From assembly GCA_045046875.1 (NCBI GenBank), contig JASFYY010000054.1:24901-88900 (forward strand): 64,000 bases of DNA, written 5' to 3'. The position numbers and the translations under genes are program-made. This document shows positions 1-64,000 of this stretch, one piece after another. Each line of letters begins with the position of its first letter. Position 1 is the first letter of the stretch. The DNA comes from Verrucomicrobiota bacterium. Its GTDB lineage: Bacteria > Verrucomicrobiota > Verrucomicrobiia > Verrucomicrobiales > DEV007. The notes under the pieces are model-generated. The model saw only the letters and a program-made list of their open reading frames with translations, was not told where the DNA came from and made no database searches.

Positions 1-4
1 ATTA

Positions 5-745
5 TTGATAGCCGCAGGATCATCAAACCGGCCGCTGGGTCTTGCCGAACTGACTGAAATGCTGGGCATTGATCGCAGTAGCGCTTACCGCCTGGCGAAT
101 ACGCTGAAGATGCGTGGTTTTTTTCATCAATCGCCGGACACCAAGGCTTACACATTAGGTCCTGCCATCTGGCAATTGGCGAGTCAGATGCGTCAGAGTA
201 ATTCCTTGATGCAGATCGCACGAGAGCATGTGGCCGAGCTTGCGTCACAGACCGGTGAAACGGCTCACCTTGCGGTGAGGGAGAATGATCGGGTTTTGTT
301 TCTTGAGCATTCGCTGACAAATCAGGCCGTGGGTGTTTCCGCGGGCTCGGGGAGGACCGAGCCTCTTCATTGTACTGCACTCGGGAAGGCGCTCATTTCC
401 GAACTGAGCGCTCAAGATATAAATGAGCTGTTGGGGTCTGGCGAGCTTGAAAAATATACAGCAAACACGATTCGTTCTGCGGGAGATCTGGCTTCAAAAT
501 GTAAAAGCAACCAAGCTCTTGGTTTTGCTGTTGATGACGAGGAATTTCATCTTGGTGTTCGTTGTGTGGCTGCACCTATTCACGATTTTGATGGCCAAAT
601 CGTGGCGGCCATCGGGATGTCCGCTCCGACTTCTCGTCTGTCCAAGCGCCGGACGCCTGAATTGGGACGACAGGTGAAGGAAGTGGCTGCTGATATCAGT
701 CGGCAACTGGGATATGTGCAAACTGTTGAAGAGGAAGTCGTATGA
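5..745 (+). CDS. IclR-family transcriptional regulator (5' end probably cut by window edge)
   Basis: N-terminal HTH (LGLAELTEMLGIDRSSAYRLANTL). C-terminal IclR motifs HCTALGKA and DDEEFHLGVRCVAAPI. Frame is open to the window start. Confidence 0.92.
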   Translation: MIAAGSSNRPLGLAELTEMLGIDRSSAYRLANTLKMRGFFHQSPDTKAYTLGPAIWQLASQMRQSNSLMQIAREHVAELASQTGETAHLAVRENDRVLFLEHSLTNQAVGVSAGSGRTEPLHCTALGKALISELSAQDINELLGSGELEKYTANTIRSAGDLASKCKSNQALGFAVDDEEFHLGVRCVAAPIHDFDGQIVAAIGMSAPTSRLSKRRTPELGRQVKEVAADISRQLGYVQTVEEEVV

Positions 746-2652
746 GTGAGGTCTCATCAGAGTCGGAAACATCACACCAGATTCACGGTCGTCTCGAACG
801 GGCCAAGGCTATTGTTAAAGCCGGTGGATTTGAAGAGGCGTTGGCATTAGGAGCTCTTGCCAATCGGCTCGATATCACCCTTTCAGAAAGCATCGTTCTC
901 GGGCTGGTAAGACAAAACGTGAGAACTTTTGTGACCGTGTTAGGGCATGGTTCGACCGACCTTGGTGAAGTTCTGCGAGTTTATGAGCAAGCTGGTCTGG
1001 TTCGATCCTGCGGAGTGCGGAATGAAATCGAAGCCAGTCATGCGGCGATGGCTTTGCGTTGGGTGACCGGAGAAAAAGCCGCAGTAGTGACTTCAATCGG
1101 ACCGGGAGCTCTGCAGGCATTGGCAGCATCATTAGCACCTGCATGTGATGGTGTAGGGGTTTGGTATCTTTTCGGTGATGAAACGACTCAGGACGAAGGC
1201 CCTAACATGCAGCAGATACCTGGTGCTGGTCAGCATTCGTATTTGCAGCTCTGTTCGGCGATGGGGCAGTCCTATTGCCTGCACACTCCGGAGGCAGTGG
1301 GAATAGCTCTACGACGCGGTTTGAACGCCGTTGATCATCCTCATCGTCCCGGACCTTTTTATCTGCTGATGCCAATGAATGCCCAGCCGAAGATATTGCA
1401 GGGATTCAATCTGGAAGAACTTCCCACCGGCGTCCCTCCTCGCCTCGGTGCAGCTGCGGGTGATGAGGTTTATAGCGAGGCTGTCGATGCTTTGCTTGCG
1501 GCAAAACGGGTGGTGATCAAAATTGGCGGTGGTGGTCGTGAAGCTGGAGAAGCCCTCGGCAAATTTCTTGAACTCGTCGATGGGGTAGCTGTGACCAGTC
1601 CATTGGTATCCGGTGTGATTCCATCGGATCATCCGAGGAACATGACGGTTGGTGGATCGAAGGGATCGATCAGCGGGAATTACGCCATGGAAGAGGCTGA
1701 CTTGCTTGTCGCCGTGGGAACCCGCTTTGTTTGTCAGTCTGACTGTTCGCGAACCGGATATCCCAAAGTGAAACGGGTCATCAATATCAATACCGATCTC
1801 GATTCAGCCACCCACTATGGTCGATCGATCGCTCTGCTTGGCGATGCGGAACCAACTTTGGAACGACTGATCGAGGAATTAGGTCAACGAGGACAGAAGG
1901 TCGTGGAAGATGAGTCTGAGTGGTTAACGAGTTGTCGGGAAAAGCGTGCCGAATGGGAGGCTTTCAAAAAAGAGCGCTATGAAACTCCCGCCTTGTTCGA
2001 TGAAGTGTGGGGTGAAAAGGTGATGACTCAACCAGTTGCGATCAAGACGGCCACTGATTGGGCACGAGCCAATGATGCCGTTACTTTCTTTGATGCCGGG
2101 GATCCACAGGCGAATGCTTTTCAGATTGTCGAGGATGATCGCCTCGGACGAACCTTCACCGAAACCGGTGCGAGCTACATGGGCTTTGCCGTTTCCGCAT
2201 TGCTCTCCACCGCCCTGGCATCAAAGCCGTTTTACGGACTGGCGATTAGTGGTGACGGATCATTTACCATGAACCCGCAGATCCTCATCGACGGAGTCGC
2301 CCACGGTGCCTGCGGCTGCATCCTGCTGTTGGACAATCGCCGCATGGCCGCCATCTCCGGACTTCAGGTCGCTCAATATGGCTGCAACTATGCAACCAAC
2401 GATCAGGTTGAAGTCGATTATCTGGCCTGGGCAGGTTCCATCAAAGGCGTGAAGGCACTGGACGGTGGAAGCTCGAAAGAGTCACTGACGTCCGCTCTCG
2501 AAAAAGCACACGATTATGACGGACTGTCATTGGTTTATGTGCCGGTATATCACGGCTCTGATCCGCTTGGCGGCATGGGAGTGTTCGGGCGATGGAACGT
2601 GGGATCCTGGTGTGAGGATACTCAGGCATTGCGCCATGACATAGGGCTTTAA
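742..2652 (+). CDS. ThDP-dependent enzyme, IolD / acetolactate synthase-like
   Basis: LGHG, RNE, TSIGPGA and ThDP-binding GDGS...LLDNRR motifs. ATGA overlap with iclR. Closest in pattern to IolD-type hydrolases, substrate unknown. Confidence 0.8.
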   Translation: MSEVSSESETSHQIHGRLERAKAIVKAGGFEEALALGALANRLDITLSESIVLGLVRQNVRTFVTVLGHGSTDLGEVLRVYEQAGLVRSCGVRNEIEASHAAMALRWVTGEKAAVVTSIGPGALQALAASLAPACDGVGVWYLFGDETTQDEGPNMQQIPGAGQHSYLQLCSAMGQSYCLHTPEAVGIALRRGLNAVDHPHRPGPFYLLMPMNAQPKILQGFNLEELPTGVPPRLGAAAGDEVYSEAVDALLAAKRVVIKIGGGGREAGEALGKFLELVDGVAVTSPLVSGVIPSDHPRNMTVGGSKGSISGNYAMEEADLLVAVGTRFVCQSDCSRTGYPKVKRVININTDLDSATHYGRSIALLGDAEPTLERLIEELGQRGQKVVEDESEWLTSCREKRAEWEAFKKERYETPALFDEVWGEKVMTQPVAIKTATDWARANDAVTFFDAGDPQANAFQIVEDDRLGRTFTETGASYMGFAVSALLSTALASKPFYGLAISGDGSFTMNPQILIDGVAHGACGCILLLDNRRMAAISGLQVAQYGCNYATNDQVEVDYLAWAGSIKGVKALDGGSSKESLTSALEKAHDYDGLSLVYVPVYHGSDPLGGMGVFGRWNVGSWCEDTQALRHDIGL

Positions 2653-2653
2653 T

Positions 2654-4090
2654 ATGAAAAAACCTAACGAAATGTTAATCAATGGGGATTGGTTGCCTGC
2701 GTCTGACGGCGCACGCGAGGACATCATCAATCCCGCAACAGAACAGGTTATCGATTCCGTGCCAATCGCAACTGATGCCGACCTTGAGCAGGCACTCGCC
2801 GCTGCCGAGCGTGGTTCTTCGGAATGGCGACAAGTAGACGCTTGGACACGCAGCGCATTGTTGCGAAAAGTGGCGGGTCTGATCAGGGAACGAACCGATT
2901 CGATTGCGGAAATTCTCACTGAGGAACAAGGGAAACCACTGGCCGAATCGAAAGGGGAGCTGGGAGCAGCGGCTGACCAATTTGATTGGTATGCCGATGA
3001 GGCCCGTCGCATTTACGGACGAATGATCGATGGTCACTCGCGCGAGCATCGCCTGATGGTCATTCGCCAGCCGATTGGTCCGGTGGCTGCTTTTGTGCCC
3101 TGGAATTTTCCGGCGCTCCTTTCAGTGCGTAAAATTGCTCCCGCGATTGCGACCGGTTGTTCCATTATTGTGAATCCGCCCATCGAAGCGCCACGCACGG
3201 TTCTCTGCATGGCGCAAGCTTGCCAGGATGCAGGTCTTCCGCCGGGAGTGCTCAACATGGTCACCGGCAGTGGAGCGCATATTAGCAAAAAGTTAATCGA
3301 ATCCGGAGTGATCCGTAAAGTCAGCCTGACCGGATCAATTCCAGTTGGCAGGCAGATTCTCAAACTGTGCGCCGATGCCATGATCCCGGCATCGATGGAA
3401 CTTGGCGGACACTCGCCGGTGATCGTTTTTGAAGATGCCGATGTTGAACAGACTGCTGAGATCTGTGCTCGCGGAAAGTTCCGTAACATGGGGCAGGTCT
3501 GTATTTCGGCGAGCCGATTTTTTGTCCAGGAATCCATTGTGGATCAATTCACCGAGCATTTTGTGAAAATAACCCGTGAATTGAAAATCGGTGATGGGAA
3601 GGACCCGGAGACAGAAGCCGGACCTCTAGCCAATCAGCGGCGGGTGGATTCGGCCGAAGCATTGGTTGCAGATGCGGTGGGAAAAGGGGCGACCCTTGCC
3701 TGTGGTGGACGGCGACCGGAAGGCTTCGACAAAGGTTTTTATTACGAGCCTACCGTGCTCTCAGGCGTCGAGGATTCGATGAAGGTGATGAGTGACGAGC
3801 CCTTCGGTCCGGTTGCGCCGATTGCCTCTTTTACAGACATGGATGACGCCTTGCGGAAGGCTAATGGGACAGCATTCGGACTGGCTGGTTATGTCTTTAC
3901 CCGGGACACGCGCCGTGCCTTTCTCGTATCCGAGGGACTGGAAGTCGGCATGGTCGGAGTCAACAACCTGGTCATTGCCACCGCCGAGGCTCCCTTCGGA
4001 GGGGTCAAGGATTCCGGCTTTGGTCGGGAGGGAGGTAGTGAAGGAATCGAGGCCTACACGACTACCAAGTATATTAACATTTTATTGTAA
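2654..4090 (+). CDS. NAD(P)-dependent aldehyde dehydrogenase (succinate-semialdehyde dehydrogenase-like)
   Basis: PWNFP, SLTGS, MELGG (catalytic Glu), GQVC (catalytic Cys), EPFGP, PFGGVKDSGFGREG. Confidence 0.92.
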   Translation: MKKPNEMLINGDWLPASDGAREDIINPATEQVIDSVPIATDADLEQALAAAERGSSEWRQVDAWTRSALLRKVAGLIRERTDSIAEILTEEQGKPLAESKGELGAAADQFDWYADEARRIYGRMIDGHSREHRLMVIRQPIGPVAAFVPWNFPALLSVRKIAPAIATGCSIIVNPPIEAPRTVLCMAQACQDAGLPPGVLNMVTGSGAHISKKLIESGVIRKVSLTGSIPVGRQILKLCADAMIPASMELGGHSPVIVFEDADVEQTAEICARGKFRNMGQVCISASRFFVQESIVDQFTEHFVKITRELKIGDGKDPETEAGPLANQRRVDSAEALVADAVGKGATLACGGRRPEGFDKGFYYEPTVLSGVEDSMKVMSDEPFGPVAPIASFTDMDDALRKANGTAFGLAGYVFTRDTRRAFLVSEGLEVGMVGVNNLVIATAEAPFGGVKDSGFGREGGSEGIEAYTTTKYINILL

Positions 4091-4096
4091 AAAAAT

Positions 4097-5839
4097 ATGG
4101 CAAACACGAACCAAGAAGAATCAGAAGGCGGCATTTACAGCAGCCTGACCAGTTACGGAGACAAGGAGTTCAGCAAGTTCCTGCGACGTGCGTTCCTGGC
4201 GTCGGCTGGTTACGACCGGGATGATCTGGACCGACCGATCGTGGGTATCGCCGACACTTCTTCTGATTACAATACCTGTCACCGACAGATGCCCGAGCTC
4301 ATTGAGGCGATCAAGCGAGGGGTGCTGGAGGGAGGCGGTCTGCCCTTTGTATTCCCTACTATCTCAATGCATGAGATTTTGACCTCACCCACCACCATGT
4401 TGTTTCGCAACCTGTTGGCGATGGAGACTGAGGAAATGATCCGCGCGCAACCGATGGACGCAGTGGTGCTGGTGGGTGGTTGTGATAAAATCGTGCCCGC
4501 TCAATTGATGGCGGCGGCTTCTGCCGATGTGCCTGCAATTTCCGTGGTGACTGGTCCGATGATCACCGGATCGTGGCAAGGAGAGCGTTTGGGAGCCTGC
4601 ACTGATTGTCGTCGATTCTGGGGGGAGCATCGAGCAGGCGAACTGGATGAAGATCAAATCCAGGAAATCGAGCAGGCTCTCTGTCCCACGGCTGGAACCT
4701 GTATGGTGATGGGTTCTGCTTCGACCATGGCCTGTGTCACTGAAGCCATGGGCCTGATGTTGCCCGGAGGAGCAACTGCCCCGGCGGCGACCGGTGATCG
4801 ACTGCGTAACGCGGTTCAGTCAGGACGCTGCGCCGTGGATCTAGCGCGTAGGCAATTGCGACCGTCCGACATCCTCACCCGCGATGCATTCATCAATGGC
4901 CTCACGGTTCTCATGGCGGCAGGGGGATCGACCAATGCCATCATTCATCTGACGGCGATTGCCCGACGGCTTGGAATTGATCTTACTCTCGATGATTTTC
5001 ACGAAGTCGCTCAACGGGTGCCGTTGCTGGTCGACTGCAAGCCGTCCGGCTCTGGTTATCTGGAAGACCTGCACCGGGCCGGAGGTGTGCCGGTTTTGCT
5101 TAAGGCACTCGAACCTCTGCTTAAACTGTCAGCTAAAACCATCACCGGTCAGACGATGGGAGAATGGGTGGAGAGCGCGTCAGCTCCTGCCGACTGGCAG
5201 ACGACGATTCGCACTCTTGAGGATCCGCTGGGTTCGACCGGAGCGCTGACCACACTCAGCGGAACGCTTGCCCCGGATGGAGCGGTTATTAAAAGTGCGG
5301 CGGCGACACCTGAACTGATGGTGTTTCGCGGCCCGGCCGTGGTTTTTGATTCTCCTGAAGATGCTGCAGCCAGGATCGATGATCCGGCACTAGGGATCAC
5401 GGAAGAAAATGTGTTGGTATTACGTAATGGAGGACCGCTTGCGGCAGGCATGCCCGAGTGTGGTTCGCTGTCGATTCCGCGTTACCTGGCTGAGTCCGGA
5501 GTGCGTGATATGGTTCGTGTTTCCGATGCGCGGATGAGTGGGACCGCCTATGGAACCGTGGTTTTGCATTGCTCGCCAGAGGCCTCTGCAGGCGGTCCGC
5601 TGGCTCTGGTTCGTGATGGCGACATCATTGAACTGGATGTCCCCAATCGCAGGATTGATTTACTGGTTGATGAGGCGGAGCTGGGAAAAAGGAGGGCTGA
5701 ATTTGTTGCTCCACCGCTTCCGGAACGCGGTTGGAAATATCTCTATGCCAAGCATGTGACCCAGGCACATCTGGGTGCGGATCTGGATTTTTTGAGTGCA
5801 AAAAAATCCGCTGACAAAACTGAAACAGAAGAATTATAA
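4097..5839 (+). CDS. IlvD/Edd-family dehydratase (likely sugar-acid dehydratase)
   Basis: YNTCH, GCDK, GTCMVMGSASTM, GGSTNA, SDARMSGT motifs. Confidence 0.9.
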   Translation: MANTNQEESEGGIYSSLTSYGDKEFSKFLRRAFLASAGYDRDDLDRPIVGIADTSSDYNTCHRQMPELIEAIKRGVLEGGGLPFVFPTISMHEILTSPTTMLFRNLLAMETEEMIRAQPMDAVVLVGGCDKIVPAQLMAAASADVPAISVVTGPMITGSWQGERLGACTDCRRFWGEHRAGELDEDQIQEIEQALCPTAGTCMVMGSASTMACVTEAMGLMLPGGATAPAATGDRLRNAVQSGRCAVDLARRQLRPSDILTRDAFINGLTVLMAAGGSTNAIIHLTAIARRLGIDLTLDDFHEVAQRVPLLVDCKPSGSGYLEDLHRAGGVPVLLKALEPLLKLSAKTITGQTMGEWVESASAPADWQTTIRTLEDPLGSTGALTTLSGTLAPDGAVIKSAAATPELMVFRGPAVVFDSPEDAAARIDDPALGITEENVLVLRNGGPLAAGMPECGSLSIPRYLAESGVRDMVRVSDARMSGTAYGTVVLHCSPEASAGGPLALVRDGDIIELDVPNRRIDLLVDEAELGKRRAEFVAPPLPERGWKYLYAKHVTQAHLGADLDFLSAKKSADKTETEEL

Positions 5840-6397
5840 TGAAAGTCGAGCCTACCCTCAAAACAGCTCTTGGCGAGAATATTGCATTCACGGTGATTTG
5901 CCTTGGATTAGCTTTCGCACTTATATGTAACGCTGCCGATCTGATCAACATTGGCGGCCGTCGCGAGTTGTTCGTAGATCGGCATCTCATCGATACACTG
6001 GACGGTGCAAGACTTGTATTACACCGTCCACATCGCGAAGTTCCCGTGGTGCGTTTCAGTGGGCAACCATGGGAAGGTCACTACTCTGGTTATTGCACCG
6101 TTCTCCGAGATCGAAATAATTGGCGGCTCTATTACCGTGGCCGACCGGAGTTTGGCAAAGATGGTGACCCCAGCGAATTTGCCGGGCTTCCACTTGCGAA
6201 TGGTGGAGCCGTTCACCGGATGGGTTTTTATCACATGATCCCGGCAAATATTTGCGGTGATTTTCGTGAAGAAGTCGTGCTCTGGGATCCAACGGCCTCG
6301 AGCATTTTTATCTGCACCGCCAAGCCTATTCAACGAATCGGCATATGGACGTTACCAGGCAACTCCGCGTCAATACAACCCACGTCTGATGGATTAA
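5839..6397 (+). pseudogene. Deletion-fused remnant of two genes (beta-propeller glycosidase-like N-terminus joined to the C-terminus of another protein)
   Basis: Signal peptide then IGGRRELFVD...PWEG..SGY...YYRG, which breaks at about 6180 into an unrelated MIPANICGDFREEVVLWD segment. That segment appears to finish in another frame as RQYNPRLMD-stop at 6395-6397. Confidence 0.6.
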
Positions 6398-6441
6398 AGG
6401 AGGGAAGAATTTCGCAGTCCTGAATGCCGATTCTTATTTCA

Positions 6442-9400
6442 ATGAAAAACCACAAATTCATTTTAGCGTTTTTTGCTCTTTCTGCTTATCAAAGCGCTTG
6501 GTCAAAAGATGTTGTGTTGCCTCAAGCCGCACCCGACTGGCAGGTCGAACTCATTGCATCCGCACCGGATATCCATGCCCCGACGGCAGTCGTCGAGCAT
6601 CGCAATGGAACGATTTACCTCGCTCAGGATCCGATGGACATGAACGGACCCTCGACGATACCGGCGGACAGCATCGTGGCCTTGAACTGGAAAGACGGGA
6701 AACTCAGTAAAAAAATCTTTGCCGACAAATTGTGGGCGGTGATGGGCTTGGAGTTAATTGGTGGCACACTTTATGTGGTGCATGCTCCGTTCCTGAGCGC
6801 TTTTCGCGACACGGACGGTGACGGGCGAGCCGATGAACGTGTTGATCTCATCACCGGCCTGGGACCACCTTTGCCTGCGTTTAGTGGATACAACGACCAT
6901 GTGCCTTCGGGTATGCGAGTGGGAATGGACGGCTTTCTCTATATCTCGATCGGTGACAAGGGGATCCCCCTCGCAGTTGGTCGCGATGGGAAAAAGATAT
7001 CACTGCGTGGAGGTGGTGTGATCCGAGTACGTCCGGACGGGACGGATCTGGAAATTGTCAGCAATGGATTGCGCAACCCGCTTTCCGTGGCGCTCAACGC
7101 AAGGGATGACGTGTTCACTTACGGCAACGATGATGATTCGAAGAAATTTCCCAACAGTCTCGTTCACAACATCGATGGAGGTTATTTTGGATATCCCTAC
7201 GATTTCATGAAACGTTCTCATCTCTGTCTGCCGATTGTAGGCGGAGAACTTGGAGGTGCCGGAACCCAGGGTTTTGCATTTAACGAGGACGGGCTGGCGC
7301 TTAAGTTTCGCGGCAATCTGTTTTTCTGTGACTTTGGTCGCCAGACACTGGATCGATTTGAAGTCAAACCTGCAGGTGGAACTTATCATTTAAAAAAACG
7401 TTCCCACATTCTGACATCAGGAAAGTTGCGATCGTTCCGTCCTTTCAGTGCAGCTGCGGGAGCAGACGGCAATAGTATCCTGGTGACCGACTGGACCATG
7501 CCCGGACAACTGCAGACGGGGGCGGCCAGTACCGGTCGACTTTTTCGGCTGACTTATCATGGAGCCGATGCAATCAAGCCGAAACAGCGCGGAACGGATG
7601 CGGATTCCCTCGATCGACAACTGGAATCTCTTGGGCACTCGGCTCATCGTGAGCGACTGCGGGCGCAAGCTGCGCTGGTAAATATGGGTGAAAAGGCGGT
7701 GCCGGGGTTGCTCTCAGTAATCAATGATAAGAAAAGTGGAAGCGCCCGTCTGCATGCGCTCTGGGCATTGGATGCGATTGGAGGGGTTCGTGCTCAGGAA
7801 GCGATTGCCAACGCCATCGATGATGATGTTCAGGAACTGCGGACTCAGGCCTTGCGTGCCTTGGGGATTCGACGGCAAAAATCCACCCTTTCCCGAATCA
7901 CACCCCATCTCGCTGATGATCATGCTCCGGCTCGCCGTGAAGCAGCGATCGCCCTCGGACGTATGGGAGCGAAAGAAGCGATCGATCCCTTGTTAGCTGC
8001 GATAGGTGATTCGGATCGTTTTACAGCCTGGTCGATCAGGCTGGCCCTGCATCGGATTGGGCAATGGGATGGGGGAAAGCTTTCCAGGGCGGTGATGAAC
8101 AGCAAGGGTGAGCGCCAACACCAGATGCTGGTATTGTTGGAAGATGCCTGGAAATTACCTGTGGTTAAAGCATGGGCAGGCATCGCGCGTGATAGTGACG
8201 ATGCTGCGGTTCGACGAACGGCTTTACGAAACCTGGCAGCGCTCTATTATAAATACCCGGAATGGAATGGTTTCTGGTTTGGTCCCAACCCGCTGGCCAA
8301 CAACTCTCCCGAACGCACCGAGTCGTGGTCTGATAAAGCCATGCAGTTGATTAGAGAAACGCTGGATCAGGCTCTGAAATCCCAACATTCGGAAGAACGC
8401 CTTGGAGCTGTTGGAAGTCTCGCATCAATCGGCTTCGATGCCGGTCCAATGTTGGTGGAGGCTCTTCAACAGGAAAAGGATGCAAAAATGCGCCACGCCA
8501 TTCTACTGGCGCTCGGCAGAGCAGGGGTGAAGGTTTCGCCGGATTTGATAGGTGGGATGACTCGCGATGACGCGGAAAGCGTGGAGGTTCGACTGACTGC
8601 GGCTGAGCTTTTGGGGCAGGATCACAGTGATCACTCGACCGCTCAGTTGAAACAATTGCTTCAGGGAAAGAACATTCCCGAATCGTTAATCGCCATCGCA
8701 CTGTCTGAATTGGGGCGCCGACACGCTCTGGATGAGGATGCACTGTTGGCATTCAGCTCTTCCGATTCTCAAGAAACACAAATCGCTGCGCTCGAAGCGA
8801 TGGCGGCTGGAGATATCTCCTCTGCAAAAATGGAGAAGACTGTCATTGCATTGTTGAACAGCAAGAATGAATCGATTCAGGCTGCAGCCGTCCGGGTGGT
8901 CGGAGCAAGGCGCTATCAATCAGCGACTAAACGGCTGATCGAATTGCACCAGAATCAATCCTTGGCGCAGAGTGTCGAAGCTGCTCTGGCTGAAATGCCA
9001 AGCCCGCAGGCTCTGGATATTTATCTTGCCGGTCTCGCTGCCGCCAACCCATCACACCATCGGCGTTGCGCAGGTGCAATGACCGCAGTGCGTAATCAGA
9101 TTATAGATGAATTGAAAACACGCGTTGAAGCAGGTAAGATTTCTGCCCAAGCGCTGCCGGTAGTCGAACGCATCGTGATAAATTTCGAGCCGGTTAAAGG
9201 TTGGCAGGTGATAGGCCCTTTTCCTCGCCAAGTTCCGGACAGTCTCTATCGATCCAATCCCGACTATTCCACCACTATGCCAGGGGCGGAAGGCAGGAGC
9301 ATTACCTGGAATTTAAACCAGGCCGATGCAGAGACTGCTGCACTCGATTTGACAAAATTTAAAGGTGGCACCGGTGACACCGGAGGATTTGGTTATCAGG

Positions 9401-10194
9401 ACACCGGCACCAATTACATCAACTTGTTTGCCCATGCCTCGATTGATTCGCCTGAAGATCGTGAAGCCTTGCTACTGATCGGATCCAGCGGCTCGTTGCA
9501 CATTCGCATCAATGGCAAGCCTGCCTATAACTTTTCTAATCTGTCCGGACGTCCTTTCATTGCCGATGAGGATGCGGTGCGGATCAAACTGAAAAAAGGA
9601 CGCAATGAGATCCTCGTTCGCAGTCATACCGGGATCGGTCGCTGGCAATTCTCGGCGAAAATTTCCAAGCCCGGTCAGACTCTGATTTCAGCTGGATCAG
9701 TGTCATCCGGTCCAGAGCAACTGCGCAAGTGGGCGCTGGCTCACCCTGGTAATGCGGCAAAGGGGAAGAAGCTTTTCTTTGAAGATAAACGAACAGCATG
9801 CCTGGCCTGTCATGCAGTTCAGGGCAAGGGCGGTCGCATCGGCCCAGACCTCGCCGGGTTCGGGGCTAAATATGATCGCGCCGAAGCCGTCCGATCCATT
9901 CTCGAACCGTCCCAGCGACTGGCGACCGGCTATTCCCTGGTATTGATCTCCACAAAATCGGGAGAAGTGAAAAGTGGCTTGCTCAGGAATGAAACGGCAA
10001 CGGCTCTGGAACTGGTCGATCCTGCTGGAAAAGTCAGTTCGATTCCCAAGAGTTCGATTGATGAACGACGGGTCAGTGCGGTGTCCCTGATGCCTCCCAG
10101 CTTGGCTATGGCGTTGAGCAAAGAAGAGTTTTCCGATCTGGTCGAATTCCTGGTATCCCTGAAAAAAGTGTCGAAGCAGGAGCCTGAAAAATAA
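6442..10194 (+). CDS. PVC-type heme-binding protein (glucose/sorbosone dehydrogenase-like propeller, HEAT repeats, C-terminal cytochrome c)
   Basis: Signal peptide, DTDGDGRAD repeat, GLRNP, HEAT-like helices, CLACH heme motif, GPDL...SLMP. Confidence 0.88.
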   Translation: MKNHKFILAFFALSAYQSAWSKDVVLPQAAPDWQVELIASAPDIHAPTAVVEHRNGTIYLAQDPMDMNGPSTIPADSIVALNWKDGKLSKKIFADKLWAVMGLELIGGTLYVVHAPFLSAFRDTDGDGRADERVDLITGLGPPLPAFSGYNDHVPSGMRVGMDGFLYISIGDKGIPLAVGRDGKKISLRGGGVIRVRPDGTDLEIVSNGLRNPLSVALNARDDVFTYGNDDDSKKFPNSLVHNIDGGYFGYPYDFMKRSHLCLPIVGGELGGAGTQGFAFNEDGLALKFRGNLFFCDFGRQTLDRFEVKPAGGTYHLKKRSHILTSGKLRSFRPFSAAAGADGNSILVTDWTMPGQLQTGAASTGRLFRLTYHGADAIKPKQRGTDADSLDRQLESLGHSAHRERLRAQAALVNMGEKAVPGLLSVINDKKSGSARLHALWALDAIGGVRAQEAIANAIDDDVQELRTQALRALGIRRQKSTLSRITPHLADDHAPARREAAIALGRMGAKEAIDPLLAAIGDSDRFTAWSIRLALHRIGQWDGGKLSRAVMNSKGERQHQMLVLLEDAWKLPVVKAWAGIARDSDDAAVRRTALRNLAALYYKYPEWNGFWFGPNPLANNSPERTESWSDKAMQLIRETLDQALKSQHSEERLGAVGSLASIGFDAGPMLVEALQQEKDAKMRHAILLALGRAGVKVSPDLIGGMTRDDAESVEVRLTAAELLGQDHSDHSTAQLKQLLQGKNIPESLIAIALSELGRRHALDEDALLAFSSSDSQETQIAALEAMAAGDISSAKMEKTVIALLNSKNESIQAAAVRVVGARRYQSATKRLIELHQNQSLAQSVEAALAEMPSPQALDIYLAGLAAANPSHHRRCAGAMTAVRNQIIDELKTRVEAGKISAQALPVVERIVINFEPVKGWQVIGPFPRQVPDSLYRSNPDYSTTMPGAEGRSITWNLNQADAETAALDLTKFKGGTGDTGGFGYQDTGTNYINLFAHASIDSPEDREALLLIGSSGSLHIRINGKPAYNFSNLSGRPFIADEDAVRIKLKKGRNEILVRSHTGIGRWQFSAKISKPGQTLISAGSVSSGPEQLRKWALAHPGNAAKGKKLFFEDKRTACLACHAVQGKGGRIGPDLAGFGAKYDRAEAVRSILEPSQRLATGYSLVLISTKSGEVKSGLLRNETATALELVDPAGKVSSIPKSSIDERRVSAVSLMPPSLAMALSKEEFSDLVEFLVSLKKVSKQEPEK

Positions 10195-10212
10195 GACGCG
10201 TAAATAATTCTC

Positions 10213-11784
10213 ATGAAAAAACAAATCCACACATTGCTGGCGGTAATCGCGGCGTTGACTTTTGGTCATGTGGTCTCTGCCGAGGCAAAACCTCCAAATA
10301 TTGTTCTCATTTTTGCCGATGATCTTGGTTATGGGGATATCGGCAGCTTCAATAAAAACTGTCCTTTTAAAACGCCGAACCTTGATCGTATGGCAGAGGA
10401 GGGCGCGCGCTTGACGAGTTTTTATGTGCCCACACCTTACTGCGCACCGTCGCGTGGGACGATGCTCACCGGACGCTACCCGTTTCGTCATACCGTGATG
10501 GGGAATCCGGCTCCTGATGCTGGTTTGTCAAACTTTGGTCTACCTGCCTCGGAAATCACGATTGCCGAAGTTTTAAAATCAGAAGGCTACGCCACTGCTG
10601 CATTTGGCAAATGGCATCTCGGCCACAAGCCGAAGTGGCTGCCGCGTACGCAGGGTTTCGATGAATATTTTGGGATTCTCTACTCCAATGACATGTTCCC
10701 CGTGCAACTGATCCACAACGAAGAGGTGGTCGAGTATCCGGTGGTTCAGGCCACGCTGACGAAGCGTTACATAAAACGAGCGATCCAGTTCATCGAGCAG
10801 CACAAAGACGAGCCGTTTTTTGTCTATCTTCCGCATGCCATGCCGCATAAACCGCTGGCGGTATCGGATGATTTCTATACGCCGACAAGCCGGGATAACC
10901 TTTATGCTGATGTGATCGCTGAATTGGATTCCAACGTGGGTCAGGTTCTTGCGAAGATCAAACAGCTCGGCCTGGACGACAATACGCTGGTGATCTTCAC
11001 TTCTGACAACGGCCCCTGGTATGGTGGATCCACGGGAGGTTTGCGTGGCATGAAAAGCATGACCTGGGAAGGGGGCTTGCGAGTGCCTATGATTGCCCGT
11101 TTGCCCGGCGTGATTCCAGCGGGAGTCGTTAACAATTCGCCAGCCGCCTCAATCGACATTTTCCCAACTCTGTGCAAGCTCGTAGGCGTGCCGGTTCCGG
11201 ATGATCGTGTCATCGATGGTCGCGACCTGATGCCTTTACTCAAGGATGCAAAAGTGGGGAGCCCACATAAAGCCATTTACGGAATGCATGGCAATAAGCT
11301 GAGCATGATTCGTGCTGGAAAGTGGAAACTTCATGTGCGTGCGCCTTCCCGGCGTCCCTTCGCCGGTATTCCGAAGGGACAATGGGCTGACTGGATTGAT
11401 CCGCGCGGGCCGGATGGAGTCGCCCTTCTCGCTCCCTACGAGCAACCCGGTCTTGATCAGTATCCCGGTTTGAGTAGCGGGGATGCACCCAAAGCGATGA
11501 TGTTGTTCGACCTCGATGTAGATCGCGGCGAGCAACACGACGTCGCGGATCAGCATCCGGAAGTTGTCAAAGAGTTGATGGCGATGTTTGAAAAAACGAG
11601 TGTGGAGGTGCCGGTGCTGCCGTCTGCTATATCCGATTACTTGTTCACCGGACAAAAAAAGGGCCGTCCCCGAACCCTGATGCGTTTGATCGGCGGTGAT
11701 CTTCGTTACGATCGAGTCCCTGAATCCCAACGTCACCTGCTGGCGCCAGAGGGAAAACCTAAGAATGATTCAAATAAACAATAA
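10213..11784 (+). CDS. Formylglycine-dependent sulfatase (S1)
   Basis: PNIVLIFADDLGYGD, CAPSR..LTGR active-site motif, GKWHLG, SDNG, signal peptide. Confidence 0.95.
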   Translation: MKKQIHTLLAVIAALTFGHVVSAEAKPPNIVLIFADDLGYGDIGSFNKNCPFKTPNLDRMAEEGARLTSFYVPTPYCAPSRGTMLTGRYPFRHTVMGNPAPDAGLSNFGLPASEITIAEVLKSEGYATAAFGKWHLGHKPKWLPRTQGFDEYFGILYSNDMFPVQLIHNEEVVEYPVVQATLTKRYIKRAIQFIEQHKDEPFFVYLPHAMPHKPLAVSDDFYTPTSRDNLYADVIAELDSNVGQVLAKIKQLGLDDNTLVIFTSDNGPWYGGSTGGLRGMKSMTWEGGLRVPMIARLPGVIPAGVVNNSPAASIDIFPTLCKLVGVPVPDDRVIDGRDLMPLLKDAKVGSPHKAIYGMHGNKLSMIRAGKWKLHVRAPSRRPFAGIPKGQWADWIDPRGPDGVALLAPYEQPGLDQYPGLSSGDAPKAMMLFDLDVDRGEQHDVADQHPEVVKELMAMFEKTSVEVPVLPSAISDYLFTGQKKGRPRTLMRLIGGDLRYDRVPESQRHLLAPEGKPKNDSNKQ

Positions 11785-11808
11785 ACACAAATCAAACTAC
11801 CTACTACC

Positions 11809-12438
11809 ATGAATACAAAATCAAAAATCATCACTGTCTCTATCGGTCTGTTTCTGACCGTCTCACTCGCGCTGGCCGCTGACAAGTCGGACGACGGCTG
11901 GGTCAGTATTTTCGACGGCAAGTCATTGAAGGGATGGACACCTAATGAAAAGCCGGAGAGTTGGTCGGTTAAAGATGGCGCGATCGTCGGTCACGGTGTG
12001 CGCAGTCATTTGTATTACATGAAAGAGCAATTCAAGGATTTTGAATTGAAGGCGGACGTCATGATCAATGAAGGCGGTAATTCTGGTATCTATTTTCATA
12101 TTGCCCACCATAAGGATGGCTGGTTCTACGATGGCCACGAAGCCCAGATCAATAACAGTCACGGTGACCCGGTCAGGACCGGCAGCTTGTGGGCGGTCGT
12201 GAAGCTGTATGATTCTAACGCCAAGGATAATGAGTGGTTTCCAATGCACATCACGGTTAAAGGCCAGAACATTGTGGTTCGTGTGAATGGCAAGGTCGTG
12301 GTCGATTACACCGAGCCGGAAGGTGCTACAGGTCCAAGGCATCTGGGCAAAGGTTACATTGCCCTGCAAGCTCACGACCCAGGCAGTGAGGTCAAGTTCC
12401 GCAATATTCAGGTAAAGAAGCTGGCGCCAAGAAAGTAA
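11809..12438 (+). CDS. DUF1080 / 3-keto-disaccharide hydrolase family secreted protein
   Basis: GWVSIFDGKSLKGW, GNSGIYF, EAQI, GYIALQAHD...FRNI. Confidence 0.9.
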   Translation: MNTKSKIITVSIGLFLTVSLALAADKSDDGWVSIFDGKSLKGWTPNEKPESWSVKDGAIVGHGVRSHLYYMKEQFKDFELKADVMINEGGNSGIYFHIAHHKDGWFYDGHEAQINNSHGDPVRTGSLWAVVKLYDSNAKDNEWFPMHITVKGQNIVVRVNGKVVVDYTEPEGATGPRHLGKGYIALQAHDPGSEVKFRNIQVKKLAPRK

Positions 12439-12540
12439 GTAGGACTCCTGGTATCCACACTGTAATGCTCGTAATGATGACACAGTGTAATGTGAGTTTT
12501 TTCGGGATTTTAATAGCCACCAGGGGAGGGTTGGCCACCC

Positions 12541-12783
12541 AATGACGTAAGTGAGTCAAGTTATGTAGGTTTTTGATCCGCCTAATGATCCACTTCGGTC
12601 ATGAATTCCCGCTGTGTTCGCTCGAATTGCCCGCATCCCATGTAAACGGATCCACTACAATACCCTGTTTCCAGTGGTTTCCGGGCACAATACAGGTGAA
12701 GCTTGCTTCATACTAGGTTCGCAAACGACTCACGAACCGGTCGCCACGTTGAGCAAAATGCGAACTTTTATTGCTGTTTGCAT
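12541..12783 (+). repeat. Dispersed ~240-bp non-coding repeat, copy A
   Basis: Shares blocks ATGACGYAAGTGAGTCAAGTTATGYAGGTTTTT, TGTTTCCAG.GGTTTCCGGG, CTCACGAACCGGTCGCCAC and CGAACTTTTATTG with 13579-13812. Confidence 0.85.
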
Positions 12784-12887
12784 AAGTGCCTGAAAATAAG
12801 TCTTTTGAGTGACTTGAGATCAGAAAGGTAAAAAGAAATCTCGAAATAAAGCTATTCGGAAACACCGAAATAGATTGCCTTATTCAT

Positions 12888-13112
12888 ATGGGTTTTCGTG
12901 ATCGTATCACTATTGAAGCAGGCAAGCGCAGTGGTCAGCCGTGTATCAGGGGGATGCGTATCACAGTTGTAGATGTATTGAAATACCTTGCCGGGGGAAT
13001 GTCGCCGAAGGAAATCCTTGCGGATTTTCTCGAATTGGAGTCTGAGGACATCAGGGCTTGTTTGGCTTTCGCTGCACAACGTGAGCGTCATCTTGAAGTG
13101 TTGGGGACGTGA
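12888..13112 (+). CDS. DUF433 antitoxin
   Basis: RITIEAGKRSGQPCIRGMRITV..VL.YLA.GMS..EIL.DF.ELE.EDIRACLAFA family pattern. Confidence 0.92.
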   Translation: MGFRDRITIEAGKRSGQPCIRGMRITVVDVLKYLAGGMSPKEILADFLELESEDIRACLAFAAQRERHLEVLGT

Positions 13113-13442
13113 AGCTTTTGCTGGATCAAAATCTGTCAAGACGACTGGTTGGTATTATCAGCGAAAAAATTTCCAGGCTCAGTGCATGTGATCGAACTGG
13201 GGATGGAGAAAACCGATGACATCGCGATTTGGAATTATGCCAAAGAGAATGATTTCACCATTGTATCCAAGGATAAGGACTTCTGGCAAAGGAGTATCTT
13301 AGTAGGGCATCCTCCTAAAGTGGTTCGGCTCAGAGTGGGAAATTGTTCTGTGGATGAAACTGCTAAAGTAATCCTCCATAATGCGGATGGAATAAAAGCT
13401 TTCCTTACGCATGAATCAAAATCCTATTTTCTTCTACCGTAG
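13109..13442 (+). pseudogene. DUF5615 PIN-like toxin, frameshifted
   Basis: GTG start overlapping the antitoxin stop gives MKLLLDQNLSRRLVGIISEK. An extra A in the A6 run at 13164-13169 shifts the frame. The rest (FPGSVHV...DDIAIW...SKDKDF...PPKVV) is in the 13149..13442 frame. Confidence 0.85.
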
Positions 13443-13578
13443 GTGCGAGGTCATTGTTCCCAGAGCATCGGGACGACTTACTCAAAATAACCCGCGCACG
13501 GATTCCGGCGATCACCAGTGAATATTGATGTGGGATTCAGATAGATGAGAGGTTTTCCCAAGTGAGTTGATTTACCCT

Positions 13579-13812
13579 GATGACGCAAGTGAGTCAAGTT
13601 ATGCAGGTTTTTAGGCTCGGCCTAGAGTCTGCTTGGCTCACGTTTCCTGCCATTTACCAGCAGATATACCCAGCTCCCACCGAAACGGATTGACCACAAT
13701 TCCTTGTTTCCAGAGGTTTCCGGGTACCAGAACCACGAAGTCTTGCGTCAGGAAAGTTCGGTTTCCTCTCACGAACCGGTCGCCACTTTGAGTAGAATAC
13801 GAACTTTTATTG
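13579..13812 (+). repeat. Dispersed ~240-bp non-coding repeat, copy B
   Basis: Direct-orientation homologue of 12541-12783. Contains an internal inverted pair TGACGCAAG (13581) / CTTGCGTCA (13742). Confidence 0.85.
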
Positions 13813-14083
13813 GGTCTCCACCAAAGATTGGGGACAAGAGTATTTTTTTAGGGGGAGCGATACTCCACTGATAACTTCTTTGGACCGCGCTTGGCAGATA
13901 CCTATCAAGGTGGGGATAAGGAAGCTCAGAAAAATCTGTTGAATTCGATAAAGGTAAAGTAGTCAGGTGGTAGGCGAAGTAACACCTCGGTAAAAAACAA
14001 ATATTCCAAACGATGTTCTCTTCCGCCAGCTTTGCTAAATAGCAATTTGCATCTCCCTGCTCTTTTATTATACTAAAACACCT

Positions 14084-14551
14084 ATGAATACCCGCAACAC
14101 TGATTCAAGTTCCTCCAAATCGACGGGCAAACAAATCACCAGGGCAGCTGCTCTTGTCGCCCTGCTAGCAAGTTCAGCTCTTACCTTCGGTTGCGTTGCA
14201 GCAGGAGCCACTTCCGCAAGCCTTGGTTCCATTTCATCTCTTTCAGGGTCCTCTGCTAGCAGTGCAGCTAACCACCATCACCATAGTGCTTATTACAATG
14301 ATGTGCGCGAGTCCACAGCTGCGGCGATCATCGCCCAGGCTTCCACTGCTGAAGTCCTGCGCAGCGTCAGTCGTGCTGCCAAACAACACGGCATCAGCGA
14401 TTGGGAGGCGGAGCAAGATTCTTACATCGCCCTTGGCGAAGGACTTCGCCAAGCAGGGTTGACACAGGATCAAGCTCAAAAATGGATCTCCCGCCTCAGT
14501 CCTGGAAATCAACAAAACGCTCAGCTCATGCTGAAAGCTTACCAGGCCTGA
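14084..14551 (+). CDS. Small putative lipoprotein with Ser-rich linker
   Basis: Hydrophobic stretch ending in lipobox-like LTFGC, Ser-rich linker, then a small helical domain (YYNDVR...HGISDWE...YIALGEGLRQAG). Confidence 0.7.
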   Translation: MNTRNTDSSSSKSTGKQITRAAALVALLASSALTFGCVAAGATSASLGSISSLSGSSASSAANHHHHSAYYNDVRESTAAAIIAQASTAEVLRSVSRAAKQHGISDWEAEQDSYIALGEGLRQAGLTQDQAQKWISRLSPGNQQNAQLMLKAYQA

Positions 14552-14576
14552 GCCTGTCTCGACACCATTTCATTCC

Positions 14577-16430
14577 ATGATTCTCCGACTGCTGCTCTTC
14601 GCAGCCATTGCCCTAGGCGAGTCGGAAACATGGGCGGCAGTTGATCCGCCACCCACTATCTCGCTTGTCAGTGTGACGCCCAATACCGGTGGATCCAGTG
14701 GAGGGCACAGTGCGCTGCGCATAGATGATCGCATCTACCACTTTCAAGCCAACAGCTTCTCGTTTTTACTTTTGCGCCGGGATTCCTGGGAGTTTTTCGA
14801 GCGCAACTACCGCCAACTGGACAATCGCAGTATCACCTTGCTTCCGCTGCAGCTCGCAGCTAAAGATGCCCGTAGGATCAAAGCTCGCTTCGGCAGGGTT
14901 TTAGCGGTTCAGCAAAAGCTAATCTCCCGCTGGCACTCGCTCAGAATAGAACAGCAATGGTTCGAGCATTTGGGTGAAAGCGAGTTGTCCGTCTCGATCC
15001 CGATCATCGCTTATTTTGATTCCCAAGCGTCTGAAAACACCCTCGATCTACGAACGCTGAGCTATTCCGCTCTGGGAGCCGCCTATCTCGATCGGCAACT
15101 TGGTGATATAACCACTGACCTCATCTCAAAAGCGAGTGTATCAAGCCGGTGTCAGACACGCCCACTCACCCTCGATACCTTCCCAAAAGCATACGAGATC
15201 GAATCTGAACGCCGACTTGAGCAACTCACCTTGCGTGAGGCCTTTATCATTTTAAAACAAGGTCGAGGCATCTCCGCCTCGCAAATCATCTGCCCTGACG
15301 ATACGCCGCTGTCCCAGAGTGAGCGCAAACAATTAAAACAACTATCAGATTTTTACCGCCAATCCATTCCCCGCCTGTTGCAATCCATACGTCCCGATCG
15401 TGGTGAAGCTCTACTGCTAGCCATCGCCCGCTACGATGTGTTGAAACACTCACTCAGGCAAAATCGCCTGTTGCTGCTTAACGTGTTTCCTACTGACGAG
15501 CGAGCTATCTCGCTGATGACTGCCAAAGAGACCCGGCGCCATCATGAACTTTTAAGTGCATTAACTCAGCAAGGCTTGAACAGCTGGCAGCAACTGCGCC
15601 ATTTTCACCTCGCTACTGGGCACATGCTGACGGAATATACTTACCAGAAAATGGAAGGCACCGCATCCCGCTATGCTCAGGCTCGTGATGCCATCGACAA
15701 GGGGCGGCCCTTACAAACCTGTTCTCCGGATCTGTTACTTCCTCTTCGTAAAGGAAAAATAACTCCACTCAGAATTCCCAGCCTGCCAGCGAATACACTC
15801 AATCAAGCCCGACAACAAGCTGTCAAGTGCTACCAAAATTACCTCGCTTATATGAACACCCTATATGGTTACTCATTGCTACGTCACAATTGCACTACCG
15901 AACTTTCTCGCACCATTCAGTCAGCCTTCCCTGATGCAAACGATGTCACCCGAGCGCTAGGGGCAACCATCAAGCATCATCAAGGGCTAACCCTCATTCC
16001 TGCAGTATTTTCAAGCAAAGTGCAAGCACAATGGAATACCTCCGCCCCAGTGATTTTACCTTCTTATCGTATCGAACAAAGTCGATCCCAGACTCTCCAG
16101 CGGACTCCGCTATGGGAAAAACTACGCGAGAGTAATCGTTGGACATCAACCGTCTATCCCGGCTCGATTCACGACTCAGCTTTTTTAGTTTTCTCTGACG
16201 GAGTTCCCATTCTGCGGCCACTACAAGGTAGTGCCAATCTGCTTTACGGACTCAGTCATACTGGGGTAGGTCTCGCCACTGCCGTCACTGGCAACGGTCG
16301 CCGCCGGGTGAAATACGGATTAGAAGGCATGTTTTACAGCCTGCCTGAAATCATCGGTATCAGCATCCGCAAAGGGCGCTACGACATCCTGCCGCAGGAT
16401 GATGTCAAGCCATTAGTGTCCAGTCATTAA
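14577..16430 (+). CDS. Secreted protein with permuted papain-like (NlpC/P60 superfamily) motifs
   Basis: Signal peptide, N-terminal GGHSAL His motif, distal YSLLRHNCTTEL Cys motif. Directly downstream of the lipoprotein. Confidence 0.55.
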   Translation: MILRLLLFAAIALGESETWAAVDPPPTISLVSVTPNTGGSSGGHSALRIDDRIYHFQANSFSFLLLRRDSWEFFERNYRQLDNRSITLLPLQLAAKDARRIKARFGRVLAVQQKLISRWHSLRIEQQWFEHLGESELSVSIPIIAYFDSQASENTLDLRTLSYSALGAAYLDRQLGDITTDLISKASVSSRCQTRPLTLDTFPKAYEIESERRLEQLTLREAFIILKQGRGISASQIICPDDTPLSQSERKQLKQLSDFYRQSIPRLLQSIRPDRGEALLLAIARYDVLKHSLRQNRLLLLNVFPTDERAISLMTAKETRRHHELLSALTQQGLNSWQQLRHFHLATGHMLTEYTYQKMEGTASRYAQARDAIDKGRPLQTCSPDLLLPLRKGKITPLRIPSLPANTLNQARQQAVKCYQNYLAYMNTLYGYSLLRHNCTTELSRTIQSAFPDANDVTRALGATIKHHQGLTLIPAVFSSKVQAQWNTSAPVILPSYRIEQSRSQTLQRTPLWEKLRESNRWTSTVYPGSIHDSAFLVFSDGVPILRPLQGSANLLYGLSHTGVGLATAVTGNGRRRVKYGLEGMFYSLPEIIGISIRKGRYDILPQDDVKPLVSSH

Positions 16431-16576
16431 TGGGGAATGGAGCAGACTCTATTGAACTGGAGGGCTGAGTTCAAACACTCAAAGGGTGTGAAAATGGTAT
16501 AAGCTTGACGAAGGATTCCTCCAGCTATTGGTAGAAAGGGGATTCGGAACAAAATATGAAGCAATTGAGGATAGCT

Positions 16577-17953
16577 CTAATTTTTCTCAACAAACTCAAC
16601 CAGCTTGTCAGTTAGTATTTTTGCTCCGGAGATATGGAGGTGGTCGACATCAGAGAAATGTTGGTGTTTGAATTAGTGGTGACCAGCTTGATGTATGTCG
16701 AGGAAATAGATGCAGGAGGATTTTTTGCTGAGAGTTTTCAATCTATCTGCCAAACGGTCATAGTCTGCATTGCCGGTATCATCGCCATCGACCACGGCAG
16801 TTTCCGTAACCAGTGGATGGTAGGGAGGGGTGAAGAGCAGGACTTTGATTTTGTGGTGAGCTAAATTCTTCACCGAATTTTGGAATTGGAGCCAAGCTTG
16901 GTCATTCCAGGTAAAATGAGGACGACGGCATCGTGCTAGGATAGCTTTGCGTGTATCGTCTGACAGGGGAACTGGAAAATCTCGGGTTTTCTTTTTCGCC
17001 CAACCCCAAGGGTGTAACTTGCTGTCGAGTTTTTCTCTAATTTGATCGAAGGTGATCGGGATTGTGGGTGTGGTTTTATTGACCAGTTGCTGCCAGTGTT
17101 GTTGGTCGTAGAGATAACCTGGACTTTTTTGGAATAGTCGGGCGCGTCGGTCAATGGCGTAATTTTGGTTAAAAATTCGCGGGCTGATTCCCCAGATTAC
17201 CCATTCGAGGTGGGGCAGGTCGGCGAGGTATCGATCAGCCAGGATGCTTTGAAATGAAACGCCACTGCCAGCTGGAGACAAGCTCAAGCTAACAGGCACA
17301 TCGTTGTTGCCTGGTTGATAGAATAGCTGCGGGTCCACCGCGGCAGCACTATGGGAATTGCCTAACACTGCTAGTTTTAATTGCTGGCGGATCAGCCAAT
17401 AGACTTGCAGTCGTCTGGAGATATCGCTGCGGTAATCGTTGCGAACATTTTCGGGAGGAGTGTAAGAATTGGGGATGGGAGTGAGGTCGTAGTAAATTTT
17501 TTCTTCCGGATCAAATTCCAGGTCGTTGCGTTGATAAACGGAATTGAGCTCTGGCATGGATGAGAGCGGGGTGAGGTATAGGTTTTGGATGGTTCCTTTT
17601 TGAGTGTTGAGAGGTAACTTTTGTTTATTGGTGATCGCCCACTGGGCAATGCGGATTTTATCCGAGTCGGTTTTCCTCCCATCAAGCGCTTCCAATACTT
17701 GGTATTCATTTATGATCAGCGCTTCTTCGTAAGGACTGATTTGATCCAAAGTGGGGATAGAAGAGCATTGAGTGAGGATTAGTTTGAGGTGTCTATCGAC
17801 TGGGGTTCCGGTGCCACTTTCTCCAGAATCTTGACATCCAATGGAAAAAAAAATGCCTATGACGGCAAATGCGCCAGCAAAAAACGGAAGAGTGGTATTA
17901 AGGTGCATAGGATGTGAAGATTCTTGTGGTTTGAATCTGACAATGATTGGCAA
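16577..17953 (-). pseudogene. SGNH/DltD-like protein interrupted by an in-frame TAA
   Basis: GNSH nucleophile motif and FTPPYHP. Reading through TAA at 16673-16675 gives FKHQHFSDVDHLHISGAKILTDKLVEFVEKN-stop, which holds the DxxH catalytic motif. Confidence 0.7.
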
Positions 17954-18022
17954 GTTTTTATAAAATGGAGTTTTTTTCCAGAGTGAAGCAGTGTTAGATG
18001 GAAGTGAAATAATAGATATCTA

Positions 18023-18949
18023 ATGAATCAACTCGATCAGAGGTTAGAACAGCGGTCACTTTCTGTTGGCATGTGGGCTAATTTGGTGATGGGTATAGCG
18101 GGGGTGGTAGCAGCTGTGCTGTCGAATTCCGATGCATTGATGGTCGATGGTTTGTATTCCGCGGTGAATTTTGTTTCGGCGATTATCGCTGGGCGTGTTG
18201 TGGCTTCGGTGATGCGGCAGCCTGATCAGAAGAGTCCCTTTGGTTACGAAGCGGACGAATCGCTCTACGTGCTTTTTCGATCGTTGGTATTGTTGGGGAT
18301 CCTGATATTTGCTTGTTTCACTTCGCTCGATAAAATTATCACCTATGCAAGAGGGGGGGACGTCCCAGAACTCATTTTAGGTCCGATTACTATTTACATG
18401 ATTGCCATGGTGGCGATTTGTTTTGGTCTGGCGGGCTGGTATGATTTTAACTGGAAAAAAACGGGATGCCGCAGTGAGATTCTGAAAACGGAACGCGCGG
18501 CTGCTATTGTGGATGGGTTCATCAGTGCGGGAGCCGGTGGGGCTTTGATCGGAGTCGTGCTTTTACGAGGAACTCCGTTTGAGGGTATTATTCCCATTGC
18601 CGATGCGGTGGTAGTATTGGTGTTGTCCGTGGTGATGATTGGCCAACCGATGGGAACCTTTCGCAGCGCTTTACGCGAAGTTGCCGGTCGTTCTGTGGAT
18701 GAAAAAACGACGGCCAGGGTGCGTGGGCGAATTGAGCGGGTGATTGATGACTTGCCTTGTGAATTGCTTGAAGTCGGTGTTACCAAGTTAGGCAGGGTGC
18801 ACTTTGTGATATGTTACATCAAACCAAGTGGATCCATCACAGCAAGTGGCCTTGATGGTTTGCGGGAAGAATTGCACAAAAGTTATGCTGATCTATTTAC
18901 CCAGCTGCGAACGGAAATGGTGTTCACTGCAGAGGCTCCTTATCAATAG
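18023..18949 (+). CDS. Cation diffusion facilitator (CDF) family transporter
   Basis: About six TM helices, SDALMVDGLYS, PD...PFGY, cytoplasmic C-terminal domain. Confidence 0.85.
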   Translation: MNQLDQRLEQRSLSVGMWANLVMGIAGVVAAVLSNSDALMVDGLYSAVNFVSAIIAGRVVASVMRQPDQKSPFGYEADESLYVLFRSLVLLGILIFACFTSLDKIITYARGGDVPELILGPITIYMIAMVAICFGLAGWYDFNWKKTGCRSEILKTERAAAIVDGFISAGAGGALIGVVLLRGTPFEGIIPIADAVVVLVLSVVMIGQPMGTFRSALREVAGRSVDEKTTARVRGRIERVIDDLPCELLEVGVTKLGRVHFVICYIKPSGSITASGLDGLREELHKSYADLFTQLRTEMVFTAEAPYQ

Positions 18950-19086
18950 GGAATGATAACTGGCTTTCAATGGGCAGAAACTGGAAGGAATAACCCGAGA
19001 TCCTTTGTCCAAAGCTTCGCGCGGGCTGAACCCTGTCCGTGCCCGTTGAAGATTTCCATTGTAGCTTTTCACCTGGCCGCAGCTCT

Positions 19087-19175
19087 ACGAAAGCTTACGT
19101 CAGAAAAGTTGGGTTTCTTCTCACCTAGCGGTCGTCACCTTATGCAAAGTACCGAAATTTCAGTGCTGTTCGTGC
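19087..19175 (+). repeat. Partial third copy (3' part) of the dispersed repeat
   Basis: CTTACGTCAGAAAAGTTGGGTTTCTTCTCACCTAGCGGTCGTCAC aligns with copy B CTTGCGTCAGGAAAGTTCGGTTTCCTCTCACGAACCGGTCGCCAC. Ends TGCTGTTCG, compared with TGCTGTTTG in copy A. Confidence 0.7.
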
Positions 19176-19203
19176 ATGGCCTCTACTAAAGCTCAGTCCG
19201 AAG

Positions 19204-20733
19204 TTAATGAGATGACGATAATTTGATTGCTGCTTTGCGTGTTTTTTCGGCCAAGGCAGGGTAATCAATGCTGGTGAGCTGTCCCTGATCAACCACTTTT
19301 TTGCCGTTGACATAGCTGTAATCGACATAGTCGTTTTGGCATAGAACCAGCGCCGCCACCGGATCCGCGTGGGCACCAACAAAGGGTCTGCGTTCTGTAT
19401 CGAAGGCAATGAAATCGGCACACATGCCTTTGGCAAGATGGCCAATATCGTCTCGCGACAATGCCTTGGCTCCACCCAGTGTAGCAATTTCCAGAGCTTC
19501 CCGTGCTGACATTCCGGTCACATCCTCTTCTCTGACGCGTGCCAGCAACAGTGCCAGCCTCGCTTCATTTATGAGGTTGCTGGTATCGTTCGAGGCCGAG
19601 CCATCGACTCCCAGAGCTACGTCCATGCCGGCGTCCCGCATGGCCCGGATGGGCGCCGCGCCGCTGCCGAGGCGCATGTTGCTGGCGGGGCAATGGCATG
19701 CGGCCACACCTGCCTTGGCAAACATTCCCATGTCCTTGTTATCGAGGCGCACGCAGTGGGCGTGCCAGACCCTGTCATTGAGCCAGCCTACTTTTTCGGT
19801 CCATGGAGCCGGCCGCATCTTGTAGTTTTTGGTCATGTAATCGATGTCGTCATGGTTTTCGGCCAGGTGGGTGTGCAGACCGACCCCCTGGTAGTTCATT
19901 GCCAGATTTGCCGATTCGCGCATCAGATCTTCAGAGATGGTGAATGGTGAGCAGGGGCCCAGTGCCATGCGCAGCATAGAGTGGCGGGAATTGTCATGGT
20001 ATTGCTCGATAAGCCGTTGAGAATCCTTGAGGATATCGCCCTCGTCTTCCACTACGGAGTCGGGTGGCAAGCCGCCTTTGCTCTCGCCTATGCTCATGCT
20101 ACCGCGCACCGCGGTGAAGCGCATGCCGATGTCGTGCAGGGCACGAATTTCATCATCAATGGTGCAGTCATTGGGCAGAATGTAGAGATGGTCACTGGAG
20201 GTGGTGCAGCCACTCAAAAGCAACTCGGAGGCTGCGAGTTGGGCGCTCAGATAAATGTCGTTGGAGTGCATGTTGGCCCAGATTGGGTAGAGTGCCTTCA
20301 ACCAGGGAAACAGGGTTCCGTCTGGTTTCACCACCCGGGTCAGCACTTGGTAAAAGTGGTGGTGACAGTTCACCATCCCGGGCATGACGATGTAGCGGCC
20401 TTTAAGGTCGAGCACTTCGTCAGCCGTTTTTGGCAATTGTTCCGTGGTGCCGACGGCATCGATGATGTTGTCTTTTACAAAGATGGCACCATCGCGAATT
20501 TCACGTCGCTGCGTATCCATGGTGACCAAGGTATGGATGTTTTTCACCAGCAGGGTGCGACCACTGCCTTTAGCGTTGTTTTTTTTCTGCGCATGAGCAG
20601 GAGCACTGGGGATCATTCCGGAAGCGGCCGCTGCCAGCATGCTGCTGCGTTGAAGGATGGAACGCCGGGTCATCTGCTTGCTTTGAGAGCTCGCGGGGAT
20701 GGTGGTCTTTGACGTGTCGGTGTGCTTGGTCAT
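19204..20733 (-). CDS. Amidohydrolase, 8-oxoguanine deaminase / AtzB-like, with Tat-type signal peptide
   Basis: NCHHHFYQ, SSDHLY, PCSPF, HTHLAE, WHAHC, GVDGSASND motifs. N-terminal TRRSIL...AHA. Confidence 0.88.
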   Translation of the reverse strand: MTKHTDTSKTTIPASSQSKQMTRRSILQRSSMLAAAASGMIPSAPAHAQKKNNAKGSGRTLLVKNIHTLVTMDTQRREIRDGAIFVKDNIIDAVGTTEQLPKTADEVLDLKGRYIVMPGMVNCHHHFYQVLTRVVKPDGTLFPWLKALYPIWANMHSNDIYLSAQLAASELLLSGCTTSSDHLYILPNDCTIDDEIRALHDIGMRFTAVRGSMSIGESKGGLPPDSVVEDEGDILKDSQRLIEQYHDNSRHSMLRMALGPCSPFTISEDLMRESANLAMNYQGVGLHTHLAENHDDIDYMTKNYKMRPAPWTEKVGWLNDRVWHAHCVRLDNKDMGMFAKAGVAACHCPASNMRLGSGAAPIRAMRDAGMDVALGVDGSASNDTSNLINEARLALLLARVREEDVTGMSAREALEIATLGGAKALSRDDIGHLAKGMCADFIAFDTERRPFVGAHADPVAALVLCQNDYVDYSYVNGKKVVDQGQLTSIDYPALAEKTRKAAIKLSSSH

Positions 20734-21087
20734 GGATATATTTTATTGAGAGATAGAAAGGGTGTGATTGTCAGCTGTTAGGAATTTGTTTCCTTCCATC
20801 TTCGATTTTTGTCGTCACGGAGTTGGATAGAGCAATGTGGTAATAGCTTATATGAAGGAGTTCATGTGCTGGCGCTCATGTTGTTGTGCTAAATAAACGC
20901 ATTGGCAAAAAAAAGCCATATTAAAAAATGCGGCAGCACGATATCTGCAGCGATTTCAGGGAAATGGATTGACGGAATTTTGAATCAGAAGGAAATGGAT
21001 TTTCTATTAATTGCCGTGGCTTACAGGGGATGGCGATTTGAACAGTTGAACTTAGGGTTGAGGAGGTGAACGTTGGATTTGAGTTGA

Positions 21088-21963
21088 ATGAATCTTTCCT
21101 ACCACATGAGTTCTATGCGTATTTTTTTCCTGGTATTTTTATTGATCATGGGCACCCTCGGTGGGCGACTGCGGGCTGAGGACAAGGTGGCCAAAGTGGG
21201 GCCGGCAAAGGGGGCACTGGTCATTGTCGGAGGTGGCACAACGACTGCAATTTTGCAGGAATTTATAAAACTAGCAGGCGGGGTGGACTCTGAGATCGTG
21301 GTGATCCCTACCGCGAGTGGGAAAAGCAGTTCGCGGGACGTGGAGTTGTTTGAACAACTGGGTGCAACGAAAGTCCGTATTTTGCATAATAATGATCCTG
21401 AAGTCGCTGACACAGAGGGTTTTGTTGTCCCATTAAAGACCGCGAAAGGGGTTTGGTTCGGCGGTGGACGTCAATGGCGTTTGGTCGATGCTTACAAAAA
21501 TACCAAGGTGGAAAAAATGCTGTGGAAGGTGCTTGATCGAGGTGGGGTGATCGGGGGCAGTTCAGCAGGAGCCAGTATTCAAGGTTCGTATCTGGCTCGC
21601 GGGGACAGCAAGAATAATCAAATCATGACGGGTGATCATGAACAGGGTTTTGGCTATTTGAAGGAGGTGGCGATTGATCAACATTTACTGGCGCGTAACC
21701 GCCATTTTGACATGTTCACTATTTTAAAAAAGCACCCGCATTTGCTCGGGCTAGGTATCGATGAACGCACCGCCATCGTGGTGAAAGGGGATCGTTTTCA
21801 GGTGATGGGGCTGGGTAATGTGGCGGTGTATGACGGCACTTTCTGGTCGCGGGAGGGCAGCGAACTCAAGCACTTGCCGGAAAAGGCTGCAAGATTCTAC
21901 TTTTTGAAGGCTGGTGACCGTTATGATTTGAGCCAGCGCCGGGTGATTGTGAGAGGGGAATAA
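21088..21963 (+). CDS. Cyanophycinase-like S51 peptidase, secreted
   Basis: LVIVGGG, IPTAS, GGGRQ, GSSAGAS (Ser), IDQH, GIDE. Signal peptide. Confidence 0.88.
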   Translation: MNLSYHMSSMRIFFLVFLLIMGTLGGRLRAEDKVAKVGPAKGALVIVGGGTTTAILQEFIKLAGGVDSEIVVIPTASGKSSSRDVELFEQLGATKVRILHNNDPEVADTEGFVVPLKTAKGVWFGGGRQWRLVDAYKNTKVEKMLWKVLDRGGVIGGSSAGASIQGSYLARGDSKNNQIMTGDHEQGFGYLKEVAIDQHLLARNRHFDMFTILKKHPHLLGLGIDERTAIVVKGDRFQVMGLGNVAVYDGTFWSREGSELKHLPEKAARFYFLKAGDRYDLSQRRVIVRGE

Positions 21964-22146
21964 GAAAGTATGAATGGTTGGGGAAAATAAAGTGGGCAGG
22001 GTCGGGCTATTTTCATTGTGACCGATATAACGAAATTGGATTGACATTTGGCGGGATTTCCTGTTTAAATCAACAACTCGGGATTTTAGAGGGGGGTGGT
22101 AGTTGTGGAAATGTGAGGATCGAGAGTAAAAATTTTATAAAAAGTG

Positions 22147-22773
22147 ATGAAAATATTCATTAAAAAATCAGTGTGTGTGATGACTCTTTGTTTAGCGGCG
22201 GCGAGTTTCACCAGTTGTCATGTGAACAAGGATGGCAATCTTTCGATGGGGAGAAAACGCAGACCTGCTGCGGTGAAATCAACCCAGCCGACAACTGCCC
22301 GGCATTATCTGTATAAAAACGACAAGGTGTTGGAAGCGATGAGTCCGGGGGATTCAAAGTTGAAAATTGATTTGTCTGAGCAGCGGGTGAAATTGTTCAG
22401 CGGGGATCAACTGGCCTTGGAATCGCAAATTTCAACCGGCACGGAAGGGCATCGCACACCTACGGGTAAGTTCGAGATTTTGGAAAAAAAGGTGGATAAA
22501 AAATCCAATCGTTATGGCAAATGGGTGGACGGTGGTTCTGGTGAAACCTTGGTCAGTAACGGAGATTCATACAAACGCCCCAAGGGAAATGCGGAGTTCC
22601 GTGGCACGGCGATGCCTTATTGGATGCGGGTGACCTGGCGCGGAGTGGGCATGCACATCGGCTATGTGCCACTGTATGCAGCCAGCCATGGCTGCATCCG
22701 GGTGCCGCGCGAAGTGCAGCCTTTGATTTATGCCAAGACCCAGGTGGGCACTCCGGTGGAGATCATTCAATGA
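22147..22773 (+). CDS. L,D-transpeptidase family lipoprotein
   Basis: IDLSEQR, ISTG...TPTG, MPYWMR, GMHIG...ASHGCIRV. Confidence 0.9.
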
Positions 22774-23734
22774 TCGCGGCTTTGACCAGATCTTCGAGAG
22801 CGATCATGTCGATGGCAAACTTGCGGATGCCTTCTGCGGTTTTTTCGGTCGCCATGGCGTCATCGTTGAGTTGGTAGCGGAATGATTTTTCGTCTAGCTG
22901 GATGGCTTCGGCCGAGCTTGCCCGGGCGTTCTCCTCTGTTAGGACGGCGGGCACGGGGTCGTTGGAATTTTGCAGTTCTTCCAATAAGCCGGGACTGATG
23001 GTTAAGAGGTCACAACCGGCGAGTGCGATGATTTGTCCTTTGTTGCGGAAGCTGGCACCCATCACTTCGGTCGGGTGATTGAACTTTTTGTAGTAGTTGT
23101 AGATGCTGATGACGGATTGCACGCCGGGATCGTTGGCACCGGCGTAGTCTTCTCCGGTGCTGGCTTTGAACCAGTCATAGATGCGGCCGACAAAGGGGGA
23201 GATCAATTGCACTCTGGCATCGGCGCAGGCGATGGCCTGGGTCAGCGAAAACAGCAAGGTCAGATTGCAGTGGATGCCTTCTTTTTCCAGAACTTCGGCA
23301 GCACGGATGCCTTCCCAGGTGGAGGCGATCTTGATCAGGATGCGGTCGCGGCTGATGCCATCCTTTTCGTAAAGGCCAATCAGGGTGTGGGCTTTTTCGA
23401 TCGTGCCTTTGGTATCGAAGGACAGCCGGGCGTCAGTTTCGGTGGAAACCCGTCCGGGCACGATTTCGAGAATTTCTTTGCCGAACAGAATCAGGATGCG
23501 GTCGATGACCGCTTCGACCAAGGCATCACCACTGAGGGATCCGCTTTTGAGTTCCGTGACGGCTTGATCCACCAGGTGTCGGTATTCGGCTTGTTGCGAA
23601 GCTTTTAGGATCAGCGAGGGATTGGTGGTCGCATCCTGCGGGCTGTATTGGCGCATGCTTTCGAAGTCGCCGGTATCCGCTACGATGGTGGTGAGGGCTT
23701 TGAGTTGTTCGAGTTGAGATGTGCTGGTGCTCAT
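22763..23734 (-). CDS. tal: Transaldolase
   Basis: [46 protein letters not shown]. Start moved to the ATG at 23734. Confidence 0.97.
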
Positions 23735-23967
23735 GGATGGGTGTTGGTTAAAGATTTGAAATGGGTATTTAGCATTAAATTTAATGCAGAATGACAGGAA
23801 ATTAGCGCAAAGGCAGGGAAATGCGCGTTTTTTTTGAATACAAAAGTTTGTGAAATTTTTCACAAAGCACTTGCGAGGCGGGGGCTGAGTCGTATGATCT
23901 GCTTGAGCGAGAAGGAGGAGCAAGAGGCTTCTTGGACTTTAATTTTAATCGCCTTATTTATATTGCC

Positions 23968-24525
23968 ATGGCTGATACTGATAACCAGCAGGCGTCTGTC
24001 GCCTATGACTCGAAGATCGAGGGCAACGTGATCTTCACTCGTCTCGATGCGACCATCAACTGGATGCGTAAAAACTCGCTGTGGCCGATGCCGATGGGTT
24101 TGGCCTGTTGCGCGATCGAGCTGATGGCGACCGGAGCTTCGCGTTTTGATATTTCCCGTTTTGGGGCGGAGGTGATGCGTTTTTCTCCACGCCAGGCCGA
24201 TGTGATGATCGTGGCTGGCACGGTGACTTATAAAATGTCGCTGGCGGTCAAGCGGGTGTGGGATCAGATGCCTGAGCCGAAGTGGTGCATCGCTATGGGG
24301 GCTTGTGCTTCCAGTGGGGGAATGTATCGTTCTTACGCGGTTTTGCAGGGCATCGACCATTTGATTCCGGTTGATGTTTACGTGTCGGGTTGCCCTCCAC
24401 GTCCGGAGGCTTTGTTGGAAGGTTTGATGAGACTGCAGGAGAAAGTGGATGCGGAAGAATCGGCAGTGGCTTTGTTGAAAAATCCTGACGCCCGGGCTGA
24501 AGAGCAGCAAGAAGTGGAAGCCTGA
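23968..24525 (+). CDS. nuoB: NADH-quinone oxidoreductase subunit B
   Basis: [32 protein letters not shown]. Confidence 0.97.
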
Positions 24526-24551
24526 GTGAACGACGAGGAAGGAAGCCTAGC

Positions 24552-25112
24552 ATGAAAAAAGTAATTTCAGGTCTGAAGAAAAAATTCGGCAAAACGATCA
24601 CTGGAACGATTGAGTTTCGTGGCGAGCACACGTTGTTGGTGAAAAAGGAGAAAACCAAGGAATTGCTGAAACATTGCCGGGATGAGTTGGGCTTTGATTA
24701 TTTGCTCGATGTGAGCAGTGTGGATTATCTGGGCAGCGAGCCGCGTTTCGAGATGGTCTATGAATTGTGCCGTTTAGCGGCGGGCGAGCATCTGCGCATC
24801 AAGTGTGCGTTGGAGGAAGACGAGCCGATGGACACGGTTTCGGATTTGTGGGCGACGGCCAATTGGCATGAACGTGAAATTTACGATATGATGGGGATCA
24901 AGTTCGATGGACACCCCGACTTGACCCGTATTTTGATGTGGGAGGGGTATCCTTATTTTCCTCTGCGCAAAGATTTTCCGCTTGCGGGCAAACCCAGCGA
25001 AATGCCAGATGTGGCCTTTACCGAAACGGCGCCTTTGGCAGGTGGTCCTTTTGTGACTAGCCCGACGACGCAGAGCAGCGTGCACCGCGAACCGCGTTCG
25101 CAGGAGGTGTGA
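24552..25112 (+). CDS. nuoC: NADH-quinone oxidoreductase subunit C
   Basis: ANWHEREIYDMMGIKFDGHPDLTRILM...PLRKDFP. Confidence 0.95.
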   Translation: MKKVISGLKKKFGKTITGTIEFRGEHTLLVKKEKTKELLKHCRDELGFDYLLDVSSVDYLGSEPRFEMVYELCRLAAGEHLRIKCALEEDEPMDTVSDLWATANWHEREIYDMMGIKFDGHPDLTRILMWEGYPYFPLRKDFPLAGKPSEMPDVAFTETAPLAGGPFVTSPTTQSSVHREPRSQEV

Positions 25113-25308
25113 AGTCAATTGGCAGGGGATAATTGACAATTGAAAATGGGCTCAGGGAGCAGTCCGATCTTCGCATTACTGTCAGGGGGCTCGTTGGAAT
25201 TCTTTTAGATGATTGGTGACTAATACGGCTTTTGCGTAAGTCCTGTTTTTTATCACCGTGGATTCCGCAGCTGAGTAGCTGAGGCGGTTGGAGGTCATTA
25301 GTATTTAG

Positions 25309-25905
25309 TTACCAGATCACTTTTCCTGTTATTGAGGAGAAAGGGACGGGGCCGTAGCCCCGGCTGTCGTAAGAGTGGTCGCGGTTGTCACCGATCAATA
25401 GTAATTCGTTTTTGCCGATGGTTATTTCTGTAGGCGATTCTGCGGGTTTTGTGCGTTTGCTTTCGTAGGCGACTTCGTATTTGGTTCCGAGATTGGATTC
25501 CAGAAAAATGATAAGTTCTTCCTCACGTCGGATTTTGGTTAGGGGAAGTGTTTTGTTGGCCACTTTTAATTCGCCCGAGGGGAGCTGGGAAAAGGTGTCG
25601 CCTGGTAGGGCGATGACTCTGGATATGATGAACGAGCTGCGACCGTCATGAATCTGTTTGAATACTATGACGTCGCCTTTTTTGATCTGGGAGATAGAGT
25701 TGTAAGGGTGGCGCAGTGCAATGGCCCGGGTATTGGCGGGTTTGCCAGGGTACATTCCGTTGGTGGGGATGATATAGGGTTGCAGATAAAAAACCCGGGC
25801 GATGATAATGGCGGCAAGAAGTAATGCAGAGACGATAAAAACAAGGGCTCCCCCAATGGCCAGGGTGATGGCTATTTTTTTCTGCTTGGAAGCTGCGGGG
25901 CTCAT
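25309..25905 (-). CDS. Signal peptidase I (S26) homologue lacking the catalytic Ser/Lys
   Basis: TM anchor, box B IPTNGMYP, GDVIVF, box D IISRVIALPGD, box E GDNRDHSYDSRGYGPV. Confidence 0.8.
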   Translation of the reverse strand: MSPAASKQKKIAITLAIGGALVFIVSALLLAAIIIARVFYLQPYIIPTNGMYPGKPANTRAIALRHPYNSISQIKKGDVIVFKQIHDGRSSFIISRVIALPGDTFSQLPSGELKVANKTLPLTKIRREEELIIFLESNLGTKYEVAYESKRTKPAESPTEITIGKNELLLIGDNRDHSYDSRGYGPVPFSSITGKVIW

Positions 25906-27242
25906 TTTTGCTGGGAGAGCTTCACGATTGCCTGGCTGATGTCGGTTCCGCTGGTTTGCTGGAAAATGCGCAAATCAAACTCCGGGGCGACGGCGAGAAA
26001 GTGATCAAAAATGTCGGCTTGGATTCTTTCGTATTCGACCCAGTTGGTGGTGGTGGTGAAACAGTAAATTTCTATCGGCAGCCCTTCACTGCTGGGGGCG
26101 AGTTGCCGCACCAGTAGGGTCATGCCGTGCTGGTGGATATCGGAGTGGTTGCGCAGGTAGGCTTCGATGTAGTTGCGGAAGGTGCCGACGTTGGTCAGGC
26201 GCCGTCCGTTGACGAGGTTGTTGTGACTGGATGTGGCGTGGGTTTTGTTCCATGCGGCGATTTCACTTTCCTTCTTTTTTAGATAGTCACAGATGTGCTC
26301 GATCTTGCGGAAGCGTTCGAGCATGGCAGGGTCGGCGAGGCGGATGGAGTTCACGTCGATGAGTAAGCTGCGTTTGATCCTGCGGCCTCCGCTGTCGGTC
26401 ATGCCTTGCCAGTTTTTGAAAGGTTGGCTGATCAGGGTGTAGGTCGGCAGGGTGGTGACGGTGTTATCAAAGTTGCGCACTTTCACTACAGTGAGGCCGA
26501 CTTCCTCTACGGTGCCGTCGGCGCCATGGCTGGGCATTTCCAACCAGTTGCCTAGCTTGAGCATTTTGTTCGAGGTGATTTGGATGCCGGCGACAAAACC
26601 GAGAATGACATCTTTAAAAACCAGCATCAGGACTGAAGCGAACATGCCTAGTCCGCCAAGCAACATCAGGGGGGATTTGCCAATCAGAATGGCAATGATA
26701 AGGATGAGCGCGATCAGGGTGGTGAACAACTTTACCACTTGAATGAAGGTGCCGACGATGAATCGCTGCGCCGATTCTCTTTGGCGATAAATAACGTGAA
26801 TGACGTTCAATAGTGAGTCGATGGTGAAGTAAGCTGCGATCACTATGTAAATCAGGGCAGCTGAATTGGTGAAGGTCACCAGAGTGGGAAAATTCTTGAA
26901 TAGCCCCGGGGTGATCAGGTAGATGAAAAGGGCTGGGAAAAAATGGGTGGACCAGCGGAACACGCCGAAGCCAAAGAGTTTGTCGTCCCAGGAGAAGCTA
27001 GTGCGTTTGATCACTACGTGCATCCAACGCAGAAGGAGCGGGCGTAGGATGAGGTAGATCAGCGCAGAGATTAGAACAAGCCCTGAGATCAAGGCGAGTA
27101 AGGCGACCGTCGCTTCGAATTCTTCGGGAATCCACGATTGTCTATGCAACCATTGGGTAAGATGGTCGCTCACAGCAGAGGCCTGCTGGTCGATTTGTTC
27201 CAAGCCTTTTATTGGAGGCGGGTTTGATGCTTCTGCGGCCAT
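25902..27242 (-). CDS. MscS-family mechanosensitive channel (YbdG-like)
   Basis: LMLVFKDVILGFVAGIQ, ADGTV, VKVRNFDNT, FKNWQGM..SGGRRIKRS, LVRQLAP. Confidence 0.93.
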   Translation of the reverse strand: MAAEASNPPPIKGLEQIDQQASAVSDHLTQWLHRQSWIPEEFEATVALLALISGLVLISALIYLILRPLLLRWMHVVIKRTSFSWDDKLFGFGVFRWSTHFFPALFIYLITPGLFKNFPTLVTFTNSAALIYIVIAAYFTIDSLLNVIHVIYRQRESAQRFIVGTFIQVVKLFTTLIALILIIAILIGKSPLMLLGGLGMFASVLMLVFKDVILGFVAGIQITSNKMLKLGNWLEMPSHGADGTVEEVGLTVVKVRNFDNTVTTLPTYTLISQPFKNWQGMTDSGGRRIKRSLLIDVNSIRLADPAMLERFRKIEHICDYLKKKESEIAAWNKTHATSSHNNLVNGRRLTNVGTFRNYIEAYLRNHSDIHQHGMTLLVRQLAPSSEGLPIEIYCFTTTTNWVEYERIQADIFDHFLAVAPEFDLRIFQQTSGTDISQAIVKLSQQK

Positions 27243-27248
27243 GTTATT

Positions 27249-28232
27249 TTATTTTCTGCTGTAACCGTGGGGGTGTTGATTGTGCCAATCCCAGGCGCTT
27301 TGGATGATGGATTCGAGACTGGGGTAGTCGGGCTGCCAGCCGAGTTCGGTGCGAATTTTGCTGCTATCGGCGACCAGGGTGGCGGGGTCGCCGGCGCGGC
27401 GGGCAACGGTTTCTGCGGGGATGGCGTGTCCGGTGATTTCGCGTGCGGTGTCGATGACCTGTTTGACGCTGAATCCGGCGCCGTTGCCGAGGTTGTAGTG
27501 GCAGCACTCGGTGTTTTCTAGTGACTCCAATGCTAATAGGTGGGCCTTGGCGAGATCGGCGATGTGGATGTAATCGCGCACGCAGGTGCCGTCGGGAGTG
27601 TCGTAGTCGTCACCAAAAATTTTCAGGGAATCCCGTTGGCCGAGGGCGACTTGCAAAACCAGGGGGATGAGGTGGGACTCGGGAGTGTGATCCTCGCCGC
27701 GCTGTGCGGTGGCTCCGGCGGCATTGAAGTAGCGCAGGCAGGCGTAACGGAAACCTTTGGTGATGCGTAGCCAGTGTAAAAAGCGCTCGATGATGAACTT
27801 GGACTCACCGTAGGGGCTGCCGGGAACGAGTCGTTCTTGTTCGTTGATGGGGATGGTTTCCGGATCGTCGAAGAGATTAGCGGTGGAGGAGAGAATAAAG
27901 CGGCGCACATTGTGTTGAGCCATCACTTCCAGCAGGTTGAGGGCATTTTTTACGTTTTCTCCCAGGTAGAGGAAAGGCTGCTCCATCGACTCACCAACCT
28001 GGGTGTGCGAGGCAAAATGCATGACAGCATCGGGTTGGTGTTGTTGAAAACAATCATTGAGAAGCGCACGATCGCAGAGGTCGCCTTCGACAAAAGCGGC
28101 GTCGGGGTGAACCGCCTCACGGTGTCCCATATAGAGGCTGTCATAGACGACGGCGTCGTGTCCTGCTTTGATAATGCATTCGGTGGCGATGCTGCCGATG
28201 TAGCCGGCTCCGCCGGTGACTAGAATTTTCAT
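27249..28232 (-). CDS. galE: UDP-glucose 4-epimerase
   Basis: [38 protein letters not shown]. Confidence 0.95.
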
Positions 28233-28293
28233 GGGCGAAGATTAGCTTAAAAAATGCCGGGGCGCAAAGGGTCTTGCCGCGACTTTTGAAAAA

Positions 28294-29061
28294 TCAGAGG
28301 AACTGTTTTTGATATTGTAATGGGGTCAGGCCTATAGCTTTTTTGAATTGTCGGGTGAAGGAGCTTTGATCGTAAAATCCCAGATCAAGGGCGATGTCAC
28401 CGATGGGCTGGGAGTTTTTTCGCAGCAGGGCGCAGGCGTCGAGGATACGCATTTTTATGATGTATTCGCGTGGGCTGAGATTGAAATAAGTTCTGAACTT
28501 TCGTTCAAACTGGCGCAGGGAGAGATCGCATAGGCGGGCGAGTTTCTGGATGGAGAGTTTTTCGCAGTAGTTCCGGGCGATCAGATCCATGGCGGGTTGG
28601 ATGTCAGCATGGCTGGGGAGCTTTTTTTGATATTGTTCATAGCTCTGGATGACGCCCATGATGCCGAGCACTTGGCCGTCTTTGCCGAGCATGGGTAATT
28701 TGGTGGTCAGGAACCAGGAGGGGATGCCCTGGCTGTTGAGGAAAAGTTCGACGAGATTGACCGTGGGGTTGCGGGTTTTCATGATCATGAGATCGTCGCG
28801 GCGATACTTTTCCGCCATTTGTACGGGCAGAAGATCAAAGTCACTGTGGCCAATCAGATCTTGCTCGCATTGGAAGCCGTAGAGTTTGACGAGGCGTTGG
28901 TTGGCTGCCAGTAGAATCCCGTCTTTGTCCTTGGCAAAGAAGCACAGCCCTTCGACGTAATTGAAGAGGTGGTAAAAGCGGCTTTCGGGGGAGATGGATT
29001 CTAAAATGGCGCGGCGCTTTTTGAGAGTTCCTTCAGATGCTTTTTGAGTAGGGAGGGTCAT
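28294..29061 (-). CDS. PAS-domain AraC-family regulator
   Basis: N-terminal PAS (FFAKDKDG...DFDL) and C-terminal AraC HTH (GFYDQSSFTRQFK..GLTP). Confidence 0.92.
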   Translation of the reverse strand: MTLPTQKASEGTLKKRRAILESISPESRFYHLFNYVEGLCFFAKDKDGILLAANQRLVKLYGFQCEQDLIGHSDFDLLPVQMAEKYRRDDLMIMKTRNPTVNLVELFLNSQGIPSWFLTTKLPMLGKDGQVLGIMGVIQSYEQYQKKLPSHADIQPAMDLIARNYCEKLSIQKLARLCDLSLRQFERKFRTYFNLSPREYIIKMRILDACALLRKNSQPIGDIALDLGFYDQSSFTRQFKKAIGLTPLQYQKQFL

Positions 29062-29219
29062 GGCGGCCGTTTTTTGGATTTAATATCAATATAATGTCGC
29101 TTTGATACTAAAATCAATCTGAAGCAGCCAAGATGGTTGGGCCGGAGTGGTTTTATTTTGAGTAAGATCGGGACAGGCAAAAATGTCGTTGCCGGTGTTC
29201 ACTAAATAAAATCAAAAGT

Positions 29220-30410
29220 ATGAATGCAGATCATCAATACCGGGTAGCTATCGTGGGGCTTAGTTTTGGAGCGGAGTTTATTCCTATTTACCAGAGTTAC
29301 CCTAATACGGAGTTGGTGGCGATTTGCCAGCGCACGGAGGAGGAGCTGAATAAGGTGGGAGATGCTTTTGCTATTGCTGAATCTGGGCGTTTCACAAATT
29401 TTAATGAAATGCTTAAGGATGAGAGCATTGATATTGTGCATATCAATACGCCGCCATTTCTGCACGCGGATCAAACGGTGGCGGCTCTGGAGGCGGGCAA
29501 ACATGTGGCTTGCACGATTCCGATGGCGGTGTCGGTTGAGGATTGCAAGAGGATCGTCGAGGCGCAGCAGGCTTCGGGCAAACAATACATGATGATGGAG
29601 ACGGTGGTTTATAGTCGAGAGTATTTGTATGTGAAGGAACTCTACGACAAGGGGGAAATGGGCAAGTTACAGTTTTTTCGATCATCGCATGTGCAGGATA
29701 TGGGCGGTTGGCCGGAATATTGGGAAGGCTTGCCTCCGATGTACAATGGCACCCATGCTATTTCACCGACTTTGGCCTTGGGACGCGATCAGGCGGAATG
29801 GGTTCGCTGTATCGGTTCGGGAACGATTGAGAAAAAGATGCATGAGAACTATGGTTCTCCTTTTTGTATCGAATCAACCCATATCAAGTTCAAGGACTCG
29901 GATCTTTTTGCGGAGGTGACTCGTTCTTTGTTTAATGTGTCGCGACAGTATCGGGAGAGTTTTGATGTTTATGCCGAGAAGAAGAGTTTTGAATGGAGTT
30001 TGGTAGAGGAAGCCGGGCATATTCTCCATAGCGGTGAAAAACCGGAGAAAGTTGAGATCCCGGACTACGCACATCGCTTGCCGGAAGAGATTCAGAGTTT
30101 CACCACGGGTGGGGTGTATGGTGGAGAGGACGGTGAAGAGCATTTGAGTTTCACTCAAGGCGGCGGACATGGAGGCTCTCATCCGCATTTGGTGCATGAA
30201 TTCATCTCAGCTCTGATGGAGGGACGCGAGCCTTATCCCAATGCGCGTCAGGGTGCGAACATCACTTGCAGCGGAATTCTTTCGCATGAATCGGCATTGC
30301 AAGGGGGCGAGAAGGTTATGTTACCTGAGTGGACTTTTGTAGAACAACAACCGTCTATAGTGAAAGAGTTGCTAGGAGGCCCGGTTAGTCAATTTGAAAA
30401 GGAGGCATAA
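29220..30410 (+). CDS. Gfo/Idh/MocA-family oxidoreductase
   Basis: Rossmann start VAIVGLSFG, VHINTP..LH, AGKHVACTIP. Confidence 0.9.
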   Translation: MNADHQYRVAIVGLSFGAEFIPIYQSYPNTELVAICQRTEEELNKVGDAFAIAESGRFTNFNEMLKDESIDIVHINTPPFLHADQTVAALEAGKHVACTIPMAVSVEDCKRIVEAQQASGKQYMMMETVVYSREYLYVKELYDKGEMGKLQFFRSSHVQDMGGWPEYWEGLPPMYNGTHAISPTLALGRDQAEWVRCIGSGTIEKKMHENYGSPFCIESTHIKFKDSDLFAEVTRSLFNVSRQYRESFDVYAEKKSFEWSLVEEAGHILHSGEKPEKVEIPDYAHRLPEEIQSFTTGGVYGGEDGEEHLSFTQGGGHGGSHPHLVHEFISALMEGREPYPNARQGANITCSGILSHESALQGGEKVMLPEWTFVEQQPSIVKELLGGPVSQFEKEA

Positions 30411-30414
30411 GATT

Positions 30415-33400
30415 ATGATACGGAAAACTCTCATTTTTATTATTATAGGTCTTTGTCTGTTAAGCGAGGGCTTCGCGATTGAACCTTTACGGGTTTTTAT
30501 CCGTGGTGGAGAAAAAACTCATGCGCCCGGGGCTCACGAATATCCGCAATTTGTGAAACAGTGGAAAATCTTGTTGGAAGAGCGTGGAGCCGTTTGTGAA
30601 GCGAGTTTAACGTTTCCCAATCGAGAGCAGTTGGCGGATACGGATGTATTGATCTTGCACGCCAAAGAGGCGGGTAATATTGAAGGGGAGAACCGGAGCA
30701 ATTTAGAGTCGTTCCTGCAACGTGGCGGTGGCTTGGTAGTGATTCATGCAGGCAGTGTTTCTCGCGATCCGGACTGGTATCGTGAGGTCATTGGCGGTTC
30801 CTGGAGGCATGGCACGACGCAGTTTTTTGAGGGGCATTTGAGTTTGTATTTCACGGATCGGAGAAACGCGATAACTAAAGATCTGTCTAATTTTGATCTA
30901 AATGATGAAATTTATTATGACATGGACATTTTGCCCGAGGTTCATGTGCTGGCGGCGGCTTACACTCCAAAGTTGAAGGAGGGGAAACCAGGCAAGGGGA
31001 AAGGGGTGAATATTTATGATATCCAACCGCAAATTTGGACTTATGAGAAGACTTGGCAGGGGGCAGCGGAGTCTTATCGATCTTTTGTGTGCATTCCCGG
31101 GCATTGGCAGCGGAATTTTGATCATCTGGGGATTCGCACCTTGTTGCTGAGAGGAATAGCCTGGGCAGGCAAGCGGAAAAATGTCGATGAGTTTTGCAAG
31201 GCGGAGGAGCTGGGTGATGCTTTGCGTTATGTGCAGGGGGGAGTTCCTCGTCCAGAAAAATTACAGGAATCTCTGGAAGTGCATCCAGAATTTGATCTTT
31301 CATTGGTGGCTGCCGAGCCCTTGATCAGCAATCCGTTGGATATCGATTGGGATGAAAAAGGGCGACTGTGGGTGTGTGAGTCGCCGGAGTATCCGAACGG
31401 TCGCCGTCAGACAGAAGGAGCTGCGTGGATAGATAGTGGTTCGCTGAGTCCTGGTGACTATAAACGTGATGCTCTCGATCGTATCAGTATCTTGATTGAT
31501 GAGGATGGCGATGGGGTAATGGATCACAAAAAAGTGTTTGCGGATAATTTGGAACTGGCAACGAGTTTTGTGTTTTATAGGAATGGAGTGATCGTGAGCG
31601 CGGCGCCGGATATTTGGTTGTTCGAAGACACTGACGGGGATGATGTGGCGGACAAACGAACCCGGCTTTTTAGTAAGCTGGGCAATCGCGATACTCATGC
31701 GGTGATCAATAATTTACGCTGGGGGCAGGACGGTTGGGTCTATGCGACTCACGGTTATTCGGCCAGTTCGAATGTCACCAGTGGGGATGGGAAAAAGTCT
31801 TTTGGTGGTATTGGCAGTGGTGTGGTACGCTTCAAAGCTGATGGATCTGCTTTTGAACAGTATGCTTCCAAAGGGGGCAATACCTGGGGTTTGTCGTTGA
31901 CCACGGATGGCGAAGTTTTTTACACCCAACCCACGACGGGGAATCCGCTCGTTCATGTGGTGCTGCCGGAGTATGTCCTTGCCAAAGGGAAACTGCCAGG
32001 CTTGGTGGGGACTCAGGGTTTGTTACCGGGGGCGAAGGTGTATCCAGCGATGACTTGGGAACAAACGGCCTATGTGCAGATTGATCAAGTGGGGGGGTAT
32101 ACGGCGGGAGCGGGCTGTGTGGTTTATGAAGGCGGCGCATGGCCGGAGCAGTGGAAAAACCGTTATTTTACGACTGAAGCAACAGTTAATGTTGTTGGTG
32201 ATTTTTTGCTTGAGAAAAACGGGGCGAACTATCGAGCGAGTCGTGAAGAGGGAACTGAAGGAAGTGAGTTTATCCGCAGTAGCAATCTTTGGTTTCGTCC
32301 TATTGGGGTGCGCACGGGGCCTGACGGAGCCTTGTATGTGGTTGATTTTTGCAATCAGGCAATCATTCACAATGATACCAGGGGCCCAAAACATGGGCCG
32401 GGCAATGCGGCGGTGCGACCGGATCGCGATCACTACTATGGTCGTATTTGGCGAGTGCAGCACAAACAAGCGAAGGTATTGCCAGCTTTGAATCTAGCTC
32501 GTGGTGACAAGGCTGCGTTGGAACAAGCGGCGAAAAGTCCTAACAAGATAACTCGTAATACAGCGTTGCGCTTGCTGCGGGAGAACCATGGTTTTGCGCC
32601 GTTACGGGTGGGCAGCGCGGCGGTGCGCAGTTATGAAAGGGCGCTGGCCTCGCGGGACAATGCGGACATTGTCAGGCAGGCGGCGACGACCATGGATGAT
32701 TGGACTTTGTCGGCATTGGTGGCGGCTTCGTCTGAGCCGGGTCAGCGTGCGCTGCAAACGATTGAGCTGGTTTTTGATGCCGAAACCAAGCAGGGGCTGG
32801 TGAAGTTCGTAGCCGCCTTGATGCCAGCAGTGGCGAAGGGGGATGCTAAGAAGGATGCGAATGTCATGAGTCTGCTGCAAGCTTGTGCTAAAGCGGGGCA
32901 AAAACAAGAGCCGCTGGTGGCTACGGTAATGAAAGCGCTGTCTGGCGAAGGCTTTGAGCTGTCGTCTTTCACTCCGGAGTTAAAATCTCTGTTAAAAACT
33001 TTTTTGCAAGAAGCTGATAGGTCCGCACTTGTTTTGCCTTTGATCAGCAGGTGGGATCGGAAGGGTGAGTTGAACAAGGAAGTGGCGGCAGTGATTGATG
33101 AAATGCTGATTAAGATTGGGCAAGAGGGAGTGAGTGAAGATGAAAAGTTGGCGGCGGCGAGTTCCTTGCTTGGTATGATAGGAGTAAATGATAAGATTGC
33201 TTCAGCTTTGCAGCGAGTGATGCATGGCAAGGGGACGGATGTTTTTAAATCGAAGCTGGTGAAAGCGATGGGGAAATCGGATGACCCGAAGGTGGGCGGG
33301 ATTCTCGTTGCCAGTCTAGCTGAATTGCCGCCATCTCAGCGCAGCATTGTTTTTGAACAAGTGATCAAGCGTAAGGGCTGGACGAATCAGTTGCTCGATT

Positions 33401-35337
33401 GGATTGATAAGGGGGAATTGAGCATTGCCGATTTGGGGCCGGCAAATGTCGCTCGTTTGCGCCGTCATCCGGATGAAATGGTGGCAAGTCGAGCCAAGTT
33501 GGTGTTGGGCAGGAAGAGTCCGGAGGTCAAGGAGAAGGCCGAGCTCATCGCTAAGTTGACTGCCGAAGTTGAAAAACCCGGTGATAGAGAGAAAGGTAAA
33601 TTGCTCTTTAATGCGTGCAGTGTTTGCCATCGATTCGGCGGCACTGGGATTGAGGTCGGCCCTGCCTTGGATGGTATGGGGGCTCATGGGCCGGCGGAGT
33701 TATTGGTTCATATCCTTGACCCTAACCGTGAAGTGGATCCGAGTTTTTGGGCTCATAATATCGTGACCAAAAAAGGGGAGACGTATGTGGGTGTGATCAC
33801 TTCGGAAAATGCTGCGGCGATTACTTTGGCCACTCAGGGCGGAGTTAAGGAAATTGCCAAGAGCCAGATCGAGAAGCGTGAGAATACGCGTCGCAGTTTG
33901 ATGCCCGAAGGGTTTGAGGCTTTCGGAGCGGAAGGCTTGAGGGATTTGTTGGCTTATATCTGTGGTGATGCTGCGGAGAAATTTCGGGTTATTGATTTAT
34001 CGGCGGTTTACAATGCGGACTCGCGGGGTGGCATTTTTGCCAACAGTGGTCAGAAGGGTGGCGTATTGCAATTGCCTAAGATCGGTGACCTTACTGTGGG
34101 AGGAGTTCCGTTTTATGTTCAGCCAGCTGCCAAGAGTCGAACGGGTGCTAATCTGGTGGTATTAAAAGGTGGGCCGGGTTCGGGAAATTATAGCCAGACT
34201 TTTCCTCGTCAAGTTGAGATAGAGACCACCGTTCGAGCTAGGAAATTGCATTTGCTCAGCGGGATCGGTGGCTGGGCATACCCGGCACAAGCTGACAAGC
34301 ATCTGCCAGTGTTGCAGGTCGAGGTGCAATGTGGGGATGGAGTTGGCAAGACCTTTGTTTTGCGTAACGGGGTCGAATTTGCTGACTACATTCGCCGGGT
34401 GGACGTTCCGGGTTCGGCTTTTGTGAAAGAGCTTAGTAGTGGCACGCAAGTGAGGTGGATCACTTTGGATCTTGAGCGACCGAGGGATATTAAGAAGATT
34501 GTGCTGCGGAGTTTTGACAATCGTGTTGCTCCTGTGGTGGTTGCCATGACGGCGGATGTTGAAGGGACCGGGGCTGCTCCATTGGGGAAGAAGGTGAGTG
34601 GTGTGTCGGAGGTGAAGAAGGGGAGAGAAAAGCGTGGGGAGAAGGTTCGTCCGGTTTCCATGGCTGCGCTGAAATGGGAGCAGGGCAAGGCACGTGTGTT
34701 GTTGATTGGTGGAGGAACATCACATGAGTTCAAGAAGTTCTTTGGTGATGCGGACCGGGCGATTTTAGAGAAAGCGGGCTTTTGTGTTCAATACACTGAA
34801 GATCGGGAGCAGGCGATTCGCCACTTAGCTGAGGTGGATGTGGCGGTGATCAGTGTGAACCGCAAGGGCTTCGATTCTGCTGAATACCGCAAGGCTTTGA
34901 TGCAACGAATTGCCAGTGGTAAAGGAGTGGTGATGTTGCATCCAGGGGTGTGGTATGGTTATGCGGATTGGCCAGAGTTGAATGCGAAGGTGGTGGGTGG
35001 TGGTTCCAGAGGGCATGATAAGTTGGGCGGTTTCCAGGTTGAGCTAGTGGACACTGGACACCCGGTGGTGCGGGCAGTGTCGACGAGCTTTGAAGTGATC
35101 GACGAGTTGTATCATGTGAATGCGCAATCTCCCCCAACTGGCACCTTGCCGATCAAGGTTTTGGCGCAAACCAGTCCGAGTCAGAAGTATGGCAAACCTC
35201 ACCCTAGTGTGTGGGTGGTGGAAAACCCCGAGGCACGGATTGTGGGGATCGCTCTGGGGCATGATGAGCGTGTCCATGGGCATGCTGATTTCCAGCGCAT
35301 TTTGACGAATGCGGTGCAGTGGGTCGGGAGGAAGTGA
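30415..35337 (+). CDS. PVC-type heme-binding protein with N- and C-terminal ThuA-like domains
   Basis: ThuA-like ends (GGGLVVIH, DEIY; GVVMLH, DELY, LGHD), propeller (WDEKGRLWV, DTDGDD), CSVCH heme motif, SLMPEG. Confidence 0.88.
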   Translation: MIRKTLIFIIIGLCLLSEGFAIEPLRVFIRGGEKTHAPGAHEYPQFVKQWKILLEERGAVCEASLTFPNREQLADTDVLILHAKEAGNIEGENRSNLESFLQRGGGLVVIHAGSVSRDPDWYREVIGGSWRHGTTQFFEGHLSLYFTDRRNAITKDLSNFDLNDEIYYDMDILPEVHVLAAAYTPKLKEGKPGKGKGVNIYDIQPQIWTYEKTWQGAAESYRSFVCIPGHWQRNFDHLGIRTLLLRGIAWAGKRKNVDEFCKAEELGDALRYVQGGVPRPEKLQESLEVHPEFDLSLVAAEPLISNPLDIDWDEKGRLWVCESPEYPNGRRQTEGAAWIDSGSLSPGDYKRDALDRISILIDEDGDGVMDHKKVFADNLELATSFVFYRNGVIVSAAPDIWLFEDTDGDDVADKRTRLFSKLGNRDTHAVINNLRWGQDGWVYATHGYSASSNVTSGDGKKSFGGIGSGVVRFKADGSAFEQYASKGGNTWGLSLTTDGEVFYTQPTTGNPLVHVVLPEYVLAKGKLPGLVGTQGLLPGAKVYPAMTWEQTAYVQIDQVGGYTAGAGCVVYEGGAWPEQWKNRYFTTEATVNVVGDFLLEKNGANYRASREEGTEGSEFIRSSNLWFRPIGVRTGPDGALYVVDFCNQAIIHNDTRGPKHGPGNAAVRPDRDHYYGRIWRVQHKQAKVLPALNLARGDKAALEQAAKSPNKITRNTALRLLRENHGFAPLRVGSAAVRSYERALASRDNADIVRQAATTMDDWTLSALVAASSEPGQRALQTIELVFDAETKQGLVKFVAALMPAVAKGDAKKDANVMSLLQACAKAGQKQEPLVATVMKALSGEGFELSSFTPELKSLLKTFLQEADRSALVLPLISRWDRKGELNKEVAAVIDEMLIKIGQEGVSEDEKLAAASSLLGMIGVNDKIASALQRVMHGKGTDVFKSKLVKAMGKSDDPKVGGILVASLAELPPSQRSIVFEQVIKRKGWTNQLLDWIDKGELSIADLGPANVARLRRHPDEMVASRAKLVLGRKSPEVKEKAELIAKLTAEVEKPGDREKGKLLFNACSVCHRFGGTGIEVGPALDGMGAHGPAELLVHILDPNREVDPSFWAHNIVTKKGETYVGVITSENAAAITLATQGGVKEIAKSQIEKRENTRRSLMPEGFEAFGAEGLRDLLAYICGDAAEKFRVIDLSAVYNADSRGGIFANSGQKGGVLQLPKIGDLTVGGVPFYVQPAAKSRTGANLVVLKGGPGSGNYSQTFPRQVEIETTVRARKLHLLSGIGGWAYPAQADKHLPVLQVEVQCGDGVGKTFVLRNGVEFADYIRRVDVPGSAFVKELSSGTQVRWITLDLERPRDIKKIVLRSFDNRVAPVVVAMTADVEGTGAAPLGKKVSGVSEVKKGREKRGEKVRPVSMAALKWEQGKARVLLIGGGTSHEFKKFFGDADRAILEKAGFCVQYTEDREQAIRHLAEVDVAVISVNRKGFDSAEYRKALMQRIASGKGVVMLHPGVWYGYADWPELNAKVVGGGSRGHDKLGGFQVELVDTGHPVVRAVSTSFEVIDELYHVNAQSPPTGTLPIKVLAQTSPSQKYGKPHPSVWVVENPEARIVGIALGHDERVHGHADFQRILTNAVQWVGRK

Positions 35338-35469
35338 GGGTATTGCTTGATTTGGCTTTGTTAAGTTGGTGCTGCGTGATTTAGATGACAAAGCGAAGGT
35401 TCCGAGCTGATATTTTGTAAAAGCAAGGCTTTAGGCTTGAGCATTTTTGAATGTCGTTTAGAACAGTGA

Positions 35470-36579
35470 GTGATGAATGAAAAATCACTGGGTCAATTGT
35501 TGTTAACGGGGGTGCCGGGCCCTGAACTGGATGCTGAAACGGCGGCGCGTTTTCGTAAATTGCAGCCGGGTGGGTTCATCCTTTTTGGGAGGAACATCAA
35601 GTCGCCCCAGCAGCTGCGCAAATTGATCGACGATCTGCGTGATTTGAGCGATACCGAGCCGTTCATCACGATCGATCAGGAGGGCGGGCGGGTGTCGCGC
35701 TTGCGTTTGATTGGTAACGAGCCGCCGAACGCCCAGGCTTTGAGGAAAAAGGGTGATCGTGAATTGATCCGACGTCACGGGGATTTGACCGGACGCATTC
35801 TGCGTACTTTTGGTTTTAATATGGATCTCTGTCCGGTGCTCGATATTTCTTTTGATGATGAAGCGGACAATTCGTTGAAGGGACGTTGTTGGGGCGAGGA
35901 TGCCAAGGAGGTGATCGATAATGCAACGGTGTTCAATCGTGCGATGAGGGGGCAAGGGGTGCTCAGTTGTGGCAAACATTTTCCGGGTTATGCGTCGGCG
36001 GAGGTGGATCCGCACCATGAGTTGCCGGTGATTGATAAAACGCTGGAGCAGATGGAGGCGGCGGAGTTGATGCCTTTCCGGGCTTTGTTGCCGGATTTGG
36101 ACAGTGTGATGACTTGTCATTCCCACTATCCGTGTTGGGATGCAGACCGACCAAGGTGGCCGGCTTCTTTGTCTAAAAACGTGATTGGCCAGTTTTTGCG
36201 TAACCAGTTGGCTTATGACGGGCTGGTGATGACCGATGATCTGGACATGGGCGCTATTTTGAATGAAGTGACTTTTGAAGAGACGATTATCGCGGCGGTG
36301 GAGGCGGGCAATGATTTGGTGATGATCTGTCACCGGGTGGAGTTGGTGGAGCAAGCGAAAGAACACCTGCAGCAGCTTGCAGATCCGATTGTATTGGATG
36401 CACTGGAAAGGATTCGGGTTGCCAAGGCTAAGATGGGGGCACCGTTGGAGTTCACGATGGAGGCTTACCGTGAGGTGGACGATGAGATTTGGGATTTGCG
36501 GGTGGATACGCTGGGAGAGGAACAGGCAAAAATACTCAGTGTGGAAGATGGGAAACGTTCACCAGTGGAGACTTATTGA
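35470..36579 (+). CDS. nagZ: GH3 beta-N-acetylhexosaminidase
   Basis: GGFILFGRN, IDQEGGRV, PVLD, KHFPG...DPH, MTDDL. Confidence 0.85.
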   Translation: MMNEKSLGQLLLTGVPGPELDAETAARFRKLQPGGFILFGRNIKSPQQLRKLIDDLRDLSDTEPFITIDQEGGRVSRLRLIGNEPPNAQALRKKGDRELIRRHGDLTGRILRTFGFNMDLCPVLDISFDDEADNSLKGRCWGEDAKEVIDNATVFNRAMRGQGVLSCGKHFPGYASAEVDPHHELPVIDKTLEQMEAAELMPFRALLPDLDSVMTCHSHYPCWDADRPRWPASLSKNVIGQFLRNQLAYDGLVMTDDLDMGAILNEVTFEETIIAAVEAGNDLVMICHRVELVEQAKEHLQQLADPIVLDALERIRVAKAKMGAPLEFTMEAYREVDDEIWDLRVDTLGEEQAKILSVEDGKRSPVETY

Positions 36580-36663
36580 TTGTCCTTCCGGCGTGGAATG
36601 TTTGGACAATGGGGGCGAATGATGGCAGAACTTGAGTAGAGGAATAACAGGATAAAAATAACG

Positions 36664-37368
36664 ATGCAGGCCGAGATAGAAACATTGCTGATTGTACAAG
36701 ACCGGGATCAGAAGATTAGTGGGTGCAGTAAGCAACTGGCTCACATTCCGGATGATGAGGCTGACGCAAAAAGGCGCTTGCAGGGTGATGAGAAGGCGCT
36801 GGTTGAATGCAAGGCTGAGATTCAGGCCAATGAGATCGAGATGAAAAATCTCGAGTTGGATATCGATACTCGTAAGGAGTCCGTCGCGAGGCTGAAGGTG
36901 CAGCAGTTTGAGACCAAGAAAAATGAAGAATTTCGCGCCATGGGTGTAGAAATCGAGAGGTATGGGGATGAAGTGGCTGCGCTGGAGGATCGTGAACTTG
37001 AGTTCATGGAAATTGGCGAGCAGTTGAAAAAGAAGCTGGCCGGAGCAACTGCGGCTTTGGCGGCGACCCAGGTTTTGGTGGATGAGGAGTTGGCTGATTT
37101 GGAGAGCCGGACGGAGAATCTCAACAAGGAGTTGGCTGATTTGGAAAAGGAACGGAGCGAAATCGCGACCGGGCTTGACGAGGATATCGTGGAGGTTTTT
37201 GATCGTTTGATGAAAAATAAAAATGGCGTGGCGGTGGTGGCCCTGAAGGAAGGTCAGTGCAGTGGATGTCATGTCAGGGTGATCAGTGCCACGGTGGTGG
37301 AGGCGAAGGCGGAGAAGGGATTGACTCACTGTGAGAACTGCGGACGCATTGTGTATTTTGCGAATTAG
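36664..37368 (+). CDS. Coiled-coil protein with C-terminal C4 zinc ribbon (DUF164 type)
   Basis: Long coiled coil followed by CSGCH...CENCGRI. Confidence 0.9.
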   Translation: MQAEIETLLIVQDRDQKISGCSKQLAHIPDDEADAKRRLQGDEKALVECKAEIQANEIEMKNLELDIDTRKESVARLKVQQFETKKNEEFRAMGVEIERYGDEVAALEDRELEFMEIGEQLKKKLAGATAALAATQVLVDEELADLESRTENLNKELADLEKERSEIATGLDEDIVEVFDRLMKNKNGVAVVALKEGQCSGCHVRVISATVVEAKAEKGLTHCENCGRIVYFAN

Positions 37369-37443
37369 TGGAATAACAAATAATAAAGGGCTCACACGAA
37401 AGCACGAAAGAAGAGGAAACGGTGGGCAATTTTTCTGAAGTAG

Positions 37444-37638
37444 ATGGACTTGTGTGAGGTAGTTTGTCCGACGTGTTTTGAGGCTTTCGAGGTGGTGGGA
37501 CCTGTGATAGAAGAGAGTGACTTTCCTGTGGAACACGATTATGATTGCAGCGTTTGCTGCCGACCTATGCTGATCGTTTTTGAATGCAGCTACGAAGGTG
37601 ACAAGGTGAGTGCGAGTGCACACGGACTCGGAGATTAG
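37444..37638 (+). CDS. CPXCG-type small cysteine-rich protein
   Basis: CPTC...DC.VCCRP pattern. Confidence 0.8.
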   Translation: MDLCEVVCPTCFEAFEVVGPVIEESDFPVEHDYDCSVCCRPMLIVFECSYEGDKVSASAHGLGD

Positions 37639-37640
37639 TG

Positions 37641-38675
37641 ATGAAAAGAAAACCTTTGATTTCCATTTTATTACCTGCCCGCAATGCGGAGAAGACTTTG
37701 CCATTGGCTATTGAGTCTTGTCTGGCCCAGACCTTGCCGGATTTTGAATTGGTATTGGTGGATCATCGCTCAACGGACAAGACTTTTTCTTTGATGAAAA
37801 AGTATGTAAAACGGGATCAGAGGGTGCGGGTGGCGCGGGCGCCTGCGGGTTCGACTTTTGTGCAGGCGCTCAATTTTTGCACTCGGGAAGCGGAGGGGGA
37901 TTTATTGGTGCGGATGGATGCGGATGATTTTTCTTATGCAGATCGTTTGCAGCGTCAGGCGAGGTATATGCAGGACCATCCTGAAGTCGGGGTATGCGGA
38001 GCCTTGGTGCGGATTCGTTTGCGTCAGGCGGACATGAGTGTGGCCGATCCTTTACCGGGATATGCAGATTATGAAAAATGGTTGAATGCTCTGGTATCGC
38101 CGGAGCAGGTGGCGGCGGAGCGTTATATAGATAGCCCGATTGCTAACCCCACGGCGATGATTCGTCGTGAGGTGATGGAAAAGGCGGGCGGGTATAAAGA
38201 GGTGGAATGGGCGGAGGATTATGATTTGTGGCTGAGGATGTTGCAGTCAGGAGTGAAGATTGGCAAGGTGGAGCGTGTGTTGTTGGATTGGTATGACGGG
38301 GATACCCGGGTGACCCGCACCTCCCAGCGCTACAGTCAGGATAATTTTCTCAAGGCCAAGGCCTTTTATTTATCACGTGAGCCGGTGGTGGAGGAAAATG
38401 GGGTGTCGGTGGCAGGTGCGGGACGGATTGGTAAAAAACTGGCGCGCTGGTTGAAGGAGTTCGGAGTGAAGGTGCATTGTTTTTTTGAAGTGAACGAGCG
38501 CCAGGTGGGAAATAAAATTGGCGGTATTTTGGTGAAGGGAGAAGCTAGTATGGATGAAGCCAAGGGCACGGTGTTGATCGCGGCGGTAGGCGTGGATGGG
38601 GCGCGGGGGATTATTCGGGATCGAGCGAAGGCAGCGGGTTTTGTCGAGGGGGAGGATTTTTTCTGTGTGGCTTGA
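37641..38675 (+). CDS. GT2 glycosyltransferase
   Basis: ISILLPARN, VDHRSTD, RMDADD, EDYDLWLR, C-terminal Rossmann-like domain. Confidence 0.92.
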   Translation: MKRKPLISILLPARNAEKTLPLAIESCLAQTLPDFELVLVDHRSTDKTFSLMKKYVKRDQRVRVARAPAGSTFVQALNFCTREAEGDLLVRMDADDFSYADRLQRQARYMQDHPEVGVCGALVRIRLRQADMSVADPLPGYADYEKWLNALVSPEQVAAERYIDSPIANPTAMIRREVMEKAGGYKEVEWAEDYDLWLRMLQSGVKIGKVERVLLDWYDGDTRVTRTSQRYSQDNFLKAKAFYLSREPVVEENGVSVAGAGRIGKKLARWLKEFGVKVHCFFEVNERQVGNKIGGILVKGEASMDEAKGTVLIAAVGVDGARGIIRDRAKAAGFVEGEDFFCVA

Positions 38676-38716
38676 GGAAGGGGGCAGGAGATAGGATTAA
38701 GAATACAGGAGGTAAG

Positions 38717-39484
38717 ATGACTAAGTTTCGACCATGTATTGATTTGCACGAGGGCAGGGTGAAGCAGATTGTGGGGGGGACTTTGGATGCTGCCGGTGAA
38801 ACACTGCAGACTAATTTTGTCAGTGAAGAGGAGCCTGCTTATTATGCTGAGCTTTATAGCGATGATAATTTGGCCGGCGGGCATGTGATCAAGTTGGGGC
38901 CTGGGAATGAAGCGGCGGCGCGCGCGGCTTTGGCGGCGTACCCCGGGGGCTTGCAGATTGGCGGAGGTATTACGAGTGAGAATGCGTCGACTTGGCTGCA
39001 AGCGGGAGCGAGCCATGTGATTGCCACGTCGTGTCTTTTTGACCAGCAGGGCCATTTTCAAAAAAACGAGCTGGATCGCTTGGTAGCTGAGGTGGGAAAG
39101 GGCCGTTTGGTTTTGGATTTGAGTTGTCGACGAGTAGAGGACGGCTGGGTGGTGGCGATGAATCGCTGGCAGACTTTGACGGATTTGCAGGTGACGGAGC
39201 AAACACTTGCAGAGTTGGGAGCTAGCTGTGCGGAGTTTTTGATTCACGCGGCTGACGTAGAGGGCAAGTGTGAAGGCATTGACGAAGACCTGGTTTCGCT
39301 GCTGGGAGATTGGGGCGACTGCCCAGTGACTTATGCGGGAGGGGTTCGTGCTTTGGAGGATTTGAAATTGGTACAGCGCTTGAGTGGTGGGAGGGTGGAT
39401 TTGACGATTGGCAGTGCGCTCGATATTTTTGGAGGTTCACTTGTTAAATACCTGGATTGCGTTGAGTTTAACCGGAAGAAATAG
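38717..39484 (+). CDS. hisA: ProFAR isomerase, eukaryote-type (His6-like) HisA
   Basis: FRPCIDLHEGRVKQIVGGTL, GGHVIKLG, LDLSCR, HAADVEG, DLTIGSALDIFGG. Confidence 0.92.
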   Translation: MTKFRPCIDLHEGRVKQIVGGTLDAAGETLQTNFVSEEEPAYYAELYSDDNLAGGHVIKLGPGNEAAARAALAAYPGGLQIGGGITSENASTWLQAGASHVIATSCLFDQQGHFQKNELDRLVAEVGKGRLVLDLSCRRVEDGWVVAMNRWQTLTDLQVTEQTLAELGASCAEFLIHAADVEGKCEGIDEDLVSLLGDWGDCPVTYAGGVRALEDLKLVQRLSGGRVDLTIGSALDIFGGSLVKYLDCVEFNRKK

Positions 39485-39489
39485 CTTTT

Positions 39490-42456
39490 ATGAAAAATAA
39501 ATTATCACTTGTTTTGAAATCGTCGTTGCTGCTCGTATTGAGCTTGGCTTTGTTGGGGGGCTGCCGTGAGGCTGGTGAAAAAAATGCTTTACCACAAACG
39601 CAGGAGAAGGAGGAGGCGAAAACCACGCAGCATGAGAAGGGAGAAACGGGTGCGATAAAGGCGAGTGTGGCGGAGCCGATCCCGTTGGCCCAGGAGAGCA
39701 GTGATGTCAAAGCTGACCCAGCGGTGAAATGGGGTGTTTTGGAAAATGGTATGCGTTACGCCATCATGAAAAACGCGGAGCCCCCCAAGCGGGTGAGCAT
39801 GCGTTTGTTTGTTGATGCGGGTTCGCTGATGGAGCACGACAACCAGCAGGGACTGGCTCACTTTCTGGAGCACATGGCGTTTAATGGTTCGAAGCATTTC
39901 CCAGCTGGTGAGATGGTCGAGTATTTCCAGCGCCTGGGCATGGCTTTTGGAGCGGACACCAATGCTCATACTGGATTCAAAGAGACGGTGTATAAATTGG
40001 AAATGCCGGATTCGAGTCCTGAGCTGTTGTCGCAGGGCTTCCAGTTGATGCGCGATTACGCGGATGGGATGTTGCTTGGCGGGCCGGAGATCGATAAAGA
40101 GCGCGGAGTGATCATGAGCGAAAAACGCACCCGGGACTCGGTGGGTTGGAGGACTTTTGTGGCACAGTTACAGTTCATTCTGCCGGAGGGATTGATCAGC
40201 CAACGACTGCCGATTGGTAAAGCCGAAGTGATCAGCAACGCGCCGCGTGAGCGTTTTGTTGAGTTTTACAAAAAGTGGTACACTCCTGACCGGATGGCCT
40301 TCATTGTGGTGGGCGAAGTGGATGAAGCGGAGATCGAGGCACAGATCAAAAAATACTTCACAGATTTGAAGCCGGCGGAAAAGAAAATGGCGGAGCCGGA
40401 TCTTGGAAAGCTGGCCAGCAGGGAATTGGCGGTGCATTTTCATCCGGAGTCGGAAGCGGGGGAGGTTTCGGTATCGATCGATACGATGAAACCTGCCAAG
40501 GATACCGAGGATACGCTTGAGCACCGAGCGCGGGATTTGAGATTGATGCTGGCTAATCGTATTATTTCCAGACGACTGGGGATCTTGGCCAAAAAAGAGG
40601 GTTCGGCGATTTTGAGCGGAACGTCACACAGCTACGATCTCTACGATCTAGGTTTTGTTCGCTACGCGTCGATTGGAGTGGAGTGTCGTCCGGAGAATTG
40701 GCAAAAGGCACTACAGACGGCCGATCAGGAACTGCGACGGGCGTTGCAGTTCGGGTTTACCGCGGCGGAGCTGAAAGAATCCAAAGCTAATGTGAAAGAA
40801 AAATTCTCGCAGGCGGCGAAGTCGATGGGGACACGGAAGTCGCGGGTTTTATCCAGTGCGATTGCCAGTCGGATTGGCAGCCGCGAGGTGTTCACTAATC
40901 CTGCGGATGATCTGGTGTGGGCAAAAGCTGAGTTGGAAAAAATAACTGCGGACGAGTGTCAGGCTTTGTTGAAAAAAGCCTGGACGGATAATCAGGAAAC
41001 TTTGGTGATGGTGACGGGCAATTTGGAGCTTGAAAATGCGGACACGGTTATTCTGGATGCTTATAAAGAGAGCCAGTCGGTGGAGGTCGAGGCTCCGGTG
41101 GTGATCGAGGACAAGGCTTTTGCCTATGGTGAGTTGCCTGAGCCTGGTAAGGTCGCCAAAAAAACGGTGATTGAGGACTTGGAGGTGACACAATTGATTT
41201 TGGAGAATGGCGTGCGGGTTAATTTGAAAGTGACGGATTTTGAAGATCAGACGATTCACGTGAAAGCGAGGTTTGGAGGCGGGCGTCTGGTTGAGCCGAA
41301 AGACCAGCCTGGTTTGGCCTTTTTTGCCGGCAGCACTTTTTCAGATGGAGGCCTGGGCGCGCATGACATTGACCAGATCCGTCGTTTGTATGCAGGCATC
41401 ACGGCATCGGCGAGATTCGGGGTGGAGGACGATTCGTTTGCGATGAGCGGCAAGACCAATTCGGATGACTTGCATCAGCAATTGTTGTTGCTGAGAGCCT
41501 ACTTCACCGATCCAGGTTTTCGTCCGGAGGCGGCGGTTTTGTTCCGGAGAGGTTTGGACCAGATTTATCAGCAGATCAAGCGCACCCCGCAGGGTGTGAT
41601 GCAAAGCAAGGTCAGTCAGTTTTTGCACGGAGGGGATTCTCGCTTTGGGTTTCCGGCGAAGGAAGAGATGGAAAAACTTTCGGAGCATGATGTGCAGCAG
41701 TGGCTGCAAAAGCCGCTTGCCAGTGCGTATTTGGAACTCACTGTGGTGGGGGATTTTGAGATGGGAAAAATGATCGACGAGGTGCTGGCCACTTTTGGTA
41801 ATTTACCAAAACGGGATAAGGAAAAACCGGATTATGCCAAGCAGCGCAAAGTGAGTTTCCCTGAAGCAGATGATGTGCAGATTTTCAAAGTGGAGACAGC
41901 GATCCCCAAGGCCATGCCATTGGTGTATTGGCCGACGGAGGATATCTGGGATATCAAACGCACCCGCCGTTTGAGTGTATTGTCGCTGGTGCTGGATGAC
42001 CGTTTGCGCAAAAAAGTGCGTGAAGAATTGGGCGATGCTTACAGTCCTTTTGCTCACAATTTGCCTAGCGATGCGTTCAAGGGTTATGGTTATTTGTTTG
42101 CTTCCGTTACCGCCAAGCCGGATCAGGCAGCGATGTTGATTGATGTGGTGAAGGAGATCGGCAAAGGTTTGTCGGAGGGAACAGTGGATCAGGATGAGCT
42201 GGAGCGGGCTAAAAAACCGCAGATCAACCAGATCGAAGAATACCGTAGAACCAACCGTTACTGGATGAATTCGGTGTTGCAGAGCAGTCAGGAATACCCG
42301 CAACGATTGGACTGGGCACGTAGTTTTATTTCGGATTACCAGGCGATAGGCTTGGACGAGATCAATGAGCTGGCAAAAAAATATCTGACCGAGGATAAAG
42401 CGCTGAGTGTATTGATCGAGCCGAGTGGTGAAGCGCAGGCGGAAGAAAAAAAATAG
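39490..42456 (+). CDS. M16 zinc protease (PqqL-like) lipoprotein
   Basis: Lipobox LLGGC, GLAHFLEHMAFNG (HxxEH), duplicated M16 domains. Confidence 0.93.
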   Translation: MKNKLSLVLKSSLLLVLSLALLGGCREAGEKNALPQTQEKEEAKTTQHEKGETGAIKASVAEPIPLAQESSDVKADPAVKWGVLENGMRYAIMKNAEPPKRVSMRLFVDAGSLMEHDNQQGLAHFLEHMAFNGSKHFPAGEMVEYFQRLGMAFGADTNAHTGFKETVYKLEMPDSSPELLSQGFQLMRDYADGMLLGGPEIDKERGVIMSEKRTRDSVGWRTFVAQLQFILPEGLISQRLPIGKAEVISNAPRERFVEFYKKWYTPDRMAFIVVGEVDEAEIEAQIKKYFTDLKPAEKKMAEPDLGKLASRELAVHFHPESEAGEVSVSIDTMKPAKDTEDTLEHRARDLRLMLANRIISRRLGILAKKEGSAILSGTSHSYDLYDLGFVRYASIGVECRPENWQKALQTADQELRRALQFGFTAAELKESKANVKEKFSQAAKSMGTRKSRVLSSAIASRIGSREVFTNPADDLVWAKAELEKITADECQALLKKAWTDNQETLVMVTGNLELENADTVILDAYKESQSVEVEAPVVIEDKAFAYGELPEPGKVAKKTVIEDLEVTQLILENGVRVNLKVTDFEDQTIHVKARFGGGRLVEPKDQPGLAFFAGSTFSDGGLGAHDIDQIRRLYAGITASARFGVEDDSFAMSGKTNSDDLHQQLLLLRAYFTDPGFRPEAAVLFRRGLDQIYQQIKRTPQGVMQSKVSQFLHGGDSRFGFPAKEEMEKLSEHDVQQWLQKPLASAYLELTVVGDFEMGKMIDEVLATFGNLPKRDKEKPDYAKQRKVSFPEADDVQIFKVETAIPKAMPLVYWPTEDIWDIKRTRRLSVLSLVLDDRLRKKVREELGDAYSPFAHNLPSDAFKGYGYLFASVTAKPDQAAMLIDVVKEIGKGLSEGTVDQDELERAKKPQINQIEEYRRTNRYWMNSVLQSSQEYPQRLDWARSFISDYQAIGLDEINELAKKYLTEDKALSVLIEPSGEAQAEEKK

Positions 42457-42520
42457 CAGAAAAGCCTGTTACTTTTTCTTGCGCATGGGGCAAGGAGAGG
42501 GAATATAAGGTTCCAATTCC

Positions 42521-42609
<89 letters not shown>

Positions 42610-42670
42610 CTACACCGTAAACCTTTGATAATCAACAAAGAGTCTCACTCTGAACGAGTTATGAACCAAA

Positions 42671-44476
42671 ATGGCACACAAAAGTCATACACAAACTGGT
42701 TCAAAAGAGATGCGGAAGATTCGCAATACGACCCTCATTAAGGGGATTTATTATCTAAACATTCGCTACCCAAGCGATCTCGCGAAAGCTGGCTTGGTAG
42801 AGGGTTCCCATCACAAGAAATCACTGGGAACCCGAGACTTTCGGGAAGCGAGGAAACGAGCTGCGAACGAAGAGGCTCTGTTCTGGAGTGAGATGGAGCA
42901 TTTACGCTCTAAAGGAAGCCCCTCAGAGGCTTTGGAGGCATCTTCCCTCATTAAACCCTTCCAGAAGCTATCAAAGGCTCTACAGAGGGATTTTGTATTG
43001 AAGTGCTTCGTTGAGATGGAGCGTTCGGCAACGAAATTTCGCGATAAATATCAGTCAATGGAATCTGGTATTGAAAAAACGGATTTACTCGAAGATCAAC
43101 AGGTGGATCTATTTCACTTCCAAACGAAAGAAGAGGTTATTCGGGTGGATTGGGAGAAGGCGTTAAGGAAGACTTTGGAGAAGGAAGGTATTGCTTTTGA
43201 TGAAGAGCAAAGTTTTGACTGGGGAATCTTGGAGCTTTTTAAAAAGGCTACCATTGAGGTTCAGTGGCGAACCGTTAAAGCCTTGGATGGAGAAGATTTT
43301 GCTTTTCGTGATCGTGAGTTCAAAAATGTTAAAATTTTCAATCATTCAAACGAAAAGCCGAAGGATTCAGGACGGACTTTAGGAGATTTATGCACCGAGT
43401 TTCTGGAGGGGAAGGAGAAATCGAAGAGGAGTGCAAAAACGATGCTCAAATACACTCAAGCGGCGAAGATCGCTAGAGAAGCACTCGGAGGAAATTACAA
43501 ATTGAGTCGCCTTGAGGATGAAGGCTATGAAATTGGGAAAGGCTTGGTGGAGTTTTTGGCAAAGATTCCAACGAAAGCGCATCATAAATATAAAGGGGTT
43601 TCCTTAAAACGAGCAGCGACTCTTGAGGCAAAAAAAACAAATCCAAATTGCCTTAGCCCGAAAAGTCAGAATACTTTATTCATTGTCATAAAAGCAATAT
43701 TTACGTTAGGGCGAAACCTTCGGTGGATTAAATACAATCCGCTGGATGGGGTGAGTGAGTATTTGCCAAAAGTGGAAATTCGGCCTCGTCAGGTTTTTAC
43801 AGGCGAAGAGCTGACCACACTTTTTTCATCGAAAAAATTTCTAAGTCAGAGATTTGCGGAAGGTAGGGAGATGGGAAATAAGGGCAGGTTCTGGACAGTT
43901 CTACTTTGCCTGTTTCATGGCATGAGATTGAATGAAGCGGCATCTCTTCTGATTTCCGACGTGAAGCAACAAGAGGGTATTTGGTTTCTTGATTTGAGTG
44001 AATTTGACGAAAATGGGAATCGGAGGAAGCGGCTCAAAACAAATGCAAGCAGTCGACGAATTCCTCTGCACAAAGAAATCATCGCTATCGGTTTTTTGGA
44101 TTATGTTGATGAACAAAGAGCAAAGGCAGAAGGTGAAGAATTGTTTCCCGATTTGAAATCCAACGCGACGGGGAATAACGGAGCATCCGTTAGCCAATGG
44201 TTCACACGGACTAGAAATCAGATAATCGGCAAGCCTGCTTGTAACGGGGATAAGAGTATTCACTCATTTCGTCATGCTGTGGCTGACGCAATTCGAGAGG
44301 TCACTGAATCTGATGAAATACTTTACGCAATCTGTGGGTGGGGGTCGAACGGAGAAGCAAATTCTTCGAGGAGGTATGGTCGGGGGAGTCTTGCTCGGTT
44401 GAAAAAGGTGATTGATCAAATCCAGGTCGAGGGTTTTGACCCTACGTTTTTGAGGTCAGGTGCAGAGGAGGATTGA
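42671..44476 (+). CDS. Tyrosine integrase with DUF6538-like N-terminus
   Basis: YYLNIRYP...SLGTRD N-terminus. Catalytic set GMRLNE (R), LKT (K), HSFRH, CGW, RRY (Y). Confidence 0.93.
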   Translation: MAHKSHTQTGSKEMRKIRNTTLIKGIYYLNIRYPSDLAKAGLVEGSHHKKSLGTRDFREARKRAANEEALFWSEMEHLRSKGSPSEALEASSLIKPFQKLSKALQRDFVLKCFVEMERSATKFRDKYQSMESGIEKTDLLEDQQVDLFHFQTKEEVIRVDWEKALRKTLEKEGIAFDEEQSFDWGILELFKKATIEVQWRTVKALDGEDFAFRDREFKNVKIFNHSNEKPKDSGRTLGDLCTEFLEGKEKSKRSAKTMLKYTQAAKIAREALGGNYKLSRLEDEGYEIGKGLVEFLAKIPTKAHHKYKGVSLKRAATLEAKKTNPNCLSPKSQNTLFIVIKAIFTLGRNLRWIKYNPLDGVSEYLPKVEIRPRQVFTGEELTTLFSSKKFLSQRFAEGREMGNKGRFWTVLLCLFHGMRLNEAASLLISDVKQQEGIWFLDLSEFDENGNRRKRLKTNASSRRIPLHKEIIAIGFLDYVDEQRAKAEGEELFPDLKSNATGNNGASVSQWFTRTRNQIIGKPACNGDKSIHSFRHAVADAIREVTESDEILYAICGWGSNGEANSSRRYGRGSLARLKKVIDQIQVEGFDPTFLRSGAEED

Positions 44477-44523
44477 GAATTTGCAACCAGTTACAAAAAA
44501 ATAATCGATCATCGAGCTACTTT

Positions 44524-46440
44524 TCACTGAAACCACTCTTCTGGAATTTTGCAATTTTTGCTATTGGGGCTTGGACTTGATTCATGAATTTTTAAATGGA
44601 GAGGCATTGAAACACAATTGCCGAAGACCAAGGCTTCTCCTGGAATAGACTGTTTTATTTTATAAGTAAAATCATCAGAGAAATAGGGAAGTATAGCTTT
44701 GATATAGTTCATGTCCTTCTCATTCTGAATTCTGTGGATAATAAAATTCGCGCATTGAGAAAGCACTGTTTCAGATAGTTCAGAAGGCCTTTGGGAAGAA
44801 ACAAGTAAATAGAATGAATACTTCCTCCCTTCTCTGGCTATTTTTTCAAAAATATTCTCTTTTAGTAAATAGTCATAGTGTTTTTTTATATACCGATGCG
44901 CTTCATCTAAAACCAAGTGAACAGGATTTTTCCTTCTAGCATTGCCGATTAGTTTTTTTCTTTCATCAAAGAGTAATCGTGACGTAACACTAGTAAGCGT
45001 TTCAAGAATATCAGGACTTAATTCGCTTGTATCAATAATAACTAACTGAGATTTTTCATCATCATTACTCCAGAGTTCTTCGATATATTTTTCAACAGAA
45101 TCAATGCCATTTGATTCTCGCATAAACTCACAATCAGGGTTATCTAAAAAATAGTCCAATCGTGTTAGCATGGTTGCCGTGTATCCTCGGATTTGCCTAT
45201 TACCGCGTGCATCTTCTTCCAAAAGGATTAACTCGGCTGCAATTTTTAAAAAACGGTGGTCAAAATATTCACCATTTTTGATTTTTGAATTAATTACTTC
45301 TTGAGCGTGAGTGCTATTTACCTTCTCAAAAACAGTTTTAGTCGCTTGTTCCAGTTCAGCATTGTTTGCGCCATAAGTGATATTACATGCCTCCTGTAAT
45401 GTTCCAATATCGGCCAATAAATCAGAAGAAGCGCTTTCAATGGTCGAGTTGCTTTTAATAATACTCGTTATGCTTCCAAGAATACTTGCAGCTGTTGTAA
45501 TTCTTGCGGTATCAGTATCAGCTTGCCGTAATGTACTAAAAATCAGGTTGCAGATGCGGTATCGAAGATAGTTGATAAATTTAGTCTGCTCATCTATCCC
45601 TGAGTTTCCTATTCGGTAAAACCGATAGCTCTCCTGTAAAACCTTATCCCAAAATGGACGTTGAGTTGCATCCGTAGCCAATAGAAATGCACTCCATTCA
45701 TCCAAAGACAGCAAGAAGTGGGGTAAATAAAAAGGGCTATAGCCATCCACCTCTCCACTGATGTTCGGCTTGTAATATTTGATTAGAATATTTGAATTGG
45801 GATCATTTTCAAACGCTTGATTATATTCACCATTGACATCAAATATAAGTATTCGTGATCCTGTGGCAGAGTGATTTTCTTTCTTGTGAATTTCCTGAAT
45901 AATATGCGCAATGGTATTGGATTTGCCGCTACCTGAATTCCCTAAAATTGCTGAATGAATGTTGAAAAAACTATCTACACTCACATCTATTGGGTAGTTA
46001 ATAAGGTTTTTACTGACACCCAAATGGAATGATTGATGAACCTGATCTTCTCCTATTTGCCTTGGGTCATCATTATTGGTACGCAATATAATTCGCATAT
46101 CCATAAATGTAACAATACTTACATCACTATATAAGCTGGGAAAAATGCCTACACCTAGCGTGAAGCCTTCTTTATTGATTGTGCCAATTGGTTTAAGTAA
46201 TAGCTCCCGATTACTTTCAACATCGAAGGATAATTTTTCTTGATGCAAGTCAGTGTCAAAAATAGATACAACTTCACAGATAATAATCTCTTCGACTGCA
46301 TTGGTAACTTTAAGGTAGCTCCCGATATTGCCGAAATAATAAATATTTCCATGCAGGTTGACCGAGCTGCCTTTAATCAAAGACGATATTTTAACTTTAA
46401 GCTGATTGTAATTTATGCTGGTTATTTTCCCGATCTTCAT
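44524..46440 (-). CDS. herA: HerA-family ATPase of a Sir2-HerA anti-phage system
   Basis: N-terminal HAS-like barrel, Walker A GNSGSGKS, FDVNGEY, LDEAH, REGRKY, SQRPSELS. Confidence 0.92.
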   Translation of the reverse strand: MKIGKITSINYNQLKVKISSLIKGSSVNLHGNIYYFGNIGSYLKVTNAVEEIIICEVVSIFDTDLHQEKLSFDVESNRELLLKPIGTINKEGFTLGVGIFPSLYSDVSIVTFMDMRIILRTNNDDPRQIGEDQVHQSFHLGVSKNLINYPIDVSVDSFFNIHSAILGNSGSGKSNTIAHIIQEIHKKENHSATGSRILIFDVNGEYNQAFENDPNSNILIKYYKPNISGEVDGYSPFYLPHFLLSLDEWSAFLLATDATQRPFWDKVLQESYRFYRIGNSGIDEQTKFINYLRYRICNLIFSTLRQADTDTARITTAASILGSITSIIKSNSTIESASSDLLADIGTLQEACNITYGANNAELEQATKTVFEKVNSTHAQEVINSKIKNGEYFDHRFLKIAAELILLEEDARGNRQIRGYTATMLTRLDYFLDNPDCEFMRESNGIDSVEKYIEELWSNDDEKSQLVIIDTSELSPDILETLTSVTSRLLFDERKKLIGNARRKNPVHLVLDEAHRYIKKHYDYLLKENIFEKIAREGRKYSFYLLVSSQRPSELSETVLSQCANFIIHRIQNEKDMNYIKAILPYFSDDFTYKIKQSIPGEALVFGNCVSMPLHLKIHESSPSPNSKNCKIPEEWFQ

Positions 46441-47627
46441 GAAATAGAATCACCTTTCAAATATTTAATTGAAGATATAAAGGTGTCCAACAAAGTAGTG
46501 TCTATATTCTCATCTGCATTGGGTAGTAATTCCTCGACAATATATTCAAAGTAGTGAATTTTCTTATCTTCCTCATCAGTGCCGAATATGCGATAGATCC
46601 TACTATCCTGAATTTTAGCGAGAGGGCATTCGTTGTATTCACCAAAAATCACAACCGATATTGATGTGTTTGATGCTAAAGCTTGATAGATAATGTTGTT
46701 AAGATGCTCGTCACTAAAACTGTATCCAATAATAAATACCACAGAGTTAGGTTGTGATAATTTAGTTTGAAACTCCCTAATAAGATCAGCGTAGGGTGTT
46801 CCCAAGCTATGTGCCTGCTTTAAAGGTGTTGGAAAAATTAAAACATGGCTTTCTTCTCCTTTAGGATCGCCACCATTAACGGAAACTTCATGGATGTTGA
46901 ATAATGAATTCCCCTCTTGCTCTATCCAGCTAATAGAACCATGCAGCTTGTATAAATATACCATGTTTTCCAATGGCTCGAATTTTTCCAAGTTCGCATC
47001 TATTTTTTTTGAGAATGTGTAATGAAACCTTGCTGGGTTAAAAACTCTTTCAAGCCCCCCGCCAAATCCATTGTTGAAATTTATATTGATTGAATCGAGA
47101 GCTTTTTCATTTAAAAGATCATTGTTGGTTGTAAATACATTGATCCGAGACAGGTCTTTATTTCTTAGTGCTGTTTTTTGATAAAACAGTTTATATAGAT
47201 TTAGGTTTTTCTCAGCCTCTCCACTTGTGAGGTCAATATTAATTTCGGAATACATTGAATCTTCGATATGCTCTATAAGATCCTCAACATTTGAAGTTTC
47301 TCTATCATCGGCACCTGTGATTCCTTGCAAAAAATGTTGTTTAGCATAGAGAATCGTTAGTTTTTCCTCCAAATTATCACTATCGATTTTCTCGTATAGA
47401 TCTTTTATCTCATCATCCAAGGATGCATCAATGCTTTCCGCTATTTTTTTCTGCATGTCTTTCATGCTAGGAATGGCATAAGAACTTGCGCCTGCGCCAA
47501 GAAAAAAGCTAACATTTTTAATATTGGATAATTCAGCTATTTTTTGTTTGATGCTTTTAAGGCTATCTTCACCAGCAATATTTTCACCACCTTGGTAAAA
47601 AAACATTTTCTGTTCATCACTACTCAT
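46437..47627 (-). CDS. SIR2-like NADase of a Sir2-HerA anti-phage system
   Basis: FFLGAGAS, FTTNND, LYKLHGS, IGYSFSDEH. 4-nt overlap with herA. Confidence 0.92.
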   Translation of the reverse strand: MSSDEQKMFFYQGGENIAGEDSLKSIKQKIAELSNIKNVSFFLGAGASSYAIPSMKDMQKKIAESIDASLDDEIKDLYEKIDSDNLEEKLTILYAKQHFLQGITGADDRETSNVEDLIEHIEDSMYSEINIDLTSGEAEKNLNLYKLFYQKTALRNKDLSRINVFTTNNDLLNEKALDSININFNNGFGGGLERVFNPARFHYTFSKKIDANLEKFEPLENMVYLYKLHGSISWIEQEGNSLFNIHEVSVNGGDPKGEESHVLIFPTPLKQAHSLGTPYADLIREFQTKLSQPNSVVFIIGYSFSDEHLNNIIYQALASNTSISVVIFGEYNECPLAKIQDSRIYRIFGTDEEDKKIHYFEYIVEELLPNADENIDTTLLDTFISSIKYLKGDSIS

Positions 47628-47713
47628 TGAATTACCTTCCTATTAAATTGCAGCACTACTTCCAACAGTGCTTCTGATGTCTGTCCATCAGCATCTCGGC
47701 AGTTGGTTTGCAC

Positions 47714-47840
47714 ATATTACGCTAAAGAGCTGTCACTGGCTGCTGGGGGCACGATCCGATTTCGGACTTTAGGTTGCGAGATTTCAATACGCGTCAACTC
47801 GCAGCGGACAGTAGCCTGTTAGTAGCCTCGTCTTGTTCGG
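47714..47840 (-). other. attC-like integron cassette site
   Basis: On the minus strand, CCGAACAAGACGAG starts 3 nt after the upstream stop codon. Imperfect inverted arms over ~127 bp end in a degenerate core CGTAATAT. CCGAAC complements GTTCGG at the cassette start (48644-48639). Confidence 0.65.
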
Positions 47841-47843
47841 AGC

Positions 47844-48044
47844 TTAGCGTCCACAGCAAGGGCAGCCCCCAGAGTTCATCGGGCCGAGATCGACACCAGC
47901 GCGTTTCGCGAATGATTCTTCGAGCACTTTTTGATCGCTAAGATTTGCATCGTAGTAAGCTTGCATTTCCTTCAAGGCTTGAACCTGCTCTACAATTGAG
48001 AGGTTCGTGAAGCCCACATACACTTTTGCTTGTTTTTCGTTCAT
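47844..48044 (-). CDS. Small protein ending in CPCCGR, partner of the upstream CxxC protein
   Basis: 66-aa ORF, 11 nt after the upstream stop, within the same cassette. Confidence 0.7.
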   Translation of the reverse strand: MNEKQAKVYVGFTNLSIVEQVQALKEMQAYYDANLSDQKVLEESFAKRAGVDLGPMNSGGCPCCGR

Positions 48045-48055
48045 AGTTTTTCTTG

Positions 48056-48631
48056 TTAGAAGTTACCGCAGGTGTTGCAGCTTGTTGGTTCCAAGGTCGT
48101 GGGCATTTTGCCGCATGTCGCACACTTTCTCTGAAATTTCCGAAGCGCGGCTCTCATTCCAAGAGCCTTCTCTTTGTCTGTAATGTCTAGTTTTTCGTCG
48201 AGATTAGCTCGCATATCTCCTTCAGTGTCCGCGGCTCTTAACTCGACCTCATACGCGGGACGTTCCAAAGTTGTTGTTGTTGCCAATCGATGTAAATCCT
48301 CGGCAAGGCGGTAATTCGCTGATTTCGATTCGAGGTAGTAAGCAAAATTGTCCTCCCACTTCGATACAAGTGACCATATGGATAGGATTAGTTGTATGAT
48401 CCCCAGAATTCCAGCGATTGTGATTGTTAGACCGACATAGGCCGACTCTGCACCTATGGTTGCGATGATGGCACCTAATGCGGCTGGGACTGCAATTCCA
48501 AGAAATGCCAACGCGCGGAGGCACCACCTCTGCTTGCGTGTTCTGCGCTCGAAAATATAGGCGGTTCCGAATGCGCGGAATGCATTATCCGAACAGCGGC
48601 GTCGATATTCATCTGGGATGGTGTCTTCCAT
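48056..48631 (-). CDS. Mobilome CxxCx(11)CxxC protein (two-TM, SLATT-like)
   Basis: Two TM helices and C-terminal CATC-x11-CNTC. ATG lies 7 nt after the GTTCGG core. Confidence 0.85.
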   Translation of the reverse strand: MEDTIPDEYRRRCSDNAFRAFGTAYIFERRTRKQRWCLRALAFLGIAVPAALGAIIATIGAESAYVGLTITIAGILGIIQLILSIWSLVSKWEDNFAYYLESKSANYRLAEDLHRLATTTTLERPAYEVELRAADTEGDMRANLDEKLDITDKEKALGMRAALRKFQRKCATCGKMPTTLEPTSCNTCGNF

Positions 48632-48638
48632 TTTATTA

Positions 48639-48779
48639 CCGAACAATTTAGTTGAGGAACTCCTACTCTGAATTCGGATTTGTCGAGTTAAGTGGCCTGA
48701 GTAGCAGACTCAACTTCAAGTCGCCTTTGAAGCTCGCGGTGTCACGCTCGATTCTACAAAACTTAATATTCAGGTCAAG
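48639..48779 (-). promoter_or_regulatory. Promoter + attI-like cassette platform, left-facing copy
   Basis: TTGACC-N16-TAGAAT, then AATCGAGCGTGACACCGCGAGCTTCA and TCCGAATTCAGAGTAGGAGT, ending AACTAAATTG/TTCGG. Homologous to 53207-53340. Confidence 0.65.
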
Positions 48780-48890
48780 TTCATTATTGATGCAGGAGCA
48801 TTCTCAATCCCCCACATTTTTTAAAAATTGTGAAGCAAATGAAATGAACGCAAATTCTCAAGCGGCGACCTTGCATTACATATGCCCGAA

Positions 48891-49018
48891 TATGTATTCA
48901 AAAAAACCTCCCTCTGAAAATCGCCCACAGGCCTCATAAGTTTGAAGGAAAAAAACGATCTAGGTGTATTCAAAAAACCATTTGATTATTTGAACACGAT
49001 CGCTAGGTTTTGAATATG
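48891..49018. promoter_or_regulatory. res-like repeats upstream of the serine recombinase
   Basis: TGTATTCAAAAAA at 48893 and 48965, with inverted partners TTTGAACAC (48989) and TTTTGAATA (49008). Confidence 0.6.
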
Positions 49019-49651
49019 CAAGCCAAGCAAATCCCAGTTGCAATTCTAGTTCGTGTCTCAACTTCAAAACAGGAAACTGACCGACAGGTTTTTGAACTTG
49101 AAGCCTACGCAAAGACAAAAGGGTATGAGATTGTCAAAATCTGTAGGGAAGAAATCTCAGGCGCGGCTTCTGAAGATCTGAGAATTGGCCTTTATGAAGT
49201 TGAAGAACTGGCTAGACAGGGAGCAATTCAAAAGGTTTTGGTTCACGAAGTCTCAAGGCTTGCCCGTAAAAACAGTGTGGCTCATGCATTTATTGAGATG
49301 CTTGAAGAGCTTGGAGTGTCCCTTTATTGGCATCAACAAAGTATCGAAACACTTCTACCAAACGGGAAAAGGAATCCTGCCGCCTCTATCATGTTTGCTT
49401 TGCTCGCAGAAATGGCGAGATCTGAGAGAGAGACTCTATCAACGAGAATCAAATCGGGCTTGGAAGAAGCTCGAAGGAAGGGCCGAACTCTTGGAAGGCC
49501 TCAAGGTTCAAAACTCTCTGAAAAAACATTCATCACAAAGCATAGAGATATTTGTCGTCATTTGCGGGGAGGGCAATCGATTAGGAATACTGCAAAGATC
49601 ACAGGGAAAGGCATATCCACGGTTCAACGTGTGAAAGCAGTAATCGCCTGA
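49016..49651 (+). CDS. Small serine recombinase (resolvase/invertase family)
   Basis: VRVSTSKQ (catalytic Ser), EEISGA, EVSRLAR, LGRP.G, C-terminal HTH. Confidence 0.93.
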   Translation: MQAKQIPVAILVRVSTSKQETDRQVFELEAYAKTKGYEIVKICREEISGAASEDLRIGLYEVEELARQGAIQKVLVHEVSRLARKNSVAHAFIEMLEELGVSLYWHQQSIETLLPNGKRNPAASIMFALLAEMARSERETLSTRIKSGLEEARRKGRTLGRPQGSKLSEKTFITKHRDICRHLRGGQSIRNTAKITGKGISTVQRVKAVIA

Positions 49652-49736
49652 TGCATAATCGAACCCATTTTTTTAAAAGGGGGAAACGAAGGAAGGCGGA
49701 CATCGACGCCTATTAGGAGGGAGAGTTTTTTGTAAC

Positions 49737-49865
49737 CAGTTGCAAATTCAGTCGGTTTCTCCACTTCCAGACAAGGCAAATCGTAGGGTATCTGAATTTG
49801 AAGCTCATGCCGAGTCAGAAGGGTATGAGATTGTCGAAGTCTATGCAGAGCAAATTTCGGGAGGA
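49737..49865 (+). pseudogene. Decayed 5' fragment of a paralogous serine recombinase
   Basis: Translates to PVANSVGFSTSRQ, then after a frameshift VSEFEAHAESEGYEIVEVYAEQISG. The intact gene reads PVAILVRVSTSKQ...VFELEAYAKTKGYEIVKICREEISG. Confidence 0.8.
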
Positions 49866-50134
49866 ATCGAATAATTGATAGGCTCTTGCAGGAAGGAAGG
49901 AACAAGCTTTTGGGAGGGGAAATGAAATGGGGTGTCCGGTAACGGCCAGTATTGGAGAAACTCATGACCGTTGCCGTAAAATTACGAGAAAGATTTTCTA
50001 TCCAAAATGCCACTACCTTAACGAAAATGGGATTTTACAGCTCAAGGGCTGAATGCCGCCCTATCTTAGATTTTTACGTCATCCAAATCTAGCTCAATAC
50101 AGGGGTAATTACGAAGAGGGGAATTTTCAAAACG

Positions 50135-50392
50135 CTAGCGATCTTTTGAATTTTCAAATGATTTCATGAGTAGTTCGGCCTCTTTCGCTGGATCAGCTCC
50201 TAAGGCAAGGATGAGCCAATAAAACTCGATCACGTCCAAACGCCGATCACCCAATTCAATTTTGGCGATTAAGCTGTGATTCCAACCAACAGCTTTCGCC
50301 AAGTCACGTTGAGTCATTCCAGCCTTTTCCCTTAAAAGGCGTAAATGGCTTTTAAATATTTTTGATTCAGCTGAATGTAACGACTTACCCAC
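50135..50392 (-). CDS. XRE/Cro-CI helix-turn-helix regulator
   Basis: LRLLREKAGMTQRDLA...IAKIELGDRRLDVIEF. Confidence 0.9.
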   Translation of the reverse strand: MGKSLHSAESKIFKSHLRLLREKAGMTQRDLAKAVGWNHSLIAKIELGDRRLDVIEFYWLILALGADPAKEAELLMKSFENSKDR

Positions 50393-50450
50393 GCTTCGAT
50401 ATTCGGATCAAAACTGTTTGCTTCAAAAATCGAAGCAACTATATTCAAGC

Positions 50451-51497
50451 ATGGATGAATTAGAAAAAAACTCTTCAACGGAACCGAACGAAAAACAGTC
50501 AGCGCCTTTTAACGCATCAGGTGAAAAAAGAGTGGACATTGGAATTCTGCTAGCACTTTTTCTTGGATATTTTGGAGCACATCATTTCTACCTTGGGCGG
50601 TGGAAAATGGGGATAGCCTACCTAATATTGGGTTTACTCACATTTCTTTCAATCCCTCTCGCCTTGATCGATTGCTTCAGAATGAAGGGGTTGGTAGCAC
50701 GGGCGAATAACACTCAAGATTCAAGCGTGGCGACCCCGCCCTTGGCAAATGGGACATCACCAAAACAATCAACCTTACTCGGAATGCCTGCTAAATATGT
50801 TCTCGGCTTTGCAGGGGGACTTGGTGGACTGATTGTAATTATGATTGGATTCAGCACAGTTTCCACGATGAAAAACCTGAAAGAAAACCAGAAAGAGTTT
50901 GAGCTCAATCGTGATGAAATTGTAGCTGTTGCTCAAAAGGCACTTGATGAAGGGGATTTCAATAAAGCTAAATCCATAGGTCTTAAACATGAATTGTCGC
51001 ATGATCCTGAGCTTGGAAAAATACTCACTATATCGAACGCTAAATTAGCGGAAATCAAACAGAGACGCGAGGCGGCTCTAGCAGGACAACGAAAGGTTGA
51101 AAGCGAAAAGGCAAATGCTCAACGGAAAGCTGAAATCGCAAAGGCAAATGCCGAACGGGTTTCAAACATCACTTGGAGGGAATTTGATTCGATTTATAAC
51201 CTACAAAGTGACGCCACCGATTTACAAAAAGAATCAGAATGGAAAAAATACAAAGGGAAAACTATTCAATGGTCGGGGGAGGTGTTTGATATTGGCGAAT
51301 CATTTGGGAGCTTGACGCTCAGCATCAAGATGAATTCGGACACCTTCACATTCGATCTTTTGGTATTTCTTCGTAAAGAAGCAAAGGATGATGCTATTTC
51401 TCTTCGTAAAGGTGATCCTGTGACATTCCAAGCTGATTTGGATAGCTGGGGAGGATTGCTACCAACTAACCTGAAAAATGGTATTATTGTGAAATAA
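50451..51497 (+). CDS. TM2-domain membrane protein with coiled coil and C-terminal OB-fold-like domain
   Basis: LLALFLGYFGAHHFYLG TM2 motif, further TM, coiled coil, YKGKTIQWSGEV...LRKGDPVTF. Confidence 0.75.
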   Translation: MDELEKNSSTEPNEKQSAPFNASGEKRVDIGILLALFLGYFGAHHFYLGRWKMGIAYLILGLLTFLSIPLALIDCFRMKGLVARANNTQDSSVATPPLANGTSPKQSTLLGMPAKYVLGFAGGLGGLIVIMIGFSTVSTMKNLKENQKEFELNRDEIVAVAQKALDEGDFNKAKSIGLKHELSHDPELGKILTISNAKLAEIKQRREAALAGQRKVESEKANAQRKAEIAKANAERVSNITWREFDSIYNLQSDATDLQKESEWKKYKGKTIQWSGEVFDIGESFGSLTLSIKMNSDTFTFDLLVFLRKEAKDDAISLRKGDPVTFQADLDSWGGLLPTNLKNGIIVK

Positions 51498-51712
51498 CCA
51501 TCATAGATGGGCTGAGATACCACAGGTTATACGGTGTTGCTTGATACGTCGTGGCTTTAGATCATTCAGCATGAATTAAAGAGTAATGTTCTTGAAAAGA
51601 AGAGGGTTAAATGGTAAGCTTATCAAGCTAGGTATTTGCATCCTAGTTGCAAATTTTGTTTTTTATCTCCTTATACATAGTAGGGGAGAAGGGATACGTG
51701 AAGACAATATCA

Positions 51713-53014
51713 CTAATCATGAGGGAATACTTCATTTAGGCATGTAAGATAGTGAAGAGGCAAAATAGAAGCGCCTTGAACTCTACTCCCTATTAGCACG
51801 CCACGACTTTTCAATCTTCTCACCAAGTTCGTCATCTTATGATTAGTTGGGGTGATACCCCGATTACTAATGAGAAGATTTATAACTGTCTTTGCTTGCT
51901 GTGTTGATTCAGAGGCATCCAATATTAATCCGAGGAGAGTATGAAGATCTGAATTGGAGTTCTCGATTTCTCTGATCTCCTCAAATATTGTTTCCATTTT
52001 CCCCGTTTCTTCGCCGCATAGGAATTGACACAGCTGAGGGAGGAATCGAAATCTTAGTTCGGTAGATTTATGTCCGTCCTCAATGGAGTAATGTTGAAGA
52101 TTGAATTTTAATTCAAGTCTGACTCTTTTTTCCGTCTTTGCATAAACGCAGATTTCGAGCCCTTGATTGAATTTCGTTCGGATGGAAGGACAATTTACTT
52201 CCCTGTCACGAATGATAGTGGGATAGAAGGAAAGTGAATTTGAGCGTCCTATACGGGCAATTATTGGTTCGATTGCTCTGACTCTTTCAACGGCGTCTTC
52301 GTCTGCCACTTCCCAATAGACTTCGACATAGGAGACATTGACATCAGGACTGAATGATCCCTCCATTGAATCGCCGGTATTTCTATTGGCTCTCTGAAAT
52401 TCCGAGGTAAGAGTGGTTACAATGCCTCCCCAATATTGTTCGACGAGGCTATTCCATTTCTCCGGTTGAGAATAGGTTTCTTCAGCTACACCAGTCAGAA
52501 TATTATCATTGCCATCAAGGGCTGGAAATGGCTCTTTGCGGCGGGCAACCGCATTCGTCCAGATTTTGTATTGGCCAGTTCCACTAGGATGCTGATGGTG
52601 GGCGAACCGAGTTGGGTTGATTGATAACTCCGCCCTAATTTCGACTATCTTAAATTCGGAATTGGGAGGCTGGTGAATCTTTGTGATAATTAAAGATCCC
52701 GAAAATAGTGGAAAGCCCGGCAATCTTCCATATTTCCTATGATCCTTTGTCCGTATGGTGAGTGTAGTTCGATTTCCGGTTCCTCGACGGTTATTGAAGA
52801 TCCAGCCAAATTGGGCGTAAATGCCATCTTCACCTAGAGGCGTCACATCAATGTGATCGACAGGATTTCGGCGGGACATCGGCTGAAGAGCGGCTAGGAA
52901 CACCTCTAAGTCATTCTTATCACGATATTGAAATATCCAAACGCCCAAAGTGACTTCAATCTTGTCGAGTTTGGCATTTGCCGCAGTAGGGGATTCATCG
53001 AAACCTGATAGCAT
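51713..53014 (-). CDS. Hypothetical protein, possible replication initiator
   Basis: 433-aa ORF. ELSINPTRF and VYAKTEKRVRLELKF resemble the NP and YxK...RxE motifs of Rep_trans/phage gpII-type initiators. Possible C-terminal winged helix. Confidence 0.4.
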   Translation of the reverse strand: MLSGFDESPTAANAKLDKIEVTLGVWIFQYRDKNDLEVFLAALQPMSRRNPVDHIDVTPLGEDGIYAQFGWIFNNRRGTGNRTTLTIRTKDHRKYGRLPGFPLFSGSLIITKIHQPPNSEFKIVEIRAELSINPTRFAHHQHPSGTGQYKIWTNAVARRKEPFPALDGNDNILTGVAEETYSQPEKWNSLVEQYWGGIVTTLTSEFQRANRNTGDSMEGSFSPDVNVSYVEVYWEVADEDAVERVRAIEPIIARIGRSNSLSFYPTIIRDREVNCPSIRTKFNQGLEICVYAKTEKRVRLELKFNLQHYSIEDGHKSTELRFRFLPQLCQFLCGEETGKMETIFEEIREIENSNSDLHTLLGLILDASESTQQAKTVINLLISNRGITPTNHKMTNLVRRLKSRGVLIGSRVQGASILPLHYLTCLNEVFPHD

Positions 53015-53206
53015 TCGTGACTAAGGCATCAATACGCCTAAATTTCGAGACGAAAAACCTGGAATACAATGATGTTTTGAGTGTTTGGATTTCGCACTTC
53101 TGGATTTCTTGTGAGAGCAGGTTGGAGCCTGACTTTTCACGGAAGGCTTGGATGGGAATTGAATCTCATTCTCTCGTAGCAATAACTTTCATTCTTGGAA
53201 TTAGGC

Positions 53207-53340
53207 TTGACCCATTTGTCGAAATTAGTAAAATCGAGCGTAACCCCGCGAGCTTCAGTGAACCTGCAATAACAGCAGGTCACTGAGCTCGGGATTTCCG
53301 AAATCAGGGTAGGGGTGATATAATAAAACTATTTGTGCCC
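53207..53340 (+). promoter_or_regulatory. Promoter + attI-like cassette platform, right-facing copy
   Basis: TTGACC-N16-TAAAAT, AATCGAGCGTAACCCCGCGAGCTTCA (24/26 identical to the left copy), TCCGAAATCAGGGTAGGGGT (17/20). Directly precedes the first cassette gene. Confidence 0.65.
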
Positions 53341-53347
53341 AAAAAAA

Positions 53348-54031
53348 ATGGCGAAGAAGCGCATCGCAATTCCCAAGCAAACAGAGAAGCGAGCCTTTCA
53401 GGAAGTCGGCTCGGCTTGCGGTTTTTGCCGAGAGAGCGAGATCGCTTCTCTCCAAGTTCATCATATTGACGAAGATCCCTCAAATAACGATTTGGGGAAT
53501 CTGTTGGTCGTTTGTAGCAACTGTCATGGGAAGATATCGGAAGGAGTCATATCTCAATCCGATGTGATGCTCCGGAAGCGTATGGTGCAGGCTGGCGCTC
53601 ATACGGAATCATCGAAGCCCACCAGAGATTCAGTCACTGTGAATGTGGCAGACTCCAGCTTCCAAGGAGACGTGGCGCACACGATAAACAACATTTCCAC
53701 ACCGAAAACTCCGAGGATTCAGCATCCTGAGGGTTCGCTAGGGGCGGATCTAGAGCGGAAGGGATATATCGATTATCTGATCACAAGATATTTTGATTTT
53801 AGAAAGGCTGACCGATCATACGGTCGAAAGACGCCATTCTCGCACGCTGTAATCCACAAGAATATTCAGAAGGAATTCGGGTTTAAGACGTTCTTCATGC
53901 CCGCGGATCGTTTTCTGGAACTTGTGATCTACTTGCAGAACTGTATTGATCGAACCGCGTTGGGGAGGAACAATCGAGCGAAAGGAAAGCGCCGATACCA
54001 TTCGTTCGAGGAACACGCCAAACGGGCATAA
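53348..54031 (+). CDS. HNH endonuclease with unknown C-terminal domain (cassette gene)
   Basis: CGFC...LQVHHID...NN...NLLVVCSNCH. Confidence 0.85.
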   Translation: MAKKRIAIPKQTEKRAFQEVGSACGFCRESEIASLQVHHIDEDPSNNDLGNLLVVCSNCHGKISEGVISQSDVMLRKRMVQAGAHTESSKPTRDSVTVNVADSSFQGDVAHTINNISTPKTPRIQHPEGSLGADLERKGYIDYLITRYFDFRKADRSYGRKTPFSHAVIHKNIQKEFGFKTFFMPADRFLELVIYLQNCIDRTALGRNNRAKGKRRYHSFEEHAKRA

Positions 54032-54161
54032 GACGTCGCAGATCAACCGACTACCCTCTGCGAATTGAAGTTTAAATGAAAGCTATTAACCTAAACCTGA
54101 AATCAAAGCTAGCCGCCTGGTAGCAGGTGACTGGACTTTGACGCCCAACTATAATCGCCCC
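54024..54161 (+). other. Degenerate attC-like site
   Basis: GTCGCAGATCAACCGACTACC...GGTAGCAGGTGACTGGACT, homologous to the site at 55435-55560. Overlaps the HNH stop codon. Confidence 0.6.
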
Positions 54162-54166
54162 TCGCC

Positions 54167-54649
54167 ATGCGAATGCACAATCATAAATGGACACTAGTAG
54201 CCGCCACAGCGGCGGTTCTGATTTGCTACAGTGCGCCATATGCAGTTTATCGGTTCTTTTACTCGGGGGCCGTTCTTGAGTATGTTGGAGGGCATGTGAT
54301 TCGACCATCATTTGTCAGCAATGACGCTCCCGCTACCACTCCGGACTTCACATTCGACGATTACTCCCGTTCGTTTGGTAGTTCCTTCCTAACAGGGAGC
54401 TTTGTATCTCAGAGTCTGGTGACTCGACTTGCCTCTTACACTGGATTGGACATTGCCGGCCCGCTGAATGACTTATTCTACCCTCTAGCTCGAATAGATC
54501 ACTTGTTTACCGGCCGCTACTGTAGGTTCAAGAATGAGGGTTGGGTGCCAATCTTCTCCAGTCATCCGTCCGTCGGCTCGGGCGTTCTAATTGATCTTTC
54601 CGCCATTGAGCAGATACAATTTGATGGGTTTATTAACACCAGCCCATGA
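54167..54649 (+). CDS. Hypothetical membrane-anchored protein (cassette gene)
   Basis: 160-aa ORF that fills the space between two attC-like sites. N-terminal hydrophobic helix. Confidence 0.6.
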   Translation: MRMHNHKWTLVAATAAVLICYSAPYAVYRFFYSGAVLEYVGGHVIRPSFVSNDAPATTPDFTFDDYSRSFGSSFLTGSFVSQSLVTRLASYTGLDIAGPLNDLFYPLARIDHLFTGRYCRFKNEGWVPIFSSHPSVGSGVLIDLSAIEQIQFDGFINTSP

Positions 54650-54670
54650 TAACGACCACAGTCAAAACGG

Positions 54671-54799
54671 GGCGAACAAGGCGCGGATGGCAACCCCCAC
54701 TAGCCCTTCTGTTTTCGATGCTTCAACTTCATTCAACCTCAACCTCGCGATCAACGCTGCCCCCCCGCTAGTGGGGTTGCCATCGCTTAATCGTTCGCC
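54671..54799 (+). other. attC site (best-preserved copy)
   Basis: GGCGAAC...GTTCGCC perfect terminal inverted cores. Inner arms GATGGCAACCCCCACTAGC / GCTAGTGGGGTTGCCATC with extrahelical bases. 129 bp. Confidence 0.85.
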
Positions 54800-55429
54800 T
54801 CAAGAATAGAGCTTCAACGCAGCACGGACTTTTGCGTCCTCGATTGATTTGTATCTCCATTTCCCCCACTCACCGTTGATATTTAGAGTGTGGTGATTTT
54901 CCTGCTTACAGATAAATACTCGCGTGTCTCCATACTTATAGAGAACGCCTTTGCTGGTATGCCTCCAACGGGGAGATTTCTGGAAGGTTCTTCTACGCAG
55001 AGCTCTCTTTCGTAGTTCGTGGGCATCTGAATTCCCTAGACGATCCGCACAGTCATAACCGACGATTATCTCACCCCATTGAGGATGCCACAACACATTA
55101 TGCCACTTCATGGATGCGCCGCATAGTTCGCAAGATGTGTCACCGCTAGATTCCTCATTTTCCCAATCTGAGTGAATCAGCGTCCAGCCTTGATTAGGAG
55201 GTATGATTCCATGCTCACGGGCATGACATCCGGAGCACAGCACTTGGCAAAACTCGATCTGATATTCCCAAGCTTTAAGGTTTGGATCGTAATGAGGGTG
55301 GTGAATTTGAAGCGTCACTCCCGTTGATCGTTTGCAGACCTCGCACTGATGCCCCGCCTTCGATAGGCATTTTTCCCGATAATCTAACCACTCTTTTTTC
55401 ATTCCCGTGTAGTTCAGAGTAACATACAA
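54800..55429 (-). CDS. HNH-type nuclease with second Zn-binding module (inverted cassette gene)
   Basis: CEVC...LQIHH...VLCSGCH, then CELCG...H...DC. Fills the space between two attC sites in antisense orientation. Confidence 0.75.
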   Translation of the reverse strand: MYVTLNYTGMKKEWLDYREKCLSKAGHQCEVCKRSTGVTLQIHHPHYDPNLKAWEYQIEFCQVLCSGCHAREHGIIPPNQGWTLIHSDWENEESSGDTSCELCGASMKWHNVLWHPQWGEIIVGYDCADRLGNSDAHELRKRALRRRTFQKSPRWRHTSKGVLYKYGDTRVFICKQENHHTLNINGEWGKWRYKSIEDAKVRAALKLYS

Positions 55430-55434
55430 CTAAA

Positions 55435-55560
55435 GTCGAACAAGAAGTCGCGGATCAACGCACTACCCGCCGCGAGGAAAAAATCCAATGAACGTTCAAG
55501 CCTTTAACCTGATTTCGGAGCGCGCTCTCGGCAGCGCGTGACTGGACTCAAACGTCTGCC
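55435..55560 (+). other. attC-like site
   Basis: GTCGAACAAGAAGTCGCGGATCAACGCACTACC...GGCAGCGCGTGACTGGACTCAAACGTCTGCC. Followed by a short ATG stub (MSYDLAALEI-stop). Confidence 0.7.
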
Positions 55561-55867
55561 TAGAAAATGAGTTACGACCTCGCAGCCCTTGAAATATAGG
55601 GTGTATTGCTGCGCAGTCCGCAATTACACCCCTAGAACAATAAGCCGCTGGGTACAGCCGCATGAAATCGCCTTTTAAATCGACAACCCACAGGGACTTG
55701 AACTACACAGGGCTGTGTTTCAGTTAAGAGGTAAACCACCCCAACGATTAACTTGATTCTAGAGACTTAAGATCTAGCCTATCTTACTCATACACAAAAC
55801 TAATACACAGAACGCCACCAAGGATCTCATAACTCATTGATTATCAACGGCAGTTTTGACGGAAACC

Positions 55868-56029
55868 CGAATCCCACCCTCTCCGCCATTATAATTTTGA
55901 ACCAAAAAAGCGCAGCACGGTTCAAAATTATAATATCGAGAGTTGGATGAGAACTTTGGTTCGAGCCGTAGCGAGTCCGCGAGCGGAGACAGGCGGAATA
56001 AAATGAAGCCAATCCCACCCTCTCCGCCA
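55868..56029 (+). repeat. attR plus tRNA-linked mini-repeat with a second tRNA 3'-end copy
   Basis: tRNA 3' end at 55868-55888 and again at 56011-56029 (19 bp). Between them is a perfect 16-bp inverted repeat (55888-55903 / 55919-55934). Confidence 0.9.
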
Positions 56030-56236
56030 TTTTACACTTAGGACTAGTTGGGACATCCTTGACCAAATCAGGCCCATAGCCCCCTTTTTCAGGGGATAGG
56101 GGCTTTTCTCCATTCAAGCCTATTTGTCCATTTATGGACACAGATGGACAAGTATTCCCAGTTTTCAGGGATGATATAAGGGATGATTGGACAGATGGTG
56201 TCTTTTCGAATGCTGCCAGAATAGGGGGGCTCCTTC

Positions 56237-56440
56237 AAAGATTGGGGACAAGGGGGTTTGCGAGCTTCAGTTTTTGATTATTGTTGCCTGACCCCATTTG
56301 GTATGACCCCATTTGGTATATCATTGAGCACCGTTGGTGCAAAAGAGATGAAAGCCAATTGTCCTGTAAGGACAAAGTGTGATAGCCCGGCGCGAAGCGC
56401 TGGGGTTAAATCGGCTTTATTACCAGCCCTAAAAGGGCGG
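56237..56440. repeat. REP/MITE-like debris
   Basis: TGACCCCATTTGGTA tandem x2 (56289-56318), hairpins CCCGGCGCGAAGCGCTGGG and GCCCTAAAAGGGC, and a 17-mer shared with 13822-13838. Confidence 0.5.
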
Positions 56441-56508
56441 AATGATGTTGAGCTGCGATAAGGGAACTTTCAAATAAACAATGGCTAACTTTTTTGTCCC
56501 GCACCCGG

Positions 56509-57810
56509 TTAGATTCGCACGAAGATTTTTTGTTTGTATAAATACCAGCAGATCAGCCAGAAGAAGAGGCCGACGGCGGAGGCTTGTATGAAGGGGGCGT
56601 TCATTTCTCCGAGTGCGTTGAAAGTTTCCGGGCCGAGGTGTTTTTTCAACAGGGAGGTGGTCCAGGGTTTCATTAACATGGCCATGAAATACATCAGCAG
56701 GGAATTCATTCCGACTACGATGAGGGGGAAGGCGCCCCAACGCCATTTGAGGACATCGACGATGCCGTAGAGTGTGGCGAGGATGAGGCAGCACCAGCCG
56801 GTGGAAAAGAGCACCCAGGATGGTGTCCAGATACGTTTGACCATGGGGATGAAACCGGAGAGATGGAGGTAGTGTCCGATGATGAGTCCGATGATTCCTC
56901 CGAGAACCAGGGTGAAAAATTTGCGCTTGTGGCTGTGCCTGGAGCGTAATAGTTCACCGCACATCAGGCCAAAGATCATGGTGGCCAGTGAGGGGATGAA
57001 GTTGAGGGTTTGGTAACCTCCGGCGCTGAAGGTGAATGGCTCCTTGCGCGGGAATTTGTTGATCAGGTAGAGGTCGATGTGATGGCCGACGTTGGCGTTT
57101 TTGTGCCAGGCAGGGGCGATGTCTTTGAGATTTTCTTGTGACCATTCGGCGCTCACTCCGACTTCGGGAGCGCCTTTTTCGATGTCGAGCCCGGTATTGG
57201 GTTCGTAGCTGTAGAATCCCCAGGTGCCGACTAATATAAGGATGACGCCGAGAGCTTGGGCTTTCCATGGGAAACCCCAGAATATAAACAAAAAGCTGTA
57301 ACCGAGCCCGATTTGGCTGAGCACGTTCATGAACCACCAGTTGGTTTGGTCCTTGCCGTTGGAGCTGAGCAATACCCCTAATAATATCAGCACGAGGGAT
57401 CGCCACAGGGCATGTCCGAACATGCGAAACCAGGAGTGGCCCAAGGAGGCGCGCTTGGTATAGGAGTAGGCCATCGAGACGCCGACCATGAACATGAAGG
57501 AGGGTTGGATGAGATCCCAGTAGCCGAAACCTGTCCATTCGACATGATGGAAGTTGTGGAGAATGTTTTGCCACAAATTGGAATCCGGATTTTCTGCCAG
57601 ATGATTTTTGGCGGTGCCGTAGAGCCCGAATCCGCCAAAGGCCAGGGAGATCATGATCAGGCCGCGATAGGCGTCCAGAGAGTGCAGGCGAGGGTGTTTT
57701 TCCTTCAGCCGCTTTTTCTTGGCGGGTATTTTTTTTCCAGGTGAGGTGGGGGCTGGAGGGGTTGCCTGCTTTTCAGCAGACTCCGAGGGGGTAATCTTGG
57801 TCGTGGCCAT
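56509..57810 (-). CDS. Membrane acyltransferase (HGSNAT-like / DUF5009)
   Basis: RLHSLDAYRG, HVEWTG..WDLIQPSFMFMVGVS, NVLSQIGL, KRIWTPSW, VGMNS. Confidence 0.88.
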   Translation of the reverse strand: MATTKITPSESAEKQATPPAPTSPGKKIPAKKKRLKEKHPRLHSLDAYRGLIMISLAFGGFGLYGTAKNHLAENPDSNLWQNILHNFHHVEWTGFGYWDLIQPSFMFMVGVSMAYSYTKRASLGHSWFRMFGHALWRSLVLILLGVLLSSNGKDQTNWWFMNVLSQIGLGYSFLFIFWGFPWKAQALGVILILVGTWGFYSYEPNTGLDIEKGAPEVGVSAEWSQENLKDIAPAWHKNANVGHHIDLYLINKFPRKEPFTFSAGGYQTLNFIPSLATMIFGLMCGELLRSRHSHKRKFFTLVLGGIIGLIIGHYLHLSGFIPMVKRIWTPSWVLFSTGWCCLILATLYGIVDVLKWRWGAFPLIVVGMNSLLMYFMAMLMKPWTTSLLKKHLGPETFNALGEMNAPFIQASAVGLFFWLICWYLYKQKIFVRI

Positions 57811-57860
57811 AGGCGGAGAATGTAGCGGGAGGAATCCGATGTGGCAACCACGAATAGCCT

Positions 57861-58020
57861 CCTTCGCCAAGGCTTCGGCGGCCAGGGCCTTTCGCCTTCG
57901 CCAAGGCTTCGGCGGCCAGGGCCTTTCTCCTTCGCCAGAGCTTTGGGCGGCCAGGGCCTTTGATAAGTATATTGCTCTCGAGGTTTTGGTGGCTAAGTCT
58001 CCATCGCCAGGGCTTTGGGC
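57861..58020. repeat. 34-bp REP-like tandem repeat (3 copies + 1 degenerate)
   Basis: CCTTCGCCAAGGCTTCGGCGGCCAGGGCCTTT at 57861, 57895, 57929 (variant) and a partial copy at 58001. Confidence 0.9.
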
Positions 58021-58039
58021 AGGAGGGTAGAGGCTGGAG

Positions 58040-58642
58040 TTAATCCAGATCGGGGATGTAGCAGCCGATGGCGGTGGTGTGGTCGCTGGCAGGGGTTTTT
58101 CCTGCCAGCAGGGCGTCGAGGGTGTCGCGTAGATTGTGTTCGGTGGCTTGGGCGCGGCGCTTGCCGTAGTCGGTCCATTGATTGTTGATGCGACCGCTGT
58201 AGACGAGTTGGCCTTTGTGATTAAAAACGGCGCATTGGGGGGTGACGCTGGCCTGGCTTATTTTGACCAGTTGATGTTTGCGGTCGATGACAATGGGAGG
58301 TTTGAGTGAGTAATCTCTGGCGTGTTTTTTGGCGTCGGCGGTGCTGATTTCGGGATCAACGTGGACGAGGGTGAATGGGATGCCGAGGCCGTGGTAATGT
58401 TGGTAGAGACGGTTGATTTCCGGAGCGAGGGCATTGGCGATCGGGCAGTCGGTGGTGATGAAAATGATCACCGAGGGTTTGTACTGGTCAGATTCGGTTT
58501 GCTCGGATTCCAGGGGCTTGATGTTTTCACCGTCGAGAGTGGTGAGGCTGATTTGCGCTGGGGGAGAATCTGCCAGGCTGGAAAGTTGGGCAAATACAAG
58601 CAGGGCAAGAAACAGGGATGCAATTTTATGCGGCATATTCAA
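58040..58642 (-). CDS. Secreted redoxin (AhpC/TSA, thioredoxin fold)
   Basis: Signal peptide, DCPIAN, VTP, YSGRIN, AIGC. Confidence 0.85.
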   Translation of the reverse strand: MNMPHKIASLFLALLVFAQLSSLADSPPAQISLTTLDGENIKPLESEQTESDQYKPSVIIFITTDCPIANALAPEINRLYQHYHGLGIPFTLVHVDPEISTADAKKHARDYSLKPPIVIDRKHQLVKISQASVTPQCAVFNHKGQLVYSGRINNQWTDYGKRRAQATEHNLRDTLDALLAGKTPASDHTTAIGCYIPDLD

Positions 58643-58647
58643 AATCC

Positions 58648-60165
58648 TTATTTTTTGTCCAAAAAGGCGCCGGCTTTTTTGATTTCATTCACATCCACCA
58701 CCTGGTCCTTGTTTTGGTCGAGGCGGCGGAAGGCTTGGTGATGTTTTTTTGGGGTTTCGGCCAGGGTCACGCGGTCATCGTGATTTTGATCGAGTAATAG
58801 AACGGTGTGCAAGCGGCGCATGAGTTGACGTGACTGGGCGAAACGGTCTTTGGATTTTTTGGATTGCTGTTGCAGGCCTTGTGCGATGCTTTGTTCTTCG
58901 TTTTTATTTTTTGCCACGCATTGGAAAAGGATGCTGCCCATTTCATCATCGGATTCCTCACCCCAGTGGATGCGACGTGGTGGGGAGTTGGGGTTGTCGA
59001 TGTTGTCGGCTGAGTTATCGTAAGTGATGGTTACATCGATGCGGGTACCTTTTGGCAGCACCACCGGCTTTTGATATTGATATTGCCCCTGCCAGTTGAA
59101 ATCCCAGTCGTCGATGTAAAACAGGGGGATTTTTTTTCCGCCGGGTAGGGTGGCGTCGGCTTTCATGCTGCTGCCAATTTGATGGGCATGGGCCCAGACG
59201 GTGACGAGTTCGATATCGCCGGGGACGATGAGGTGATCCTGAATGACGTAGTTGGAATCTCCGGGGGCGATGGTCAGACCGGTGCGTGAGCCGAAACCGG
59301 GGGGGATTTGGAATTCGCCGATTCGGCGTTCGGGTTCCTGTTTGGCAAAATAGATGCCGATTTTGGTTTTTTCCCGCTCAATTTTGCCACTGGGATGGAA
59401 GTGGGTTTGCAGGACGAGGTCGGACCCTTTTGGTAAAGGCAGGGCAAATTGCTTATCGAGTTCCAGCGGCATACCGCCAACGGCCCAGGCTCCGAGAGAA
59501 CCGGTGGCTTTGAAACCTTTCCCCGTGAAACCTGGAAGCGGGTCTTTTTTTTGCAGCTTTTGTGCCTTGCCGGTATTATCGAGGAAAAACAGGGAGTGGT
59601 GCACAACGGTGCGGGCGCTTGGCCGGATTTCAATTGCGCGCACCCATTTGTCTTCGCTTAGATTGAGCGGCAGGGCGAAATAGCGGTAGATATCCCGTCC
59701 TTCGGCATGGACTTCAAAAGCTTGATCCATTTCGACCACCAGATCGGGTTGACCGAGGTTCCAACCTTTGGTGAAGTGAGGCACGGCGGGTTTATTTGCT
59801 GGATCACCTTCGGGGCAGCCCGCCTTGACCCATTTTTGAATGAGAGCGACATCGGTTTCGTTGAGCCGTAGGCTGTTTTTGAAATCACCGTGACCGGGAA
59901 CGGGTTGCCAAGGGGGCATGTAACGGTCGCTGACTACCCGGCGGATTGTTTTTGAACGTCGTTTGGCGTTGGCGTAGTCGAGTAGGGAAAACGGAGCGGC
60001 TTCGCCGGGGCGATGACAGCTCACACACTTTTCGTAGAAGAGTGGGGCGATGTGTTTGGCATAAGTGATTGGGGGAGAGGCGGCTTTTTTTTGCGGGTCA
60101 GGTTCTGCCGTGAGCAGTGATGCACTAAGAAAAAAGGTGAATAGTGAAGTGGTGGAGACGTTCAT
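58648..60165 (-). CDS. Cytochrome c - copper type II (ascorbate-dependent-like) monooxygenase fusion with C-terminal EF-hand-like motifs
   Basis: CVSCH heme motif, VVHH, QTHFH, AHAH, DEM copper ligands, DQNHDD and DQNKDQ loops. Confidence 0.85.
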   Translation of the reverse strand: MNVSTTSLFTFFLSASLLTAEPDPQKKAASPPITYAKHIAPLFYEKCVSCHRPGEAAPFSLLDYANAKRRSKTIRRVVSDRYMPPWQPVPGHGDFKNSLRLNETDVALIQKWVKAGCPEGDPANKPAVPHFTKGWNLGQPDLVVEMDQAFEVHAEGRDIYRYFALPLNLSEDKWVRAIEIRPSARTVVHHSLFFLDNTGKAQKLQKKDPLPGFTGKGFKATGSLGAWAVGGMPLELDKQFALPLPKGSDLVLQTHFHPSGKIEREKTKIGIYFAKQEPERRIGEFQIPPGFGSRTGLTIAPGDSNYVIQDHLIVPGDIELVTVWAHAHQIGSSMKADATLPGGKKIPLFYIDDWDFNWQGQYQYQKPVVLPKGTRIDVTITYDNSADNIDNPNSPPRRIHWGEESDDEMGSILFQCVAKNKNEEQSIAQGLQQQSKKSKDRFAQSRQLMRRLHTVLLLDQNHDDRVTLAETPKKHHQAFRRLDQNKDQVVDVNEIKKAGAFLDKK

Positions 60166-60237
60166 GAATGGTGCGGGTCAAATAAGAATACGGTGCTTGC
60201 CCCCACTAGACGCCGCATTCTCGAAAGGGTTACATTT

Positions 60238-61014
60238 TTAAATCCGAGTATTCATGAAACCTCCGTCGATGGGCCAGGCGGCTCCCGTCACGAACGAAGC
60301 TTCGTCGGAGCAAAGGTAAACGCAGAGGCTTGCGATTTCCTCGGGTTCGGCCATGCGTCCGATGGGTTGGGCTTCACTGAGCTTTTGGAACATTTCCTTT
60401 TCTTGTCCGGGGTAATTTTTGGCAATGAAACCATCGACAAAAGGGGTGTGCACCCGGGCGGGGCAGAGGCAGTTGCAGCGGATGTTGTCTTTGATGAAAT
60501 CAGTAGCGACCGAGTAGGTCATGGTGAGCACCGCGCCTTTTGACATGGAGTAGGCAAAACGATCGGGGATGCCGGTGAGCGATACGATGGATGCCAGATT
60601 AAGGATGACCCCGCCTCCGGATTCTATCATGTGAGGTAGGGTGGTGTGCAGGCAGTTATAAACTCCGCGCACATTGGTCTGGTAGATGCGGTCAAAATCT
60701 TCGATCTTGGTATCCACGGCGTTGCCGACATGGGCGACCCCGGCGTTGTTGACCAGAATGTCGATGCGTTGGTTTTGTTCGATGACTTGATTGATCGCTG
60801 AAGTGACGGATTCAGGATCGGAGACATCGCAGGCGTAGGCTTTTGCTTTCCCTCCGCCATCGTGAATGGCTTGTAGGGCGTCGGCGGCATGTTTTTCGCT
60901 GAGGTCAAATATGGCCACCTCTGCGTTTTGCTGGGCAAATTTCAGTGCGATGGCCTGGCCGATACCCGAGCCTCCTCCGGTGATAATGGCTGTTTTTCCT
61001 GTTAAATCGAGCAT
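60238..61014 (-). CDS. Short-chain dehydrogenase/reductase (sugar-acid dehydrogenase-like)
   Basis: TGGGSGIG, NNAG, YSMSK. Confidence 0.93.
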   Translation of the reverse strand: MLDLTGKTAIITGGGSGIGQAIALKFAQQNAEVAIFDLSEKHAADALQAIHDGGGKAKAYACDVSDPESVTSAINQVIEQNQRIDILVNNAGVAHVGNAVDTKIEDFDRIYQTNVRGVYNCLHTTLPHMIESGGGVILNLASIVSLTGIPDRFAYSMSKGAVLTMTYSVATDFIKDNIRCNCLCPARVHTPFVDGFIAKNYPGQEKEMFQKLSEAQPIGRMAEPEEIASLCVYLCSDEASFVTGAAWPIDGGFMNTRI

Positions 61015-61309
61015 GTTGATGGTTGGTGTTTTTTGAAAAAAAATGAATTCCTACGGATTTGAATAAAAGTTCGTATGCAAAATGTAGGGTGCAAGTTCAA
61101 CCATGGACACGAAAACGACAATATGAAATGAAAATTCTCAAATGAGAGAATAGCAAGCGAGTGCTATGATGAAAGCATTGACGAAAGAGGAGGGATTGTT
61201 TAGGCTCGCTCAAAATTTTGTGACTGTGGAAAATAATGATGTTTTTTTACGTTGATAAAAAGACTATAATTTGTTCTTTGGAGTCGAAAACAAGTGATAG
61301 ATATTAGAT

Positions 61310-64000
61310 ATGCGTAGTTTGAAAAATTTCGGAGTTGTGTTGTTTGCCGTAGCGGGAGTGATCCCGGTGGTATTGATGTTCTTGCTGATCCAATTTGTTG
61401 GAAAAGGTGGTGGGGATCGGCAGGCTGAGGTGGCGCAGTCAAAATTATCCGTTTCCGTGCGCAAGCAGGTTGAGGCTTTGGTCGATAATTCGCTGCAACA
61501 AGCCAAGGGGCTGAAGGACCATCCATTGCTGGTTGACTCAAAAAAGGATCCCAAGGTGGTCAAAGAGGAATTGAAACGTCTGAAAAAATGGCAATTTGAC
61601 GATGTGACGGTGCTCGATGGCAATGGGAAGGTCTTGGTATCAACGATGAACTCGGCACCGAGTGCCGATAATTCGAATTGGGCTAAAAGGGCTTTGGCTG
61701 AAGGCAAGCCTTTTGTCAGTTATCCTTTGACGGAGGGGGGGGCTAGCTACTCGGTGTATCAGGCATTAAAGCCGAAGGGGGATGCCGATACACGTGTGCT
61801 GCGGTTGGATTTTTCATTTAAGCGGATTCAAGCACTGCTGGAAGGAGTGAAGACGGAAGGTGGGGAAAAGTTGTTTTTGGTGGACTCGGCTAATGTTATT
61901 TTGTATGCCAAAGATCCTGCCCAAGTGCTCAAGTCTTTCACTCAGGTGATGAACTTTACCGACTGGGTGGGAGCGAACGAGGGCAAAGTCATGCCTGCTG
62001 CGGATGGAAGCGATGCTTTTGTGCAAACGGTGAAACCGAAAGGTCTGATGGATGGCAAACAGAGGTGGTTGCTTGTTTGGACGGGGATGAGTCAGGGTGG
62101 ATCTTCGATGGGCATGCTGCCGATTTTGTTTGCGGTATCTGCGATTGCGGGAATTGGTCTGGCGGTTGTGCTGGGCTCGGTTTTGACCGGTAAAGTCAAA
62201 GGAGCTATCTCGGATGTGACGGATGGTATGGAAGCGGTTGCGGTAGGGGATCTGAAAGTGGAGCTTGATGGCGGTGGATTGGATGAAACCGATGCTATGG
62301 TAGAGGCTTTTAATGAGATGGTGGGCAATGTCAGATCGAATCGTGACAGCCTTGAGACCAAGATGAAAGAGGAGGGTGGAGAGCTGAGGGAATCGAAAGA
62401 GAAATTGGCATCGGCGACATCCGAGTTGCGCGCGGCTTTTGAAGCGGTTAGCGAAGCGGTGGTGATGGTGGATATTGATGGCAGGGTGATCGAGGCCAAC
62501 CAGCATTTCTGTGATTTGGCCGCTTTGTCACAGAAAGATTTAAAAAGTTATTCATCGGAAGCGCTGTTGGATCAGTTGAAGTCCCGTTTCAAGGATTCCT
62601 CCGGATTTGGCAAACACTGGTTTCATTTTGTCGAGAATCCCAGGGCGGTAGGCAATGACGAATGGTTGACCCCGGGATCGACACCTTTGACAATCGACAT
62701 CCGCACCGTGCCTGTTCTTAGCAATGATGATGAAGTCATGGGGCGCGTTTGGGTTTTCCGTGATGTGACCGAGGTGCACACCTTGGACTTGCAGTTGAGG
62801 CAGTCGCAAAAAATGGGTGCATTGGGAAATCTGGCGGCAGGTGTGGCTCACGATTTTAACAATATGCTTACCGGGATCTCCGGTAACGTGGCGTTTGCTT
62901 CGTTGAAACTGGCCGAGGGAGAAACCGAGAGCATTCCGGAATATTTGGGTTCGGCGAGTGAAGCTTGTGAAAGGTCGTCAGCGCTGGTGCGACAGTTGTT
63001 GGATTTTTCAAAGCAAAAGGGGGCGGAGGAAGTGGTGGTTTCTTGTGATGTTAAGAAGATTGTTCAGGAAACTGCGATGTTGCTGTCGAGGACTTTGGAG
63101 CCTCGCTTGAAACTGGAGGTGCAGGTGGATGATGGTGTTTGGCCGGTGCGTGGTGATGGTAACCAGCTTCAGCAGGTGTTGATGAATATGTGCGTGAATG
63201 CCGGCGATGCGATTTTTGATGACGGCACGATCCGTCTGGAAGCATCTAATCGGGTTAAGGTGAAGATGGGGGGGGACAAAGGGTCTCGCAGTGGTGAGTT
63301 TGTTGAGTTGTCGATCACAGATGATGGCGAAGGCATGGTGGATGAAATTCGCGAGCGTATTTTCGAGCCGTTTTTCTCGACCAAGGCTCAGGGTGAAGGG
63401 ACGGGACTGGGCTTGGCAACTTGCCTTGGTATTGTAGAAAAACTGGGTGGATGGATTGACTGCGAATCAGAATTGGCGTTGGGTACAACGTTCCGCATTT
63501 TTCTGCCTCGAAGCAGAAAGGCGGTGCAAGGGGGTGATGCGCTTGCTGATATTAATTTAAACTTTGATGACTTGGGTGACGGATTCCGTGATGGTGAGGG
63601 TTATGGTCTGAAGGCTCTGGTGGTGGATGATGAGGAGAGTGTGAGAGACGTGGCTGCCAATATTCTTCAGGAAGAAGGTTATGAAGTATTGACCGCGGAT
63701 AATGGAGAAGAAGCGGTGAAGATTTGTCAGGAAGAGGAGGGCAATCTTGCGGTTGTGATTTTGGATTTGACGATGCCGGTGATGTCTGGCCGCGATGCAT
63801 TGGTTCAGATGCGGGACGAGTATCCGGATCTGCCGGTGATCGTTTGCAGTGGTTATCTGATGGATATTGTTGATTTCGCTAGTGAGGTGGGGTGTGAGCC
63901 GGATGAAAAAGTGCAAAAACCATATCGCTTGAATGTGTTGCGGAAGAAGATCAAACAGGTGATTGCCAAGCGTGAAGCGGAAGCAAATGCCAAGGCTAAA
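61310..64000 (+). CDS. Hybrid sensor histidine kinase (TM-Cache-like/HAMP/PAS/HisKA/HATPase/REC), 3' end beyond window
   Basis: Absent from the ORF track, which fits an ORF with no stop in the window. ATG at 61310 is in frame with QSQKMGALGNLAAGVAHDFNNML. Later segments read QQVLMNMCVNA, FEPFFSTK..GEGTGLGL, LVVDDE and LDLTMP. Confidence 0.92.
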   Translation, partial: MRSLKNFGVVLFAVAGVIPVVLMFLLIQFVGKGGGDRQAEVAQSKLSVSVRKQVEALVDNSLQQAKGLKDHPLLVDSKKDPKVVKEELKRLKKWQFDDVTVLDGNGKVLVSTMNSAPSADNSNWAKRALAEGKPFVSYPLTEGGASYSVYQALKPKGDADTRVLRLDFSFKRIQALLEGVKTEGGEKLFLVDSANVILYAKDPAQVLKSFTQVMNFTDWVGANEGKVMPAADGSDAFVQTVKPKGLMDGKQRWLLVWTGMSQGGSSMGMLPILFAVSAIAGIGLAVVLGSVLTGKVKGAISDVTDGMEAVAVGDLKVELDGGGLDETDAMVEAFNEMVGNVRSNRDSLETKMKEEGGELRESKEKLASATSELRAAFEAVSEAVVMVDIDGRVIEANQHFCDLAALSQKDLKSYSSEALLDQLKSRFKDSSGFGKHWFHFVENPRAVGNDEWLTPGSTPLTIDIRTVPVLSNDDEVMGRVWVFRDVTEVHTLDLQLRQSQKMGALGNLAAGVAHDFNNMLTGISGNVAFASLKLAEGETESIPEYLGSASEACERSSALVRQLLDFSKQKGAEEVVVSCDVKKIVQETAMLLSRTLEPRLKLEVQVDDGVWPVRGDGNQLQQVLMNMCVNAGDAIFDDGTIRLEASNRVKVKMGGDKGSRSGEFVELSITDDGEGMVDEIRERIFEPFFSTKAQGEGTGLGLATCLGIVEKLGGWIDCESELALGTTFRIFLPRSRKAVQGGDALADINLNFDDLGDGFRDGEGYGLKALVVDDEESVRDVAANILQEEGYEVLTADNGEEAVKICQEEEGNLAVVILDLTMPVMSGRDALVQMRDEYPDLPVIVCSGYLMDIVDFASEVGCEPDEKVQKPYRLNVLRKKIKQVIAKREAEANAKAK

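Follow-up and report, generated by a model that had tools for sequence, protein, structure and literature searches.

The two modules in the window (the whole 64,000-nt stretch of DNA that was analysed) are probably stand-alone integron platforms, each with a predicted cassette promoter (Pc) and a predicted attI site, loaded by an integron integrase (IntI) encoded elsewhere. That they are attI platforms is very likely, because copies without intI in a sister-genus genome of the Verrucomicrobiota (G010) end in G/TT followed by cassettes, and two of these first cassettes recur in the genome of the window at the same boundary, one of them behind an integrase-type attI. Under the proposed mechanism, IntI would bind a terminal simple site of ~20 nt, shared in some copies with the attI of the tail-to-head intI of the genus, recombination of attC with attI would insert a cassette at G/TT, and the promoter about 120-135 nt upstream would transcribe it; the island would have acquired two module copies as cargo. 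From the stand-alone Pc+attI docking pads of the original prediction the attI-like platforms, the upstream promoter-like box, the lack of an adjacent intI and the homologues with different cassettes at a fixed G/TT were retained, but the core of the right pad proved to be mutated.

Layout of the two modules and their cassettes

48644..48779, minus strand: left platform, with promoter-like -35/-10 box, conserved blocks and AT-rich simple site
53206..53331, plus strand: right platform, with the layout of the left one and a mutated core triplet

Both positions given by the original prediction were confirmed, as was the homology of the modules. A pattern derived from four copies matched the window exactly twice against 0.01 matches expected, a count that is not fully independent since both window copies contributed to the pattern. 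The two modules were linked by blastn genome-wide at an E-value of 1.5e-4, and no inverted repeat between 42 and 57 kb is longer than the one they form (52 nt, 75%). The alignment reproduced the two conserved blocks, one of 26 nt (24 identical; 48728-48753 versus 53232-53257) and one of 20 nt (17 identical; about 48659-48678 versus 53297-53316). The left platform matched the module model, for which it had been a training sequence, at an E-value of 5.6e-29.

The promoter boxes were recovered by a sigma-70 scan with 10 of 12 matching positions and a 16-nt spacer at 48778-48751 (minus strand) and 53207-53234 (plus strand), both among the four best of 26 sites in 44-56.5 kb. Since this total is at chance level (shuffle mean 23.9), the promoter match alone is weak. 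The Pc-type -35/-10 boxes face the cassettes in both window copies and are kept in the G010 copies with spacers of 16-18 nt. The predicted distance of about 130 nt from the -35 box to the start of the array was measured as 135 nt (left) and 125 nt (right) to the crossover. At the end of the left platform the G/TT crossover, located between 48644 and 48643, is still intact, and the right platform, which looks frozen, carries an A instead of G at 53331.

An imperfect inverted repeat at 53249-53291 of the right platform has a DNA fold z of -5.6. Most copies have such a repeat, and in a partial copy from another genome, G157, it is changed on both sides (by eye), as would be expected if the module were a regulatory leader (a promoter with a hairpin RNA or operator) of other origin, whose 3' end served as an attG-type site for the entry of cassettes. 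The available part of one preprint describes genomic attG sites that receive cassettes through IntI and at which promoters close by can drive cassette expression (bioRxiv 10.1101/2022.09.11.507474). We consider a leader very improbable: the left copy folds no better than shuffles (z -0.2 to -0.8), neither module matched Rfam at E-values up to 5, a full copy before a constant gene was not found, orthologous loci lack the module, and the end of some module copies matches the simple site of the host attI. Still less probable is a gene-less promoter cassette whose hairpin would represent a degenerate attC. There are precedents for promoter cassettes lacking an ORF (cited in the part available of 10.1101/2025.06.18.660453), and, as in attC arms, two bases about 6 nt apart are left unpaired in the right hairpin. 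The hairpin lacks the R''-L''-L'-R' spacing of 5 and 6 nt, however, the distance from arm to crossover is about 40 nt instead of 6 (arm end 53291, core 53331), no conserved R'' box precedes the hairpin, and the module is first in its array, never internal, in all eight full or near-full copies.

The genes next to the modules were as follows.

44524..47627, minus strand: SIR2-HerA anti-phage gene pair (PADLOC; SIR2 E 1e-131, HerA E 2e-214)
47714..48643, minus strand: left two-ORF cassette, closed by a decayed attC at about 47841-47714
47844..48044, minus strand: ORF 2 of the left cassette, 66 aa, without a family match
48056..48646, minus strand: ORF 1 of the left cassette, mobilome CxxCx(11)CxxC protein (TIGR04402, E 3.6e-58, above cut-off)
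53332..54147, plus strand: right cassette 1, HNH protein (53333-54031) and decayed attC (about 54023-54147)
54148..54799, plus strand: right cassette 2, 160-aa ORF and attC (54671-54799), the sole intact one
54800..55560, plus strand: right cassette 3, inverted HNH-like ORF (54800-55429, minus strand) and decayed attC (55435-55560)

Of the attC-punctuated arrays that had been proposed, a cassette boundary at the end of each module stood, but the left array consists of one two-ORF cassette with a single decayed attC. This attC (fold z 0.29) resembles a stretch in genome G137 (80% over 45 nt), and the start of the left cassette is complementary to its R''-like end (by eye). The first ORF also gave a weak SLATT match (E 0.017), and no attC was seen downstream of the left cassette after the SIR2-HerA pair. 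On the right, the HNH protein of cassette 1 matched PF13392 and PF01844 weakly, and its attC is 70-72% similar to attC sites of host arrays (fold z -1.0). The attC of cassette 2 obtained a finder score of 20 and a bottom-strand fold z of -3.45 (reached in 0 of 200 shuffles), and that of cassette 3 a fold z of 0.91. Three of the four island sites are hence decayed or non-folding, and one of three in the right array has the canonical fold, as judged with home-made detectors instead of IntegronFinder and a strict finder that misses many sites. The right array qualifies as a CALIN (one intact and two decayed attC), and the left one, with one attC, is SALIN-like.

Copies and integrases in related genomes

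Six module copies are present on six contigs of G010, all without intI: its two IntI matches lie on other contigs, and tblastn detected no IntI in the module flanks. Five of the six have an intact G/TT core at their end, beyond which an ORF and an attC-like repeat were recognised by eye; the remaining copy is truncated, yet likewise stands before ORFs bearing attC. As at an attI, the G/TT crossover coincides with the start of the first cassette in these five and in the left window copy; in the right one it is mutated. The prediction that module matches would be followed by variable cassettes was borne out, as the first ORFs differ behind all seven copies reaching the core position, which are different loci and not alleles at one locus. 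The first cassette behind the G010 copy on contig C23 is 91% identical over 494 nt to a cassette behind a host-type attI in the host genome (G000, contig C103), and that behind the copy on C58 is 79% identical to a G000 cassette on C76 that follows an attC-type end; the boundary is identical in both cases. The copies other than the island pair have a chromosomal context behind ordinary genes. Four of the G000 positions orthologous to module loci could be located and all four lack the module, which rules it out as the native promoter of the neighbouring genes.

Full copies were found in just two genomes. In 401 genomes of the order blastn gave real matches in G010 only; three of seven weak matches were inspected and the module was absent. 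The module model matched four of 134 family genomes: G000, G010, G157 (a partial copy in which the inverted repeat persists, though neither a core nor an attC is clear) and G275 (rejected, inside a coding region). It also matched two of 151 class genomes and two of 151 order genomes, and the class-level match in G498 was rejected for its position at a gene start. A GTDB pattern scan yielded 20 loci, two of them real and 18 without the downstream blocks, and all five viral and all five metagenome matches were at chance; since exact patterns are insensitive, these negatives mean not found and not absent.

In agreement with the original prediction, tblastn found no IntI-like sequence in the window, and TIGR02249 had no match on its contig. 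When intI was sought elsewhere in the host genome, TIGR02249 exceeded its cut-off on contigs C117 and C27 only. Of the two G000 intI matches, the one with the matching attI is interrupted by a TAG stop within its integrase domain and by a further stop upstream; the second is cut by a contig end and only half assembled. Complete integrons with intI adjacent to attI are lacking in the window and at the G010 module loci, none of the module family's copies was found to have an intI beside it, and the module profile had no significant match in the intI flanks of ten genus loci. The comparison of the modules with the attI linked to host intI was positive in some copies, for the last ~20 nt; the upstream part is not detectably homologous. 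Accordingly, a profile of host-type sites matched only the terminal ~20 nt of the modules (E 0.001, one of eight copies). The last 19 nt of the C23 copy recur without a difference where three host-type attI copies of genome G073 end, and the resemblance to the host-type terminal box is strong in the G010 copies on C23 and C132 and weak in the two window copies (matrix ranks at genome fractions of 4e-4 and 1.5e-3 versus 4e-7 for the best copy).

Host-type Pc-attI sites occur at 17 places in six genus genomes, of which five have intI within the upstream flank (up to 1.5 kb) and 12 do not; more diverged pads may go uncounted in the module and pad counts of the five sister genomes. Of the six in G000 one lies beside intI, and in three the contig itself ends precisely on the core triplet, as do 5 of 326 contig ends altogether (three of those five being these pads). 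The two contig-end pads tested have only 13-14 terminal nt in common with any other place. These ends fit an assembly fork caused by differing next cassettes in the population; this evidence concerns the host-type solo pads, and the two island modules assemble straight through. The borrowing of a host IntI in trans is well supported for the solo pads of the genus but is putative, and has possibly lapsed, for the two island pads, given the mutated right core, the decayed attC sites and the stops in intI.

The same signs of decay would be seen if the modules were inert relics of complete fourth-class integrons, with intI deleted after cassette loading and nothing acting in trans now, which we judge unlikely. 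Pc and attI lie wholly downstream of a tail-to-head intI, therefore its deletion leaves a complete pad; the G000 solo pad on C103 keeps about 30-50 nt resembling the 3' tail of intI (by eye), and the loss of intI is listed as a CALIN origin in the part consulted of PMC4889954. Relics would, however, require six independent insertions with clean intI losses in G010, in a family without any intI-linked copy. Five of the six G010 copies keep both promoter boxes and the core at just 56-68% mutual identity, which suggests selection, and the host-type solo pads end at assembly forks.

Known integron systems and predicted role

A scattering of promoter-attI pads throughout the genus is likely, with the island's two heading largely decayed cassettes. 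Stand-alone platforms have a published neighbour in the Shewanella prophage M16-3: in the portion available, this mobile element likewise carries a cassette array that lacks intI but begins at an attI, which makes it a CALIN with an attI of its own (Qi et al., 2023, PMC9892861). M16-3 is there described with one copy, its attI being of the type of the complete integron in the same prophage, whereas here two copies lie on an island without intI, the sequence family resembles the host attI only in the last ~20 nt, each copy has a promoter-like box, and six chromosomal family copies exist in a sister genome.

CALIN and SALIN elements share attC cassettes without a neighbouring intI with the arrays here (Cury, 2016, PMC4889954; Loot, bioRxiv 10.1101/2022.09.11.507474). 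The sections available of both sources view them as relics or donors, separated from Pc and with an attI that is not searchable; each array here, in contrast, keeps a conserved Pc-like box and an attI-like end, with which such pads could act as acceptor and expression sites. The attG sites of the latter source are similar in that cassettes insert away from intI and beside a promoter, but as described there they are scattered genomic sites, and the module is a repeated homologous unit of ~130 nt. A tail-to-head platform, with attI downstream of intI, is reported for Archaea in the accessible part of PMC9668308 and was seen here at five loci. The modules resemble it in placing a promoter-like box about 135 nt upstream of G/TT and its AT-rich simple site, in the intervening inverted repeat and, in some copies, in the terminal box, and differ in having no intI and no detectable homology upstream of the terminal ~20 nt. 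In the full-text literature covered, with subscription journals largely outside and supplements excluded, no description of multi-copy Pc-attI satellites was found.

A wider reading, which we put forward tentatively as somewhat less probable than not, is a distributed integron. One or two integrases would serve many satellite promoter-attI pads behind housekeeping genes, with many expressed first cassettes at once, and the module would be a pad family without its own integrase that spreads as a unit, including onto islands, and converges on the terminal box of the host attI to borrow the integrase.

CALINs are abundant, and neither their origin nor their expression has been settled. If stand-alone pads are real, conserved multi-copy promoter-attI pads would make some CALINs active acceptor and expression sites, the layout of one attI per integrase would be broken, and expression would no longer be limited to the first cassettes of one array. 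A pad-carrying island could export host cassettes without encoding IntI. The aligned copies offer defined sites, and intact candidate integrases exist, e.g., the 470-aa IntI of G010.

The tRNA-inserted island

The island in the window is inserted at a tRNA gene and has the following backbone.

42521..42605, plus strand: tRNA-Ser, island insertion site, 3' end repeated at 55870 (attR) and 56011
42671..44476, plus strand: island tyrosine recombinase, not IntI (DUF6538 and phage integrase)
49010..49651, plus strand: serine resolvase/invertase of the island core (PF00239, E 8e-29)
50135..53014, no strand assigned: island core with HTH gene, TM2-domain gene and 433-aa ORF

The repeat at 56011 is a relic that is present at the empty site too, and G137 has an empty site. 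The idea of the island as a designed unit sampling cassettes with two outward pads found no support: the backbone relatives compared carry neither the module nor a convincing attC, the other copies sit after ordinary chromosomal genes, and the defects of core, attC sites and matching host intI described above also speak against it. Since neither pad is present in related island backbones, their pairing with outward orientation seems accidental.

As a lead only, the 433-aa ORF is a possible replication protein (Phage_CRI clusters at 0.80-0.81, tool bar 0.9). In four DNA sequencing runs of one study word shares were 0.06-0.11, and assembled contigs cover both module regions, with variants. Two contigs from the DNA runs join the left module to 56511; as single contigs with 85% likeness they are likewise a lead only.

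Modules and cassettes in the window

Both modules, each a promoter-like box joined to an attI-like site, were present as described in the original prediction, and the 26-nt and 20-nt blocks that they share were confirmed.

48644..48779, minus strand: left module
53206..53331, plus strand: right module

A promoter-like box with 10 of 12 matches and a 16-nt spacer was found in each module using a sigma-70 scan. The two modules, 63% identical across their alignment, form an inverted repeat that is the longest in the region; the module pattern matched twice in the window versus 0.01 matches expected, and the host genome (G000) holds these two copies only. The module end, predicted at about 130 nt beyond the -35 box, was measured at 135 nt in the left module, where the cassette crossover triplet G/TT is intact, and at 125 nt in the right module, where the core G is replaced by A.

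The attC-punctuated arrays claimed for both sides held for the right module (plus strand, three cassettes), while the left module (minus strand) is followed by a single two-ORF cassette encoding a TIGR04402 protein and a 66-aa ORF, and no attC was seen after the SIR2-HerA gene pair that comes next. A canonical attC fold was recovered for one of the four island candidates (54671-54799, z -3.45), the other three having fold z values of 0.29, -1.0 and 0.91. The candidate at 54023 shares 70-72% identity with attC sites of host arrays, and that at 55435 shares 70-73% identity with the 54023 candidate and with sites in sister genomes. Since the terminator scan listed no minus-strand terminator between the left promoter and SIR2-HerA, transcription from this promoter might read through into SIR2-HerA.

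Module copies in related genomes and the cassette boundary

Two module copies were identified using blastn against 401 genomes, both in G010, a genome of the same genus as the host that is labelled Verrucomicrobiota; a model built from four copies added three more in G010 (E-values 3e-10, 1e-3 and 1e-3) and a partial module in a related genome, G157, and a second model added a sixth G010 copy (E-value 2e-3). The six G010 copies lie on six contigs and the IntI matches of this genome on two others, with no IntI seen in the flanks of the copies. Five of the six are placed where an ordinary chromosomal ORF ends; from their translations we take the upstream ORFs to be sulfatase-, DUF1501- and LeuRS-like. 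The module was missing at all four locatable G000 positions orthologous to G010 copies, and no member of the family turned up beyond the genus among the samples searched. As anticipated, the matches are followed by different cassettes: the same five copies end in an intact G/TT with ORFs bounded by attC-like repeats behind it (cores, ORFs and downstream repeats were judged by eye), and the sixth is cut off past its hairpin and continues into attC-bearing ORFs. The partial module in G157 (C102; L064 / L055) maintains its inverted repeat via paired changes and showed no clear -10 box, core or attC.

Two first cassettes of G010 recur in the host genome. The one on contig C23 shares 91% identity with a cassette in G000 (C103) behind a host-type attI, i.e., the attI of the Pc-attI family of the tail-to-head intI of the genus, which is distinct from the module; the one on C58 shares 79% identity with a G000 cassette preceded by an attC-type end. 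For both shared cassettes the boundary is identical in the two genomes, which is the strongest evidence because it places the crossover independently of the module alignment. Judged by these shared cassettes, the 3' end of the module is the point of cassette insertion.

Host integrons and proposed supply in trans

The intI expected elsewhere in the genome was located, with two IntI matches above the cut-off in G000. The genus has three IntI clades; in one of them the arrangement is tail-to-head, and both a promoter-like box and attI follow intI. When compared with the flanks of this clade, the module as a whole gave no match; its likeness to host-type attI is confined to the terminal ~20 nt, clear in one of eight module copies by profile and in two of seven by matrix, and weak in the window copies. 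The inverted repeat inside the module differs from that of host-type pads. In host-type attI (L047, L048, L001, L051) an inverted repeat lies right before the core, and its arms covary between species.

Host-type pads occur at 17 places in six genomes, 12 of them without intI in the upstream flank examined. G000 has six, five of which lack intI:

G000 C103: host-type Pc-attI without intI
G000 C122: host-type Pc-attI without intI
G000 C125: host-type Pc-attI without intI
G000 C128: two host-type Pc-attI without intI

One G000 host-type pad retains an apparent short intI tail. This remnant points to full integrons as the source of the solo pads, by way of loss or incomplete copying. Of the G000 pads, three out of six terminate on the core triplet exactly at the contig end, and the two cases tested have only 13-14 nt in common with other places. 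We take these ends for assembly forks produced by a mixture of first cassettes, in which case the solo pads varied recently; alternative readings are old strain polymorphism and coverage gaps. G000 C125 and C282 of the sister species G137 represent one locus in two species. The minus-strand end of G000 C142 is also pad-like; it resembles the sequence upstream of intI in the third clade (L045), and no intI was seen next to it.

Homology, position, a fixed boundary, shared cassettes and no adjacent intI characterize the modules, and we hold it to be very probable that the two in the window are real attI-like promoter platforms without intI. An IntI encoded elsewhere would recombine a folded attC into the terminal simple site of the module, and the upstream promoter would transcribe the first cassette. 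It is likely that an integrase acting in trans loaded the modules in this way at some point. Among the G000 genes, the tail-to-head intI L001 (C117) has a long extension at its N-terminus and TAG stops at two internal positions, its intact relatives encoding ~470 aa, and the second is interrupted by a contig end. Current IntI service of the two island pads is doubtful, given the altered right core, the decay of most attC sites, the TAG stops of the matching intI and the contig break in the other; the pads are probably partly frozen.

The Shewanella prophage M16-3 carries a cassette array without intI (CALIN) headed by its own attI (PMC9892861), and resembles the island pads in that attI heads the array. 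The origins of CALIN and their mobilization in trans have been treated (PMC4889954; PMC9668308; 10.1101/2025.06.18.660453), as has cassette insertion at attG (10.1101/2022.09.11.507474); attI sites of marine origin are diverse, and most have no direct repeats (PMC3146285). Mobile cassettes may be flanked by attI fragments (PMC12901181), a possible route for pad spread. No description of multi-copy promoter-attI satellites was found in the literature searched.

The island and its relatives

The window covers positions 24901-88900 of G000 contig C54. The island housing both modules has low GC and is inserted at a tRNA-Ser (42521-42605) whose 3' end recurs at 55870 and 56011. The empty site in G137 keeps the second repeat only, so the island extends over ~42609-55888. 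Its products include a tyrosine recombinase with DUF6538, the SIR2-HerA pair, a serine resolvase and both an HTH and a TM2 protein, along with that of the following ORF:

51713-53014: orphan ORF of 433 aa that has relatives on islands in five other genomes of the family

As a weak lead, this ORF may be related to replication proteins of the rolling-circle type; speculatively, such a protein would provide single-stranded DNA favouring attC folding. Relatives of the island backbone include the integrase, resolvase and 433-aa ORF in G197 and the HTH protein, TM2 protein and 433-aa ORF in G380. The module was absent from the six such regions examined, which had at most one weak attC candidate, and we therefore regard the pads as cargo acquired in this genus. 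The outward-facing layout of two pads is a single case.

Single contigs of related strains (runs X3 and X1) link the left module, at 48787/48797, to 56511, a junction weakly hinting that the left pad may there be chromosomal, at the end of the island-flanking gene. A 24-nt inverted repeat (92%; arms 44477-44500 and 49726-49749) encloses the left pad with its cassette, SIR2-HerA and the resolvase, and its right arm coincides in part with a broken duplicate of the 5' end of the resolvase gene (~49730-49880). The enclosed segment is possibly invertible, which could account for the divergent pad layout. An Acido-Lenti-1 RNA match (56360-56404; score 37.5, gathering threshold 37) lies within a repeated intergenic element.
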